Shown: positions 1-64,000, counted from the stretch's first letter. The stretch is DNA of 64,000 nt from an uncultured Gemmataceae bacterium (GCA_963750165.1 CAVVPN010000004.1:768001-832000); one strand, 5' to 3'. The notes: generated by a model from the sequence alone, not told the origin. Made by a program: numbers and translations.

Positions 1-1
1 G

Positions 2-1048
2 TCCGCGCAGCCGCCCGAGCACACCCTGGACGCGCCCACCCCGGCGGCGCTGGCCGACAATCTCCGCCAACTGCTGACCGCCGCCGACCCCGCGCTCGGC
101 TGTCTGACGCCGCGCATGCGCGTCCGCCTCTTCCGCCACGGCCGCGAACTCGCCGCGCCCTGGGTCACGCCCACCCGCTTCGACGAGGCCCGCGCTCACG
201 TGGACGCCTTGGGCGAACTGCTGGCCCGGACGCCACCCGCCCCGCTGAAGGACGTTTGTGCCGTCCTGGTCGCCCTCGGCCACTTCGCCGAGGAAGTTCG
301 ACCCGTCCTCGCCAATCCGGCGGCAGGGGCGCGGCGGGACTGGGCGCGATTGCTGTTCGACAACCTCCAGACACTCGCCCAACTGGCAAGCCGGTCGCTG
401 GAAAAGCAGACGCCACCCGCCCCGCCCCCGGACCCCGTGGACGCCGCGCTGCAAGAACTGGCCGGCCGGCACGCGCTGGCGGGACAGTTCCGGACGCTGC
501 TCGACCTCGCCCGTGCCGTGCGGCCGCTCTGCGCCGGCCGCTGGCCGGAGGCCGAGGCGGCGGTCCAGGGCCTGCACTACCCCGCCGAGCGCTTCCGCAA
601 ATCGGTGCTGCGTGCCGCGGCCGTCGCGCTGGATGAGCAAACGCGCCTGCTGCGCGCCGCCGGTCGCAGCCTGGCGGACGACCTGGTGAACAAGATACGC
701 GCTTTCGACGCCCTGCTGCCAGGCAAGAGCAGCGACGGCCCGTTGCCGCCGCGGGCGCCCGTCCACCTTGGCCCGGAGGAACGCGACCGCCTGTGCCAGC
801 AACTGCGGGCGCTGCGCGAACTGTTGCTGGCGGTCATGCGCGAGCACGGCGGCTACGACGAATACCCCGTCGCCCTGGGCGATACGGTCGCCAAACACGG
901 CGCCGCCCTGGAGGATGTGACGTTCGTGGCGACGCCGCGGCACCGCGCCAACGTGATCTTTCAAATTCTCGAACCCGGTTACGTCCGTCGCCGCGAAGGC
1001 GGCCAGGCGGAGGTGATCCGTTCACCCCGGGTCTGCGCCGCACGCTGA
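2..1048 (+). CDS. Partial CDS (runs off the left edge); helical protein with a GrpE-like C-terminal beta domain
   Basis: Frame is open from position 2. C-terminus GDTVAKH...VIFQILEPGYVRR...EVIRSPRV resembles the GrpE motif (V..V...GY....v(L/I)Rpa.V). Confidence 0.55.
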   Translation, partial: SAQPPEHTLDAPTPAALADNLRQLLTAADPALGCLTPRMRVRLFRHGRELAAPWVTPTRFDEARAHVDALGELLARTPPAPLKDVCAVLVALGHFAEEVRPVLANPAAGARRDWARLLFDNLQTLAQLASRSLEKQTPPAPPPDPVDAALQELAGRHALAGQFRTLLDLARAVRPLCAGRWPEAEAAVQGLHYPAERFRKSVLRAAAVALDEQTRLLRAAGRSLADDLVNKIRAFDALLPGKSSDGPLPPRAPVHLGPEERDRLCQQLRALRELLLAVMREHGGYDEYPVALGDTVAKHGAALEDVTFVATPRHRANVIFQILEPGYVRRREGGQAEVIRSPRVCAAR

Positions 1049-1073
1049 CCGCCTTTCGGGAGGACGCACCCTC

Positions 1074-3062
1074 ATGAGCCCGCGCCGGTTCTGCTGCTGC
1101 CGGCCGGCCGGGCCTCCCTGGCCGACGCGACCCGACGACCGCTTCTGCGGTCAGTGCGGCCGCGAACTCCTCGCCGTGCTGCCGTTCGCTCCCGTCCTGA
1201 CCGCCGGGCCCTCGCCCGTCCTGGCCGCGTATCTGCAACCCGCCGCCCGCTCGCCCCTGGCCGGGCAGCGTTTCCTGACGGGCCGGCTGATGTTGCACCT
1301 GGTCGGCATCGGCGACGCACTCCCGCGCGTCCGCGTCCGGCCGGTCGTGGAACCCGCGCCGCGCCTGCGCTCCGCCCGGCTGTCCGGCCACGCCACGCTG
1401 CAACTCCTCCTGGAAACGTCAGTGGCGACGCCCGTAGCGGCCACGGCGCTCGGTCGCGCCGCGGTCACGGTGGAACTGCACGGCCACGCTTTTTGCCTGG
1501 AAGTGCAGGCGTTCTGCCCTCCGCTCGCCGCCGGGGAACTGCACCTGGAGGTGGAGCGCGGCGGCGCGTTCGCGGACGGCGTGCTGTGGCTGGAGCGCGG
1601 CGGGTCGCTGGTCCGCACGCGGCTGCTCTACACGCCGGCGGGACAGGTGCCGGTGCAGTGGCAGAGCCTGGAGTGCCGGCACCCGGCGGTACGCATGGAG
1701 TTGGTGGGCGAAGTTGCCGCGACGCCGCGGGCCGAGGCATTGGTGACCTGGGATCCCACCTTGCTGCGCCTGGACGAGTCGGGCGAAGAGGTGCTGTTCC
1801 ATCTCCGGCTGCGCGGCCTGCCGCGCCTGGCGTACCCTCTGACCGTGCGCCGCCGCCAGCCAGACGCCCTGCGCTTCCGGCCGGGCGTGCTGCACGTGCC
1901 TCATCAGCCCGCGGAACGCCTGCAAACCCATCTGGTGCAGTTGACCAACACCGACGCCAGCCCCGTGATCGTCGAGCGCGTGGAAGCCTTGGCGCCGTGG
2001 ATCGCCGCGGCGCCGGCGGTGCCGCTGCCGTTCGCGCTGCACACCGGCGACGAGGCCATCCTCACCCTGGACCTGCGGCCCGACCGCCTGCCCGCTGTGC
2101 TGCCTGCCGATGGCGCCGTGGCGGTGGACGTGCGTGACCGCGGCCGGCAGCGGTTGGCGGTGCGCGTCGAGGCGCTGGAGCCGTTGCGGCGCCTGCCCGG
2201 CCCGTTGCTGGTGGACCCGGGACCGCCGCGGGTCGTCCTGGCTTACTGGGACCGCTCCCGGCGAGCGCTGGTGTACCCCGACCGCCACGGCGACGCGGGG
2301 CTGGAGCCGGAGGAACTGGGTCTGACAACGGACGAGTACGCGGCCGCGGTGTACGGCCGGCTGCCCGCTCATTCGCTGGTGCGCTTCCTGGTGGCCGCGG
2401 TGCTGGCGTACTGTCGGCGGCGGTTGCACCTCGACGCCGCGGCCGTGTGCCTGTGCGGCCATCCGTGGGTACCGGCCGACCTGGCGCTGCCGGGCGTGGA
2501 GGTCCACGATTGGTGGCGCGCCGCGGCCGGCGTGGGCGGCGCCCTGTCGCCGGGGACTCCAGTGGTGCGGCTCGACACCTGGGACTGCCGGGCCGTCAGC
2601 GGGGCGGACTTGCCCTCGCTGCGGGCGGCCGTCGTCCGTTGGCTGAGCGTGACCGGCGCGGCTGCCGGTAGTGAGCACGACGCCCCCGGCTGGTTGGAAT
2701 TGGCTTGTGAGAGCCTTTTTGTCGATTACCGCTGGGGGGCGGATTACGCCTGGCGGCGGTTGCAGCGGGCTTGCTGGCGTCACCAGCCCGCGAGCCGGCC
2801 GGCGTTGCCCGTGCCAGCCCAGGCGGATCGGATGCTGGCTCACGCCACCGCGGAAGTGTTCAGCAGGCTGGCGCAACTGCTGGATCCCCTGCCGCGGCCC
2901 GACGGGGCCGCCACGGTCGTGCTCGCGCCCCTGTTCGCCAACTGCCGCCTTGCCCGGCTCGGGGAAGCTGCCGCGACAGCTGCCGGACAGAAGTGGGTAT
3001 GCACCGCCCCGGCCTGGCTGGAGGGCCTGGCCCGATTGCGGGAGGGTGATGGCGACCGCTAG
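1074..3062 (+). CDS. Hypothetical protein: N-terminal Zn-ribbon, Ig-like middle region, degenerate Hsp70/actin-like C-terminal region
   Basis: GGAGG SD before the ATG; C..C/FCGQCG Zn-ribbon; beta-rich VQLTNTDASPVIV repeat; LLVDPGPPRVVLAY resembles the Hsp70 phosphate-1 motif IDxGTT.s.vA. Confidence 0.5.
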   Translation: MSPRRFCCCRPAGPPWPTRPDDRFCGQCGRELLAVLPFAPVLTAGPSPVLAAYLQPAARSPLAGQRFLTGRLMLHLVGIGDALPRVRVRPVVEPAPRLRSARLSGHATLQLLLETSVATPVAATALGRAAVTVELHGHAFCLEVQAFCPPLAAGELHLEVERGGAFADGVLWLERGGSLVRTRLLYTPAGQVPVQWQSLECRHPAVRMELVGEVAATPRAEALVTWDPTLLRLDESGEEVLFHLRLRGLPRLAYPLTVRRRQPDALRFRPGVLHVPHQPAERLQTHLVQLTNTDASPVIVERVEALAPWIAAAPAVPLPFALHTGDEAILTLDLRPDRLPAVLPADGAVAVDVRDRGRQRLAVRVEALEPLRRLPGPLLVDPGPPRVVLAYWDRSRRALVYPDRHGDAGLEPEELGLTTDEYAAAVYGRLPAHSLVRFLVAAVLAYCRRRLHLDAAAVCLCGHPWVPADLALPGVEVHDWWRAAAGVGGALSPGTPVVRLDTWDCRAVSGADLPSLRAAVVRWLSVTGAAAGSEHDAPGWLELACESLFVDYRWGADYAWRRLQRACWRHQPASRPALPVPAQADRMLAHATAEVFSRLAQLLDPLPRPDGAATVVLAPLFANCRLARLGEAAATAAGQKWVCTAPAWLEGLARLREGDGDR

Positions 3063-3152
3063 CGCGGTTCGCAGACGACAGTAGCGGTCGTGTCTTTCGC
3101 CCCGAAGGGGCGGGACAACTTAGCCCCGGGCAACGCCCTGGGAACCAGGGAG
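3059..3152. repeat. MITE/REP-like element, partial copy (family A)
   Basis: 94 bp matching the reverse complement of 18548-18641 with 2 mismatches; begins CTAGCGCGGTTC. Confidence 0.85.
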
Positions 3153-3247
3153 GGCCCAAACCGCCGATGCTCCTCCCGTTCACGGAGAAGCAAAAAGCCC
3201 GAATTGCACGGCTAAAACAAGCAAAAAAAGGACTGAACGGTTTCGGC

Positions 3248-3290
3248 GTTGGGAGCCAAGGGAGCCAACGTTTTCATACGTCGAGATCCG
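3248..3290. repeat. Repeat with 9-mer (GGGAGCCAA)n plus CGTTTTCATACGTCGAGAT
   Basis: The reverse complement matches units at about 47057-47100 and 47164-47211. Confidence 0.7.
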
Positions 3291-3298
3291 AGCCGAGC

Positions 3299-3339
3299 AA
3301 AAAAAACCGGCGGACCTGTTGAGGAACAGGTCCGCCGGT
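3299..3339 (-). terminator. Rho-independent terminator of Gly/Met-rich gene A
   Basis: 15-bp stem ACCGGCGGACCTGTT/AACAGGTCCGCCGGT followed by a T run on the minus strand. Confidence 0.85.
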
Positions 3340-3371
3340 GGAACGTTGCACGCAATTCGCGGCCAGGCAGC

Positions 3372-4479
3372 TTAGAAGCCGCGACCCAGGACCGCACCGC
3401 CACCCATGCCCATGCCACCCATGCCGCCCATGCCACCCATGCCCATCATGCCCGGCATGCCCATGCCACCCATGCCACCCATGCCCATGCCACCCATGCC
3501 GCCCATGCCACCCATGCCGTAGCCACCCATGCCCATGCCACCCATGCCCATGCCACCCATGCCCATGCCACCCATGCCCATGCCACCCATGCCCATGCCA
3601 CCCATGCCGCCCATGCCCATGCCACCCATGCCGCCCATGCCCATGCCACCCATGCCGCCCATGCCGCCCATGCCCATGCCGCCCATGCCCATGCCACCCA
3701 TGCCGCCCATGCCCATGCCACCCATACCGCCCATGCCCATGCCGCCCATGCCACCCATGCCGCCACCCATGCCGTATTGCTGCATCATGCCCTGGGCGCC
3801 GCCCATCTGGCCCGTGCCGCGGCCACTCAGCGACGGGAAGCCGCCCATACCACCCATGCCGCCCATGCCGCCCATGCCACCCATACCACCCATCATGCCG
3901 CCGCCCATACCGCCGCCGTAGCCGCCCATGCCGCCCATGCCACCCATCATGCCGCCGCCGTAGCCGCCCATGCCGCCCATGCCGCCCATCATGCCGCCGC
4001 CCATGCCGCCGCCGTAGCCGCCCATGCCGCCCATGCCACCCATCATGCCGCCGCCCATGCCGCCGCCGTAGCCGCCCATGCCGCCGCCGTAGCCGCCCAT
4101 GCCACCCATCATGCCGCCGCCATAGCCACCCCCGTAGGGGCTACCGTAGGGACTGCCGTAGCCATTGTTGTTGTTGCCCTGGACCAGCGGGCTAAGGTTG
4201 TTGCCGATGATGCCGGTGGTGGTGTTCAGCTGCTGGTTGGACTGGTTCTGGTAGTAGGTGTTGATGTTGTTGTTCAGCTGGTTTTGCGCTGAACGGGTTG
4301 CCCGGCACCGCCGAGTAGACGTAGTAGTTGCTCAGCGTGCGGTTCATCGGCATGTAAGAAGTGGAGATCGGCCGGAGGGTGATGCGTTGGGCGTGGGCGA
4401 CATCCTGGAGAACCAGGACCAAGGCCAGCGTGCAAACTCCGACACAACTGACCTTGCGGGCGGACCATGACGTCTTCAT
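3372..4479 (-). CDS. Exported Q/N/Y-rich plus Gly/Met-rich low-complexity protein, paralog A (apparent +1 frameshift at about 4287)
   Basis: AGGAG SD; signal peptide ending VAHA-Q; conserved QRITLRPISTSYMPMNRTLSNYY domain; continues in the +1 frame as NQLNNNINTYYQNQ...(GGMG)n...VLGRGF. Confidence 0.8.
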
Positions 4480-4772
4480 GAAGCTCCTAGTTTGAGGAAA
4501 TGACAGTTCCGCGTGGCCAACTACCTGCCGGCCCGCTTTTGCACCAACTCCCCGGTCAACACGCGAACCTTCCGGTGGCACGAAGCAAATGCCGGAAATT
4601 TAGATATTTCGCCCAGTTGACGTGCTTGGAGTATTGTCGGCGAAGCTTTATACTTCGTCAATCAAAAACTTCAATTAATTCTAATAATTCCTGAAATTTG
4701 CCAGAAATTGGTTGCCGCGTCTTTGCCAAATGGCTAGCTGACCGTTTCGCAAATTCGCCGCCACTTCTTTCC

Positions 4773-4830
4773 GTGGGGCAGACCTTCCTGTCTGCCGTAA
4801 CCTCAAGGCAGACAGGAAGGTCTGCCCCAC
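4773..4830. repeat. REPIN (inverted pair of GTGG-headed REPs)
   Basis: GTGGGGCAGACCTTCCTGTCTGCC...GGCAGACAGGAAGGTCTGCCCCAC; near-identical copy at 24013-24073. Confidence 0.85.
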
Positions 4831-4960
4831 GTTCGACGGCCAACGGGCAGAACTCCAACCCTTGCTTGCACTTCTGGCTCAGCATCCTGTGCGGTGATGC
4901 TCAGTAAGAGAAGGGACTCGGGAAGCCGCTCCAGCTGCCTGGCGTGTACGGATTGCCAGT

Positions 4961-5000
4961 CAAAACAAACCGGCAGGCGCGAGAAGCCGCGCCTGCCGGT
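4961..5000 (-). terminator. Rho-independent terminator of Gly/Met-rich gene B
   Basis: Stem ACCGGCAGGCGCG/CGCGCCTGCCGGT followed by TTGTTTTG on the minus strand. Confidence 0.75.
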
Positions 5001-5029
5001 CGATGTGCTGCGAGCAGCAATCGGGTGGG

Positions 5030-6140
<1,111 letters not shown>

Positions 6141-6640
6141 GGTGACCCCCTGAAAAGAAACAGATGACTTCCCCAAGAAAGCGATCCGCAGGACCTCTCT
6201 CTCCGCCCGTGGACATCTACCGTCCTTGACCGCCGCGCCGCCACAACCACAGCACCAAGAATGTGATTGACCGGCAATGCCTGCGCAGATTCGATACTAC
6301 CGTATTGTAGCCCTCCATCACGGCGCAAGTCAAAGCGAACTGCGCACGTTTGAGCTGAAAACTGCCCACGCTCGCGCAGCGAACGGAGCAGGTTACTTCT
6401 ACTACCGGTTCCGCGGAAGACTCTTACACGGCAACCGGTGCAAAAGTGCGATGGAGGCGTTGACACAACCAGGGGCCAACCGGAACCCGGAACTAACGGC
6501 ACCGGGCAGGTCAGCCGGCAGGGGCAGTGAAGCGCATCCAGACAAACCTGGGCCGCGCTTGTGGTCAATTTTATAGACGCGATACTCCGCCATTCTTGCG
6601 CAGATTTTTGAAAAAAATCGCTCCGTGGCGGCCGCGATCT

Positions 6641-6695
6641 GAGCCCGAAGCGCAAGCGAGGGTGTAACTGCTTCCCTCGCTTGCGCTTCGGGCTC
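6641..6695. repeat. Palindromic REP-like element
   Basis: GAGCCCGAAGCGCAAGCGAGGG...CCCTCGCTTGCGCTTCGGGCTC; related element at 9273-9317. Confidence 0.8.
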
Positions 6696-6714
6696 CGGAA
6701 GCCGGCGCTGGCGG

Positions 6715-6783
6715 GGGAGCATTGAGGTGCAGAACGCACCGGGGCAGGGCTGCACGTTCACGGTGGCGCTGCCGCTGGCACGG
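6715..6783 (+). pseudogene. Remnant of a histidine kinase HATPase_c C-terminus
   Basis: Translates GSIEVQNAPGQGCTFTVALPLA, matching the G2-box consensus G.I.V.S.PG.G(T/C).F.V.LP; no upstream kinase sequence. Confidence 0.6.
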
Positions 6784-7806
6784 TCACCAGCGCACCAGGG
6801 CGGTGCCCCAGGTCAGGCCCGCGCCGAAGCCACTGAGCACGATCAGATTGCCGGGCTTGATCCGATCCTCGGCCAGGGCCTCGTCGAGCGCCAGCGGCAC
6901 CGAGCCGGCGGAGGTGTTGCCGTAGCGGTCGAGGTTGTTGTAGACACGCTGCCGGGGGATGCGCAGCACGTCGATGGCCGCGTTGATGATGCGGATGTTG
7001 GCCTGGTGCGGTATGTACAAATCTACATCCGTCGGTTTGACGCCGCCGGCGGTGAGCACGTCCTGAATGGTGTCGCACAGGATGCCGACCGCCCAGCGGA
7101 AGACTGCCCGGCCGTCCATGTACATGTAGTGCAGGCCCTTGTCGAGCAGCTCGGCGGTGGGCGGCAGACGACTGCCGCAGGCGGGCCGGCTGAGCAGGTC
7201 GCCACCGCTGCCGTCGGCGCCAAGGCTGTAGCTGAGCAGCCCCTGATCGGGCCGGCCGCGTGTCAACAGCACGGCGCCGGCGCCGTCGCCAAACAGCGGA
7301 TAGGTCTTGATGTCGTTGGGGTTCAGGATGCGCGAGTTGGTGTCGCCGCCGACGATCAGTGCCAGGTCGCTGGCGCCCGAGACCACATAGGCGGCGCCGG
7401 TGATGAGCGCGTACATGAAGCCGGCGCACGCGGCCTGCAGATCGACCGCGGGACAGTTGAGTTTAAGGCGGTCCTGCAGCAGGCAGGCGGTCGAGGGGAA
7501 GGACATGTCCGGCGTGAAGGTGGCGACGAGCACGAGATCGATGTCCGCGGGCTTGACGCCCGCCTGGTCGATGCAGCGGCGCGCGGCCTCGTGGCACAGA
7601 TCGCTGGTGGCCTGGTGCGGCAGCGCGTGGCGGCGCTCGTAGATGCCGGTGCGCTTGACGATCCAGTCGGAGTCAAAGCCGAAGCGCTGGTGCAGGTGGT
7701 CGTTGCTGACGACGGCCTCGGGCACGTAACTACCACTGCCCAGGATGCGGACGCCCGTAAGGCGACGGCACCGTGGGCGTGCCGAGGGAGTGCGTTCTTC
7801 GCTCAT
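6784..7806 (-). CDS. fabH: 3-oxoacyl-ACP synthase III
   Basis: AACAGF (catalytic Cys), PHQAN, GNTSAGS, FGDGAGA and GFGAG motifs. Confidence 0.95.
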   Translation of the reverse strand: MSEERTPSARPRCRRLTGVRILGSGSYVPEAVVSNDHLHQRFGFDSDWIVKRTGIYERRHALPHQATSDLCHEAARRCIDQAGVKPADIDLVLVATFTPDMSFPSTACLLQDRLKLNCPAVDLQAACAGFMYALITGAAYVVSGASDLALIVGGDTNSRILNPNDIKTYPLFGDGAGAVLLTRGRPDQGLLSYSLGADGSGGDLLSRPACGSRLPPTAELLDKGLHYMYMDGRAVFRWAVGILCDTIQDVLTAGGVKPTDVDLYIPHQANIRIINAAIDVLRIPRQRVYNNLDRYGNTSAGSVPLALDEALAEDRIKPGNLIVLSGFGAGLTWGTALVRW

Positions 7807-7897
7807 GACGTTCTCGACTGATGATCGGGCGCGGCGGCCCCGTGGCCCGCGCGGATTATAAATTGAAAGTATACAGCCGCCGCGCGCCACCGGCCAT

Positions 7898-8006
7898 CGC
7901 AAGCGGCGGAGCGCCAGGCCGCAAGCGGCACAAAGCGCGCTAAGCCGCAAGCGGCAGAACTGGAGCGCTCCAACCCGTCTTTCTGCCGCTTGCGGCTTAG
8001 CGCGCT
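7898..8006. repeat. (CCGCAAGCGG)-type palindromic repeat
   Basis: Three CGCAAGCGG units plus inverted arm TTCTGCCGCTTGCGGCTTAGCGCGCT, which overlaps the stop of the neighbouring CDS. Confidence 0.75.
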
Positions 8007-9241
8007 GCCCCTTCGTGCGCCAGATACTGCAGCATGGCCGCCACCGCCTGCTGCGAATAGTCCAGTCGCAGGTCGCCGTCCTGGTGCGACGCGAAGAACG
8101 CCCCGACGATCTCATGGCGGTACGGCTCGCTGAAGTGGCGGGTATTGGTCTCGCCGAACTGCAGCGACATCAGGAACGGCAGCGCCAGCTCCAGCGCTTC
8201 GAGGTAGCGCGGATGACGGCGGGCGTCGCCGGCCTGGCGGGCGGCCCGGCATGCCTCGGCCAGTGCCTCGACGTGCCGCGCAGTGCTGACGTCCGGCGGT
8301 GTGGCCTGCGGCTTGCCGTCAGCGCAGCCCATGAAGCCGCCCAGGTGCGGCCCCACCTGCGTGTACTGGAACTGACACAGCCAGTCGTTCATCTCGAACA
8401 CGGCATCCGCGAACGCCTGTTCCTTGGTCAGCGCAAACGCCTCGGCGTAGACGGCGCTGAAGCGCGGCACATCGGTCAGGTTGCGCTTTGCCCGCCAGCG
8501 CGGCTGGTAGAACGCGAGCGCCTTGCGAGCCATGTCGAGCTTCCACGGGGCCGGCCGTTGCTGGCAGCTGCGCAGCACGCCGTGCAGCGCCTCCGCGGCG
8601 GGCCAGTCCGGCTCGTCCGCGCCGGGCGTTGTGGGCGGCTCGGACGCGCTCAACGAGCCGTCGGGCCGCTGCTGGCGATACAGATAGCGGCACAGCAGTT
8701 CGGCCTGTTCGAGCAGGTCCGCCTGCGCGGCCGGCAGTTCGCTGATGGCACGGATGATGAGACCGGCGGCCGCCAAACGATTGACGGCCGGCGCGGTCGG
8801 GTAGCGGCACTGCGGTGCCTTCGGGTTGTCGGCGGCGGTGTCGAGCAGCAGCCGTAGCGTCGTCTGGGTCGCCAGGGCGGCGGCGTGCTCGTCGCCGAAG
8901 TGGTGGGCGGCGCGGGCCAGGGCCACCGTGGCCGCGGCCTGGCGCAGATAGGGCTCCGGTTTGCTGCGGCCCCACAGCGCCGGCGTGCTGACGTAGCTGA
9001 AGGTGCCGTCGATGCGGTTGGCGCGCTGCAGCCAGGCGGCGCCGGTGCGGGCGCTGAAATACACCTTGAGCGGCAGCGGCTTCAGGTTTTTCACGTCCTG
9101 GCCGAGGTGATGCACCAGGGGCGCCGGCGGCGCCTGGGACGGCACGGTCGGCGCCGGCGGCTGCTGGGCGCTGCTCAGCGCGACCAGGCCGGCGGCCGTC
9201 ACGGCGGCCGCGGCGGTCAAGCAGATGATCCGGGTTCGCAT
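7997..9241 (-). CDS. Exported alpha/alpha-toroid protein (prenyltransferase/six-hairpin-like repeats)
   Basis: Signal peptide; WL...N..DGTF, YL..QQ.PDGS and FL..LQ repeat motifs. Confidence 0.6.
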   Translation of the reverse strand: MRTRIICLTAAAAVTAAGLVALSSAQQPPAPTVPSQAPPAPLVHHLGQDVKNLKPLPLKVYFSARTGAAWLQRANRIDGTFSYVSTPALWGRSKPEPYLRQAAATVALARAAHHFGDEHAAALATQTTLRLLLDTAADNPKAPQCRYPTAPAVNRLAAAGLIIRAISELPAAQADLLEQAELLCRYLYRQQRPDGSLSASEPPTTPGADEPDWPAAEALHGVLRSCQQRPAPWKLDMARKALAFYQPRWRAKRNLTDVPRFSAVYAEAFALTKEQAFADAVFEMNDWLCQFQYTQVGPHLGGFMGCADGKPQATPPDVSTARHVEALAEACRAARQAGDARRHPRYLEALELALPFLMSLQFGETNTRHFSEPYRHEIVGAFFASHQDGDLRLDYSQQAVAAMLQYLAHEGAAR

Positions 9242-9272
9242 CCGCGGGGCCTCCTGCCCTTACTTCGGGTCG

Positions 9273-9317
9273 GAGCCCGAGCGCCAGCGAGGAGGCCCCG
9301 CGCTGGCGCTCGGGCTC
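9273..9317. repeat. Palindromic REP-like element
   Basis: GAGCCCGAGCGCCAGCG...CGCTGGCGCTCGGGCTC. Confidence 0.75.
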
Positions 9318-9331
9318 GGAAAAAATAACCA

Positions 9332-10948
9332 TCACGGCGCCGGGCTGGCGGCCGGCAGCGGCTGGGCGTAGATGACCACGTCGGCACGCACCACCGGGCG
9401 CTGCGGCGGGTAGTGGTACACGACCGCGCCGCCGCGCTCGCGCACCGTTTCCTCCAAATCCCTGCTCCGGAGCCCGTTCGGATCGTTGTCGCGGGCCCGG
9501 GAGACGACGCTGTAGAGCACGCGCAGCGCGCCCGGCGGCACCGGCGGTCGCGGCTTGCTCTCCTCGAACACCAGGCCGGCGTAGTAGTGTGCCCAGCAAT
9601 GGCTGTCCTCAATGAGGTCGTGCGGTTGCAGATGCCCCGCCAGCCACAGACCCGCGGCGTGATGGCCGGCCCGGTTGGCGTGCAGCGGTTGCAGCGTCTT
9701 CGGCATCCCGGAGCCGATCAGCGCCGCCAGCAGTACCAGCGACCACAGCGCCGGCCGTAACAGCAGCCGTTGCGGCTGTCCCGGCGTGGGCAGCAGGCGC
9801 AGCCGATGCAGCAGCCAGGGGGGCGCGTCCAGCAGGAACGCCGCCGCCGGATAGACGCCGCCCATCACCAGCAGCTGAATGTGCCGGTCGGACAGGTAGC
9901 CGACCACCACCGCCAACCGCCACAGCACCAGGGCGTGCAGGCAGCACAGCGTCACCACCGCGCCCATGACCGGTACGCGCCGCGTCCGCCCGGCGTAGCA
10001 GATCATGCCGAGCAAGGTCGGCAGCCAGCCGGCGTAATGGAACGCCTTGACCAGTTCCGCGCCGAGGCTCCACACGCCCAGCCCGAGCCGCTCCAGCGGT
10101 TCGCCGGCGGTCGGCAGCACGACCGCCAGCAGCGGACCGGCCGCCGTCGTGGGCGACTCGTCGGTTTTCTGGCTCAGGAACTGCTGAACGCTGGGCTTGG
10201 TGGAGAAGCGGCCCGTCGCCGCCACGTAGGCGCGCCGACCAGCGCCGCGGCGACGATCAGCGCCAGCCCGCACCGCGCGAACGACCAGCCGGGCCGCCGC
10301 CACACGGGCGACAGACTGCATAACACCCAGCATGAACAGCACGGTCACGACCAGCAGCAACCCCTCGGGCCGTGTCAGGTACGTGAGGCCGCAACAGACG
10401 CCGCACAGCGCGAACCGGAGCGACGAGCGGGTGTCCAGCGCCTGGGCCGCCAGGCACAGCGTCGTCGCCGTCAGCAACAGGAACAGCGCTTCGGACAGGC
10501 CATCGGAGAGGATGTGGCCGGTGACCGGCAGGCACTGGAAGAGCAGCGTCGCCCAGAAGCCGGCGCGGGCGTTGAACAGGCGCTTGCCCAGGTAAAACAT
10601 GGGAAAAATCAACAACACCGCGGCCAGGCCGCTGGCCAGCTGGGCGCTGAGCTGCATGCGCACGGTGTCGGGCCGGTCGATGAGCTGGCGAACCGGTACG
10701 GAGACGGCGAGGACCGTGAGGGGATAGCCGGGGTGCTGATGGTTGGTGCGAACGACCGTTGCCCAGGGGGTGGTCTGGAATTGCAGGGCGTAGCGGATGA
10801 AGCCGATGCTGTCGCGGGCGGCCACCTCGGTGTGGCTGAGCAGCCAGCCGCGCAGCGGCACGGTCAGGGCCAGGAGCAGCAACAACCAGCGAGTGTCGGA
10901 CCAGCGCCGCGGTTGCTGCTCGGGGGTCGCCGCCGCCAGCTCGTCCAT
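9332..10948 (-). CDS. Glycosyltransferase family 39 (ArnT/PMT-like) membrane protein; two compensating frameshifts at about 10230-10305
   Basis: Multi-TM protein with RDS, HPGYP, SE and TRPEG motifs; an alternative frame restores the hydrophobic segment WRRPGWSFARCGLALIVAAALVGA. Confidence 0.8.
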   Translation of the reverse strand: MDELAAATPEQQPRRWSDTRWLLLLLALTVPLRGWLLSHTEVAARDSIGFIRYALQFQTTPWATVVRTNHQHPGYPLTVLAVSVPVRQLIDRPDTVRMQLSAQLASGLAAVLLIFPMFYLGKRLFNARAGFWATLLFQCLPVTGHILSDGLSEALFLLLTATTLCLAAQALDTRSSLRFALCGVCCGLTYLTRPEGLLLVVTVLFMLGVMQSVARVAAARLVVRAVRAGADRRRGAGRRAYVAATGRFSTKPSVQQFLSQKTDESPTTAAGPLLAVVLPTAGEPLERLGLGVWSLGAELVKAFHYAGWLPTLLGMICYAGRTRRVPVMGAVVTLCCLHALVLWRLAVVVGYLSDRHIQLLVMGGVYPAAAFLLDAPPWLLHRLRLLPTPGQPQRLLLRPALWSLVLLAALIGSGMPKTLQPLHANRAGHHAAGLWLAGHLQPHDLIEDSHCWAHYYAGLVFEESKPRPPVPPGALRVLYSVVSRARDNDPNGLRSRDLEETVRERGGAVVYHYPPQRPVVRADVVIYAQPLPAASPAP

Positions 10949-11120
10949 GAGCCACCTCGGGGGTCGGTCGGCTCGTCCGCCGCGATCCGTCGCGCCGGGT
11001 GCCGGGTGCGAAGATCGTAGAACGTTCGCCGCCGCGCGTCAAGGCGGTTCCCGATTTATCGGTTCGCGCGGTCCAGCGCGAACCGAGCCATCAAAACCTG
11101 GACTGGTTGTTCGGTGACTC

Positions 11121-13130
11121 CTAATGCCGCCCAGCACGGGCGTGTTCACGGGTGACAGCACACTGCCGCGCGTCCCACACCAGGGCGGTGCCATCCCGGC
11201 CGCCCGAAACCACGCGACCGCCATCGCCGCTGACCGCCACGCCGGTGACCGCATCCGTGTGGCCGCGGAGCGTGAGCCGTTCCTGACCCGTCCCGACATC
11301 CCAGACGCGCACCGTGCGGTCGCGGCCGCCGGAGACAATGCACCGGCCATCCGCGCTGACCGCGACGCTGTACACCGGGCCGACGTGTCCGCGGAGCACC
11401 AGCTGTTGCTGACCCGTGTCCGCGTCCCAGAAACGCACCGTGCCGTCAAAGCTGGCGCTCACGACCCGGCAACCGTCCGCGCTGAGCGCCACGCCGAACA
11501 CCAGGTCCGTGTGCCCCTGCAAGCAGCGCTGCTCCTGCCCCGTCGCGGCGTCCCACACCTTCACCTTCCAGCCGCTCACCGAGACGGCGCGGCGGCCGTC
11601 GCCGCTGACCGCCACGGCCGAGACGGCGCCCATCTGATCCGGCAGGGCACGGGCTTCCTTGCCGGCCGTGCCGTCCCACACCCGGAGCGCCAGGTCTGCC
11701 CCGCCGGACACGATGCGGCCGCCATCGCCATTGACCGCCGCCGCCAGGACCGGCGCGGTGTGCCCGGCCAGCGTCCACCGCTCCCGCCGCGTTTGCGTGT
11801 CCCACACCTTGACGGTCTGGTCATCGGCCGCCGACACCAGCCAGCGGCCATCGCCACTGAGCGCCACCGCATGAACCGGCTCTTTGTGTCCCGCGAAGGT
11901 GCCGAGTTCCTGGCCCGTCACCGCGTCCCACACCTTCACCGTGCCGTCCTCGCCGGCCGAGAAGACGCGCTGACCGTCACCGCTCAGGGCCACGCCGAGG
12001 ACTGCCCGCGGATGGCCCACGAGGGCCACGCACTTGCCGCGGCACTGCGCACACAGCCGGTTCACCTCGTCCGCCGGCTCGTCGGAGCGGGCCGCGTCGT
12101 GCAGCAGGGCGGCGGCGCGCACCAGGTCGTTCTCGGCCAGCGCCCGCTGAGCCTGCTCCAGTCGGTCGGCCGACCGGACTTCCGCGACCTGCTCCGACCG
12201 CGGTGGCGGTGCCGGCGGCGGCGCCGCTCCCTGCTCCAGCGGCACGGTGACGGTCAGCCCGACCGCCAGCAGTCCCCCGGCCGCCAGCACTGTCGCTGCG
12301 GTCACCGCCAGCGGCCGCCGGCCGCGCTCGGATGCGCCCGTGGCCCGACGGAACGGGTGGAAGAACTGGCCCAGAAAGTCCTCCGGGAAATCAGGGTCGC
12401 CATTGCCGAAGTGCTCCGGCAGCTGGCCCGGCGGCATGTAAAAGGTGCCGAAGAGCACGTCGAGGATAGGGAAGGTCGAGGCGAAATTCTTGTCGAGGCC
12501 CGCCTCCTCGGTGGTATGGTGCCAGCGATGGAACACGGGGCTGGCCAGGAGGTAGCGGAACGGCCCGAACGTCCAGTTGAGGTTGGCGTGAACCAGCGCC
12601 GAAAAGACGAGGTTGAACGGGGCCATGACGACCAGCGCCGCCGGCGAGAAGCCCAGCAGCAGGACCGCCACGTCCGCGACGCAGAACGCCAGCAGGTCGT
12701 TGACAACATGGAAGCGCTGCGTGGCGGTCCAGTCCAGCACCCGCGGCGAATGGTGGACCGCATGGAACTTCCACGCCAAACGGCTGTGGAAACCGCGATG
12801 AATCCAGTACAGCAAGATGTCCTGCAGCACCAGGACGAGCACGCACTGTTGCCAGAGCGGCAGGCCGCGCACCGGCAGCAGTTGCGCGCCGTGGCCGCCG
12901 AACAGCAGGGCCATGCCGGCGACCAGCATCAACGTGCGGCCGATGCGCAGGAAGAGCGGCACGATCAGCCAGTACAGCACATCGGTGGCGGTGCCGCGGA
13001 GGTTCTTCCACCAGTACATGGCGGGGTTGCCGGGCGTCAGGTGCGCCAGCGCGCAGGAGGCAACGGCCAGTCCCGCCAGCCAGCCCAGTTGCCGCAACCA
13101 GAAATCGCCGACGATGGTCAGCCAGTCCAT
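11121..13130 (-). CDS. Sterol desaturase/fatty acid hydroxylase domain fused to a C-terminal WD40 beta-propeller
   Basis: GGAGG SD; His boxes YWIHRGFH, FHAVHH, VHAN and FHRWHH; a TM helix followed by about 7 GH...WD repeats. Confidence 0.9.
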   Translation of the reverse strand: MDWLTIVGDFWLRQLGWLAGLAVASCALAHLTPGNPAMYWWKNLRGTATDVLYWLIVPLFLRIGRTLMLVAGMALLFGGHGAQLLPVRGLPLWQQCVLVLVLQDILLYWIHRGFHSRLAWKFHAVHHSPRVLDWTATQRFHVVNDLLAFCVADVAVLLLGFSPAALVVMAPFNLVFSALVHANLNWTFGPFRYLLASPVFHRWHHTTEEAGLDKNFASTFPILDVLFGTFYMPPGQLPEHFGNGDPDFPEDFLGQFFHPFRRATGASERGRRPLAVTAATVLAAGGLLAVGLTVTVPLEQGAAPPPAPPPRSEQVAEVRSADRLEQAQRALAENDLVRAAALLHDAARSDEPADEVNRLCAQCRGKCVALVGHPRAVLGVALSGDGQRVFSAGEDGTVKVWDAVTGQELGTFAGHKEPVHAVALSGDGRWLVSAADDQTVKVWDTQTRRERWTLAGHTAPVLAAAVNGDGGRIVSGGADLALRVWDGTAGKEARALPDQMGAVSAVAVSGDGRRAVSVSGWKVKVWDAATGQEQRCLQGHTDLVFGVALSADGCRVVSASFDGTVRFWDADTGQQQLVLRGHVGPVYSVAVSADGRCIVSGGRDRTVRVWDVGTGQERLTLRGHTDAVTGVAVSGDGGRVVSGGRDGTALVWDARQCAVTREHARAGRH

Positions 13131-13340
13131 GAGTCGCCTCCGGGAACGGGGGAAGGGGCCTGCGCGTTCGCGGCGGCGGGCTTTTAGCAAACGGCGCCGC
13201 GACCGGGAAGGCCAACCAGGCAGACCGCAATCGGCATTGACGCGGCCCCGAAAAATGGGCAAGGAGGTAACCCTTGGCCCGGCACTGGCCCGGCCCCTAC
13301 CATGACAGAGGGACGCCCCGATTTCTTCAGGAGACCGACC

Positions 13341-13913
13341 ATGCACAGGTGGATAGGAATCGCTGGTTGCGGTGTGCTGGCGCTGGTGCTGTGCCAGGCG
13401 CCTGCGCTGCCGCAGGAGCAGAAGCAGAGCGACGTCACCTTGAAGGTGGTCAAGTACGACGAACTGTGTGATGTCATCACGAAGCACCGCGGCAAGGTGA
13501 TCGTGGTCGATTTCTTCACCGACCTTTGCATCCCGTGCAAGAAGGCGTTTCCGCACATCGTCGAGATGAGCGGCAAGTACGCCGACAAGGGGCTGGTGAC
13601 GATCTCGGTGAGCCTCGACCCGTGGGGCCCCGAGGGCTTCCAGAAGGAGATGGCGGCGGACGTGTTGAGTTATCTGAAACGGCAGAACGCCCGGATGACC
13701 AACCTGATGCTAAACGAGAAGGGGGACTTCATCCAGGAGCGGCTGCGCATCAAGACGGTGCCGTTCATCTACGTCTTCGACCGCCAGGGCCGCTGGACCG
13801 CCTTCGACGGCGACCGCCTTGGCAAGCACAAGCAGGAATTCAAGGACGGCAAAACTCATTATTTCAAGTACACCGAGGTCGAGGGCCTCGTGCAGAAGTT
13901 GCTGGAAAAGTAA
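13341..13913 (+). CDS. Exported TlpA-like thioredoxin-fold protein
   Basis: AGGAG SD; signal peptide; GKVIVVDFF..CIPC. Confidence 0.85.
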   Translation: MHRWIGIAGCGVLALVLCQAPALPQEQKQSDVTLKVVKYDELCDVITKHRGKVIVVDFFTDLCIPCKKAFPHIVEMSGKYADKGLVTISVSLDPWGPEGFQKEMAADVLSYLKRQNARMTNLMLNEKGDFIQERLRIKTVPFIYVFDRQGRWTAFDGDRLGKHKQEFKDGKTHYFKYTEVEGLVQKLLEK

Positions 13914-13918
13914 AAATA

Positions 13919-13978
13919 ATTGCAAATTGCAAAATGAAAGACAGCAAGGTTTCTGTCTTTCATTTTGCAATTTGCAAT
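13919..13978. repeat. Inverted repeat built from ATTGCAA 7-mers
   Basis: ATTGCAAATTGCAAAATGAAAGACAG...CTGTCTTTCATTTTGCAATTTGCAAT; same family as 39337-39527. Confidence 0.85.
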
Positions 13979-13989
13979 CGGAGGTGAGC

Positions 13990-14310
13990 ATGGTCCTGCT
14001 CGAATTCAGCATGTCGCCACTGGGCCAGGGCGAGAGCGTGGCGCCGTATGTGGCCCGCTGTCTGGAGGTGGTCGCGGCCAGCGGGCTGGAGTACCAGCTG
14101 CACGCGATGGGCACGCTCCTGGAGGGCGAATGGGACGAGGTGTTCGCGGTGGTGCGGCGCTGCTACGAAGCGCTGCGGCCGGACTGTGACCGCATCACGT
14201 GCAGCATCAAGGTGGACTACCGCAAGGGCCCCGCCGGCCGGCTGCGCAGCAAGGTGGCGCACGTGCAGGCGCTGGTGAAGCAACCATTGCAGACGGAGGT
14301 GCCATCCTGA
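13990..14310 (+). CDS. MTH1187/YkoF-like thiamine-binding protein
   Basis: GGAGGT SD; EFSMSPLG, YQLHAMGTLLEGEWDEV and IKVDYR motifs. Confidence 0.9.
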   Translation: MVLLEFSMSPLGQGESVAPYVARCLEVVAASGLEYQLHAMGTLLEGEWDEVFAVVRRCYEALRPDCDRITCSIKVDYRKGPAGRLRSKVAHVQALVKQPLQTEVPS

Positions 14311-14786
14311 ACGAGCCGCAAAAATCACTGGCGGCCGCACTGGGGCGGATCCCGAGCGGCCTGTTCATTCTGACGGCGCGGCAGGGCGAGTCCGAGACGG
14401 GCATGCTGGCCAGCTGGGTGCAGCAGTGCTCGTTCAAGCCGCCGCTGCTCACGTTCTGCGTGCAGCCGGGCCGCGACATCGCGGTGCTGCTGCAACCGGG
14501 CGTCGCCTTCACGCTCAACATTCTGGACGACACGCAGACGGACATGATTGTGCATTTCGGCAAGGGCTTCGCGCTGAACGAGCCGGCGTTCACGGGGCTG
14601 GACGTGGAGCGCTCGGCGGAGTGGCCGCCGGTGCTGACGGACGCGCTGGCGTGTCTACACGGCAAGGTGCTGAGCCGGCACGCCACGGGCGACCACGATC
14701 TGCTGATCGGCGAGGTGCTGGACGGCCGCATGCTCGGCGAGGGCCAGCCGATGGTCCACGTGCGCAAGAGTGGGATGCATTACTGA
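14307..14786 (+). CDS. Flavin reductase family protein
   Basis: ALGRIPSGLFILT, SWVQQCSFKPP and GDHDLLIGEV motifs; probable CTG start overlapping the upstream TGA. Confidence 0.85.
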   Translation: MNEPQKSLAAALGRIPSGLFILTARQGESETGMLASWVQQCSFKPPLLTFCVQPGRDIAVLLQPGVAFTLNILDDTQTDMIVHFGKGFALNEPAFTGLDVERSAEWPPVLTDALACLHGKVLSRHATGDHDLLIGEVLDGRMLGEGQPMVHVRKSGMHY

Positions 14787-14893
14787 TAGTCATTAGTCAT
14801 TAGTCATTAGTCATTAGTCATTAGTCATTAGTTTCCAGGGTTCCTGCCCCTGGCTATAACCCTGGAAACTAATGACTAATGACTAATGACTAA
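14787..14893. repeat. STRR-like (TTAGTCA)n tandem repeats in inverted orientation around a hairpin
   Basis: About 6 TAGTCAT units, then TTTCCAGGGTT...AACCCTGGAAA, then about 3 ACTAATG units. Confidence 0.9.
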
Positions 14894-15335
14894 CGCGGAG
14901 CGTTGCATGTTCTGCCACGAGTGCAAACAGGCGGCGGTGGGCGTGTGCCGGAGCTGCGGGCTGGCGTTCTGTGGCGGTCACGGCGCCGACTATTGCAAGG
15001 TGTGCGCGGTTGGCATCGTGCCGGCGGGCGCGACGGGACCGCGGCGCGTGCAGACCGCCTTCCTGCAGTGCGAAAACCGGCCGCGCATGCCGACTGTCTA
15101 CCTCGACGACGAGGATCCGGGGCCGCCCTCGTGCTACCGCTGCGAGGGCCTGGCGCGGACGGTGTGCGAGCACTGCGATCAACTCTACTGCGCCGAGCAC
15201 GCCGGCCGCCGCGGCTGGTGCGACCTGTGTACCAGGCAGGCGTGGGCCAGCCTGAAACTCACGCTCGGCGTCCTGGCCTGCATTGTCGCGGTGTTCGTGG
15301 TGATGTTCCTGCTGTCGCTGCTGCCGAGGAAGTGA
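14886..15335 (+). CDS. Membrane-anchored protein with two B-box-like Zn fingers
   Basis: Two Cx2C-x7-Cx2C-x4-Cx2H-x(4-6)-Cx2C units and a C-terminal TM helix. Confidence 0.75.
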   Translation: MTNAERCMFCHECKQAAVGVCRSCGLAFCGGHGADYCKVCAVGIVPAGATGPRRVQTAFLQCENRPRMPTVYLDDEDPGPPSCYRCEGLARTVCEHCDQLYCAEHAGRRGWCDLCTRQAWASLKLTLGVLACIVAVFVVMFLLSLLPRK

Positions 15336-15371
15336 CAACGACGAGCGCTTCCAATAAAAAGACCAATCACG

Positions 15372-15761
15372 AAAGCACGAAAGGACGAAAACACGAAAAA
15401 AGACAGAAAATGGATTAAGAGGTGGGACGTGCTCCGTAGAAAACCTGGTCGAGCGGCGCGGCGTCAGCCCGCCGGTGCTGCGTCAGACCAGGCACAGGAC
15501 CGGCGGGCTGACGCCGCGCCGCTCGCCTAGAGCGGTTCGCGTTTGGGTAGCGCACAAGTCGTGGGACGGCTCTCCAGAGCCGTCAGCGTTCTCCCGACGG
15601 CTCTGGAGAACCGTCCCACGACTTGTAGTCCACGCGACTGGGAACCGCTCTAACTCAACTGATTCCGAGGTTTTCTACGAAGCAGGTGGGACGCCATTTT
15701 GAGGATGGGTCAGGCCGGTCCACTTTTTTGTCTTTTTTCGTGTTTTCGTCCTTTCGTGCTT
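15372..15761. repeat. Nested composite repeat: (CACGAAA)-type outer IR enclosing a palindrome (15451-15525) and a TAGAGCGGTTC-shell MITE (15527-15652)
   Basis: Outer arms 15372-15414 and 15719-15761 are imperfectly complementary; the inner inverted repeats are directly visible. Confidence 0.8.
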
Positions 15762-15769
15762 CAATTTAT

Positions 15770-16021
15770 ATGTTCCAGCGCATCCTCGGCGGCCTGCCGC
15801 TGGGCCCCTGGTTCCTGCTCGGCTGGCTGGCGCTGGGCACGCTGACGCTGGTCTTCAGCATGATCGTCGCCAGCCGGCTGCACGGCGGCATCGATTTCGG
15901 CTCCCCCGCTCAGGTTATCCCGCGCGGCGCCGCCCTGCTCGCGGTCACCACCGCCCTCAACCTCTTCGAGTGCGGCCTCTTCCTCGCCGGCCCCGTCTGG
16001 TTCTTCGGAATGAAGCGTTGA
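15770..16021 (+). CDS. Small membrane protein, C-terminally shorter paralog of 22224-22577 (possibly truncated)
   Basis: Shares the SM...S...GG(I/V)(D/E)FG...VI and GLFL..PVW..G pattern. Confidence 0.6.
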   Translation: MFQRILGGLPLGPWFLLGWLALGTLTLVFSMIVASRLHGGIDFGSPAQVIPRGAALLAVTTALNLFECGLFLAGPVWFFGMKR

Positions 16022-16130
16022 CCATCGGTCAGTCGATCCGCACGGGTTGACACTGTCCCGTTCTTTGATATTAATATATAAGTCATCGTTGATCGCGACC
16101 ATCCGCCCACCCTCTCCAGCGTCGCGAGTT

Positions 16131-16160
16131 CGCTCACCATCGCTCACCATCGCTCACCAT
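16131..16160. repeat. (CGCTCACCAT)x3 tandem repeat in the leader of the sulfotransferase gene
   Basis: Three exact 10-mers downstream of a TTGACA...TATTAA promoter-like AT-rich patch at 16047-16080. Confidence 0.7.
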
Positions 16161-16258
16161 CCCAGGATCGGGGATGCGTAAACTCGGCTGAACCCGTTTT
16201 CGGGTTTTCCAGCGTTTCGCCTGGATTTCCTGCCCCAGCTGCACGGGCAAGGTATACC

Positions 16259-18112
16259 ATGCACACGACTGCCGTCGATGCGTTCGCGCTCGCGACTCGG
16301 TATCACGCTGCGGGACAGCTCGCGCTGGCCGAGCCGTTTTACCAGGCCGTCCTCGCCATAGAACCGAACCACCCCGAGGTCCTGCTCCGGCTCGGGGTGA
16401 TCGCCCTGCAGCAGGGCAACCCAGCCCTCGCCCGCGACTACCTCCGCCGGGCCGTCGCCGGCGACGGCGCCACCGCGGTCATCTGGAACAACCTGGGCGT
16501 CGCCTACACCACCGTTGGCGACGGTCGCGACGCCGTGGCCGCTTACGAGCAGGCGCTGCGGCTCCGGCCGGACTACGCCGAGGCGTACAACAACCTGGGC
16601 GTCGCCTGGCTGCACCTTGGGGACCCGAAGCGGGCCGCGGGCTGCTGCGAACAGGCCATCCGCTACCTGCCTGCTTACCCCGAGGCATACGACAATCTGG
16701 GGACCGCGCTCAAAAATCAGGGGCGATTGGCAGAGGCGGTCGCCGCTCACGAGCAAGCGCTGCGGCTCAAACCGGACTTCGCCACGGCCGTCAATAACCT
16801 GGGGATGGCCCTGCACGGACAGGGTGACCTGGAACGGGCCATGAGTTGCTACCGAGAGTCTCTGCGCCTCCACCCGGGGCATGCCGACGCCTCGAACAAC
16901 CTTGCGACCGCCCTGAAAGAGCTGGGGCTCCTCGACGAGGCCATCGCCCAGTATCGCGAGACGCTGCGGCTCCAGCCGGAGCACGCCCTGGCCTGCTTCA
17001 ACCTCAGCCAGTTCGTCGCCGAGGGGTGGTATCACTTCGACCGCGCCGTGCTCGACCGGATCGAAGCCCACGCGGCCGGGCAGGGGCCCGCGCTGGAGCG
17101 CAGCCTGTTCTGTTTCACGCTGGCGGGGGTGCTCGACCGCGAGGGCCGCATCGACGAGGCGTTCGGGTACTACCGGCAAGCCAATGACCTGCGGCGCGGT
17201 CTCCTGCAGGAGCGCGGCCAGGCCTTTGACCCCCACAGACATCGGGCTGCTGTGGACCGGATCATCGCCGCCTTTGACCGGACGTACTTTCAGCGGGTGC
17301 AGGCGTGGGGCACGGACACCGAACTGCCCGTCTTCGTGATCGGCATGCCGCGCTCGGGCAGCAGCCTCGTCGAACAAATCCTCGCCAGTCACCCGGAGGT
17401 GTTCGGCGCCGGCGAGTTAGGCGAGCTGCCGCGGCTCACGGCCCGGCTGGCGAAGGCGGCCGGCATGCCCGACGCCCCGCCCACTCCCCTGGCCTTGCCC
17501 GACGCCGCCACGTCTCGGGAACTGGCGGCCACGTACCTCCGCCACCTAACCCGGATCGGCGGGAACGCTTCACGAGTGACCGTCAAGACCCTTGAGAATT
17601 TCCTGTTCCTCGGCGTGATTGCCACGCTGTTCCCGCGCGCGCGTGTCATCCACTGCCGGCGCGACTCCCGCGACATCGGCCTGTCCTGCTATTTCCAGAA
17701 CTTTCAACACCTGGATTTCACCTGGTCCCTGGAAAACATTGGGGCCTACTACCGCGAGTACGAGCGGCTCATGGCCCACTGGCGCCAGGTCTTGCCGCTG
17801 ACGATTCACGAGGTGCGTTACGAGGATCTCGTTCGCCGCCAGGAGGCCGTGTCGCGCGACCTGCTCGCTTACTGCGGCCTGGACTGGGACGAGCGCTGTC
17901 TGAGCTTTTACGAGCATCGCCGGGCAGTACTGACGGCGAGCACGCTGCAGGTGCGCAAGCCGATCTCGACGAAGTCGATCGGCCGCTGGCAGCGCTACCG
18001 TGCTCACCTGGGCCCGCTGCTCAACGCCCTTGGCCAGTGCGGGATCGAGGCGCCGCCTCCGGAGAACGCCGGTGCGAGCCAGGACGCATTGTCAGGCGTC
18101 CCCACCCGCTGA
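16259..18112 (+). CDS. TPR-repeat sulfotransferase
   Basis: About 7 TPRs (YNNLG); PAPS-binding motif FVIGMPRSGSSLVEQILASHP; IHCRRD and VRYEDL. Confidence 0.92.
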   Translation: MHTTAVDAFALATRYHAAGQLALAEPFYQAVLAIEPNHPEVLLRLGVIALQQGNPALARDYLRRAVAGDGATAVIWNNLGVAYTTVGDGRDAVAAYEQALRLRPDYAEAYNNLGVAWLHLGDPKRAAGCCEQAIRYLPAYPEAYDNLGTALKNQGRLAEAVAAHEQALRLKPDFATAVNNLGMALHGQGDLERAMSCYRESLRLHPGHADASNNLATALKELGLLDEAIAQYRETLRLQPEHALACFNLSQFVAEGWYHFDRAVLDRIEAHAAGQGPALERSLFCFTLAGVLDREGRIDEAFGYYRQANDLRRGLLQERGQAFDPHRHRAAVDRIIAAFDRTYFQRVQAWGTDTELPVFVIGMPRSGSSLVEQILASHPEVFGAGELGELPRLTARLAKAAGMPDAPPTPLALPDAATSRELAATYLRHLTRIGGNASRVTVKTLENFLFLGVIATLFPRARVIHCRRDSRDIGLSCYFQNFQHLDFTWSLENIGAYYREYERLMAHWRQVLPLTIHEVRYEDLVRRQEAVSRDLLAYCGLDWDERCLSFYEHRRAVLTASTLQVRKPISTKSIGRWQRYRAHLGPLLNALGQCGIEAPPPENAGASQDALSGVPTR

Positions 18113-18282
18113 ACTGCGGGAGAGGGATTTTGGGTTGCGCGCCGTCACCGCAGCAGCGCTGCCTCAACCGCGAGCCCCGGCCCGAACCCAGGCGCCCCGC
18201 ACGGCCGCGCTCCCTGCTGTCGGCGCAAGCTCTTGACAACTACCGCCCCCTGCCCTTCGTCTTCCGGGCCTCTTTTTCCGGC

Positions 18283-18641
18283 TTAGCGCGGTTCACACTT
18301 GGTTTGCGCACAGCCTGTGGGACGGCTCTCCAGAGCCGTCCTTGGCTCGGAGACGGCTCTGGAGAGCCGTCCTACGGGGCGTGATCCACGCGGCTGTGAA
18401 CCGCTCTCGAGCGCGTTGCGTTCGGGTGTGGCGGGTTCTTCGCCCCGAAGGGGCGGGACAACTTAGCCCAGGGCAACGCCCTGGGGACGCTACAAGCGTT
18501 GTTGTGGTGCCCCTTCAGGGCACGGAAGAAAGCAGGGTAACAGTCGCCTCCCTGGTTCCCAGGGCGTTGCCCTGGGCTAAGTTGTCCCGCCCCTTCGGGG
18601 CGAAAGACACGACCGCTACAGTCGTCTGCGAACCGCGCTAG
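18283..18641. mobile_element. Two tandem non-autonomous MITE-like elements carrying REP cores
   Basis: 18283-18410 is near identical to 60239-60364; 18410-18641 carries inverted CGCCCCGAAGGGGCGGGACAACTTAGCCCAGGGCAACGCCCTGGG arms and ends GAACCGCGCTAG. Confidence 0.75.
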
Positions 18642-18735
18642 CCTGGGCCGCCGCCTGCGGTGGAATTCTTCATAACAAAGATGCTCCGGTAGACTGAAAA
18701 ATCCTGCTGACGCTGATGTTCTTGCCCTGACGCGC

Positions 18736-20382
18736 TCAGTCGCCCAGCGCGTCCAGAGCCTGGCGGATGGCGTCGTCGTTGCGATGCTGGATCAGCAGGG
18801 TGAGCAGCAGGGCGCGGGCGCCAGATGGGTCACCGGTCAGCCCCAGATAGACGGCCTGGTTGAGGCCCCAGTCGCGCTGCCGACGGGAGTCCCGCCCGGC
18901 CAGCGGTTCGGCCCACGCGAGCAGCATGCCGGCCTCCTCCAGGGCCGCGGCGTCCTTGCCCGTACGCAACAGCAGCGCCGCGCTGGCCACCAGCGCCAGG
19001 AAATGCTCAGGGTTGCGCTCCAGCGCCAGCCGCAGTTGTTCTGCCGCCTTCGCGTCCTCTTTATTGTTGTAATGGGCCTTGGCCAGGGCCAACCGCGCAG
19101 CGGCGCTATCACAGTGGTTCAGCCGCTCCTCCAGAACGGCCATCCCGTCCGCTTCGCGGTCGGACGTGAAGAGCACCGCGGTCAGCACGTCCCAGGCGGC
19201 TTCCAGGGTCGGGTCCAACGCCACGGCCCGCCGCAACAGCGGGACCACAGTCAGCGGATCCTCGGCGGTCAGGCTCCGCATACAGCCCAGCATCAGCGCG
19301 GCGCGGGCGGCCAGCTTGCGGTCGTCACTCCGGGTCAGCCGTTCCAGCCGGGCACTGCCCTCGTCCACCCGGGAGCGGATTTCCGGCGGGAGAGCGCTGA
19401 GCGTCGGCCGGTCCTTCTGGGGGGCGCCGCGCTCGCAACAGAAGGCGATGACTTCCGTTTGAACCAGCATGCCCTGGGTCAGGTAGTCGTCCGGGAGCAG
19501 CTGGGCCAGGCGGTACAGTTCAGCCCGCGGCGCTGGGGTGAACATGGCAGCCGCCCGGCAGTCGGGCACCCGGACGGACTGCCGCGTCGCGGCGAGCATG
19601 GCAGCCGTCGTGCTGTCGGGCTCCAGGTGGAGCAAGCTGTGGGGCACCGCGGCGATCACCCGCTGGCCGAAGATCGCGCCCTGGCAGACGCCGATCCGGC
19701 GCCGGGCCACCTCCGGCTCCTGCGGGGCCAGGGTCAGGGCCCTGTCCCAGCAGGCGCGGGCCTCGCGCAAGCAGGCAGCGGCCTCCGCTAGCGACAGCGG
19801 GGCCTTCGCGGCCAGCACGAACTGACCGCCTTCCTTCACTGGCTCGCCGTTCTCCTCCTTGAGCAGCAGCCGCACTGCCTTGCCGGGCAAGTAGCCGGCC
19901 AGGTCCAGCTGGCACCGCCAGTCCGCGGGGGCCAGCTCCACCGCCCGGCGGTACAACGCCTCGGCTTCGTCGTCGCGATCCAGGCCACACAGGGACTCCG
20001 CTAACCCCGCCAGGGCTCGGACCTGATCCGGCTCCCGCGCCAGTTGCTGACGGAACAGGTCCGCCGCGAGTTCAAAACAGCGGCGCGACTCCGGCCTGTT
20101 TTCCCGGAGGTCGAACAGGGAGCCCAACTTCAGGTAGCGAGGGGCGTCACTGTCATCCCCGAGCAACTGGTTCTGGAGGCGCGGGACCTCCGCGGCGAGC
20201 TGCTCCTCCCGGTCGTCCGAGGTGGTCTGCTTCAGTTGGCCGTCGAACCAGCCCAGTTGGTAGTCCGCCAAGAACGCGGGAAAATACGCCGCCGCGCGCA
20301 GCCTGTCCGGATCGACCGCCCGAACGGCGCTGGTGCTGCACAGGACGGCGACCAGTCCGCAAACCATCCATCGCGCCGGCAT
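18736..20382 (-). CDS. Exported TPR-repeat protein, paralog 1
   Basis: GGGAGG SD; signal peptide MPARW...; TPR-like helices; C-terminus LNQAVYLGLTG shared with paralog 2. Confidence 0.8.
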   Translation of the reverse strand: MPARWMVCGLVAVLCSTSAVRAVDPDRLRAAAYFPAFLADYQLGWFDGQLKQTTSDDREEQLAAEVPRLQNQLLGDDSDAPRYLKLGSLFDLRENRPESRRCFELAADLFRQQLAREPDQVRALAGLAESLCGLDRDDEAEALYRRAVELAPADWRCQLDLAGYLPGKAVRLLLKEENGEPVKEGGQFVLAAKAPLSLAEAAACLREARACWDRALTLAPQEPEVARRRIGVCQGAIFGQRVIAAVPHSLLHLEPDSTTAAMLAATRQSVRVPDCRAAAMFTPAPRAELYRLAQLLPDDYLTQGMLVQTEVIAFCCERGAPQKDRPTLSALPPEIRSRVDEGSARLERLTRSDDRKLAARAALMLGCMRSLTAEDPLTVVPLLRRAVALDPTLEAAWDVLTAVLFTSDREADGMAVLEERLNHCDSAAARLALAKAHYNNKEDAKAAEQLRLALERNPEHFLALVASAALLLRTGKDAAALEEAGMLLAWAEPLAGRDSRRQRDWGLNQAVYLGLTGDPSGARALLLTLLIQHRNDDAIRQALDALGD

Positions 20383-20504
20383 GAGCAAACCCTCCCTGGG
20401 CGTCGCGGTCAGCCCCGCCACCTTGGACGGCGGCTACCGCGACGAGCGAACCTCGTAGCAAATTGGACCGATGGCGAAAGGCCAACCGCGGCGCTGCCAC
20501 GAAC

Positions 20505-22059
20505 TCAATCGCCCAGCGCTTTCAGGGCCGTGCGGATGGCGTCGTCGTTGCTGTGGCGGATCATCAGGGTGAGCAGCAGGGCGCGGGCGTCGTTGCTGGC
20601 GCCGGTCAGCCCCAGATAGACGGCCTGGTTGAGTTGCCAGTCGTGCTGACGGCCGGCGTCCTGACCCACCAGCGGTTCGGCCCGCGCCAGCAACGCCCGG
20701 GCCTCCTTCAGCGTCGCGGCGTCCGCGGCGCGGCGCAGCAGCAGCGCCGCCACCGCGACCAGCGCCGCGAAGTCGTCGCCGTCCCGCTTCAGGGCCAGTC
20801 GGTATTGCTCCTCGGCGCGGGCGTCGTCCTTCAGGCAAGCGTAGGCGCCGCCCAGCGCCAGCCCGCGCGCACGCAGTCGTGCCGCCGCACCCACTCCTGG
20901 CCGATCGCCAGGTATTCCGCTTTCTGGTCCTTCAAACTGTACGCCCCCATGAGCAGTTCCCAGGCGTCCTCCAGCGCCGTCTCCTGTTCAAGGACTTCGC
21001 GCAGCGTGGTCACCGCGCCGTCCGTGTCGCCGTCCATGAGCCGGAGCCAGCCCAGCACCAGTTTGCTGCCCACGGCCACCGCCCGATCCACACTGGCGCT
21101 GAGCCGGCGCAACTCCCGCTGGATCTCGTCCAGGCGCTGCCGGCCCTGCGCCGCGATGCCCTGGCTCAACGAGGACGCCTCCTTGCGGAACGCCTGCCGG
21201 TTCCAGATCACGTTCGCCTGTAATTCGGTCTGTGCCAGGAAGCCCCAGGCCAGGTAGTCGTCCGGGCGCACCGCGCCAGCTGGTGGATGTCCGCCCGCGC
21301 CTCCGGCACATACATCGCCAGCACCGGGTTTTGCCCGACCGCGTCCACCGGCCGCCCCAGCGCCGCCGTCAGCGCCACCTGCAGAAATGACCGCTCGACG
21401 CGGTGATCGAAGCGCGCCCGATACGCCTCCGGCTCGCGGGGGGCCAGCGCCACGACGCGGTCCAGACACGCGGCCGCCTCGCGGAGCAGCGGTTCGGCCT
21501 TCACCGCCGAGTCGGGGCCGTTCAACGCGCCCCGTCCGTCCTTCTTGTAGATCAGCCGCGACGCCTTCCCGTTCAGGAACCGGCCCAGGGCCGCCCAGTT
21601 TTCCCAGCCGTCCGCGTCCAGCGTCACGGCCTGCCGCAGCAGTGTCTCGGCCTCGTCGAACCGCTTCAGGCCCCAGACGGCATCGCCGAGCTGCCGCACG
21701 AGCCGGGCCTGCTTCGGCTCCCGCTCCATTTGTCGGCGCAGCACCGTCTCCGCACGGGTGTAATGGCGCTGGACCTCGTCGGTTCGATCCGCACTGCTGC
21801 ACAGGTCGGCCAGGCGCAGCAGGACCTCGACGTCGTCCGGGGCGTCGGCGAGGCGTTTCTGCTGGGCGGCGATGTCGGCATCCAGGTCGATCCGGGTGCC
21901 CACGAGGTAAAACCGCCCGTACTTGAAGCCCACCCCCAGCTTGCATTGTTGCGACGGCAGTCGCGCCGCCCCGCGGAGCTTCTCCTTGTCGGCGGCCTGC
22001 GCCGCACCCGCCCCGGTCAACAGCAACAACGTCGCGCACAGCAGCCACCGCGCCGGCAT
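20505..22059 (-). CDS. Exported TPR-repeat protein, paralog 2 (frameshifts at about 21270 and 20865)
   Basis: Three ORF pieces are colinear with paralog 1 (MPARW, PDDYL, LNQAVYLGLTG...NDDAIR.AL.ALGD). Confidence 0.75.
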
Positions 22060-22223
22060 GAGCGAATCCTCCCTCGGCGTCGCGATCCGCTCCGTCGGCC
22101 CGGACGGCAGCCGCCGCGACGGGCGGACCTCATACCAAATTGGTCCGGCGGCGAAAGACCAACCGCGCCCGCTACTGCGGCCGCGGCTGTTGTTGTAAAA
22201 TAACCCCGAAACCAGGAGAAGCC

Positions 22224-22577
22224 ATGAGCCCCTTGTTGTTCGTCCTGTTCTACGTCCTCGGCGTCGGCATCCTCGTCGTGAGCATGCAACTGACCAGCAG
22301 CGCCATGGGCGGCGTCGAGTTCGGCGCCCTGCACACCGTCATCCTGAAGTCCCTGGTCCTGCTCATCGGCGTCGATTTGCTCAGCCTGCTCGGCACCGTC
22401 GGCCTGTTCCTGTCCATCCCCGTCTGGTGGCTGGGGCTGATGTTCCTTTTTCGCATCGACTTCTGGGAGTGCCGCACCCTCGTCGTCATCAACTGGATCC
22501 TCAACCTCGTCCTGTATCTGCTCATCGTCGGCATCCCTCTTACTTACAACGAGCCCATGCAGGGATTCTCGAAATGA
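22224..22577 (+). CDS. Small multi-TM membrane protein
   Basis: AGGAG SD; hydrophobic; ATGA overlap with glcD. Confidence 0.8.
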   Translation: MSPLLFVLFYVLGVGILVVSMQLTSSAMGGVEFGALHTVILKSLVLLIGVDLLSLLGTVGLFLSIPVWWLGLMFLFRIDFWECRTLVVINWILNLVLYLLIVGIPLTYNEPMQGFSK

Positions 22578-24010
22578 CCGCCACCGCGACCGTCAGTTTC
22601 CTCGACCGCCTGCGAGCCATCGTCGGCCCCGGCGGCCTGCTCAGCGCCGCCAGCGACCTGCTCGTCTACGAGTGCGACGGCTACACCATTGAGAAGAACC
22701 GCCCCGATGTGGTCGTCTTCCCCACCAGCACCGAGCAAATCGTGCAGGTCGTCAAGCTGTGCAACGAGCAACAGGTGCCGTTCCTGCCGCGCGGCGCCGG
22801 CACCAGCCTCGCCGGCGGCTGCCTGCCGGTCGGTGGCGGCGTCATGATCGCCCTGACGCGCATGAAGCGCATCCTGGAAGTCAACGTCCGTGACCGCTAC
22901 GCCGTGGTCGAGCCGGGCGTCGTCAACCTGTGGCTGACCAACCATCTGAAGCCGCTTGGCTACCACTTCGCGCCGGACCCGTCGAGCCAGGGCGCCTGCA
23001 CCATCGGCGGCAACGTCGCCACCAACTCCGGCGGCCCACACACGCTCAAGTATGGCGTCACGGTCAACCACGTCCTCGGCCTGGAATTCGTGCTGCCGGA
23101 CGGCCGTGTCGTGCAGACCGGCGGCCCCGTCGAGGACACGCCGGGCTACGACCTCACCGGCGTCATCGTCGGCTCGGAGGGCACCTTCGGCATCGCCAGC
23201 AAGGTGTGGGTGCGCATCACCCGCAACCCCGAGGCGTACCGCACGCTCCTCGGCGTGTTTGAAACCATTGATGACGCCACCAACACCATCAGCGACATCA
23301 TCGGCGCCGGCATCGTGCCCGCGGCGCTGGAGATGCTCGACCAGCTGATTTTGCAGGCGGTCGAGCAGGCGTTCCACTTCGGCTTCCCGCTGGACGCCGG
23401 GGCGGTGCTCATCATGGAGGTCGATGGCCTCGACGCCGGCCTCGACGCGGACGCCGAGCAAATCATCACCATTGCCGAGCAGAACGGCGCCCGCGCGGTC
23501 CGCCGTGCTGACACGGACGCGGAACGGTTGCTATTGTGGAAGAGCCGCAAGCAGGCGTTCGGGGCCATCGGCCGGCTGTCGCCGAGCTACTGCACGCAGG
23601 ACGGCGTGGTGCCGCGCACGAAGTTGCCGCACATTTTGCGGGTGATCCAGCGCATCGGCGATAAATACAATTTGCGCATCGCCAATGTGTTTCACGCCGG
23701 CGACGGCAACATCCATCCGATCCTGCTGTTCGACGAGCGCGACGCGGATCAGGTGCGGCGCGTGCTGGCGGCGAGTCACGAGATCCTGGAGGAGTGCGTC
23801 AACGTCGGCGGCAGCGTGACGGGCGAGCACGGCATCGGCGTGGAGAAGATCGACTTCATGCCGCGGCTGTTCACGCCGGAAGACCTGGCGATGATGCTGC
23901 GGCTGCGGCAGGCGTTCAACCCGCAGAACCGCTGCAGTCCACACAAGCTGTTCCCGACGGCGGGGGCGTGCATCGAACAGAGCAAGGTGGGCCGCCGGGC
24001 CGCGCTGTGA
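22574..24010 (+). CDS. glcD: Glycolate oxidase FAD-linked subunit
   Basis: PRGAGTSLAGG, APDPSS..ACTIGGN, FHAGDGNIHP and GEHGIG motifs. Confidence 0.93.
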   Translation: MTATATVSFLDRLRAIVGPGGLLSAASDLLVYECDGYTIEKNRPDVVVFPTSTEQIVQVVKLCNEQQVPFLPRGAGTSLAGGCLPVGGGVMIALTRMKRILEVNVRDRYAVVEPGVVNLWLTNHLKPLGYHFAPDPSSQGACTIGGNVATNSGGPHTLKYGVTVNHVLGLEFVLPDGRVVQTGGPVEDTPGYDLTGVIVGSEGTFGIASKVWVRITRNPEAYRTLLGVFETIDDATNTISDIIGAGIVPAALEMLDQLILQAVEQAFHFGFPLDAGAVLIMEVDGLDAGLDADAEQIITIAEQNGARAVRRADTDAERLLLWKSRKQAFGAIGRLSPSYCTQDGVVPRTKLPHILRVIQRIGDKYNLRIANVFHAGDGNIHPILLFDERDADQVRRVLAASHEILEECVNVGGSVTGEHGIGVEKIDFMPRLFTPEDLAMMLRLRQAFNPQNRCSPHKLFPTAGACIEQSKVGRRAAL

Positions 24011-24012
24011 GC

Positions 24013-24073
24013 GTGGGGCAGACATTCCTGTCTGCCGACCTTCAAGAATGGCAGATAGGAATGTCTGCCCCAC
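24013..24073. repeat. REPIN (GTGGGGCAGAC family)
   Basis: Copy of 4773-4830. Confidence 0.85.
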
Positions 24074-24093
24074 GAAAATTCGGAGAATACGTC

Positions 24094-24567
24094 ATGGTGT
24101 TCCTGGCTGGATTCGTGCTGGCCTTCGCCGGGTTCGCGCTGCTGGTGCTCGGTCGGGCGCAGTTGCCCGGCGGCCGCGTGGTCACGGCGCTGCGCGGACG
24201 ACTGGCGGGGCTGGTGTTTTTGCTGTACCTGCCGCTGGTGATCGCGCTGCGGCCGCTGCTGGACCATCTGGAGTGGCGGGCCACGGTGGAGCAATACTTG
24301 ACGGCCATTGACTGGTCGTTGTTCGGGCTGATGCTGGTCGGCGGCGGCTGGATTCTGCTGCGCAGCGCGCGACCGGTGAAGCGCGACGTGCGCAAACCGC
24401 GGCTGCTCAATCAGCCCGAGGCCGCGCACCTGTTCTCCGCGGGGCTCAGCAACCCCTTCCCCGAGGCGGAGCCGGAGCCGCCGCCGGATACCACGCCGGT
24501 GCCGCGGCCGGCCAAGGGCAAGCGGCCCACGCCGCGGCCGCAGAAGAACCCGTTTGATTTTTCGTGA
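24094..24567 (+). CDS. Hypothetical membrane protein with Pro-rich tail ending NPFDFS
   Basis: GGAG SD; three TM segments. Confidence 0.7.
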   Translation: MVFLAGFVLAFAGFALLVLGRAQLPGGRVVTALRGRLAGLVFLLYLPLVIALRPLLDHLEWRATVEQYLTAIDWSLFGLMLVGGGWILLRSARPVKRDVRKPRLLNQPEAAHLFSAGLSNPFPEAEPEPPPDTTPVPRPAKGKRPTPRPQKNPFDFS

Positions 24568-24606
24568 CGTGCTGCCGGCATTGGTGTTCGCCGCGCCGTT
24601 CTTAGA

Positions 24607-25899
24607 ATGACGCCTACGGCCCGCACCGCCAGTGCTTGTCCCGATAGGCCACCCGTGACGCACGACGTTTGTTCGATCGACGACCTTGGCCCGCTGCCCG
24701 TGACCCGGCCCACCTCGGTCGCGGAACTGGGCGAGATCGTCCGCCGCGCCGCCGCCGACGGTCAGGCCCTTTACCCGCTCGGCGGCCGCACTTCCCTCGA
24801 CTACGGTTTGCCCCCCACCCGCCCCGGCCTCGGCGTCGATCTGCGCGGCCTGAACCGCGTCATCGACTACCCGGCGCGCGACATGACCGTCACCGTCCAG
24901 GCCGGCGTCACCGTCGCGGAGTTGCGACGGCTTCTGGCGGCGGAAGAGCAGCGCCTGCCCATCGACGCACCGCACGCGGAGACGGCGACGCTCGGCGGCC
25001 TGCTCGCCACCAACCACAGCGGCCCGCGCCGCTACGGCTGGGGCACCCTGCGCGACTACGTCATCGGCAGCAGCGTCGTCAACGACCGCGGCGAAGAAAC
25101 CCGGGCCGGCGGCCGCGTCGTCAAGAACGTCGCCGGCTACGACCTGCCCAAGCTGCACATCGGCGCCCTGGGCACGCTCGGCGTCATCACGCAGGTGACG
25201 CTCAAGCTGCGGCCGCTGCCGGAGGAGCAGGCCCTGCTCGTGCTGTGCTGCGGCGGCGACCGGCTGGAAGCGACGCTGGAAACGCTGCACCGTTCGCGGA
25301 CACGGCCGGTCTGCCTTGAAGTGTTCAACGCCGCCGCCCTACCATACACGGACCTGCGCCTGTCGGCCGAGCCCGGCACGTGGGCCGTCGTGGCCGGCTA
25401 CGAGGACAACCTGGATTCCCTCAACTGGCAGGTGCCGCAACTGGTGCGCGAGTTGCGGGCGGCGCTACCGGTCATGGGCCGGATCGGCGCGCTGGCGGCG
25501 CCGTGGTGGCAAGGACTGGCCGAGTTCGCGGCCTGGCCCGGAGCGGCGCTGACCTTCCAGGCGGCACTGCGGCCTTCGGGGCTGGCGGCCTTTTGCCTGG
25601 AACTGGCCGGACTGCCGCAGGGGCTGCTGTTGCAGGCACACGCGGGCAACGGCGTCGTCGTCGGCCATGTGCCGTCGGGAGTGCCGCAGAGCGAAGCCGA
25701 GGGGTGTGTGCGACAGGCGCGGCAGCTGGCGGCGCGGGCGCAGGGTCATGTGGTGGTGCAGCGCTGTCCCGCGGCGTGGAAGAAAACGCTGTCCGTCTGG
25801 GGGCCGGCGCCGGAGAGTGCCTGGCTCATGCGTGCCGTCAAGGAACAGTTCGACCCGCAGCGGCTGTTCAACCCCGGCCGCTTCGTGGATGGCATTTGA
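24607..25899 (+). CDS. glcE: Glycolate oxidase FAD-binding subunit (start may be GTG at 24655)
   Basis: GGRVVKNVAGYDL, GALGTLGVI and FDP..LFNPGR motifs. Confidence 0.9.
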   Translation: MTPTARTASACPDRPPVTHDVCSIDDLGPLPVTRPTSVAELGEIVRRAAADGQALYPLGGRTSLDYGLPPTRPGLGVDLRGLNRVIDYPARDMTVTVQAGVTVAELRRLLAAEEQRLPIDAPHAETATLGGLLATNHSGPRRYGWGTLRDYVIGSSVVNDRGEETRAGGRVVKNVAGYDLPKLHIGALGTLGVITQVTLKLRPLPEEQALLVLCCGGDRLEATLETLHRSRTRPVCLEVFNAAALPYTDLRLSAEPGTWAVVAGYEDNLDSLNWQVPQLVRELRAALPVMGRIGALAAPWWQGLAEFAAWPGAALTFQAALRPSGLAAFCLELAGLPQGLLLQAHAGNGVVVGHVPSGVPQSEAEGCVRQARQLAARAQGHVVVQRCPAAWKKTLSVWGPAPESAWLMRAVKEQFDPQRLFNPGRFVDGI

Positions 25900-25921
25900 G
25901 ACAGAGAAAGGCTCTTTTTCC

Positions 25922-27276
25922 ATGACCGCTCCCGCCGACGCCGCCCGCACGCCACTGCCGCTGACCGCCGCGCCGGCGCTCAAGGCCGACATCGACTACG
26001 AACTGTTCCTGGACTGCGTTCACTGCGGCCTGTGTACGTCCGCGTGCCCGACCTACGTGGAGCTGGGCGACGAGAACGACAGCCCGCGCGGCCGCATTTA
26101 CCTGATGCGCGCCGTCACCGACGGCCGCGCCCCGCTCGACGATGCCGTGCGCCGCCACCTCGACCTGTGCCTGGACTGCCGGGCGTGCGAGTCGGCGTGT
26201 CCGTCGGGGGTGCAGTACGGCAAACTGATCGAGCCGTTCCGCCTGCACCTGGAAACGGCGGCACCGCGGCCGGACCAGCTCGGCTTCTTCAAGCGACTGG
26301 CGCTGTACCATCTGACGCCCTACGCCGGACGCATGCGTCTGGCGCTGGCGCCGTGCGCTGGCTGCAATGGCTCGGCATCGACGGCCTGCTGCGCCGCGTC
26401 GGCTTTTACAAGTTGATGCCGCGGTCGCTGCGCCAGCTGCACGACATGCTGCCGTGGCGGCTGCAGCCGGCGCGCGGCCGCTTGCCCGAGGTGCTGCCGG
26501 CGGAGGGCAAGCGGCGCGCGCGCGTGGCCCTGTTCACCGGCTGCGCCGGCGACGCCTTTTTGCCGCAGACCACCGTGGCGACCGCCCGCGTGCTGCAGCG
26601 CAACGGCTGCGAGGTGTGGGTGCCGCGGCAGCAGGTTTGCTGCGGAGCGCTGCACTACCATGCCGCGCGCGCGGAGCCGGCCCAACAATTCGCGACGACC
26701 AACTGCGACGTGTTCGGCCCGGCGCTGTCGGGGCAGCTGGAACAGGTGGACGCGATCATCACGAACGCCGCCGGCTGCGGGGCGATGCTCAAGGATTACG
26801 GCCATCTGCTGCACGACGGCGCGGCGGCAGCGGTGGCGGGCGCGTTCGCGAAGAAGGTGCGCGACATCAGTGAGTTCCTGATGGAACTCGGCCCCGTGCC
26901 GCCGGAGCATCCATTGAAGCTGAAGGCGACCTATCACGACGCCTGTCATTTGTGCCACGGCCAGCAGATCCGCAAGCAGCCGCGGCAACTGCTGGAGATG
27001 ATCCCGGGATTGGAACTGGTGCCGCTGGCGGAGTCGGAAATCTGCTGCGGCGCCGCGGGCAGCTACAACCTGACGCAGCCGGAGATGGCCGAGCGGCTGG
27101 GGCGGCGCAAGGCGAAGCACATTCTCGACACCGGGGCGGCGGCGGTCTTCAGCGGCAACGTCGGCTGTCTGCTGCAACTGGGGCGGTATCTGCGCGAGCA
27201 GCGGCCGGATTTGTGGATCGCGCACCCGATTGATGCGCTGTGGGCGAGCTATAGCGGGACGAAGCCGGGGAGGTGA
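25922..27276 (+). CDS. glcF: Glycolate oxidase Fe-S subunit (frameshift at about 26353)
   Basis: CVHCGLC..CP, CLDCRAC..CP, CCG domains and YHDACHL. Confidence 0.9.
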
Positions 27277-27600
27277 CAGCGCTCACATCTAATGTCGGGT
27301 CAAGGGAGTTGTTCAATGGTAACCGTTCACGGGTCGATGGAAAAATGCACAGTAAATGACGACCGGGGCCGCGATGCGCGGGAGAGCGAGTGCTCTCGGA
27401 TCACTCGGTCGATGTGTCCGAAGCAGATTGGAGGAAGTGCGCTCCGTGCTGAGGTGGGGCGGACCGGAGCGCGCAATCGCACTGCGGAAACTGAAGCGGG
27501 AAGAGACGGATGCGGGCTCGGCTCGGTGTTACGTGGTTCAAATCCCCTCGTTACTTTACCGCACCCGATGGGGTTCGAGTCCGCCTCGGGGAGATTCTGG

Positions 27601-27770
27601 ACACAACTCGATCCAATTTTTTCCGAAATTGTTGCCGTCCGTAAGTGGCCTGACAGTGGCCGACTTCCACCTGCTTGTGAAGCTCAAGGTGATCAACACC
27701 GAACGGATAAACCAAGCGGTGTTCGCTTTCCGTCGTTACGAGGATGCTTCCCTGCGTCACCCTGGCCGGC
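27601..27770 (+). pseudogene. Fragment resembling the C-terminus of a restriction endonuclease/helicase (Eco57I-methylase-associated type)
   Basis: GLTVADFHLLVKLKVINTERINQAVFAFRRYEDASL matches my recollection of the conserved GLT..DF..L..L.VFN...MN.AV..F.RYEDASL tail; not verified by search. Confidence 0.5.
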
Positions 27771-28042
27771 TGATGGATACCTACATTAGAGGTCACTCCT
27801 CGGAACGGACAAAATTGCACGCAAAGGGTTGGGCTCGCCCGGGCACATCGGCAGGCGGCCTATTGTTCCCCTCCCGGCACAGCGGGCTTCGCTGCGGTCA
27901 TTCCTGGCTGAACGAGGACCAGGGCCGTCACCATGCAGAGTGCGAAGATGGTAAAGACCACCCGGAGGCTCAGCCCCCAATCGGGGAGCGTATCGAGCAG
28001 GAGACCCATGAGCGCTACGCTGCAACCTTCACGCATCCGGCA

Positions 28043-28675
28043 TCAACGTTCTGGCGCCGCATTTCCACGTCGCGACAGGAGCAGCAAGTCAGCCGCTTCC
28101 TCGGCATCCCTGAGAAGCGTCTTGCGCGGCGTGCCAATCTGCGCACGCATCTTAAGGCCACGAGCAAAATCAATGAGCTGGCTTGCGCGGACGGCCACAG
28201 GAAAGTCGGACGGGATTTCTCCAGCGGTGATCCCGTCCCGGAAACGACCTTCCACCAGCGCCACGGCGGCAGCGGCAGCGTTCTGCAGGAATTTCCGGAC
28301 CTCAGCGTCGTCCACAAGCGGCGCGACACACAAGAGAAGACATCCCCGAGCGGAACCTTTCTCGGTCGCAGTTTCGACGACGTGCTTCAGAAAGCGGGCG
28401 AGCGCGTCGCGAAGCGTCTGCGGCGACAGCAGCGCCTTCGCGGCGAGAGCGCCTTTCTTCTCCGCATAATCCTTGAGGACGCGCAAGAATAACGTCCGTT
28501 TGTCGCCGAAGACGGCATACAGGCTCGGCCGTCCCACGCCCATCCCGGCGACGAGATCGTCGATCGTCACTCCGTCGTAACCCTTCGACCAGAATACCTG
28601 GGTCGCCTTTTCCAGCGCCTCCCTCTCGTCGAAGCTGCGCGGCCGTCCACGCGGCTTACCGGCATTTTGAAACAT
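28043..28675 (-). CDS. TetR/AcrR family regulator (ComR/NemR-like)
   Basis: RGRPRSFD, FWSKGY and SLYAVFGDK HTH; GCLL. Confidence 0.92.
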   Translation of the reverse strand: MFQNAGKPRGRPRSFDEREALEKATQVFWSKGYDGVTIDDLVAGMGVGRPSLYAVFGDKRTLFLRVLKDYAEKKGALAAKALLSPQTLRDALARFLKHVVETATEKGSARGCLLLCVAPLVDDAEVRKFLQNAAAAAVALVEGRFRDGITAGEIPSDFPVAVRASQLIDFARGLKMRAQIGTPRKTLLRDAEEAADLLLLSRRGNAAPER

Positions 28676-28732
28676 TTGGTTCAAAACTCCTTGACAAGGC
28701 CCATCGCGCCAATATATAACCGAACAGTTCGA
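28664..28732 (+). promoter_or_regulatory. Sigma70 promoter and TetR operator palindromes for SDR gene 1
   Basis: TTTTGAA-N8-TTCAAAA (28664-28686); TTGACA at 28691; TATATA/TATAAC -10; CGAACAGTTCG. Confidence 0.7.
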
Positions 28733-28807
28733 TTAGCAAGCCGGCCCCGGCCTCGCGGGGCCTCACGACTCGGCCTTCCCCCTGCCCCCTTCACCACGGA
28801 GACACCC

Positions 28808-29767
28808 ATGGAACATTCTATCGCGCTCGTCACCGGCACCACCTCCGGGCTCGGTTATGCGGCAGCCAGCATGCTCGCCATCAAGGGCTACCGCCAGGTC
28901 ATCGTCACCGGCCGCAGCCTGGCCCGGGTTCAAGAAACGGCCGCTCAGCTCGCGGCAGAGACCAAGCCACAGGTTTTCACGCCGCTGGAGCTGGATCTGG
29001 ACACGCCGACCAGCGTCCAGTCCGCCCTCGCCGAGCTGGTCAAGCGAGGTCGGCCGATCGATTTCCTGCTGCTCAATGCAGGGATGGTCGGAGGTAAGAA
29101 GCGCGTGCTCACTGCGGCGGGCGTCGAGGCGGCTCAGGCCCCGCTCATCGGGCATCATCAGCTGACTGTCGGGTTGCTCCGCGCCAACCTGCTGAGCCCC
29201 ACCGCGCGGATTGTTATCGCCGGGGCAGAACCTGCCCGAGGGGACGTGCCCATGTTCAGCTTCACCGACGTGGCGGCCCTCGCAGCCAAATACCACCAGG
29301 GGGACCGAACCGCCGCTGTTGAAGCCCTGCTGCGCAACGGGCCGAACGTGAAGTACAAGCCCAACCGGGCGTATGCCGACGCGAAGCTCATCGTTGCTTG
29401 GTGGGCGGCGGCGCTGGCGCGGCGGCTACCCTCCGGCATGGCCGTGTACGCCGTCTCGCCCGGTAGCGCGCCCGACACCAAGGCGGTGCGAAACCTTGGC
29501 CTGGTCATGAAGTGGCTGATGATTCCACTGGTGAAGCTCATCCCCGGCATGTCCCAGACTCCTGAGACCGCGGCCCGCCGGTACCTCCAGGCCTCGGAGT
29601 TCGGAACCGACGTCTCGGGCCAATTCTTCGCCTCGGCGCCGAAGAAGCTCACAGGCCCAATGGAGGCGATGCGTCACCCGCACTTTCACGATCGCGCCAA
29701 CCAGGAAGCCGCCTGGCAGGCCGTCGTCAAGGTCTCTGGCGTCGATTTCTCTTCCGCAGCAACTTGA
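28808..29767 (+). CDS. Short-chain dehydrogenase/reductase (WWOX/retinol dehydrogenase-like)
   Basis: TGTTSGLG, LNAG and YADAK (YxxxK) motifs. Confidence 0.9.
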   Translation: MEHSIALVTGTTSGLGYAAASMLAIKGYRQVIVTGRSLARVQETAAQLAAETKPQVFTPLELDLDTPTSVQSALAELVKRGRPIDFLLLNAGMVGGKKRVLTAAGVEAAQAPLIGHHQLTVGLLRANLLSPTARIVIAGAEPARGDVPMFSFTDVAALAAKYHQGDRTAAVEALLRNGPNVKYKPNRAYADAKLIVAWWAAALARRLPSGMAVYAVSPGSAPDTKAVRNLGLVMKWLMIPLVKLIPGMSQTPETAARRYLQASEFGTDVSGQFFASAPKKLTGPMEAMRHPHFHDRANQEAAWQAVVKVSGVDFSSAAT

Positions 29768-29821
29768 GAGCGGTGTCCTGAAGGAGCGCCGGTCGCGGCG
29801 AAATGGTCGCGATGACCAGAA

Positions 29822-29890
29822 TCAGCATGCGATTGCGGAGCTACGTGGTCGTCCACGGGGTTCCACGGTATTTTGAAATAAATAGTTCAA
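29822..29890 (-). pseudogene. N-terminal remnant of a second TetR gene
   Basis: Translates LNYLFQNTVEPRGRPRS versus LNQMFQNAGKPRGRPRS in the intact TetR; same position relative to the divergent promoter. Confidence 0.7.
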
Positions 29891-29943
29891 AAATCTATTG
29901 ACCGCAGCCTCTGGCCTGATTATCATACCAACCAGTTCACAAT
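29870..29943 (+). promoter_or_regulatory. Sigma70 promoter and operator for SDR gene 2
   Basis: TTTTGAA-N8-TTCAAAA; TTGACC(29898)-N17-TATCAT(29921). Confidence 0.75.
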
Positions 29944-29979
29944 CAGCAAAGCAACCCTAACCTCGCGAGGAGAATACAC

Positions 29980-30726
29980 ATGGACCGATACCAAGGTAAA
30001 AAGGTGGTGATTATCGGCGGCACGAGCGGCATGGGACTCGCGACGGCGAAGATGCTCCTCGATGGGGGTGCGCGTGTTCTGGTGACGGGTCGCTCGAAGG
30101 CCAGCCTGGATTCGGCCCAGAAAGAGCTTGGAAAGGACGCCATCGTGGTTTCGAGCGACGCGCGTTCGTTGACGGAAATCGACGCCCTCGCCTCTCGGGT
30201 GAAGGCCGAGTTCGACACGTTCGATCTGCTCTTCGTCAACGCCGGGTTCAGCATCCGAGCGCCTCTTGAGAACATGACCGAGGCTGTCTACGACGAGATG
30301 TTCAACTTGAACGCCAAAGGGCCGCTTTTCGCGGTGCAGAAGCTCACGCCGTTAATAAACCGGGGAGGCTCTGTCGTCCTCACGACTTCGATCGCCAACG
30401 TCAAGGGAATGCCCGGCAACGCCGCATACGGAGCCGCCAAGGCTGCGCTGCGATCCTTCGCTCGGACGCTCGCCGCCGAGTTGCTTCCTCGCGAGATTCG
30501 TGTCAACGCGGTGACGCCCGGTCCCATCGACACGCCGATCTTGGACAAGATGTTCCCCGATAAAGACGCGGCCGCCCAGCTTAAGGAAAAGATGACCGCT
30601 CTGACCCCGATGAAGCGCTGGGGGACGGCGGCGGAAGTCGCGAAGGCCGTCCTCTTCCTCGCGTTCGACGCGACCTTCACGACCGGCGCGGAACTTCCGG
30701 TCGATGGGGGGTGGTCGCAACTGTGA
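29980..30726 (+). CDS. Short-chain dehydrogenase/reductase
   Basis: GGTSGMG, VNAG, YGAAK and RVNAVTPGPIDT motifs. Confidence 0.93.
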   Translation: MDRYQGKKVVIIGGTSGMGLATAKMLLDGGARVLVTGRSKASLDSAQKELGKDAIVVSSDARSLTEIDALASRVKAEFDTFDLLFVNAGFSIRAPLENMTEAVYDEMFNLNAKGPLFAVQKLTPLINRGGSVVLTTSIANVKGMPGNAAYGAAKAALRSFARTLAAELLPREIRVNAVTPGPIDTPILDKMFPDKDAAAQLKEKMTALTPMKRWGTAAEVAKAVLFLAFDATFTTGAELPVDGGWSQL

Positions 30727-30808
30727 AGGCAGCGGCGGAGAAACAGCAGATCGAAACCATTCGCGCACGGCTCTCCCCGATTTTCTTACCAAACGGTACG
30801 ATATCGTC

Positions 30809-30856
30809 TTGACATGCGGATTTCAACTGGGTACTATTTGAACCGTTCGGTTCAGA
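30809..30856 (+). promoter_or_regulatory. Sigma70 promoter with operator-like palindrome
   Basis: TTGACA(30809)-N17-TACTAT(30832), immediately followed by TGAACCGTTCGGTTCA. Confidence 0.75.
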
Positions 30857-30961
30857 AATCCCCAAGCAGGGGCTGGCCTTGCTGAAGTGGTAACGGGTTT
30901 TCAGCAGGCAGGCTTGGTTCGCCCATGACTGTTTTTTCATCCCGTTAAGGAGGACCTTTCG

Positions 30962-31372
30962 ATGAACCGTTTCGTCACGTTGGCGTTGGTGAGCACAGTG
31001 GCACTGTCCGGGGCCTCACACGCCTTCGGACAAGAGAAAAAGCCCCGTGAAGCCGAGATCACCAAGCTGCTTCCGGGAAAGTGGGTCAGCAAGTTGAACA
31101 CGCCCACGGTCTCAGGCAAGCTTGATTTCGCATTCGTCAAGGACGGCACCTACACCCTGAAGGGGAAGATCAAAAAGGGGGACAAGGAGATCCCGATCGA
31201 CGAAGATGGTGCGTGGAAGGTGACTGAAAACCGTCTCGTTCTGACGCCCAAGAACCCACCTGACGGCAGCCCCAAGACGAAAGAGTTCACCATTGGTGAG
31301 ATCAGCGACACGACCTTCAAGATGAAGGACAAGCAGCAGATTGAATCGATCTGGACGAGAGTCAAGGAGTGA
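30962..31372 (+). CDS. Exported lipocalin-like beta-barrel protein
   Basis: AGGAGG SD; signal peptide; L.GKW...F.KDGTY...G.WK...L pattern. Confidence 0.75.
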   Translation: MNRFVTLALVSTVALSGASHAFGQEKKPREAEITKLLPGKWVSKLNTPTVSGKLDFAFVKDGTYTLKGKIKKGDKEIPIDEDGAWKVTENRLVLTPKNPPDGSPKTKEFTIGEISDTTFKMKDKQQIESIWTRVKE

Positions 31373-31714
31373 CGTGATCGACCTCGGGCCTCTTTCCCGG
31401 CGAATGCGTACGTTCGTGGTCGCGGCGTACGCATTCGTTTGATCAGGCTGGCCGCCAATCTGCCGCATCTATTGAATCATCATCTTCTTGGTATTGGGGC
31501 GGCGAGTTAGGACTCGCCCCGCCGGTGCATTTATCGTCGCTTGCGGGATCGCACCGGCCAACTCTCCCGCATAAGGCAATTTGCGCAATCCGCTCCGGTC
31601 CGACACGCCGAAGCAGTTTCGGACCGAAGCGTACAAGGCTACATTTCGCGACGGCGCAACCATTGGTGTGACACTTTCGCTTTACAATTCCTGGTTACGG
31701 CAATAAAGGTTTCC

Positions 31715-31897
31715 ATGATGAAGGACGATCCCACCATTCAAGCAGTGCGCAAAGCGCGGCACCGGATTTCGGAAAGGGTCGGGCACGACCCGCGGAAACT
31801 GGTGGAGCACTACCGCAAACTCCAGGAGCGTCATTGCGACCGCCTCCTCGCGCCAGCCACCCCGCGGTCGAACACGGAAGGCGAGAACGCCGCTTGA
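31715..31897 (+). CDS. Small hypothetical protein (antitoxin-like helical peptide)
   Basis: MMKDDPTIQAVRKARHRISERVGHDPRKLVEHYRKLQ resembles small D-P-I/T-x-x-VR proteins that I recall next to PIN toxins. Confidence 0.55.
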   Translation: MMKDDPTIQAVRKARHRISERVGHDPRKLVEHYRKLQERHCDRLLAPATPRSNTEGENAA

Positions 31898-32088
31898 CCA
31901 CGACGTTGGCGACTGCAGGAAACCCCAGGAACTGGGCGCCCGACACCTTTCCTAGCAGCAGTCCCGACCCGTTTTTGGTCATGTCCGCGGACTTTTCTGA
32001 AAAAAATCGGAAATGCGTGTCCACTTTTCCGCGCCGATTGCGATACCCCGGATAGAGGGCGTCGGTCCCTGCTCCCGAACCGTCTCTC

Positions 32089-34080
32089 TTGACCCGCGAG
32101 GTGTCCGTGCCAGCCCCGTTGCGAAACGCCACCTACCCCGTGCCCGCGTTCCGGCCGCTGCGCGTCTACGCCTTCGACCCGAGCCTGGCCACCCAGCTCG
32201 AAACGGCCGTCCTCAACCAGACCACCCTCAAGGTCATCTGGGAGAGCGAGCCGCGCACCGGTATCAGTATCCTGAAGCCGGGCCCCGTCGGCGAATACCT
32301 GGAAGTGGTCGATTACGACCCCGCCAGCCAGTGCTTCTACGCGCCGGTTGATCTGGACGACCCATCGCTGCTGGCCCAGGGCGGACTGCCGCCGTCGGAG
32401 GGCAACCCCAAGTTTCATCAGCAAATGGTCTACGCGGTGTCCATGACCACCATCCGCCACTTCGAGCGCGCCCTGGGCCGACTGGCCCTGTGGTCGCCGC
32501 GTCGCGCCGAGGACGGCGACGGCAAGATTCACTTCGAGTACGTGCCGCGGTTGCGCATCTACCCGCACGCGCTGCGCGAGGCCAACGCCTACTACAGCCC
32601 GGACAAGAAAGCGCTGCTGTTCGGCTACTTCCCCGCGTCGGCGGACCACCCCGACCTCAACCTGCCCGGCGGCCTGGTCTTCACCTGCCTGTCGCACGAC
32701 GTGGTCGCCCACGAGACCACGCACGCCCTGCTCGACGGCCTGCACCGCCGCTTCAACGAGGCCAGCAACCCCGACGTGCTCGCCTTCCACGAGGGCTTCG
32801 CCGATGTCGTCGCCCTGTTCCAGCACTTCAACAACCAGGACGTGCTGTTGCACCAGGTGGCGCGCACCCGCGGCGATCTGGCCAGCCAGAACATGCTCGG
32901 TCAGCTGGCCCAGCAGTTCGGCCAGGCCATCGGCGGCTACGGCGCGCTGCGCGACGCCATCGGCTATGTGGACGACAAGGGCGACTGGCACCGGCAGAAG
33001 CCCAATCCGACCGCCTACCAGACGACGACGGAGCCGCACGCCCGCGGTTCCCTGCTGGTGGCGGCGGTCTTCGACGCCTTTCTGTCGATCTACAAGGCGC
33101 GCGTCGCCGACCTGCTGCGCATCGCCACCAAAGGCACCGGTGTGCTGCCGGCCGGCGACATCCACCCCGACCTGGCCCGCCGGCTGGCGTCCGAGGCCGC
33201 CAAGGCCGCCGGCCATGTGTTGGTCATGTGCATCCGCGCCCTGGACTACTGCCCGCCGGTGGACCTGACCTTCGGCGAGTACCTGCGGGCGCTGATTACC
33301 GCCGACGCCGACCTGGTGCCCGACGACGACCTGGGCTATCGCGTCGCCTTCATCGAGGCGTTTCGCTACCGCGGCATCTATCCGCGCGATGTGCGCACCC
33401 TGTCGGTCGAGAGCCTGCGCTGGCAGGCGGAGATCCCCGGCCTGACCGACAAGCAGCGGGCCGCCCTGCTGGTGGAACTGCGGAAGATCAAGCTCGACTG
33501 GAACCTGACCACCAACCGGGAGTCGGTGTACCACTCGGCGGAACTCAACCGCCTTGCCGTCCACGAGTGGCTGGTGAGCCACGACCTGGACAGGGCCTTC
33601 ACGCGGGCGCTGGGCCTGGCGCTGCACGACGACGCCCCGGCCACCATTGCCCGCCATCCGAAAACCAAACGCCCGCTGGTCGAGGTCCATTCGGTGCGCC
33701 CGGCCCGCCGCGTCGGCCCCGACGGCCAGTTGCTCGTGGACCTGATCGTCGAGATCACGCAACGACGGCTCGCCTTCCTCGACCCGAAGGAACAGGACAG
33801 GCACGACAAGGCGAAGACGCCCATCGACGTGAACGCCTTCGCGGAGCGGCGGCCCGAGGAGACGTTCGTCTTCCGCGGCGGCTGCACGCTGGTCGTTAGC
33901 ATGGAGAGCGCCGGCGTCCGCGCCTGCATTCGCAAGGACATCCTGAGCAGCAGCCGGTTGGAGCGCCAGCGCCGCTTCTTCCGCGACCCCACGGAGCGGT
34001 CGCTGCACGCCACGTATTTCGGCGACTTCCGCACCGGCGACGACAAGGAGCCGTTCGCCATGCTGCACCGCGACTTTTAG
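32089..34080 (+). CDS. Cytoplasmic thermolysin-like (M4/gluzincin) zinc metallopeptidase (start possibly GTG at 32107)
   Basis: NAYY; HETTH (HExxH, 32710-32724); FHEGFAD third ligand; EPH.RG; no signal peptide. Confidence 0.85.
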   Translation: MTREVSVPAPLRNATYPVPAFRPLRVYAFDPSLATQLETAVLNQTTLKVIWESEPRTGISILKPGPVGEYLEVVDYDPASQCFYAPVDLDDPSLLAQGGLPPSEGNPKFHQQMVYAVSMTTIRHFERALGRLALWSPRRAEDGDGKIHFEYVPRLRIYPHALREANAYYSPDKKALLFGYFPASADHPDLNLPGGLVFTCLSHDVVAHETTHALLDGLHRRFNEASNPDVLAFHEGFADVVALFQHFNNQDVLLHQVARTRGDLASQNMLGQLAQQFGQAIGGYGALRDAIGYVDDKGDWHRQKPNPTAYQTTTEPHARGSLLVAAVFDAFLSIYKARVADLLRIATKGTGVLPAGDIHPDLARRLASEAAKAAGHVLVMCIRALDYCPPVDLTFGEYLRALITADADLVPDDDLGYRVAFIEAFRYRGIYPRDVRTLSVESLRWQAEIPGLTDKQRAALLVELRKIKLDWNLTTNRESVYHSAELNRLAVHEWLVSHDLDRAFTRALGLALHDDAPATIARHPKTKRPLVEVHSVRPARRVGPDGQLLVDLIVEITQRRLAFLDPKEQDRHDKAKTPIDVNAFAERRPEETFVFRGGCTLVVSMESAGVRACIRKDILSSSRLERQRRFFRDPTERSLHATYFGDFRTGDDKEPFAMLHRDF

Positions 34081-34104
34081 AACCAGTGGCGGAAAGAACT
34101 GTCT

Positions 34105-34271
34105 GCGTTCGTAGTACCGCCTATTGCAGATTGCGAATGGATGTAGCGGAAGTCGCCAGACTTCCGAGCAGCACCGGACGGAAGTCTGGCGACTTCCGCT
34201 ACACCTAACTGCGAACCGCTCCAGGCGGAATCTGACTGGCTGATTCCGCCTAAAGGCGGTACTACGAACGC
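34105..34271. repeat. Nested REPINs (GTAGTACCGCCT outer pair, GTAGCGGAAGTCGCCAGACTTCCG inner pair)
   Basis: Inverted arms are visible; the inner REPIN also occurs at 60383-60439. Confidence 0.85.
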
Positions 34272-34324
34272 AGAATCCAGAGGACGCCCGCTTTCCGCCA
34301 CAACTTGTTAACAGCGAGGCCCCC

Positions 34325-35768
34325 ATGAGCAAAGCCCCCGTTCACCCGCAGACGGCCGGCGAGGTCAGCGTCCGCATGTATCGCCAGGGCCTTGGCGACT
34401 GCTTCCTGCTCACCTTCCCCACGGCTACTGGGGACCCGTTTTTCATGCTCATCGACTGTGGCGTCATCCTCGGCACGCCGGACCCGGAACCCAAAATGAC
34501 CGCGGTCGCCAAGGACATCCAGGAGACGACCGGCGGCCACCTCCATGCGCTGGTCGCCACGCACGAGCACTGGGACCACCTCTCGGGCTTCGTCCAGGCG
34601 AAAAAAGTCTTCGAGCAGATCGAGGTGGACGCGGTCTGGCTGGCCTGGACGGAGGATTCGAGCAACGCCGTGGCGCGGCGGCTCAAGGAGGACCGCCGGC
34701 GAACCCTGCGCCGTGCAGGGGGCGGTTACTCACCTGCAGGCCACGGGCGACGACCCGGACACTGCCGACAAGTTCGAGGGCGTGCTGAGCTTCTTCGGCG
34801 GCCTGGGCGCCAACGGCGCCGCCAAAACCGAGGACGCCCTGGCCTTTCTGCGCAGCCACGCCAAGTCGGTGCGCTTCTGCCGGCCCGGCGAGCCGCCGTT
34901 GACGCTGCCGGGGGTGCCGGGCGTGCGCGTCTTCGTGCTGGGCCCGCCGGAGGACCCGGCCGCCATCAAGCGGACCAACCCCAGCAAGCGCGACCGCGAA
35001 ACCTACGACGTCACAGCCGCGCTGACGGCGGAGGACGCCTTCCTGGCCGCGGTTCGCCATCGGACCGACAGCAACCTGAACAAGATGCACCCGGACGAAC
35101 GCACGGTGCTGGAACTGAGCTTCCCCTTCGACCAGGAGCTGAAAATCCCCGTCGTCCGGGCAAAGGAGGACGAGTTTTTCCAGAAACACTATGGCTTCCG
35201 CGCTGGCGGCCCCGACGCCTGGCGGCGGATCGAGGACGACTGGCTGGGCGGAGCCGGGCCGCTGGCGCTGCAGCTGGACAATGCCACCAACAACACGAGC
35301 CTGGCGCTGGCCATCGAACTGTCGCCGGGCGGCAAGGTGCTGCTGTTCCCGGGCGACGCCCAGGTGGGCAACTGGCTGTCCTGGGAAAAGTGTTCCTGGT
35401 CGCTGACCGAGGGCGGCCACACGGTGCATGTCACCAGCGCTGACCTGCTGGCCCGCACGGTCCTGTACAAGGTCGGCCATCACGCCAGCCACAACGCCAC
35501 GCTGCGGGCCAAGGGGCTGGAGCTGATGACCAGTCCCGAACTGGTGGCGATGATTCCCGTGGACCACGACATGGCCGTCATCAAGCGCTGGGACATGCCC
35601 TTCGAGTCGCTGTTGCAGCGGTTGCTGGAGAAGACCGGCGGGCGGGTGCTGCGCATCGACAAGGGGCTGCTGGACCGGCCGAAGAGTGTGCCGGCCAAAC
35701 AGTGGCAGACGTTTCGCGACCGGGTCACGGTCACCGACCTGGCCCTGGACTATGACATCACTCCTTGA
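34325..35768 (+). CDS. ComEC/Rec2-type MBL-fold metallo-hydrolase, putative nuclease (frameshift at about 34710)
   Basis: GLGDCFLL, LIDCG, THEHWDH (HxHxDH), NNTSL, LLFPGDAQ and KVGHHAS motifs; restoring a GC in CTGCGC(GC)CGTG joins the two ORFs. Confidence 0.88.
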
Positions 35769-35777
35769 GGAACGCTC

Positions 35778-36806
35778 ATGGCACGCAAGCGCTCGACAAC
35801 GCCTCACACCGGCAAGCCGCGCCGCCGCGCCCCGACCCCAGCGGCGGCGCCCACCGCCGCGGCGGCCGCGGACCAGTACCTGGTCTATGTCCACGGCATC
35901 TGCGCGCACAGCGCCGGCTACTCCGATCCGTGGTGGGCGGCGCTGAAGCCCTACGTGACCACCGTCCCGGACGCGAACCGCAAGGAAGTGCTCTGGAGCG
36001 ATGTCATCACGCCGGCGGCCGCCCCGGCGGCACAACCGATGTCCCGCGAGGAGCGGTTCGCGCTGCGACTGACCCGGGCGCAGGCACCGACCACAGCCGA
36101 CCCGCGTGCCACCGCGCTGGCCGCGCAGGTCATGGACGTGCTCGCCGACCGGGTGCAGCAGCAGCAGTTGGTGGCCGCGGCCGCGCCCGGCCCCGGGGTC
36201 GCCCCGGCCGCCGCAGCCCTGGGGCCGGCGTCCGCGCAGAACTTCCTGGTGGCGGAGGCCGCGGCGCCGCTGCCCTTCCTGGGGCTGCCGGACTTCGAGT
36301 GCATCAGCGACTTCATGAGCTACCTGCTCAACAACGACATTCGCACCCAGGTCATGGACCGCTTCGCCGCGGTCGTCGAGCCGTTGCTGGCGGCCGGCAG
36401 CGAGGTCCACGTCATCAGCCACAGCTGGGGCACGGTGGTCGCCTACGAGGCCCTGCGCCGCATGGACGGCGCCCACCCCGAGTACGCCGACGGCAGCGTC
36501 CTGAACCTGTTCACGGTGGGCAGCGCCCTGGCCATCGCGCCGGTGAAGCGCAACTTGCTGCCCAGCGACATTGACGGCCGGCGGCCGCGCCTGGTCCGCA
36601 CCTGGGTCAACCTGGACGCGCGCTTCGACGTGGTCGGCGGCCCGCTGAGCGGCAACCCGTTCCAGGTGGACGCGGAGTATCTGAACCTGCCGCCGGTCGG
36701 CTGTTCGATGTGGATCCCCAACCCGGTGTGCGCGCACGGCTCCTACTTCCAGGCGGCCAACGTCACGGTCAACGAAGGCATCTTCGGCAAGTACATGTCC
36801 GGCTGA
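35778..36806 (+). CDS. Alpha/beta hydrolase (lipase/PGAP1-like)
   Basis: VYVHGI, SHSWG nucleophile elbow, TVGS, D.V and HGSY; starts 9 nt after the MBL stop. Confidence 0.8.
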   Translation: MARKRSTTPHTGKPRRRAPTPAAAPTAAAAADQYLVYVHGICAHSAGYSDPWWAALKPYVTTVPDANRKEVLWSDVITPAAAPAAQPMSREERFALRLTRAQAPTTADPRATALAAQVMDVLADRVQQQQLVAAAAPGPGVAPAAAALGPASAQNFLVAEAAAPLPFLGLPDFECISDFMSYLLNNDIRTQVMDRFAAVVEPLLAAGSEVHVISHSWGTVVAYEALRRMDGAHPEYADGSVLNLFTVGSALAIAPVKRNLLPSDIDGRRPRLVRTWVNLDARFDVVGGPLSGNPFQVDAEYLNLPPVGCSMWIPNPVCAHGSYFQAANVTVNEGIFGKYMSG

Positions 36807-36878
36807 CGCCGCCGGGCCGCTACACTAACCCCCGGCGGCTTGCGACCCATCCTTGATTCTCGCCCGGGGCGGACAGTC

Positions 36879-37745
36879 ATGCTGGTCGATCTGGTGCAGG
36901 CGACGGCGCGGGACGGCGTGCGGCTGGACGGGGCGTTCCAGGCAGCGCCGGCCGGCACGCCCGCGGTGGCGGTGGACGGCTTCTGCCTGATCCACGGCAC
37001 CGGCGGCAATTTCTACAACTCCACCCTGTTCGACGTGCTCGCAGAGCGGCTGCTGCAACGCGGCAGTGCCGTGCTGCGCGCGAACACGCGCGGCCACGAC
37101 GGCATCAGCACCGCCGCCATGCCGCGCGGCGGCCGGCGCCTCGGGGCGGCCTACGAACTGTTCGACGACTGCCGCCACGACGTCGCCGCCTGGGTCGAGT
37201 GGCTGCGGCAGCGGGCCGGTCCGCGCGTTGGGCTGATCGGCCACAGCCTCGGGGCCGTGAAGTGCCTGTATGCTCAGGCCCAGGAGCCGGACGCGGCGGT
37301 GCGCTGCGTCGTCGCGGTGTCGCCGCCGCGGCTGTCGTATGCGTGGTTCTGCCAGAGCGCGGCGCGCGACGAGTTTCTGCGAACCTTCGCCCAGGCGGAG
37401 GCGTATGTACACGACGGTCAACCGCAGACGCTGCTGGACGTGAAGTTTCCGCTGCCCTACGTCGTGACCGCCGCCGGCTACCTCGACAAGTACGGGCCGG
37501 ACGAGCGCGTCAACTACCTGTCGTTCCTGCGCGGCGTGCCGTGTCCGGTGCTGGTGACGCTCGGCGGCATTGAAGTGGAGAACAACGTCGCGTTCCAGGG
37601 GGCGGCGGCGGAGCTGGAGCAACTGCGCCGGCCGCAGTTGACGGTCGCCACCGTCGCCGGGGCGGATCACTTTTACACCGGGACGCGGGCGGAACTGGCG
37701 GCGTGCGTGGAGGGCTGGCTGCGCACGGCGGTTGCAGCATTGTGA
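36879..37745 (+). CDS. Alpha/beta hydrolase
   Basis: IHGTGGNFY, GHSLG and GADHFY motifs. Confidence 0.85.
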   Translation: MLVDLVQATARDGVRLDGAFQAAPAGTPAVAVDGFCLIHGTGGNFYNSTLFDVLAERLLQRGSAVLRANTRGHDGISTAAMPRGGRRLGAAYELFDDCRHDVAAWVEWLRQRAGPRVGLIGHSLGAVKCLYAQAQEPDAAVRCVVAVSPPRLSYAWFCQSAARDEFLRTFAQAEAYVHDGQPQTLLDVKFPLPYVVTAAGYLDKYGPDERVNYLSFLRGVPCPVLVTLGGIEVENNVAFQGAAAELEQLRRPQLTVATVAGADHFYTGTRAELAACVEGWLRTAVAAL

Positions 37746-37842
37746 GAGAGGCTGGAAATTTCGTGGAAGAAGCAGCTCCGCGTGGGATCATAGAGGCGTG
37801 GAGGTCGTCCGCGTCCGAAACAACTTTTCTGGAGCCCTCGTC

Positions 37843-38786
37843 ATGAAAACACGTCTTGTCGGCAGCGCGGTGGTGGCGTGCGTGGTCCTCGTCGGTCTCG
37901 GCTGCGGCGAGGCGATGAAATCGGAGGCCCCGCCAGTGTCCAACGCCAAGGTAGACGTGGCCAGTAAAGACGCCCCGCCGGAAAAGATGATGCGTGGAAC
38001 GACGCACAAAGAAGCATATTTTGAGCGAGTCGGCCTGGATTTTGACCAGCAACCAGCGCCCGTCGTCCGCAAGGTCATCTACACGGCCACGCTCAAAATG
38101 GAGGTCGAGGATTTTCCCAAAGCAGCAGAGGAACTGGAGCGGCTGATCGAGGAACACAAGGCCATCCTGGAGCACACCGACATCACCGGCGGCGCGGCAG
38201 TTCCCGCTCAGGCCACTGGAAGGTCCGCATCGCTCCGGAGAAGCGGGCCGCCTTCCAACGAGCCGTCGCCAAGCTAGGCGAGGTGGAACAGAACACCCTG
38301 AGCAGTCAGGACGTGACCGAGGAGTACGTGGACCTGAGCCGGCGCATCCAGAACAAGGAAGCGGAGGTGCAAAGCTACCGCGAACTGTTCAAGGAGGCGA
38401 AAAAGATCCCGGACATCCTGAGCGTTTCGGAGAAACTGTATCAAGCCCAGGAAAACCTGGAACGGCTTCAGGGCCGCAAGAAATACCTGGAGAGCCTGTC
38501 CGACCTGGCGACCGTCAACGTCTACCTGGGCGAGCGCGGCGTCTACGTACCGGCGGAAAGCCTGGACTTCGGCACCAGCGTCGGCCGGACGTTCTCGGGC
38601 TCGGTCAACGCCCTGGTGCAGTTCGGCCGCGGTGCGGCGCTGGTGGCGGTGGCGCTGGTGCCGTGGCTGCCGATCATGCTGGTGATCGGGGTGCCAGTTT
38701 TCCTGGCGTGGCGGCACCACCGGCGTCAGGCCATTCCGACCGTGACGGAGGTGCCGCCGTCGGCCGCGCCGCCGACCCAGGGGTGA
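37843..38786 (+). CDS. DUF4349 domain lipoprotein (frameshift at about 38195)
   Basis: Lipobox LGLGC-like; RKVIYTA, QDVTEEYVD..R and LATV motifs; C-terminal TM. Confidence 0.85.
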
Positions 38787-38822
38787 GCGTGTCGAGCGGC
38801 CGCGGTCGCGCGGCAAACGCCC

Positions 38823-38851
38823 TTGCAAGGGCCGGGGCGGGGCGGTAGCTT
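38823..38851 (+). promoter_or_regulatory. Sigma70 promoter
   Basis: TTGCAA-N17-TAGCTT upstream of 38909. Confidence 0.6.
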
Positions 38852-38908
38852 AACAACGTTTCGCCCGGATGGTTTTTCAGCGACTCCAGGGCCCCGAGGG
38901 CAATCGAC

Positions 38909-39331
38909 ATGGCTCGCCGCATTCTCAACCGCAAGGATCTCCGTGCCGCCAACGACGCCGCCGAGCGCCGCCTGACGGACGATGAGGAAGTCGTTGACGA
39001 AGAGGCCGGCGACGAGGACGAGGAAGAAGAAGCGGGCGAAGCCGAGGCCGAGGCGGAAGGCGACGAGGACGAAGAAGAAGCGCCCGCCGTCAAGAAGAAG
39101 AAGGCCCCCGCCAAGGTCAAGGCCAAGGCCAAGCCGCGCACGCGCACGGCCAAGGTGACGCGCATGCGCGTCGTCTGGGGCGTCTTCAACAACTCCAACC
39201 AGTGCGTCGCCAGCTACCCGTATCCGCAAAAAGCCGAGGCAGAGGCCCACGCCGTCAAGCTCACCGCCGACAAGCGCAACACCCACTTTGTCCAGCCCGT
39301 CAAGGAGGCCATGGAAGAGAAGAAGGAGTGA
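38909..39331 (+). CDS. Hypothetical protein with an acidic tract, a Lys-rich tract and a small C-terminal domain
   Basis: Strong codon bias; D/E-rich then K/A-rich linker; WGVF...HFVQPVKE. Confidence 0.8.
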   Translation: MARRILNRKDLRAANDAAERRLTDDEEVVDEEAGDEDEEEEAGEAEAEAEGDEDEEEAPAVKKKKAPAKVKAKAKPRTRTAKVTRMRVVWGVFNNSNQCVASYPYPQKAEAEAHAVKLTADKRNTHFVQPVKEAMEEKKE

Positions 39332-39336
39332 AAATA

Positions 39337-39527
39337 ATTGCAGATTGCAAATTGCAGATTGCAAATGGAAAGACAACCACCCACCCTGTTGTGGCTTGGT
39401 CTGCGGACCAAGCCACTTGGCCCGACCGAAGGTCTCCCCGAATGCTTGTAACCCCGAAGAGGAGACCTTCGGTCGGGGCCACAACGGGTGTCTTTCCATT
39501 TGCAATCTGCAATTTGCAATCTGCAAT
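39337..39527. repeat. Nested element: (ATTGCAR)n outer IR enclosing GTGGC-headed REP hairpins
   Basis: Outer arms 39337-39375 and 39490-39527 are complementary; inner CCCGACCGAAGGTCTC...GAGACCTTCGGTCGGG. Confidence 0.85.
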
Positions 39528-39535
39528 CCAATCCC

Positions 39536-41613
39536 ATGGACGCCAGCGCCTCCCCCCTGGACGAACCCGTGCAGTTCCTCAAGGGCGTCGGCCCCGCCCG
39601 GGCCGAGGTGCTCCGCCGCCTCGGCATCCTCACCGTCCGCGACCTGCTCTTCCACTTCCCCCGCGCCTACGAAGACCTCAGCGACGTGCGGCCCATCGCC
39701 CAGCTGACCGCCAACGCCACCGTCACCGTCCAGGGTGAGGTCGTCGAGATCGATGGCAAGCAGCTGCCGGACGGCCGCACCATCGTCAGCGTCGTCATCA
39801 GCGACAACGGCCGCGACTGCCTCGAAGGTGCCTGGTTCAACCAGACACACATCGCCCGCCGCTTCCGCTACGGCCAGCGCGTCGCCTTCAGCGGCAAGGC
39901 GACCTGGTTCCGCGACCGCTGGCGCATGGCCAACCCGCGCGTGCAGGACGCCGACGCCAGCAACCCTGCCACCCCCGGCGTCGTGCCCGTCTACCCGCTC
40001 ACCGAGGATCTGCGGCCCGACACCCTCCGCGCCCTGCTGCGGCAGACGCTGCCGACGCACGCCGGCCACGTCCCCGAAGTGCTGCCGGACGCCCTGCGCA
40101 CTCAGCACGGACTGCCGGAGGTGCGCCAGGCTCTGAACGACATCCACTTCCCGGCGACGCTCGCGGCAGGGCAGACGGCCCGGCGCCGCTTCGTCTACGA
40201 GGAACTGCTGCTGCTGCAGGTGGCGCTCGGCGTGCGCCGCCGAGATCTGCGCGACCGCCAGCGCGCCCGAAGCTGCCGGTCACCGCCGCCATCGACGAGC
40301 GCATCCGCCGGCTGTTCCCGTTTCAGCTCACCGGCGACCAGGAGAAGGTGATCGCGGAGCTGCGCCGCGACCTGGCCAGCGACCGGCCGATGCAGCGGCT
40401 GCTGCAGGCGGACGTGGGCGCCGGCAAGACGGCGGTGGCGGTGTACGCGCTGCTGGCGACCGTCGCCAACAAACATCAGGCGGCGCTGATGGCCCCGACG
40501 GAGGTGCTGGCCCGGCAGCACTCCCGCACGCTGGATCGCTACCTGGCGCACAGCCGGGTGCGGCGGCTGCTGCTGACCGGCGGGCTGACGGCGAAGGAGC
40601 GGCGCACGGCGCCGGCGGCGCTGAAGGCCGGCGACGTGGACCTGGTCGTGGGCACGCAGGCGCTGGTGCAGCAGGACGTGGAGTTCGCGCGGCTGGGCCT
40701 CATCGTCATCGACGAGCAGCACAAGTTCGGCGTCAACCAGCGGGCGCGGATGCGCAAGCTCGGCGTCGATCCGCACTATTTGGTCATGACCGCGACGCCG
40801 ATCCCGCGCACCGTGGCGCTGACGGTGTTCGGCGACCTGGATTTGTCGATCATCAAGCAGATGCCGCCGGGCCGCCGGCCGGTGACGACACGCTGGCTAC
40901 CGGAGGCGGAGCGGCCGCGGCTGTACGAGCGGCTGGCGGGCGAGCTGCGGCAGGGCCGGCAGGGCTACATCGTCTGTCCGCTGGTGGAGGAGTCGGAGGC
41001 GCTGGACCTGCGGGCGGCAGAGCAGACGCACGCCGAGTTGCAGGCGGGGCCGTTCCGTGCGTTCCGTGTCGGTCTGCTGACGGGCCGCATGGACGAGTCG
41101 GCGAAGGACGCGGTGATGCAGCAGTTCCATCAGAAGCAACTGGACCTGCTGGTGAGCACGATGGTGATCGAGGTCGGCGTCGATGTGGCGAACGCGACGT
41201 TCCTGGTGATCGAACATGCGGAGCGTTTCGGGCTGTCGCAGCTGCACCAGTTGCGCGGGCGCGTCGGCCGCGGCGGCTTGGCGGGCCAGTGCTACGTGTT
41301 CGCGCACGCCGGCAATGACGAGGCGAAGGCGCGGTTGCAGGCGTTCACGCGCACGGCGGACGGCTTCGCCCTGGCGGAGGTGGACGCGAAGTTGCGCGGC
41401 AGCGGCGAATTGCTGGGCACGAAGCAGTCGGGGCTGGGTGAGCTGCGCTGGGCGGACCTGGACGCGGATCGGGAGTTGTTGCGGGTGGCGCGGCACGATG
41501 CGTTCGCGCTGGTGGCGGCGGACGCGGGGCTGCGGCAGCCGGAGCACGCGGCGCTGCGGCGGGCGGTGCTGGAGCGCTACGGCAAGACACTGGATTTGGC
41601 GGAGATTGGCTGA
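39536..41613 (+). CDS. recG: ATP-dependent DNA helicase RecG (frameshift at about 40268)
   Basis: LKGVGP, wedge domain WFNQ, DVGAGKT, DEQH, MTATPIPRT and QLHQLRGRVGRG motifs. Confidence 0.95.
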
Positions 41614-41619
41614 CGCGGG

Positions 41620-42204
41620 CTACGGAGTGTGCTCGGTCAAGGTGCTTTCAATCCGCCGGTCGGGAATGAGCCACATCACCGCGACGACCACATACAGGCC
41701 ACAGGCCAGATAAGCGTGGACGAACGCCAGCGGGACAGCCGCGGCGTAGATGAGTAGCGACACCTTGCCCTTGACGTCGCCGCCAACGGCCCGTGCCAGC
41801 ACCGAGTCTCTGCCGTGCTGCGCGATCAGGGCACGGGTGAGCAGGTAATACGCGCAGCCCGAGAGCAGCAGCACCGTGCCGTAGGCGGCCACCGGCCACG
41901 CGGCGAAGTCGGTTACGCCCATCCAGTGCGTGACGAACGGCGTCAGCGACAGCCAGAACAGCAGGTGCAGATTCGCCCACAGGACGCGGCCGTTGACCCG
42001 CCGCGCCGCCTGAAAAAGGTGATGGTGGTTGTTCCAGTAGATGCCGATGAAGACGAAGCTGAGCACGTAACTCAGCAGCGCCGGCACCAGCGGCGTCAGC
42101 GCGTCGAGGTCCGCCTCGCGCGGGGCCTTCAGGTCCAGGACCATGATGGTAATGATGATCGCCAGGACGCCGTCACTGAACGCTTCGAGCCGTCCCGAGC
42201 TCAT
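41620..42204 (-). CDS. TMEM175 family (DUF1211) K+ channel
   Basis: RLEAFSDGVLAIIITIMVL and YWNNHH motifs; six TMs. Confidence 0.92.
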   Translation of the reverse strand: MSSGRLEAFSDGVLAIIITIMVLDLKAPREADLDALTPLVPALLSYVLSFVFIGIYWNNHHHLFQAARRVNGRVLWANLHLLFWLSLTPFVTHWMGVTDFAAWPVAAYGTVLLLSGCAYYLLTRALIAQHGRDSVLARAVGGDVKGKVSLLIYAAAVPLAFVHAYLACGLYVVVAVMWLIPDRRIESTLTEHTP

Positions 42205-42870
42205 CCCAGCACCGTTTTTTTCATGATTGAGTCCTTCATCGGGGTCCTGGACTTCACTGACTAACTCGCCTGGTATTCTGTCGATCCTGTCCACGACCAC
42301 CCCCGACGTGCTGTGCATGTCCTGATAGACACGAGTCTCGAGAGGTAGGTGGGTCATGTCCACCCGAACGATGCCCCAGTTTGGATCATTGAACTTATTT
42401 TTCTGGCTGAGTATCTTCAACCACCATTCAGCGCTGTCGTTCTCCTCGCCGACGTGTGTCAGTTTTTCGCAGACGTGGATGACCCCCTTCGTGTCTGGGT
42501 AGTTTGAAGCCTGTCGCTCAGCGTTGCTCGGTAGCAAACCCTCCTTGCGAATAGTCGGGATCAGGCAGGACCGAGTCGCATGGTAAGCGACAGTCAATGT
42601 CCTTGACAGGATCGGAGCCACAGCGAAGGTTGGGTAAGTCTTGTCCCGACCCGTCGTGACGAAGAGCCAACCTATCGCGTCAAGTTCCTTCCGCAGTTGC
42701 TTGACAACCGATGCAAGGTCGAAGTGCGGATTGTAATCGACCATCATGCAGTGGTGGCCGCAGAGCTCATCGTTGCCTATGCGGATGCAGGCCGGTCCTA
42801 AAAGTCGCCGTACAAGCTTGTAGGCATCCAAAGCGATGTGCTTCGTCCAGAAGGCGAAAGCGTCATCCAT
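42205..42870 (-). CDS. Putative ADP-ribosyltransferase-fold (Tpt1/KptA-like) domain, lower GC, in frame with TMEM175
   Basis: AYHAT...I.KEGLLP...VIHV...IVRVD...GVVV...IP mirrors Tpt1 LYHGT...I..EGL.P...VHLS...IL.ID...GV.L...VP. Confidence 0.6.
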
Positions 42871-42900
42871 TCGGCGCACCTCTCACCAAATCGCCACGAT

Positions 42901-43128
42901 TCACTTGCTTGGTTTCTCTTCGTAAACGACAGCGTCTTCCCAGTCCTCTGGATCGAGATTCGCCAACCCCGGATACATGAGCCGGGCGTCGTCTTCATCG
43001 AGCAGATCCTTGAAGCGGTCGTAAACCTCCCGGCGGACCAGGACGTATTCGGTTCGCGTCTCAGGGTCGATGGCGACTGGTTCGGGGGAACCCAATTCCT
43101 GGCGTTGTTGTTCAGTCAGTTCGAACAT
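42901..43128 (-). CDS. Putative antitoxin (small acidic protein), followed by a MazF-like stub
   Basis: AAGGAG SD; MFELTEQQ...DPET.TEYVLV..E.Y; GTGA overlap with the stub MNRGDLV. Confidence 0.7.
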   Translation of the reverse strand: MFELTEQQRQELGSPEPVAIDPETRTEYVLVRREVYDRFKDLLDEDDARLMYPGLANLDPEDWEDAVVYEEKPSK

Positions 43129-43310
43129 TGGTTTCTCCTTTGGCGGCATTTTACCTGCCTTCCACCTCGTTCAACAAGTTTTTCCCGGTGGACTTTCCTG
43201 CTCGCCTTCTGAAGCCCGTTACGGCTGCTGGCTGCAACCGCGACAACCCCGTAAAATCCGCGTATCGACGTGCCACCCTCCCAGGTCTCCGTGCGGGAAG
43301 GACATTGACC

Positions 43311-46300
43311 ATGACGTTGCGTGCGCTGTTGCGTGGCTGGCTGTTGCTGGCCGCGCTCGCCCTGGCCCTGCTCCCAATCACCCCCCCCCGGGCCTGGGCG
43401 GACGATGAAGAGGAAAAACTCAGCAAGGATCCGACGCCCTTCAACCGGCTGAAGTATCGCAACATCGGCCCCTACGCCGGTGGCCGTGTTTGTCGCTCCG
43501 TCGGCGTCCCGAACAATCCGCTGGTCTATTACACCGCGACCGCGTCCGGCGGCGTCTGGAAGAGCACCGACGCCGGCATCACCTGGAAGCCCATCTTCGA
43601 CGACCAGCCGACCGCCACCGCCGGCAGCATCGCCGTGGCCCCGAGCGACTCGAACGTCGTTTACGTCGGTTCCGGCGAGGCCAACATCCGCGGCGACGTG
43701 GCCGAGGGCAACGGCATCTACCGCTCCACCAACGGCGGCAAATCGTGGGAGCATGTCTGGAAGCAGCGCGGCCAGGTCGGCCACATGATCGTGCATCCGA
43801 AGAACCCGAACGTTGCTTTTGCGGCGGTGCTCGGCCGGCCATTCGGGCCCAATCCCGAGCGCGGCGTCTACCGCACCACCAACGGCGGCAAGAACTGGAA
43901 GCAGGTGCTCAGCAAGGACGCCGACACCGGCGCCATCGACGTGTGCTTCGACCCGACCAACCCGCGCATCCTGTTCGCGGCGTTGTGGCAGGCGCGGCGC
44001 TATCCGTGGGCGTTCTCCAGCGGCGGCCCCGGCAGCGGACTCTACCGCTCCGAGGACAGTGGCGACACCTGGAAGCAACTCAAGGGCAAGGGCCTGCCGG
44101 ACGGCATCTGGGGCCGCGTTGGCGTCGCGGTGGCGCCGAGCAACGGCCAGCGCGTCTATGCGCTCATCGAGGCCGACAAGGGCGGCCTGTACCGCTCCGA
44201 CGACGGCGGCGATTCGTGGTCGCTCGTCAACGGCGAGCACGCATTGCGTGTGCGGCCCTGGTACTTCTCCACAGTCCACGTTGATCCGCGCAACCCAGAT
44301 GTGGTGTACTGTCCCAACCTGGGCCTGCTGAAAAGCAGCGACGGCGGCAAAAAATTCAAGCGCGTCAAGGGGCCGCACCACGGCGACCATCACGATCTGT
44401 GGATCGACCCGACCAATCCGAAGCGCATGATCGACAGCAACGACGGCGGCGTGGACATCACCACCAACGGCGGCGCCACCTGGTTCTGGCCGCCAATGCC
44501 GATCAGCCAGTTCTATCATGTCAACGCGGACAATCGGACGCCGTACCACATCATGGGCAACATGCAGGACCTCGGCACCGCGGCGGGACCGAGCAACAGT
44601 CTGAATACCGCCGGCATCCAGCTGTGCGACTGGTACGGCGTCGGTGGCGGCGAAACCGGCTTCAGCGTGCCGGACCCGGACAACCCGAACGTCGTCTACG
44701 CCGGCGAGTACGGCGGCGCCCTGACGCGCTTCGACCTGCGCACGCGCCAGGCCCGCAACGTCAGCGCCTACCCCTACAACGGTTCGGGCCACGGCGCGGA
44801 GCAGCTGAAGGTGCGCTTTCAGTGGACGGCCCCGGCGATGATCTCCAGTCACGATAAATCGGTGTACCACGGCGCCAACGTGCTGTTCCGCAGCAGCGAC
44901 GGCGGCAAAACCTGGAAGGCGATCAGCCCCGACCTGACGCGCGACGACAGGAGCAAGCAAAAATTCTCCGGCGGCCCCATCACTGGCGACAACACCGGCG
45001 CCGAGATGTACTGCACCATTTTCGCCCTCGCGGAGTCGCCGAAACAGGCGGGCGTGCTGTGGGCCGGCAGCGACGACGGCCTCGTCCACGTCAGCCGCGA
45101 CGGCGGCAAGAGCTGGGATAATGTCACAAAAAACATCCCGAAGATGCCGAACTGGGGCACCGTCGCCTGCATTGAGGCGTCGCCCTTCGACGCCAGCACC
45201 GCGTACGTCGTCGTGGACAACCACCGCATGGATGACCTTACGCCCTACCTCTACAAGACGACCGACCACGGCAAGACCTGGCAGAACCTCAGCGGCAAGA
45301 TGGACCGCGCGGTATACCTGCACGCCGTCCGCGAGGATCCGACGAGCAAGGGACTGCTGTTCGTGGGCACGGAGCGCGGCGTGCTGTTCTCGCCGGACGA
45401 CGGCGCCACCTGGCTGCCGTTCAAACTGAACATGCCCACCGTCGCCGTCCACGACCTGCACGTCAAGCACAACGACCTGGTCGTCGGCACGCACGGCCGC
45501 TCGCTGTGGATCTTCGACAACCTGACGCCCGTGCGGCAGCTGCGGAAATTACTGACGAAACCGGAGAAGGACTATCCGGAGGTTATTTGGTTCAAGGACG
45601 ACCTGGCCGCCGCGATCCGCTGGCGTTATCATGCACCGATCTACTCGACGGAGGACCGCCACGCCGCGCCGAACCCGCCGAAGGGCGCCGTCCTGCACTA
45701 CTACCTGAAGAAGCCAGCGAAGGAACTGACGCTCGACGTGCTCGACGCCAAGGGCCAGCTGGTGCGGCAGTTCACGAGCAAGAAATCCTCGCCGTCCGAG
45801 CCGACACCGGCGGCGGACCTGGAGCCGTCGGAGGACGACCCCGACGCCGGCGAGTCCTACAAGCCGGTGAAGCTCTCGGTCAAGGCGGGACTGCATCGCG
45901 TTGTGTGGGACCTGCAGTACGAGGGGGCGAAGCTGATCCCTGGCGCGAAGATCGACAACGGCAACCCGCGCGTCGGGCCGCTGGCCAACCCCGGCAAATA
46001 CACGCTGCGGCTCAAGGTGGACGGCAAGGAATTCCCGGCCGCGACCGTTGAAGTGCTGCTCGACCCACGGACCAAGGTGTCCGCGAAAGACTTCGCCGAA
46101 CAGCTGGAACTCGCGCTGAAGGTGCGCGACGACATCAGCCGTGTGACCGCGCTGGTCAAGGCGCTGCGCTCCGTCAAGAAGCAGATCGAGCGCCGCGCCG
46201 CACTGCTGCGCGACGAGCCCAAGGCCAGGTCGCTGCTCAAGCAGGGCAAGGCGCTGGTGGAGAAAATCGACAAGTTGGAGGAGCAGTTGCACAACCCGCG

Positions 46301-46568
46301 GGCCAAGGTCGCTTATGACATCCTGGCGCAGAAGGGCGGCGCCAAACTGTACTCGCAACTGGCCAACACGCTGGAGAACCTCAAGGACGCCGATGGCGCC
46401 CCGACGCAGGGCGTGCGCGAGGTGTACGCCGACTTCGCGCGCGAGCTGCGGCAGCTGGATGCGGAGGTGCGCAAGTTGTTCGCCGGGCCGCTGGCGGAGC
46501 TGAACGACGCGGCGCGCAAGGGCGACTTGCCGACGCTGGTGGTGCCGAAGCTGCCGCCGGCGCCGTGA
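43311..46568 (+). CDS. Exported VPS10/BNR (Asp-box) repeat glycosyl hydrolase-like protein
   Basis: Signal peptide; many S/T-x-D/N-G-G-x-T/S-W Asp boxes; HGDHH. Confidence 0.88.
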   Translation: MTLRALLRGWLLLAALALALLPITPPRAWADDEEEKLSKDPTPFNRLKYRNIGPYAGGRVCRSVGVPNNPLVYYTATASGGVWKSTDAGITWKPIFDDQPTATAGSIAVAPSDSNVVYVGSGEANIRGDVAEGNGIYRSTNGGKSWEHVWKQRGQVGHMIVHPKNPNVAFAAVLGRPFGPNPERGVYRTTNGGKNWKQVLSKDADTGAIDVCFDPTNPRILFAALWQARRYPWAFSSGGPGSGLYRSEDSGDTWKQLKGKGLPDGIWGRVGVAVAPSNGQRVYALIEADKGGLYRSDDGGDSWSLVNGEHALRVRPWYFSTVHVDPRNPDVVYCPNLGLLKSSDGGKKFKRVKGPHHGDHHDLWIDPTNPKRMIDSNDGGVDITTNGGATWFWPPMPISQFYHVNADNRTPYHIMGNMQDLGTAAGPSNSLNTAGIQLCDWYGVGGGETGFSVPDPDNPNVVYAGEYGGALTRFDLRTRQARNVSAYPYNGSGHGAEQLKVRFQWTAPAMISSHDKSVYHGANVLFRSSDGGKTWKAISPDLTRDDRSKQKFSGGPITGDNTGAEMYCTIFALAESPKQAGVLWAGSDDGLVHVSRDGGKSWDNVTKNIPKMPNWGTVACIEASPFDASTAYVVVDNHRMDDLTPYLYKTTDHGKTWQNLSGKMDRAVYLHAVREDPTSKGLLFVGTERGVLFSPDDGATWLPFKLNMPTVAVHDLHVKHNDLVVGTHGRSLWIFDNLTPVRQLRKLLTKPEKDYPEVIWFKDDLAAAIRWRYHAPIYSTEDRHAAPNPPKGAVLHYYLKKPAKELTLDVLDAKGQLVRQFTSKKSSPSEPTPAADLEPSEDDPDAGESYKPVKLSVKAGLHRVVWDLQYEGAKLIPGAKIDNGNPRVGPLANPGKYTLRLKVDGKEFPAATVEVLLDPRTKVSAKDFAEQLELALKVRDDISRVTALVKALRSVKKQIERRAALLRDEPKARSLLKQGKALVEKIDKLEEQLHNPRAKVAYDILAQKGGAKLYSQLANTLENLKDADGAPTQGVREVYADFARELRQLDAEVRKLFAGPLAELNDAARKGDLPTLVVPKLPPAP

Positions 46569-46676
46569 ATATCGGAAAGCACTGTGAACACTTCCGGGGA
46601 AATCGTCCGGCGCGGGCCATCACGTCGGCCTTGCCGCTTGTGAAGCGCAGGTAAGATGCCAAGAAAGGAGGTCACG

Positions 46677-46928
46677 ATGATCGAACTGACCGAACAACAA
46701 GTGCAAGCCATTGCCGCTGCCGGAACAATACCGCCCGTCGTCGTGGGCCCGAAGACGTAGACCCCTTACGTTCTGCTGCGCCAGGACATTTACGAACGGC
46801 TGAAGGAAAAAGGGTACGATGACTGCCCCTGGACGGACGAGGAGATGGAACTGCTGGCCTGGGAGGCTGGTAAGCAAGCCGGGTGGGAGGACATGGACGA
46901 CTACGACCATTACCCGAAGAAGCGATGA
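46677..46928 (+). pseudogene. Antitoxin paralog with an in-frame TAG at 46758
   Basis: AAGGAGG SD; MIELTEQQ...PKT*TPYVLLRQDIYERL aligns to 42901-43128. Confidence 0.75.
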
Positions 46929-46966
46929 ACCGTGGCGACGTGCTCCTGGCGCGTTTTCCTCACCCC
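46925..46966 (+). pseudogene. N-terminal stub of a PemK/MazF toxin
   Basis: ATGA overlap; MNRGDVLLARFPHP, then breaks at a GCGGTTCGCAG repeat end. Confidence 0.7.
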
Positions 46967-47056
46967 GCGGTTCGCAGTCGCGTGGGCCACGAACGGCAAG
47001 GCCGGCGCTCCCGAGCCGTCCTGCCAGCGGCGCGCACCGCCCAGGGAGGCCGAATC

Positions 47057-47211
47057 TCGACGTATGAAAAAGTTGGCGTTCTTGGCGTCCTTGGCGTCCT
47101 TGCTGTGGCAACCGCCGCCGTTGGTTGTCGAGCGGTGCCAGCCGCACGGAGCCAGGGCGCCGCATCTCGACGTGCGAAAACGTTGGCTCCCTTGGCTCCC
47201 TTGGCTCCCTT
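47057..47211. repeat. Direct repeat units ATCTCGACGT..GAAAA.GTTGGC with 9-mer tandem tails
   Basis: (CTTGGCGTC)n and (TTGGCTCCC)x3; related to 3248-3290. Confidence 0.75.
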
Positions 47212-47488
47212 GCTGCGACAGAAAAGGCCGCGGATGGTCAAGTCGTGCCCGTCGTCCCACCCCCGTGCGCGATCCGCGCGAATGGTGCCCCGGCTGCCGC
47301 CGGCGCCGGGAGCGTTCACCGGAGCGAACCCTCCAGCCCTGCCGGTGGTTTGACCTTGCCCCCGCCGCCGGTTTACAATTCAGCTACTTGTCCATGACCG
47401 GCGTGACCCGTTCCATGAGCCCTGCGACCGCAACTACACGTCAACCAGTCGCCCTGCGTTCGAGCTCTTCACCCGAAAGAAGGCCCCC

Positions 47489-48967
47489 ATGTGGACGAAA
47501 CAGGCCCTGAACGACCTGATCCGCGACAAGCTGGCCGACTACAAGCTGATCGCCGTCGCCAACCGTGAGCCGTACATCCACCGCCACGACGGCAGCCGCA
47601 TCGCCTGCTTGCAGCCGGCCAGCGGCATGGCCACCGCCCTCGACCCGGTCATGCGCGCCTGCGGCGGCACCTGGGTGGCGCACGGCAGCGGCGACGCCGA
47701 CCGCCAGACCGTGGACGCCCACGACCGCGTCGCCGTGCCCCCCGACGACCCGCGCTACACCCTGCGCCGCGTCTGGCTGAGCCGCGAGCAGGAGGCCGGC
47801 TACTACTACGGCCTGGCCAACGAGGGCCTGTGGCCGCTGTGCCACGTCGCCTACACGCGCCCCATGTTTGACCCCGACCACTGGAAGGTCTACCGCCAGG
47901 TCAACGAGCACTTCGCCCGCGCGGTTCTGGAGGAGGCCGGCTCCCGGCCGACCTTCGTGTTCATCCAGGACTACCACTTCGGCCTGCTGCCGCGGCTGCT
48001 CAAACAGGCCAACCCCAACCTGGTCGTGGCCCAGTTCTGGCACATCCCCTGGCCCAACCGCGAGGTCGTGCGCACCTTCCCCTGGAAGGACGAGCTGCTC
48101 GATGGCCTGCTCGGCAACGACCTGCTCGGCTTCCACCTGCGCTACCATTGTCAGAACTTCCTGGAGACGGTGGACCGGGCCTTCGAAGCCAAGGTGGACC
48201 AGGAGCGCTCCGAGGTGGCGCGCGGCGGCAAGACGACGCTGGTGCGGCCCTTCCCCATCAGCATCGACTTCGACCAGCACTGTGCCACGGCGCTGAGCCC
48301 GACGGTGACGGCGCGCATGGCAGCGTGGCGCGAGGAACTGCGGTTGGACGGCCAGATCGTGGGCGTTGGCATCGACCGGCTCGACTACACCAAGGGCATC
48401 CCGGATCGCCTGCACGGCCTGAACCTCTTCCTGGAACAGCACCCGGACTACCGCGGCCGGCTGGTGTTCGTGCAGGTCGGCGTGCCGACGCGCTCGCACC
48501 TGCCGCAGTACCGGGCGGTCGAGGACGAGGTAGACCGCCTGGTGGAGCAGGTCAACTGGCGCTGGGGCACCGACAACTGGCAGCCGGTGGTGTTCCTGAA
48601 ACGGCACCACGACCAGCCGGACCTGATGGCCCTGCACCGGCTGGCGCACTTCTGCGTCGTCAGCTCGCTGCACGACGGCATGAACCTGGTGGGCAAGGAG
48701 TACGTCTCCAGCCGCACCGATGAGGACGGCGTGTTGATCCTGAGTCAGTTCACCGGGGCGGCCCGCGAGATGCCTGACGCCCTGCTGGTGAACCCGTACG
48801 CCGTGGAGGAAATCGCGGCGGCCGTCGGGCGGGCCGTCGAGATGCCCGCGGCGGAGCGGCACAAGCGCATGCGCAAACTGCGCCAGGCGGTCGCGGACAA
48901 CAACGTCTACCGCTGGGCCGGCAAGATCATTTCGGCACTGCTGCGGTTCGATTTCCCGGAGGGCTGC
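47489..48967 (+). CDS. otsA: Trehalose-6-phosphate synthase (GT20); natural stop not seen, frame reads on to 49225
   Basis: LWPLCH, QDYH, FWHIPWP, DRLDYTKGI and DGMNLVGKEY motifs. Confidence 0.92.
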
Positions 48968-48984
48968 GGGGCCGGGTCGGGGGC

Positions 48985-49238
48985 GCTTTGCGCGGTTCTT
49001 GTCGAGGATCGCCACCAGGATGAGCGCGAAGGCGAAGAGGCGCACCCAGTACAGGGCGTCGCCGCGCTCCCCCGCCGGCTTGAGCAGCGCCAGCGCGAAG
49101 CGGTTGACGGCGAGGACGACAAAGGCGACGGCGAAGAAGGCGAACAGCCGGTCGCGCGTGTTGCGCGCAGAAGCGCAGGAAGAACAGCCCGGCCACGGCG
49201 AACCCCATGCCGATCGCGCCCATGATGACCTGATGCAC
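48985..49238 (-). CDS. DUF5985-like small membrane protein (frameshift at about 49165; stop not seen)
   Basis: AGLFFLRF...RDRLFAFFA...YWVRLFAFALILVAILDKNR. Confidence 0.7.
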
Positions 49239-49271
49239 CGCTCGCCTCCGAATCCCGCGCCGTCGCGGCGC

Positions 49272-49529
49272 TCACCGGACCTCCCAGACCAGGCCGAACA
49301 GCAACAGCGCCACCCCGAACAGGCCGGCGGCCAGGTGGAACGCCGACAGGTCCACCTCGGGAACCATGACCAGGTCCACGAACAGCAGCAGGTTGTCCAG
49401 GGTCAGCGCCAAAAAGCAGAGGCCGCACCACAGCAGCAGCCGCAGCCCGCGGCGGCGGTAGCCGCGCAACAGGAGCGAGCCGCACACCAGCGCGGTCGCC
49501 GCACAGAGGAGGTATACGAAGCCTTCCAC
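49272..49529 (-). CDS. DUF5985-like small membrane protein
   Basis: VYLLCAATALVC..LL.RGY...RLLLW..LCF...N.LLFVD. Confidence 0.75.
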   Translation of the reverse strand: MEGFVYLLCAATALVCGSLLLRGYRRRGLRLLLWCGLCFLALTLDNLLLFVDLVMVPEVDLSAFHLAAGLFGVALLLFGLVWEVR

Positions 49530-49530
49530 C

Positions 49531-49908
49531 TCAGCCGTCCTTTTTCAATCGGAACGCATCGGCGAACGCCTGCAGCGCCGGGTTGGCGCGGGCGTACACC
49601 ATGCGGATCATGGTCACCGGGCGTTCGTTGTACATCTGCAGCAGGCGCTCCAGCAGGGCCGCCAGTTCCGGCGTGGCCGCGCCGTACCGGTACAGCGGCT
49701 CGGGGCCCCCGACGAGCAAGAGTCCGCGCTCCTTCAAGGTGGCCAGGTGCGGCCCGAGTCCCGCGGATGCCTGGACGAGTCCGGCGAGGTCCGCCACCGC
49801 CCAGAGCCGCCCCCGGTCCCCCGCCAGGATGCGCAGGATTTCCAGCTGTTCGACCGACCCGATGTTCGCGTTCAGGAATCGCTCGACATCTTCCGGAAAC
49901 GCTTCCAC
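49531..49908 (-). CDS. Conserved hypothetical winged-helix-like protein
   Basis: GGAG SD plus GTG start; SVEQLEIL and AFADAFRL motifs; first gene of a three-gene unit with the DUF5985 pair. Confidence 0.7.
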   Translation of the reverse strand: MEAFPEDVERFLNANIGSVEQLEILRILAGDRGRLWAVADLAGLVQASAGLGPHLATLKERGLLLVGGPEPLYRYGAATPELAALLERLLQMYNERPVTMIRMVYARANPALQAFADAFRLKKDG

Positions 49909-50127
49909 AAATAATCTCCGGCTCGCGGTAGGGGTCCGCCTGCACCGCCCGGGCTGGCTGGCACACGCGCCGCGGTTGGCGCGAGGCATCGCGAGGAAAG
50001 GTTGCAACTTCAGGGCCATTGTAGAGCGAAAATCCTCAATCCGATAGGCGCCCTGGGTGGCGCGCGCCGACCAAAAACCATACACTGACAGCAAACCTCC
50101 CCAACTGTTTTCGCAGGAGATGCACCA

Positions 50128-51438
50128 ATGCGAGGCAAGCCGTTGCTATCCCTGGTACTGCTGGCGCTGCTGGCCGGCGGCGTGCGGGCGCAGGACAAGA
50201 CGTACGAGATCACCGTCACCGCCGGCAAACACGATTACAAGAACGTGCCCGTGGTCGTGCCGCTCAGCGTGCCGAAGAACCTGGCCTTCACCAAGCATGT
50301 GATGCTGACCCGGCCGGCCGGAGCCCAGTTGCCCGGCCAACTGACCGCTCCCGGTCTGACCACCGAACACCTCAAGCCGAAGGGCGACGGCCTGGTGCGG
50401 TTGGACCTGCACTTCCTCCTCCCCGAACTCAAGGCCGGCGACGCCACGACCTTGACTCTGAATCTCTACCGGAAGAAGTTCGGCATGCCGGCCTTCAGCT
50501 ATCTCTGGCAGGACACCCTCGGCCAGCACGCCGATCTGTACTATGGGCGTACCCCTGAGGGTGGGAATACGGGAGAAAAGACCCCCGTGGTGCGTTACAT
50601 GTACAAGGCCCTCGACGAGTCGAGCAAGGACGCCCGCGATGCGACGTACAAGCCGTTCCATCACCTCTTCAACCCGGAGGGCACGCGCGTTGTGACCAAT
50701 GGCGGCCCGAAGGGACTGTATCCGCACCACCGCGGTTTTTACTTCGCGTTCAACAAGTGCAGCTACGACGGCGGCAAGAAAAAGGCGGACGTGTGGCACT
50801 GCACCGGCGACGCCTACCAGTCGCACGACGGCTTTGTCCGCCAGGAGGGCGGGAACGTCCTGGGCCGCCACCGCGTGCTGGTCGGCTGGCACGGGCCGAA
50901 GAAGGAGAAGTTCGCCGAGGAGGAGCGTGAGGTCACGGTCTACGAAATGCCCGGCGGCACGCTGGTGGAGTTCGCGGCGCGTGTGAAAACGCTGGTCGGC
51001 CCGGTGCGGCTGGACGGCGACCCGCAGCACGCCGGCTTCCACTTCCGCGCTGCCAACGACGTCGCCGAGAAGACCGCCAAGCAGACCTACTACGTCCGCC
51101 CCGACGGCAAGGGCAAGCCGGACGAGACGCGCAACTGGGACCCCAAGACGAAGAAGGGGCCGGTTGATCTGCCCTGGGACGTGCTGTGCTTTGTGCTGGA
51201 CGGCAAGCGCTACAGCGTCGAGTACCTGAACAGTCCGAGCAACCCGAAGCAGTCGCGTTTCAGCGAACGCAACTACGGCCGCTTCGGCTGCTACTTCGAG
51301 TACAATCTGACGAAGGACCGGCCGCTGCTGGTCGATTACCGCCTCTGGCTGCAAAACGGCGAAATGACCGTGCCGCAGGCGGTACAGCACTACACCAACT
51401 TCGCGACGCCGCCCAGCGTCACGGTCAAGGAGAAATAA
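50128..51438 (+). CDS. Exported PmoA-like (PF14100/DUF6807-type) beta-sandwich protein
   Basis: AGGAG SD; signal peptide; KPF.HL and PHHRG.YF motifs. Confidence 0.75.
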   Translation: MRGKPLLSLVLLALLAGGVRAQDKTYEITVTAGKHDYKNVPVVVPLSVPKNLAFTKHVMLTRPAGAQLPGQLTAPGLTTEHLKPKGDGLVRLDLHFLLPELKAGDATTLTLNLYRKKFGMPAFSYLWQDTLGQHADLYYGRTPEGGNTGEKTPVVRYMYKALDESSKDARDATYKPFHHLFNPEGTRVVTNGGPKGLYPHHRGFYFAFNKCSYDGGKKKADVWHCTGDAYQSHDGFVRQEGGNVLGRHRVLVGWHGPKKEKFAEEEREVTVYEMPGGTLVEFAARVKTLVGPVRLDGDPQHAGFHFRAANDVAEKTAKQTYYVRPDGKGKPDETRNWDPKTKKGPVDLPWDVLCFVLDGKRYSVEYLNSPSNPKQSRFSERNYGRFGCYFEYNLTKDRPLLVDYRLWLQNGEMTVPQAVQHYTNFATPPSVTVKEK

Positions 51439-51444
51439 TTCATC

Positions 51445-51523
51445 CACAGATGACACAGATGACACAGATGACACAGATGAAAACCAATTGCTTGTTTTAT
51501 CGGTGACATCTGTGTCATCTGTA
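51445..51523. repeat. (CACAGATGA)x4 with inverted partner
   Basis: Four exact 9-mers, then CATCTGTGTCATCTGT. Confidence 0.85.
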
Positions 51524-51676
51524 GATTCAATCCGTCCCGCCTCCCGTCTCGTCTTTTCTTCGGATGCCTGCGCGAACACCCGGCGCCTGTTACACAGATG
51601 TTACTTGCTGAAAATCGCGGCACCCCTCATGATGGCCGTCGTTGGCCAGAGTACGGACCCCTTCGAGGAGGCGACC

Positions 51677-54220
51677 ATGAAGGCCCTGCTGTGTGCGCTG
51701 CTGTCGCTGGCGTTTCTCGGCACCGCGGCGCCGGCGCGGGCCGGCGAGCCCGGGCTGGCCACCAGGGCGCAGGCCATCCTCAAAGCGCACTGCCAGAAGT
51801 GCCATGGCGGCAACGGCGCCGCGAAAGGCAGCTTCGGCCACGTGCTCGACCGCGAAAAACTGGTGCAGCGCGGTCAGATTCTGCCCGGTAACGCCTCCGC
51901 GTCCGACCTGTACCGCCGCGTCGTCAAGGGCGAGATGCCGCCTGCCGGCAAGCACAGCCGGCCCACCAAGGACGAGGTGCAGACGCTGCGGCAGTGGATC
52001 GACGCCGGCGCCCCCGACTTCGCCCCGAACGTCGCGGCCAGGCCGTTCCTCGACGAAACCAGGGTCCTGGCCTGGGTCACGAAGGATTTGCAGCAGTTCA
52101 CGCCGAAACGGCAGCGCTTCGTGCGCTACTTCACGCTGGCCCACGTCGCCAACGCCGGCGCCAGTGACGCCGACCTGGAGCGCAACCGCCAGGCACTCGC
52201 CAAGCTGCTCAACGCCCTGTCCTGGCACGCCCGCCTGACCAGACCCGCCGCCATCGACGCCCGGCAGACCGTCTTCCGCATCGACCTGCGCGACTACAAG
52301 TGGACCGCGGCGTCGTGGGAAAAGCTGGTGTCGGCCTACCCCTACCGCGGCGGCCACGGCAGCGCGGCGGCCGACGCCATCGCCGCGGCCACCGGCTCCG
52401 AACTGCCACTGCTCCGCGCCGACTGGTTCGTCGCCACCGCGTCGCGCACGCCGCTGTATTACGACCTGCTGCAAATGCCGCTTACCGAGCGCGCCCTGGA
52501 AAGACTGCTGCAGGTAGACGCGCCAGCCAACATTCAGGAGGAGTCCGTTGCCCGCACCGGCTTCAACGACTCCGGCGTCTCGAAAAACAACCGCCTGCTC
52601 GAACGCCACGACGCGGCGTATGGTGCCCTGTGGCGCAGCTATGACTTCGCGGATAACACGGGTCGCAAAAACCTGTTCGAGCATCCGCTCGGGCCGAACG
52701 CGGGCGAAACCTCGTTCGCGCACGCCGGCGGCGAAATGATCTTCCATTTACCCAACGGCCTGCACGGCTACCTGCTGGCCGACGGCCTCGGCCGCCGCCT
52801 CGACAAGGGCCCCATCGAGATCGTCAGTGACCCGAAGCGGCCGGACCAGCGCGTTGAAGCGGGGCTGTCGTGCATGTCCTGCCACGCCCGCGGTTACCTG
52901 CCGAAGTTCGATCAGGTTCGCGCCCACGTCGAGAAGAATCAAAACGTCTTCGCCCCGGCCGCCGTGGCCGCCGTGCGAGCGCTGTACCCGGGCAAGGAAC
53001 AGTTGCAGCGGCTGTTCGACGAGGATAACGAACGCTTCCTGCGGGCGCTCAAGGCCCTCGGCGTCAACGAGGCTGACGCCGAGCCGGTCACGCTGGTGAC
53101 GCTACGCTACGAGGCCACACTCGACCTGGCTGTCGCCGCCGCGGAATACGGTTTGCCCGCGGCCGAGTTCACGAAGCGCCTGAAGAAGTCGGCCAGCCTG
53201 ACGCGCACGCTTGGGCCGCTGCTCGCTGGCGGTAGCGTGCAGCGTGAGGTGTTCCTCGACGCCTTTCCCGAACTGGTCCGCAGCCTGGACGCCGCCGTGG
53301 TGGCCATCAAGCCCCTCGACCCGAAGCGGCCACCGTTCGTCGGCCACACCGCCGTCGTCAACTGCGTCGCGTTCGCGCCTAACGGCAAGTGGGCCGCCAG
53401 CGGCGGCGACGACAAAACCCTCCGCCTCTGGGACGTGACGACCGGCCAGGAGCTACGCATGTTCACCGGCCACACCGACGCGGTCACCTGTGTCGTGTTC
53501 TCCGCCGACGGCAAGCGACTGCTCTCCGGCGGCCGCGATGCAACGCTGCGGTTGTGGGACGTGGCCACCGGCCAGCAGCTTCAACGTTTCGATGGCCACA
53601 CCGGCCGCGTCCGGGCCGTGGCGCTGTCCGCCGACGGCAGCCGCGCTGTGTCCGGTGCCGACGACAAAACGGTGCGCTGGTGGAACGCCGACACCGGCGA
53701 GGAACTGCGCGTCCTCTACGGCCACAGCGCCGCGGTCAGCGGCGTGGCCCTGGTCGGCAACGGCCGCCGGGCGGTCAGCGCCAGTCATGACGGCACCGTC
53801 CGCGTCTGGAACGCCATCACGGGCGAGGAACTGCACGTCCTGGAGGGCCATCAGGGCGAGGTCCACGCGGTCGCCGTGTCCCGCGACGGCAGCCGGGTGG
53901 CGAGCGGCGGCCGCGACCGCACCGTGCGGTTGTGGGACGCCAAAACCGGCCAGTTACTGCGCACGCTGCAGGGCCACGCCAATCCGGTCATCGCCGTGGC
54001 GTTCACGCCGGACGCGGCCGCGCTGCTGTCCGGCAGCAGTCAGTACGGGGTCGCCGACACGGTGATCCGTCAGTGGGACGCGACCACCGGCAAGCAGACG
54101 CGCAGCCTGGCCGTACCCGCTTCGGTGCGCGTCGCCTGCGTGGCGTTCGCCCCGGACGGGCGGCGCGCGCTGACCGGCGGCTCGGAGAAGACCCTGCGGC
54201 TGTGGCAGAGGACAAAGTAA
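51677..54220 (+). CDS. Exported planctomycete cytochrome c domain protein with a WD40 propeller
   Basis: GAGGAGG SD; signal peptide; CQKCHG...MPP...WI..GA; second heme motif CMSCH; seven WD40 repeats. Confidence 0.88.
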   Translation: MKALLCALLSLAFLGTAAPARAGEPGLATRAQAILKAHCQKCHGGNGAAKGSFGHVLDREKLVQRGQILPGNASASDLYRRVVKGEMPPAGKHSRPTKDEVQTLRQWIDAGAPDFAPNVAARPFLDETRVLAWVTKDLQQFTPKRQRFVRYFTLAHVANAGASDADLERNRQALAKLLNALSWHARLTRPAAIDARQTVFRIDLRDYKWTAASWEKLVSAYPYRGGHGSAAADAIAAATGSELPLLRADWFVATASRTPLYYDLLQMPLTERALERLLQVDAPANIQEESVARTGFNDSGVSKNNRLLERHDAAYGALWRSYDFADNTGRKNLFEHPLGPNAGETSFAHAGGEMIFHLPNGLHGYLLADGLGRRLDKGPIEIVSDPKRPDQRVEAGLSCMSCHARGYLPKFDQVRAHVEKNQNVFAPAAVAAVRALYPGKEQLQRLFDEDNERFLRALKALGVNEADAEPVTLVTLRYEATLDLAVAAAEYGLPAAEFTKRLKKSASLTRTLGPLLAGGSVQREVFLDAFPELVRSLDAAVVAIKPLDPKRPPFVGHTAVVNCVAFAPNGKWAASGGDDKTLRLWDVTTGQELRMFTGHTDAVTCVVFSADGKRLLSGGRDATLRLWDVATGQQLQRFDGHTGRVRAVALSADGSRAVSGADDKTVRWWNADTGEELRVLYGHSAAVSGVALVGNGRRAVSASHDGTVRVWNAITGEELHVLEGHQGEVHAVAVSRDGSRVASGGRDRTVRLWDAKTGQLLRTLQGHANPVIAVAFTPDAAALLSGSSQYGVADTVIRQWDATTGKQTRSLAVPASVRVACVAFAPDGRRALTGGSEKTLRLWQRTK

Positions 54221-54323
54221 TTTCGTTCTGCCGTTCTCGTTTCGCGCGCTTGCAGTGTGCGCGAAACGTGAACGGAACACCAATCAACCTACCCCGTTCG
54301 CTCATCAAGCAAAGGAGCCCGCA

Positions 54324-56178
54324 ATGCGCAAGTGGTTGCTGTTCGCCGCCGCCGCCGCCGTGATCGGCGTCACCGTGGCGGCCGGCCAGGTGTTGACTCA
54401 GAAGGACCAGGGCAAGGCCCCCGAAGGGACCGTGCCGCAGAAGTCGGCGAAGAGCCGCATCGCCAGGGTTACCGTCTACCCCAACAGCGCCCTCGTTACC
54501 CGCGAGGTCGAGGTGCCCGAGGGCACCGGCCTGACCGAACTGGTCGTCTCCGGCCTGCCGGCGCGCGTCGTCAACAACTCGCTGTACTCCGAGGGCACCG
54601 ACGGCATCCGTGTGCTGAGCACGCGCTTCCGTACGCAGGAGGTCTTCGAGGACACCCGTGAGGACGTGCGCAAACTTGAGGACGAGATGAAGACGCTGCG
54701 GCTGGCGGCGGAAAAGCTCACCTCGGAAATCAACGCACTCAAGCAGAACATGATGATGGTGAGCAAACTGGAGGAGTTCACCGCCCGGACCACCGTCCTC
54801 TCCACCGAGAAGGGCGGCCTCAACGGCGACACTGTGATCGCCCTGACCAATTACCTCATGAAGCAGCGCGACGAGAAGGCCCACGACCTGGTCAAGCTGG
54901 ACCAGGAGCTGCAGGTCAACAAGGAGCAGGCCGAGTTCTGCAAGCGCAAGCTGAACCAGGCGACGCGCGGCACCAGCAAGACCGAGCGTGACGCCGTGAT
55001 TGTCATCGACCGCGACCAGAAAGTGAAGGGCGCCAAGGTCCGCCTCAATTACCTGGTGGATGCGGTGTCGTGGAAGCCGCAGTACAAGCTCCGCGCCGGC
55101 AAGAACGGCGAGTCCGTGCAGATCGATTACCTGGCGTCGCTGGTGCAACACAGCGGCGAAAACTGGAATCAGGTGGCGCTGGCGCTATCCACCGCCGAGC
55201 CGATGCTCAACGCCGCCCCGCCCGACCTCGGCAAACTCGAAATCGTCGTCGTCAACCGCGTCGGCCAGCCGATGGCGCCCGGGGACATGGCGGGTCCCGG
55301 CGGCTCCTTCGCCCCGCAGGAGTCTGACCATGAAACTGCAGGAGAAGGCCAGCCAGTTGCGCAGTCGGGCGAACTCGTACTCCAACAAGGACATCAACGC
55401 CAACGGCAAGCTGCTGAACGATGCGGCCGCGCTCCAGCAGAACTGGGAGTTGCAGCGGACCCGCGACGACATCCAGCAGGGTAAGCGCCAGAAGAAGGAT
55501 GAGCTGGTCGCCGCCGGCGTCGAGGACGGGCCGAGCGTGACGTACAACCTGGGGCCGAAGCTGAGCGTGCCGTCGCGCAACGACGAGCAGGTGGTCGAGG
55601 TCGCCAAGCTCAAACTGCAGCCGAAGTTCTATTACAAGGCCGTGCCGGTGCTGAGCCGCTCGGTGTACCGCCTGGCTGACCTGGTCAACGACAGCCAGAT
55701 TGTGTTACTGCCGGGCGAGGCAACGATGTATCAGGGGACGGACTTCGTGGGCCGCATGCGCTTGCCGCTGGTGGCGGTCGGCGAGGAGTTCACCGCCGGC
55801 TTCGGTGTGGACCCGCAGTTGCAGGTGCAGCGGCAAATGCTCGACAAGGAGCGCAAGACCCAGGGCGGCAACCAGGTCCTCAAGTACGAGTACCGCATCC
55901 TGGTCAGCAGCTACAAGAAGGACAAGGTCGCCGTCCAAATCTGGGACCGGCTGCCGCACTCCGGCGAGACCGAGGCCGCCAACGTCATCCTCGCCAAGTC
56001 CAGCCCCGAGCTGAGCAAGGACAAGCTGTACGAGCGCGAGCAGCGGCCGAGCAACCTGTTGCGCTGGGATCTGGAGTTGGAGCCGGGCATGAGCGGCGAG
56101 CACGCCCTGGCCATCCACTACGAGTTCCGCCTCGAACTCGACAAGATGAAGGTCATCCAGAATGTGCTGTCCAGGTAA
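54324..56178 (+). CDS. DUF4140/DUF4139 (MuiA-like) exported protein, copy 1 (frameshift at about 55315)
   Basis: SRIARVTVYP..ALVTR, W.PQY.LR, Q.SGE.W..V.L.LST, LLPG and FGVD motifs. Confidence 0.88.
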
Positions 56179-56265
56179 CGGCCCCGATCCCGCGAACCGA
56201 TTCATCGGTTCGCGGAGGGTCCGACCCCTTCAACCATGAAGCCATCGAATTCAAGGAGCCCGCAC

Positions 56266-58116
56266 ATGCGTAAATGGTTACTGTTCGCCGGCGCCGCGGT
56301 GGTCGGCGTCACCGTCCTGGTCGGCCACGCTCTGACCCAGGGCGACAAGACCGCCGTGGGCACCGTGCCGCAGAAGTCGGCCAAGAGCCGCATCGCCAAG
56401 GTCACCGTCTATCCCAACAGCGCCCTGGTCACCCGCGAGGTCGAGGTGCCCGAGGGCACCGGCCTGACCGAACTGGTTGTCGCCAACCTGCCGGTGCGCG
56501 TGCTGGTGAATTCGCTCTACTCCGAGGGCACCGACGGCATCCGCGTGCTGAGCATGCGCTTCCGCACGCAGGAGGTCTTCGAGGACACCCGCGAGGACGT
56601 GCGCAAACTCGAGGACGAGGCCAAGACGCTACGGCTGGCGGCGGAGAAGCTGTCCTCCGAAATCGCCACGCTCAGGCAAAACATGATGATGCTGACCAAG
56701 CTGGAAGACTTCACCGCCAAGACGACCGTCCACTCCACCGAGAAGGGCGGCCTCAACAGCGACACCGTCATCACCCTCACCACCTACCTGATGAAGCAGC
56801 GCGACGAGAAGGCGCGTGAACTGGTCAAGCTCGATCAGGATCTGCAGCGCAACAAGGAGCAGGTCGAGTTCTGCAAGCGCCAGATGAGCCAGCTGTCGCG
56901 CGGCACCAGCAAGACCGAGCGCGACGCCGTCATCGTCATTGACCGCGACCAGAGCGTCAAAGGTGCGAAAGTACGGCTGAACTACCTGGTGGACGCGGTG
57001 TCGTGGAAGCCGCAGTACAAGCTCCGCGCCGGCAAGAACGGCGAGTCCGTGCAGATCGATTACCTGGCGTCGCTGGTGCAACACAGCGGCGAAAACTGGA
57101 ATCAGGTGGCGCTGGCGCTATCCACCGCCGAGCCGATGCTCAACGCCGCCCCGCCCGACCTCGGCAAGCTCGAAATCGTCGTCGTCGATCGCGCGGGGGT
57201 GCCGATCGCCGACAAGCGCCGCGGTGACCTGTTCGCCAGGCCCACAGCGCCGAAGGCGGACCTGGATAAGGCCGTGGCCGGGCTGCGGAAAATGGCCAAG
57301 GAATCGTACGGCAAGGGCGAGGCCAAGGGTGGCGAACAGGCCCTCAACAGCGCGGCCGCCCTGGTGCAGAACGACGAGCTGATGAAGACGCGCGAGCAGA
57401 TTCAGGACGAGAACCGTAGGCAGGACAAGGGCAAGTCCTTTGAACCCGGACTTGGTGCGGGCGACGGGCCGAGCGTGACGTACATCCTGGGTCCGCGGCT
57501 GAGCGTGCCGTCGCGCAACGACGAGCAGGTGGTCGAGGTCGCCAAGCTGAAACTTGAGCCGAAGTTCTATTTCAAGGCCGTGCCGGTGCTGAGCCGCTCC
57601 GTCTACCGCCTGGCCGACCTGGTCAACAAGAGCGAACTGGTGCTGCTGCCGGGCGAGGCAACGATGTACCAGGGCACCGACTTCGTGGGCCGGATGCGGC
57701 TGCCGTTGGTGGCCGTGGGCGAGGAGTTCACCGCCGGCTTCGGTGTGGACCCGCAGTTGCAGGTGCAGCGGCAAATGCTCGACAAGGAGCGCAAGACGCA
57801 GGGCGGCAACCAGGTCCTCAAATACGAGTACCGCATCCTGGTCAGCAGCTACAAGAAGGACAAGGTCGCCGTCCAAATCTGGGACCGCCTGCCGCACTCC
57901 GGCGAGACCGAGGCCGCCAACGTCATCCTCGCCAAGTCCAGCCCCGAGCTGAGCAAGGACAAGCTGTACGAGCGCGAGCAGCGACCGAGCAATTTGCTGC
58001 GCTGGGATCTGGAGTTGGAGCCGGGCATGAGCGGCGAGCACGCCCTGGCCATCCACTACGAGTTCCGCCTCGAACTCGACAAGATGAAGGTCATCCAGAA
58101 CGTCCTGTCCAGGTAA
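56266..58116 (+). CDS. DUF4140/DUF4139 exported protein, copy 2 (intact)
   Basis: Same motifs as copy 1; AAGGAG SD. Confidence 0.92.
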   Translation: MRKWLLFAGAAVVGVTVLVGHALTQGDKTAVGTVPQKSAKSRIAKVTVYPNSALVTREVEVPEGTGLTELVVANLPVRVLVNSLYSEGTDGIRVLSMRFRTQEVFEDTREDVRKLEDEAKTLRLAAEKLSSEIATLRQNMMMLTKLEDFTAKTTVHSTEKGGLNSDTVITLTTYLMKQRDEKARELVKLDQDLQRNKEQVEFCKRQMSQLSRGTSKTERDAVIVIDRDQSVKGAKVRLNYLVDAVSWKPQYKLRAGKNGESVQIDYLASLVQHSGENWNQVALALSTAEPMLNAAPPDLGKLEIVVVDRAGVPIADKRRGDLFARPTAPKADLDKAVAGLRKMAKESYGKGEAKGGEQALNSAAALVQNDELMKTREQIQDENRRQDKGKSFEPGLGAGDGPSVTYILGPRLSVPSRNDEQVVEVAKLKLEPKFYFKAVPVLSRSVYRLADLVNKSELVLLPGEATMYQGTDFVGRMRLPLVAVGEEFTAGFGVDPQLQVQRQMLDKERKTQGGNQVLKYEYRILVSSYKKDKVAVQIWDRLPHSGETEAANVILAKSSPELSKDKLYEREQRPSNLLRWDLELEPGMSGEHALAIHYEFRLELDKMKVIQNVLSR

Positions 58117-58206
58117 CGGCCCCGGCCCTCCCTCGGACTGATTCATCGGTTCGAGGGAGGGCCCGACCCCTTCAATCCTGAAACCATCGAACTCAAGGAG
58201 TTAGAG

Positions 58207-60222
58207 ATGCGTAAGTGGATGTTGATCGCCTCCGGCGTGGCCATCATTGGCGTTACTGTGCTCGTCGGCCAGGCGCTGACCCAGGACGGCTCGAAGAAGG
58301 CCGCCGAGGGGGCAGTGCCGCAGAAGTCGGCCAAGAGCCGCATCTCCAGGGTCACCGTCTATCCCGACAGCGCCCTCGTCACCCGCGAGGTCGAGGTGCC
58401 CGAGGGCAGCGGCCTGACCGAACTGGTCGTCACCAACCTGCCGGCGCGTCGTCAACAACTCGCTGTACTCCGAGGGCACCGACGGCATCCGTGTGCTGAG
58501 CATGCGCTTCCGCACGCAGGAGGTCTTCGAGGACACCCGCGCGGACGTGCGCAAGCTTGAGGACGAGATGAAGACGCTGCGGCTGGCGGCGGAAAAGCTC
58601 GCCTCGGAAATCAACGCACTCAAGCAGAACATGATGCTGGTGAGCAAGCTGGAGGACTTCACGACCAAAACGACCGTCCACTCGACCGAGAAGGGCGGGC
58701 TGAACGGCGACACCGTCATCACGCTCACCAATTACCTCATGAAGCAGCGCGATGACAAGGCGCGCGACCTGGTCAAGCTCGATCAGGAGTTGCAGGTCAA
58801 CAAGGAGCAGAGCGAGTTCTGCAAGCGCAAGATGGGCCAGCTGTCCCGCGGCACCAGCAAAACCGAGCGCGACGCCATCATCGTCATCGACCGCGACCAG
58901 AGCGCCAAGGGGGCGAAGGTGCGCCTCAACTACCTGGTCGATGCCGTCTCGTGGAAGCCGCAGTACAAGCTGCGTGCCGGCAAGGGCGGCGAGGCGGTGC
59001 AGATCGATTACCTGGCGTCGCTGGTGCAGCACTCCGGCGAGGACTGGAACCAGGTGGCGCTGACCTTCTCCACCGCGGCGCCGATGCAAAATGCCGCTCC
59101 GCCTGATCTGAAGAAGCTCGAAATCGTCGTCGTGGATCGCGCCGGGCGCAGCTGGCCGCCACCGAGCGTGCCGCTCCGCCCGTGTTCGCCGCCCCGCCCC
59201 CCCCGATGGTCCCACCGGTGGTGGGCAACGGGCTGAACGCGGCATCGCCGGGTTTCAACTTCAGCAAGACGGTTCCCTTGCCCCCGGGCGGGATGGGTGG
59301 GTTTGGCCAGGCCAACAAGGGCGGTGGGATGGGTGGGATGGGCTATGGGGGCCAGGCCCAGTTCGCCCCCGCGTACAACAACGCCGCCAACGTCCTGCGG
59401 CAGCAGGCAATCCAGTCGTACAACAACAAGGACGTGGCCACCGGTGCCAGGCTGCTTAACGAGTCGGCCGCCTTGAAGCAGAACCTGGAGCTGATGAAGA
59501 CGAAGGAAGAGATTGCCCAGGAAAAGCAGCCGCAGAAGAAGAGCGACCTCATCGCCGCCGGCACCGAGGAAGGGCCGAGCACCACCTACAACTTGAAGCA
59601 GCGGCTGAGCGTGCCGTCGCGTAACGACGAGCAGGTCGTCGAGATCGCCAAGCTCAAACTCCAGCCGAAGTTCTACTACAAGGCGGTGCCGGTGCTGAGC
59701 CGCTCGGTGTACCGCCTGGCTGACCTGGTCAACGACAGCCAGATTGTGTTACTGCCGGGCGAGGCGACGATGTACCAGGGGACAGACTTCGTGGGCCGGA
59801 TGCGGTTGCCGCTGGTGGCGGTCGGCGAGGAGTTCACCGCCGGCTTTGGCGTGGACCCGCAGTTGCAGGTGCAGCGGCAGATGCTCGACAAGGAGCGCAA
59901 GACGCAGGGCGGCAACCAGGTCCTCAAATACGAGTACCGCATCCTGGTGAGCAGCTACAAGAAGGACAAGGTCGCCGTCCAAATCTGGGACCGGCTGCCG
60001 CACTCCGGCGAGGCCGAGTCCGCCAACGTCATCCTGGCCAGGACCAAGCCGGAGTTGAGCGAAGACGCCATCTACCTGCGCGAGCAGCGGCCGAGCAACC
60101 TGCTGCGCTGGGACCTGGAGCTGGCGCCGGGCATGAGCGGCGAGCACGCCCTGGCCATCCATTACGAGTTCCGCCTCGAACTCGACAAGATGAAGGTCAT
60201 CCAGAACGTCCTGTCCCGCTGA
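58207..60222 (+). CDS. DUF4140/DUF4139 exported protein, copy 3 (frameshifts at about 58447 and 59147)
   Basis: Three ORF pieces colinear with copy 2. Confidence 0.85.
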
Positions 60223-60238
60223 CCACCCAGGGAAGTCC

Positions 60239-60475
60239 TCGAGCGGTTCACACTTGGTTTGCGCACAGCCTGTGGGACGGCTCTCCAGAGCCGTCCTTGT
60301 CTCGGAGACGGCTCTGGAGAGCCGTCCTACGGGGCGTGATCCACGCGGCTGTGAACTGCTCTAGAGCGATTTGCGTTTGGGTGTAGCGGAAGTCGCCAGA
60401 CTTCCGAAGCCGCTACGGAAGTCTGGCGACTTCCGCTACGAGCAAGCCGCTACACTCGACCGCAAAGTGCTCTAA
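60239..60475. mobile_element. Two tandem MITE-like elements joined at CTAG
   Basis: The first copies 18283-18410; the second (TAGAGCGATTTGCG...CGCAAAGTGCTCTA) carries the GTAGCGGAAGTC REPIN. Confidence 0.75.
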
Positions 60476-60476
60476 G

Positions 60477-60529
60477 CCAGATGATTCACCACGGAGCGCG
60501 CTCTGCGCGCTCCGTGGTGAATCATCTGG
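60477..60529. terminator. Long perfect hairpin between convergent genes
   Basis: CCAGATGATTCACCACGGAGCGCGC/GCGCGCTCCGTGGTGAATCATCTGG. Confidence 0.6.
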
Positions 60530-60530
60530 G

Positions 60531-61277
60531 TTAGCGCTCCCCCTTCTCAAGCGTCGGCAGCGGATTCTCTTTCCGGAAGCGCTCCTCAGCGCCCTGCAGG
60601 GCCTTCTCCGCCGCCTCGCGGCTCTTGTACTGACCGTTGCGAATCTCCCGGGCCAGCTGCTCCAGCGCCGCCTTGTACTTCGGCCCGGCGGTGCGCAGGT
60701 AGTCCGCCTCGCGGACGCTCAGCTCTGTTCGACCCTCGCGCTCGAAGACGTGGACGGGGGTTTCCTTGCCGTCGGGGCCCTTCTTGTTGACCAACCGCAT
60801 TTTGCCGCCGCTGAGCGGCACCAGCAGCCGCCAGGCGTCCGCGTCCTTGACGGCGTACCAGGTGCTCTCCAGAATCCGCCGATCCTTGTCGCGCTCCTCC
60901 GTGAGCCAGACCGTCAGCGCCACCTTGTCCTTGTCCTTGTCGTCCTTGCTGAGAATGCGGATGTCCCGGGTGTGCTTGAGGAGGTCGCGCAGCGTGTGCG
61001 CGGCCGGCTGCCTGGCGTCCTTGCCGAACTTCTCCGCCAGGGCGCGGTCCACGTCCTCGCGGGCCACCTGGAAGGTCATCAGGCCCTCGAAGGCGGTGCG
61101 CGACGGCGCCGCCAGCTGGGCGAGCAGGGCCGGCACGTCGCCCGCCTGCATCGCCGCCAGCACGTTGCGCACGGCCTCCTCCGGCGAGGACGCCAGCTTT
61201 GTCTGCCCGGCTGGCGCGACGCTCGTCAACAGCGCCAGTGCGCCGAGCACCCCGCCCGTCCATTTCGCTGCGTTCAT
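60531..61277 (-). CDS. Exported hypothetical protein (NTF2-like pattern)
   Basis: GGAGG SD; signal peptide; SPEEAV...AM..GD and VK...WRL patterns. Confidence 0.65.
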   Translation of the reverse strand: MNAAKWTGGVLGALALLTSVAPAGQTKLASSPEEAVRNVLAAMQAGDVPALLAQLAAPSRTAFEGLMTFQVAREDVDRALAEKFGKDARQPAAHTLRDLLKHTRDIRILSKDDKDKDKVALTVWLTEERDKDRRILESTWYAVKDADAWRLLVPLSGGKMRLVNKKGPDGKETPVHVFEREGRTELSVREADYLRTAGPKYKAALEQLAREIRNGQYKSREAAEKALQGAEERFRKENPLPTLEKGER

Positions 61278-61440
61278 CCCAATCCTCCCAGAATACCCGG
61301 GCCGGCCCTTGTGCCCGGTGGTGAGGCGTAGGGTAACAGAAAGGGTCGGACAGGGGAAGCACGCCTGACCGCGGACCCCGGACTTCTGCAAACCAGGCCC
61401 TACAATAAAGCGCAGCCCAGATCTCCCGACGAGGACAGCG

Positions 61441-61842
61441 ATGTACCGCGTTACCCGCGAAATCCCGTTCTGCTACGGCCATCGGCTACTGAACTACGAC
61501 GGCAAGTGCCGCCACCTGCACGGCCACAACGGCCGGGCGGTGATCGTGCTGGAGGCGGCCGCCCTGGACGCGCTCGGCATGGTCGTCGATTTCTCGCGCA
61601 TCAAGCGCGTCGTCAGCACCTGGATCAACGAGACGCTCGACCACCGCATGCTGCTGCACAAGGACGACCCCGTGCTGCCGCTGCTGCGCCAGCAGGGCGA
61701 GCCGTTTTTCGTGATGGACGTCAACCCGACCGCGGAGAACATCGCCCGCGTCATCTTCGAGTACACCAGGGGTCAGGGATTCCCGGTGGTCGAGGTGCAT
61801 CTGTGGGAGACCGAGGACAGTTACGCGACCTATCGCGGCTGA
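61441..61842 (+). CDS. queD: 6-carboxy-5,6,7,8-tetrahydropterin synthase
   Basis: GHRL, C..LHGHN, PTAEN and ET motifs. Confidence 0.92.
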   Translation: MYRVTREIPFCYGHRLLNYDGKCRHLHGHNGRAVIVLEAAALDALGMVVDFSRIKRVVSTWINETLDHRMLLHKDDPVLPLLRQQGEPFFVMDVNPTAENIARVIFEYTRGQGFPVVEVHLWETEDSYATYRG

Positions 61843-61849
61843 TAATGAG

Positions 61850-61886
61850 GAGAAACCACGGAACACACGATGTTCCGTGGTTTCTC
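61850..61886. terminator. Hairpin between convergent genes
   Basis: GAGAAACCACGGAACA/TGTTCCGTGGTTTCTC. Confidence 0.6.
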
Positions 61887-62766
61887 ACTTCGCGGTGATC
61901 TTCCGTACCTGCAGCCAGGCGGCGCAGCGCTCCGGCCACGTCGCGAACGCCATGCCCGGTCGTCCCAGGCCCAACCCGTGCGGCCCCTGCTCGTAGACGT
62001 GCAGCTCGCACGGCACCTTCGCCTTGTGCAGCGCCTGGTAGAACAGCAGGCTGTTCTCCGGCGGCACACCCCGATCCTCGCTCGTGTGGACCAGGAACGT
62101 CGGCGGCGTTTGCGCTGTCACCTGCTTCTCGTTGCACAGGCTCTCCACCAGTTTCGCGTCCGGGTTGTTGCCGAGCAGGTTGTTGCGCGATCCCACATGG
62201 GCGAACGGCCCCGTCAGCGTGATGACCGGGTAGACCAGCACCGCGAAGTCCGGCCGGCTGCTCAATCGGTCAATCGGATCCTTCGCGTCCTTGTCACCGG
62301 CGTCGAAGTGCGTTGCCGCCGTCGAGGCCAGATGGCCGCCCGCCGAGAAGCCGAGAATGCCCACCCGATTCGGGTCGATGTGCCACTCCTTCGCCTTCCT
62401 GCGCACCGTGCGGATGGCCCGCTGCGCGTCCTGCAGCGGCGCCGGGTGGCGGTAACGCGGCGCGTGCCGGTACTTCAAAATGACGCCAGCCACACCCAGC
62501 GAGTTCAACCATTTGGCGACATCGTGTCCTTCGTGGTTCATGGCCAGGCCGCCGTAGCCGCCGCCGGGGCAGATGACGACAGCGGCGCCCGTCGCCCTGT
62601 CCGCCGGGGGCAGATACACCGTCAACTCGGGGGTGTCGGCCGGGCCCTTGCCGACCGCGCCGGGGGCGCCGTCCGGCCACAGGGTCATCGGTTTCGGCTG
62701 CTGGGCGGCAACCGTCGGCGGGGCGAACAGGCAGAGCGACAACAGCAGCCAGCGTGCGGCGGTCAT
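61885..62766 (-). CDS. Exported alpha/beta hydrolase (acetylxylan esterase-like)
   Basis: PGGGY, GFSAGG, D..V and HGLG motifs. Confidence 0.9.
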   Translation of the reverse strand: MTAARWLLLSLCLFAPPTVAAQQPKPMTLWPDGAPGAVGKGPADTPELTVYLPPADRATGAAVVICPGGGYGGLAMNHEGHDVAKWLNSLGVAGVILKYRHAPRYRHPAPLQDAQRAIRTVRRKAKEWHIDPNRVGILGFSAGGHLASTAATHFDAGDKDAKDPIDRLSSRPDFAVLVYPVITLTGPFAHVGSRNNLLGNNPDAKLVESLCNEKQVTAQTPPTFLVHTSEDRGVPPENSLLFYQALHKAKVPCELHVYEQGPHGLGLGRPGMAFATWPERCAAWLQVRKITAK

Positions 62767-62923
62767 GGGGGGGTTCTCCGGTGGCGGGTGCGGATGGTCG
62801 GACTGCTGACGATTGTATGCCGCGGTCCCCCAGCGCCAGCGCGCGGCGCAAAAATAAGGCCAGGTCGGCGCTGTCCCCCAACAGGCAACCGACCTGGCGG
62901 CGGCGGACGTGAGCCCGCCGCGA

Positions 62924-63169
62924 TTACTTCGCGTCCCGGATTTCCATGCCCGCCGGCGGTGCTGGCTCCGCGAAGTTCAGTTCCGCCCCCAGCCGCTGCG
63001 CCATCTCATGGGCGTTGGCCGGCGTGACCTGATCCGGCAGGACCGGCGGCGGCGCCGGCCGCACCGCGGCCTTCTGCACCCCATCGGACTTCAGCACCTG
63101 ATGGGCCTCCGGCATGCAGCCGGCACCCAGCAGGCCGAACAAGAAAGAAGCCAGCAACATCCGTTTCAT
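62924..63169 (-). CDS. Small lipoprotein
   Basis: Lipobox LGAGC; GGAGG SD; ATGA overlap with the upstream gene. Confidence 0.75.
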   Translation of the reverse strand: MKRMLLASFLFGLLGAGCMPEAHQVLKSDGVQKAAVRPAPPPVLPDQVTPANAHEMAQRLGAELNFAEPAPPAGMEIRDAK

Positions 63170-63672
63170 CGACGGTCCTCCCGGGTCGGGGCCTGGCTCA
63201 CGGCGCTGCCGGACGGACGGCCCGCCGTGCCCGCGGTCAGCCGGCCGGCAGCGTCGCCAGGGCTCAGGCGGCCGGCCAGCGCCGCGTCGTCCGCGCTTAG
63301 CGGCAGCTGGGCGATGCGCTGCTGCAAGATGGCCTTCGCCTGCTCCCGCAACTGCTCCGCGCGGTGTTCCAGTTCGCCGTCCTGAGTGGCCTGGGCGATT
63401 TCGAGGAGTTTGTCACATACTTCCAACCGCCGCAGGTACGCCGCGGTTTCCTGTTTGAGCAGCAGCGCGTTATCGACCGGCGGCGCCTTGACCACAACCT
63501 TCGGCGCCGTCTTGGGCGGCACTGGCCGGTTGAACGGCCACAGGTTGGTGAACCAGTTTCCCTTACTTTGCTCCTTGGCCGGGCTCGCCGGCGGCGTCTC
63601 CTGGGCGGCGGCGACGGCACTGAGGCCGGCCAGGAGCGCCAGGGACAACGCCCAGGGTGCGCGGTGACACAT
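63166..63672 (-). CDS. Exported hypothetical helical protein
   Basis: GGAGG SD; signal peptide; YLRRL.VCDKL. Confidence 0.7.
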   Translation of the reverse strand: MCHRAPWALSLALLAGLSAVAAAQETPPASPAKEQSKGNWFTNLWPFNRPVPPKTAPKVVVKAPPVDNALLLKQETAAYLRRLEVCDKLLEIAQATQDGELEHRAEQLREQAKAILQQRIAQLPLSADDAALAGRLSPGDAAGRLTAGTAGRPSGSAVSQAPTREDRR

Positions 63673-63853
63673 GACTGCCTCCCGAAAGCCGCGGCCGACG
63701 GGCGTTCCCGGGCCAGGGCTCGTTCGCGTTGGTGGTGATTGAGAGGTGGTCGTATGCCAGAAAGCGGCCTGGCTGTAAAGGGCAATTTCTGGCCCGCCGC
63801 GCTGCCGCCGCATACAACCAACCGCAAGAACCCGTTTGCCAAAGGAGCATCCG

Positions 63854-64000
63854 ATGAAACTGCGCCTGACCCTGGTCCTGCTGTGCTGTGCCACAGCCAC
63901 CGCCGCCCACGCCCAGCCACCCGACGCGGCCCGCAAGGGCACCATCGCCTACGTCCAGAAGTTGCAGCAGAAGAACGGCGCGTTCCTGGCGGCCGAGCCC
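63854..64000 (+). CDS. Partial exported prenyltransferase/squalene-oxidase-repeat protein
   Basis: AAGGAG SD; signal peptide; TIAYVQKLQQKNGAF. Confidence 0.65.
   Translation, partial: MKLRLTLVLLCCATATAAHAQPPDAARKGTIAYVQKLQQKNGAFLAAEP

Follow-up and report, generated by a model that had tools for sequence, protein, structure and literature searches.

The conserved unit of this region is a protease-MBL gene pair, tightly linked and jointly inherited, in which a gene for a zinc protease is followed by one for a ComEC-like MBL-fold hydrolase. We lean, slightly beyond even chances, towards the view that the pair is a mobile module of two genes: the zinc protease, acting in the cytoplasm, would cleave both inserts of the MBL, freeing a DNase that would kill or arrest the phage-infected cell. 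The observed basis for this proposal consists of the pairing itself, the gene order, the intact catalytic motifs, the model folds, the inserts, the joint inheritance and the absence of a signal peptide. In the window (the whole stretch of DNA analysed, 64,000 nucleotides), three co-oriented genes can be read from the sequence between positions 32089 and 36806 of the + strand, coding for the protease, the MBL and an alpha/beta hydrolase. All three, with the motifs listed for them in an initial annotation, were located by position; the lipase-like hydrolase starts 9 nt past the MBL stop and the operon is without an NTPase sensor, both as annotated there. The features are as follows.

32089..34080, + strand: cytoplasmic thermolysin/fungalysin-fold (M4/M36-like) zinc protease of 663 aa, with intact HExxH, E235 and H317
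33424..34077, + strand: additional domain at the C-terminus of the protease (aa 446-663), made up of helices and a beta-sheet and closing with a conserved EPFxxLH tail, possibly a regulator or sensor
34325..35768, + strand: ComEC-like MBL-fold hydrolase of about 480 aa with one frameshift, a predicted pro-nuclease (from motifs, fold and profiles)
34646..34865, + strand: MBL insert 1 (aa about 108-180), a helical hairpin and a low-confidence Gly-rich loop (from model and alignment)
34700..34735 (about), + strand: frameshift in the MBL gene, there being no single open frame across 34325-35768
34947..35291, + strand: MBL insert 2 (aa about 208-322), with a conserved WRxIxxxW at its end before NNTS (from model and alignment)
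35778..36806, + strand: accessory alpha/beta hydrolase (S216, D284, H320) with a 99-aa low-complexity insert, from a protease-associated family and not caspase-fused here

The gene-neighbourhood survey of M4-like proteases and MBLs that the initial annotation had called for found the pair conserved. In 76 of 80 GTDB loci, the MBL gene is downstream of the protease gene and on its strand (within 600 nt in 75), the remaining four stopping at a contig edge with 0-153 nt left after the protease. Among 201 genomes of the bacterium's own family, the protease is present in 18, the MBL in 17 and both in 16, with matching copy numbers (4/4 in G104 and 2/2 in each of G065, G078 and G123). Tree distances of the two proteins are correlated over 85 pairs (r=0.75, with a maximum of 0.13 in 999 permutations) and the trees have 45 of 82 splits in common, an agreement that joint transfer by itself can also yield. 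Host phylum changes 25 times on the tree of these 85 pairs (minimum 11), and 28 plasmids carry a relative of the protease at a coverage of at least 80%. At 50% identity, the MBL family comprises 1,756 clusters that match the MBL profile with E<=1e-30, and the protease has at least 8,000 homologs.

The protease carries the motifs attributed to it (NAYY at residues 166-169, HETTH at 208-212, HEGFAD at 234-239 and EPH at 315-317) and has the gluzincin signature of HExxH, downstream Glu zinc ligand and catalytic His, with H208, E209, H212, E235 and H317 each kept in 85/85 protease sequences. Its database version (P0005) begins 6 codons downstream of the start called here. The predicted model aligns with the M36 protease 7qp3 (Z 22.5, rmsd 4.1, 323 residues aligned) and with thermolysin (Z 18.6, rmsd 5.1, 290 aligned), the next unrelated fold scoring 9.8, and the best 25 Foldseek rows are all M4/M36. 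As the match to mature M4/M36 proteases runs from residues 17-22 to about 440 of this model, an N-terminal propeptide would not fit, and the protease as modelled has a two-domain thermolysin/fungalysin fold without one. A signal-like hydrophobic N-terminal stretch is absent from the window protease and from all 111 Met-starting homologs, in which the first conserved motif follows the start by a median of 23 aa; the same test flagged 6/6 secreted-looking window proteins as a positive control. The lack of signal peptide and propeptide that had been noted from the window is thereby borne out by homologs and fold model alike, and the protease has neither of these two hallmarks of secreted M4/M36 zymogens.

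Residues 17-442 share their fold, and the HExxH, Glu and His arrangement, with thermolysin (M4), fungalysin (M36) and protealysin, but identity to these is 12-15%, below the Pfam M4/M36 thresholds, and the window protease differs from them in having no propeptide and an additional 220-aa C-terminal domain. It had no match to PF01447/PF02868 or any other family in Pfam (E<=0.1), a PF01447 profile search of 5 genomes recovered nothing, hhalign against a protealysin fragment was not significant and searches of PDB sequences, run with the protease alone and with three profiles, gave a best E of only 0.018. One homolog (P0033) carries PF01447, and a distant one is labelled 'peptidase M4' in RefSeq. 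The protealysin gene is paired with a gene for the inhibitor emfourin, an arrangement present in L143, whereas here it is an MBL gene that follows the protease. The general rule, invoked in the initial annotation, that thermolysins are secreted stands with an exception, protealysin, which is reported to be intracellular (PMC9505478) and in this respect resembles the cytoplasmic protease described here.

The C-terminal extension, earlier put at about 200 aa, measures about 220 aa. Its EPF..LH tail is found in 78/85 single-domain homologs, with H660 in 82/85; aa 446-663 had no usable match to named Atlas clusters, and the fold search of the full protease model barely probed this domain. Other family members are extended at the N-terminus, with an S8 fusion in six and TPR-S in one of the eight N-extended proteases scanned, and 22 of 28 proteins of more than 1000 aa have an N-terminal protease copy without an intact HExxH+E. 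Our guess is that the C-terminal domain, or else an N-terminal extension of this sort (dead protease copy, S8 or TPR-S), may keep the protease silent until it receives a signal. How a propeptide-less thermolysin stays quiet in the cell, and what triggers it, are the questions that this raises.

The ComEC-type motifs of the MBL are likewise in place (GDC at 24-26, THEHWDH at 79-85, NNTS at 322-325, GDA at 343-345 and HHAS at 385-388), and the long spacing between DH and NNTS, previously given as about 230 aa, is about 237 aa. The model aligns with the ComEC MBL 9ic4 over 255 of 480 residues (Z 23.7, rmsd 2.9), and the protein is predicted to have a ComEC-like fold with intact metal ligands and two large inserts; its second-best fold match is the phosphorylcholine esterase Pce (Z 19.9). 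The PADLOC LmuA-MBL profile matches 52/52 members of the MBL family and the Avs1a profile 40/52. In the window MBL, the N-terminal part alone matches PADLOC defence-MBL profiles, with an Avs1a score of 21.7 bits against a cut-off of 420, and the protease and hydrolase of the window are both without match in PADLOC and NCBIfam searches. It seems very unlikely to us that the genes form a catabolic hydrolase cluster (peptidase, phosphoesterase, lipase) without any switch, in which the inserts would be substrate caps. The Pce match, the lipid hydrolases frequently found as neighbours and the housekeeping surroundings would suit such a cluster, but it fits poorly with the absence of export signals, the patchy and mobile distribution, the dead protease copies and sensor fusions, and the matches of the MBL to defence-MBL profiles.

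The two inserts have median lengths of 88 aa (range 68-122) and 109 aa, respectively, in 85 sequences, and are mostly at pLDDT <70 in the predicted model. One comes behind the strand that succeeds HxHxDH, and the other separates the 'GP' strand from NxS; by eye and in aligned proxies, these positions correspond to the two gating-loop places of HamM and VcMBL. Insert 2 is marked by R300 (84/85), I/V302 (85/85) and W306 (83/85), the WRxI segment falling in a predicted helix. Thermolysin prefers cutting before a hydrophobic residue, and under the gated-nuclease proposal we would guess at cuts before such residues in two loops, one around 155-167 and one around 221-234, or else at R-I302. L160 looked promising as a conserved cut site in close homologs, yet it is kept in only 22/85 wider ones and was rejected. 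The frameshift in the MBL gene, merely hinted at in the initial annotation, is probably an assembly error; frame changes also occur in 3/30 other tested genes of the same genome, and split genes in the window include glcF-like, DUF4349, recG and DUF4140/4139.

Trypsin-like proteases accompany MBL pro-nucleases in HamMAB, Avs1a/Avs1b and VcMBL-VcAvs2 (PMC12799240; 10.1101/2025.11.14.688446; 10.1101/2025.09.03.673762). Like these modules, the present pair has a ComEC-like MBL whose two inserts sit in the same places, an adjacent protease and congruent trees, but the protease is of the zinc M4/M36 fold rather than trypsin-like, lies upstream and carries no fused STAND, Hachiman, Lamassu or RT sensor, and the MBL exceeds theirs by about 100 aa and belongs to a separate group. 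The module matches none of the named AVAST type 1, HamMAB or Lamassu hydrolase-protease systems, a sensor-fused trypsin-like protease and core genes being missing. A quick tree, for which long branches were flagged, separates the MBL from five MBL proxies linked to trypsin, CHAT or S8, so that gating has to be inferred across clades. Proteolytic unmasking of MBL nucleases and alpha/beta hydrolases by other proteases has been demonstrated (PMC12799240; 10.1101/2025.11.14.688446), and the activation logic is thus known, not new. It is by analogy with HamM, Avs1a/VcMBL and CanC that we infer a zymogen state, cleavage, DNase activity and an anti-phage role for the pair.

Canu (caspase-nuclease) and an S8-associated MBL clade 3 have also been described (10.1101/2025.11.14.688446). 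The present pair has in common with these a protease gene 5' of the nuclease gene, the absence of an NTPase, variable extra genes and, in some members, an S8 domain, but its core is without caspase, and S8 occurs just in a minority of members, fused to the zinc protease. Two MBLs beside stand-alone S8 genes (L227, L230) fall with the trypsin/CHAT proxies and not with the family described here; two S8-linked proxies having been used in this comparison in place of the published clade-3 sequences, the family may overlap with clade 3. Such second proteases bear on whether the zinc protease is the direct activator. That it degrades the nuclease (antitoxin-like), or acts upstream of or parallel to an S8 or caspase partner making the activating cuts, we judge decidedly unlikely: the S8 fusions, the caspase-hydrolase fusions beside the pair and the want of a strongly conserved hydrophobic site in insert 1 all speak for it, but a second protease is missing from the operon in most loci, window included, and the zinc ligands are invariant (85/85). 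Literature searches, including the papers' supplements, returned no description of a thermolysin/M4/M36/gluzincin-MBL pair. Protease-unlocked nucleases have recently been shown for trypsin-like and caspase proteases, and the pair, if activated as we propose, would add a large further family run by a metalloprotease with no known sensor.

The alpha/beta hydrolase is an accessory gene. It is a Ser-Asp-His hydrolase with a long insert from a protease-linked family (HSWG at 215-218, D284, H320), but it is absent from 80/80 surveyed pair loci, which rules out an obligate three-gene system and reduces the third module member of the initial annotation to an option. Of 47 hydrolase locus groups, 7 have the pair next to such a hydrolase, as does one relative. 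Elsewhere the third slot is taken by patatin, Tle1-like or PLD lipases, patatin lying directly upstream on the same strand in 14/73 loci with a called upstream gene, and the hydrolase may be an optional second latent effector in that slot. NCBIfam searches of the hydrolase family gave weak matches alone (4/52 members).

Relatives of the hydrolase are fused to caspase or trypsin, and LcHydrolase is a caspase-activated alpha/beta-hydrolase zymogen (10.1101/2025.11.14.688446). Compared by eye, the window hydrolase has its motifs in the order seen in the latter (xHG, long insert, D-x-x-x-Y-L helix, HSxG, LxTxGS, then Asp and His near the end), but no caspase domain was found in it or in the operon, and the Arg-Gly cleavage site of such zymogens is missing, with Leu in place of the Arg that 17/19 caspase-fused members carry. 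Since the hydrolase recurring beside the pair has its own fused caspase, the zinc protease need not activate it. A switch at this Arg site is retained as a lead only (17/19 caspase-fused versus 17/94 unfused members; just 4 of the well-supported pairs are independent, and the sign test gave a median p of 0.5). We put forward tentatively, as a rather improbable extension, a sensor-free death switch in which the zinc protease would be its own sensor. The C-terminal domain would serve as a propeptide at the tail end, its almost invariant last His capping the catalytic zinc, the add-ons (dead copies, S8, TPR-S) would be swappable triggers, and the released protease would open the DNase together with a lipase (patatin, Tle1-like or alpha/beta hydrolase), the hydrolase cut site having moved from a caspase-type Arg to a hydrophobic site. 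If true, this would add a fourth protease class to pro-nuclease immunity and be a new means of silencing a thermolysin in the cytoplasm.

The genomic context of the pair bears on its function. GC content is 58-63% at 27-32 kb versus about 67-70% in the flanks, so the lower-GC islet of the initial annotation is real, and it carries TetR, two SDRs and a TIGR03066-like protein. Neither the R-M remnant nor the antitoxin-like gene assigned to it was confirmed, a Pfam scan of the ORFs concerned and blastn of 31380-31900 against plasmids both giving zero matches; nor is a local defence hotspot supported, the scanned ORFs lacking Pfam matches and no defence context being found within the window. The suggested enrichment of the pair near defence genes was not seen in a PADLOC run on 38 chromosomal loci (1e-25), with 8/127 genes matching within 2.5 kb and 10/140 beyond 5 kb, or about 4 and 4 once kinase, ABC, sigma54 and cyclase matches are removed, on gene calls from our own caller, which under-samples AT-rich genomes. 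Chromosomal neighbours are for the most part housekeeping genes; neighbours of the pair also include other proteases, kinases and STAND-WD40 proteins. Clear defence islands were found on four of six plasmids viewed, loci that were our own pick and not random, the other two having no named defence system. One island has a patatin-protease-MBL set adjoining HamA/HamB-type genes, one copy sits between CBASS and an ATPase-HNH pair, and others lie beside ThiF/JAB systems, WYL or an integrase; a copy in G104 is adjoined by HamA-helicase. The defence context of the pair is mixed.

The same protease-gated nuclease chemistry could instead serve cell death linked to stress, competition or development, a role that has been proposed for intracellular proteases of the protealysin type. 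The hosts (for the most part Acidobacteriota, Planctomycetota, Bacteroidota, Chloroflexota and Myxococcota with large genomes), the lack of local enrichment in the 38 chromosomal loci, the protease, kinase and STAND-WD40 neighbours, and the finding of no relative in a close-relative scan of viral contigs with a single-sequence protease query are all consistent with such a role. We consider it unlikely, as plasmid copies lie among CBASS, Hachiman-type and ThiF/JAB genes and the experimentally tested protease-MBL pairs in the surveyed literature are all anti-phage. Intact pairs are found in cultured strains of Hymenobacter, Stieleria, Mesorhizobium and Deinococcus.

The pair formed by the zinc protease and the MBL is real, widespread and mobile. 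Among the best 80 of at least 578 GTDB matches, the set on which linkage was counted, the MBL lies downstream of the protease on the same strand in 76 loci (median of 30 nt from the protease end to the MBL match), with a contig end interrupting the remaining four; the neighbourhood survey called for by the initial annotation found the two genes conserved together. Within the host's own family (201 genomes), the protease occurs in 18 genomes, the MBL in 17 and both in 16, the exceptions being two weak partial protease matches and one MBL in a fragmented assembly. Trees of 85 protease/MBL pairs agree with each other (r=0.75; 45/82 splits shared), phyla interleave in them, and the four copies of one genome of the family (G104) fall in four separate places. 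This shows joint transfer of protease and MBL, which fits functional coupling of the two without being proof of it.

The three genes first annotated here, along with their motifs, are present as described when checked in the window sequence, with one copy each in the source Gemmataceae genome (G000; 9.6 Mb, 12 contigs, 66% GC, 93% complete). The protease has at least 8,000 homologs and no match in Pfam, PADLOC, NCBIfam or PDB sequence searches. In a fold search with its AlphaFold model (pLDDT 81.6, pTM 0.87), residues 17-442 match M36 (Z 22.5) and M4 (Z 18.6) proteases, and its Atlas neighbours carry the names M4/M36. Its reported lack of a signal peptide and propeptide is borne out: none of 111 homologs has a signal-like stretch, and there is no space for a propeptide. 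The C-terminal extension is likewise genuine, residues 446-663 being an additional domain that ends in EPFxxLH, a tail of low confidence in the model. Eight N-extended proteases were scanned, of which six are fused to S8 and one to TPR-S; one further S8 fusion was found elsewhere, and two lipase-like fusions are both weak. The first copy is without an intact zinc motif in 22/28 tandem protease proteins, a count that takes in the few partial proteins >1000 aa. The defective first copies (homologous proteins P0006-P0063, loci L003 and L059) have lost either their catalytic Glu or one of the zinc ligands and are candidate pseudo-protease regulators.

With 255 residues aligned (Z 23.7), the nuclease domain of ComEC is the fold closest to the MBL model (pLDDT 79.1), followed by Pce esterase (Z 19.9) and RNase J (Z 16.1). 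The portion unaligned to ComEC consists of two inserts (~108-180 and ~208-322), both of which occur in 85/85 sequences measured. According to the reports on HamM and VcMBL (PMC12799240; 10.1101/2025.11.14.688446), these nucleases have two loops of this kind, are cleaved there at two Ile and degrade DNA once cleaved. Compared by eye with the loops described there, the inserts of the window MBL occupy the same two positions, and its I/V302, kept in 85/85 sequences, stands 20 residues before NNTS, where HamM I218 has a distance of 22. Conservation of the first-loop motif across the 85 sequences is limited. By analogy with HamM and VcMBL, the pair would most likely be a metalloprotease-gated pro-nuclease, a reading to which we give slightly better than even chances.

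The gating logic itself is already known. No thermolysin/M4/M36-MBL module was found in the literature and supplements searched, in which published figures may already include the family, and an earlier mention of it in publications is possible. In a quick tree, 25 MBLs linked to the protease family (support 90) are separate from five Avs1a-profile matches (support 98), two of which lie beside S8, one beside CHAT and two beside partners judged trypsin-like and CHAT-like by eye, without Pfam match; this separation is provisional because of long branches. At E<=0.001 the MBL profile matches 4,215 clusters, of which 1,756 pass 1e-30. The protease-MBL pairs form a large branch. The deepest-branching member of the protease-linked group in the quick tree is a divergent, shorter MBL accompanied by an astacin and a divergent protease (L135:8085-12072). 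Two members carry long additions (P0407, 1049 aa, and L033:12075-14759), one being C-terminal (580 aa) and one a very long second insert.

Of the three-gene module proposed initially, the hydrolase is genuine and recurs with the pair but is optional, being found in 0/80 protease-MBL loci (best 80 of at least 578 GTDB matches) and in 9/201 genomes of the host's family. Among its 204 homologs are several fusions, with caspase or trypsin domains or, in P0254 and P0258, with tyrosinase domains. The 80 metagenome hydrolase loci, many on short contigs, make 47 groups at 85% identity; the hydrolase is caspase-fused in 25 groups, and the pair adjoins it in seven, in both orders and with the caspase fusion in 7/7. 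In G104, the gene immediately upstream of the pair encodes a caspase-hydrolase fusion. Other hydrolase loci adjoin a divergent HExxH protease (L121, L122, L160), protealysin-emfourin (L143), or S8, S41 or CHAT proteins. Given these recurring protease neighbours and fusions, the hydrolase family is consistently protease-linked. Among the loci examined, an unfused hydrolase downstream of the pair occurs only in the window, which leaves the zinc protease as its sole operon partner among proteases. Patatin takes the place of the hydrolase, upstream of the pair, in 14/73 loci, and Tle1-like or PLD genes replace it in further loci.

Another three-gene unit with a hydrolase of the same family is found at L121:7104-10616, L122:6635-10090 and L160:7911-11328. 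It includes the divergent HExxH protease, no MBL, and a small protein resembling the N-terminus of that protease, possibly an inhibitor or decoy. The hydrolase-family gene of L143 directly follows emfourin and an M4 gene of the protealysin type (L143:2-1719). In three loci of one genus (L121, L127, L128), the surroundings of the pair or hydrolase repeatedly include an S1/P1 nuclease, patatin-like genes, an astacin-like protease and a 1,300-aa membrane protein of no assigned family.

The defence context is mixed. In four of six selected plasmid loci the pair was seen in a defence island, and the other two contain no named defence system. E2-ThiF-JAB plus MBL systems adjoin the pair in five Bacteroidota loci (L015, L041, L044, L051, L069), where a further ComEC-like MBL (PDC-M48B profile) also repeatedly flanks it; a ThiF system does so on a Deinococcus plasmid (L236). 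SIR2-ATPase, SIR2, methylase, HamA, SLOG-patatin and caspase are other neighbours. Neighbours are mostly housekeeping, and the suggested enrichment near defence genes did not appear in a near-versus-far comparison of 38 loci; nor was any defence system verifiable in the window, which had been taken for a defence hotspot. In two unrelated hosts, the pair lies directly beside HamA/HamB-type genes (L234:7815-16087, NZ_CP123849.1; L120:4012-12988), neighbours like those in HamMAB, whereas the protease differs.

The MBL gene is broken by a single frameshift (~34700-34735). Read across the break with X, it aligns to intact homologs over its full length, one column short there. Four other genes of the window are in two frames, pointing to indel errors of the assembly:
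25889-27273, glcF-like, split over two frames
37843-38783, DUF4349, split over two frames
39536-41610, recG, split over two frames
58207-59233, DUF4140/4139, split over two frames
With relatives' proteins as queries, a frame change was found in 4/31 testable G000 loci, the MBL among those four. Assembly error is quite probably the right reading of the MBL frameshift, because all MBL motifs are intact.

A TIGR03066-type match in the window suggests a planctomycete resembling Gemmata. The ORF at 31715-31897, for which an antitoxin had been guessed, encodes 60 aa, basic and helical, without Pfam match. The hydrolase of the module is followed, after 72 nt and in the same orientation, by a second, unrelated alpha/beta hydrolase (36879-37745). 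The gap between protease and MBL (34081-34324, 244 nt) is far longer than in most relatives and contains an inverted repeat (~34148-34200) that resembles an interspersed palindromic element and could affect co-transcription of the two genes.
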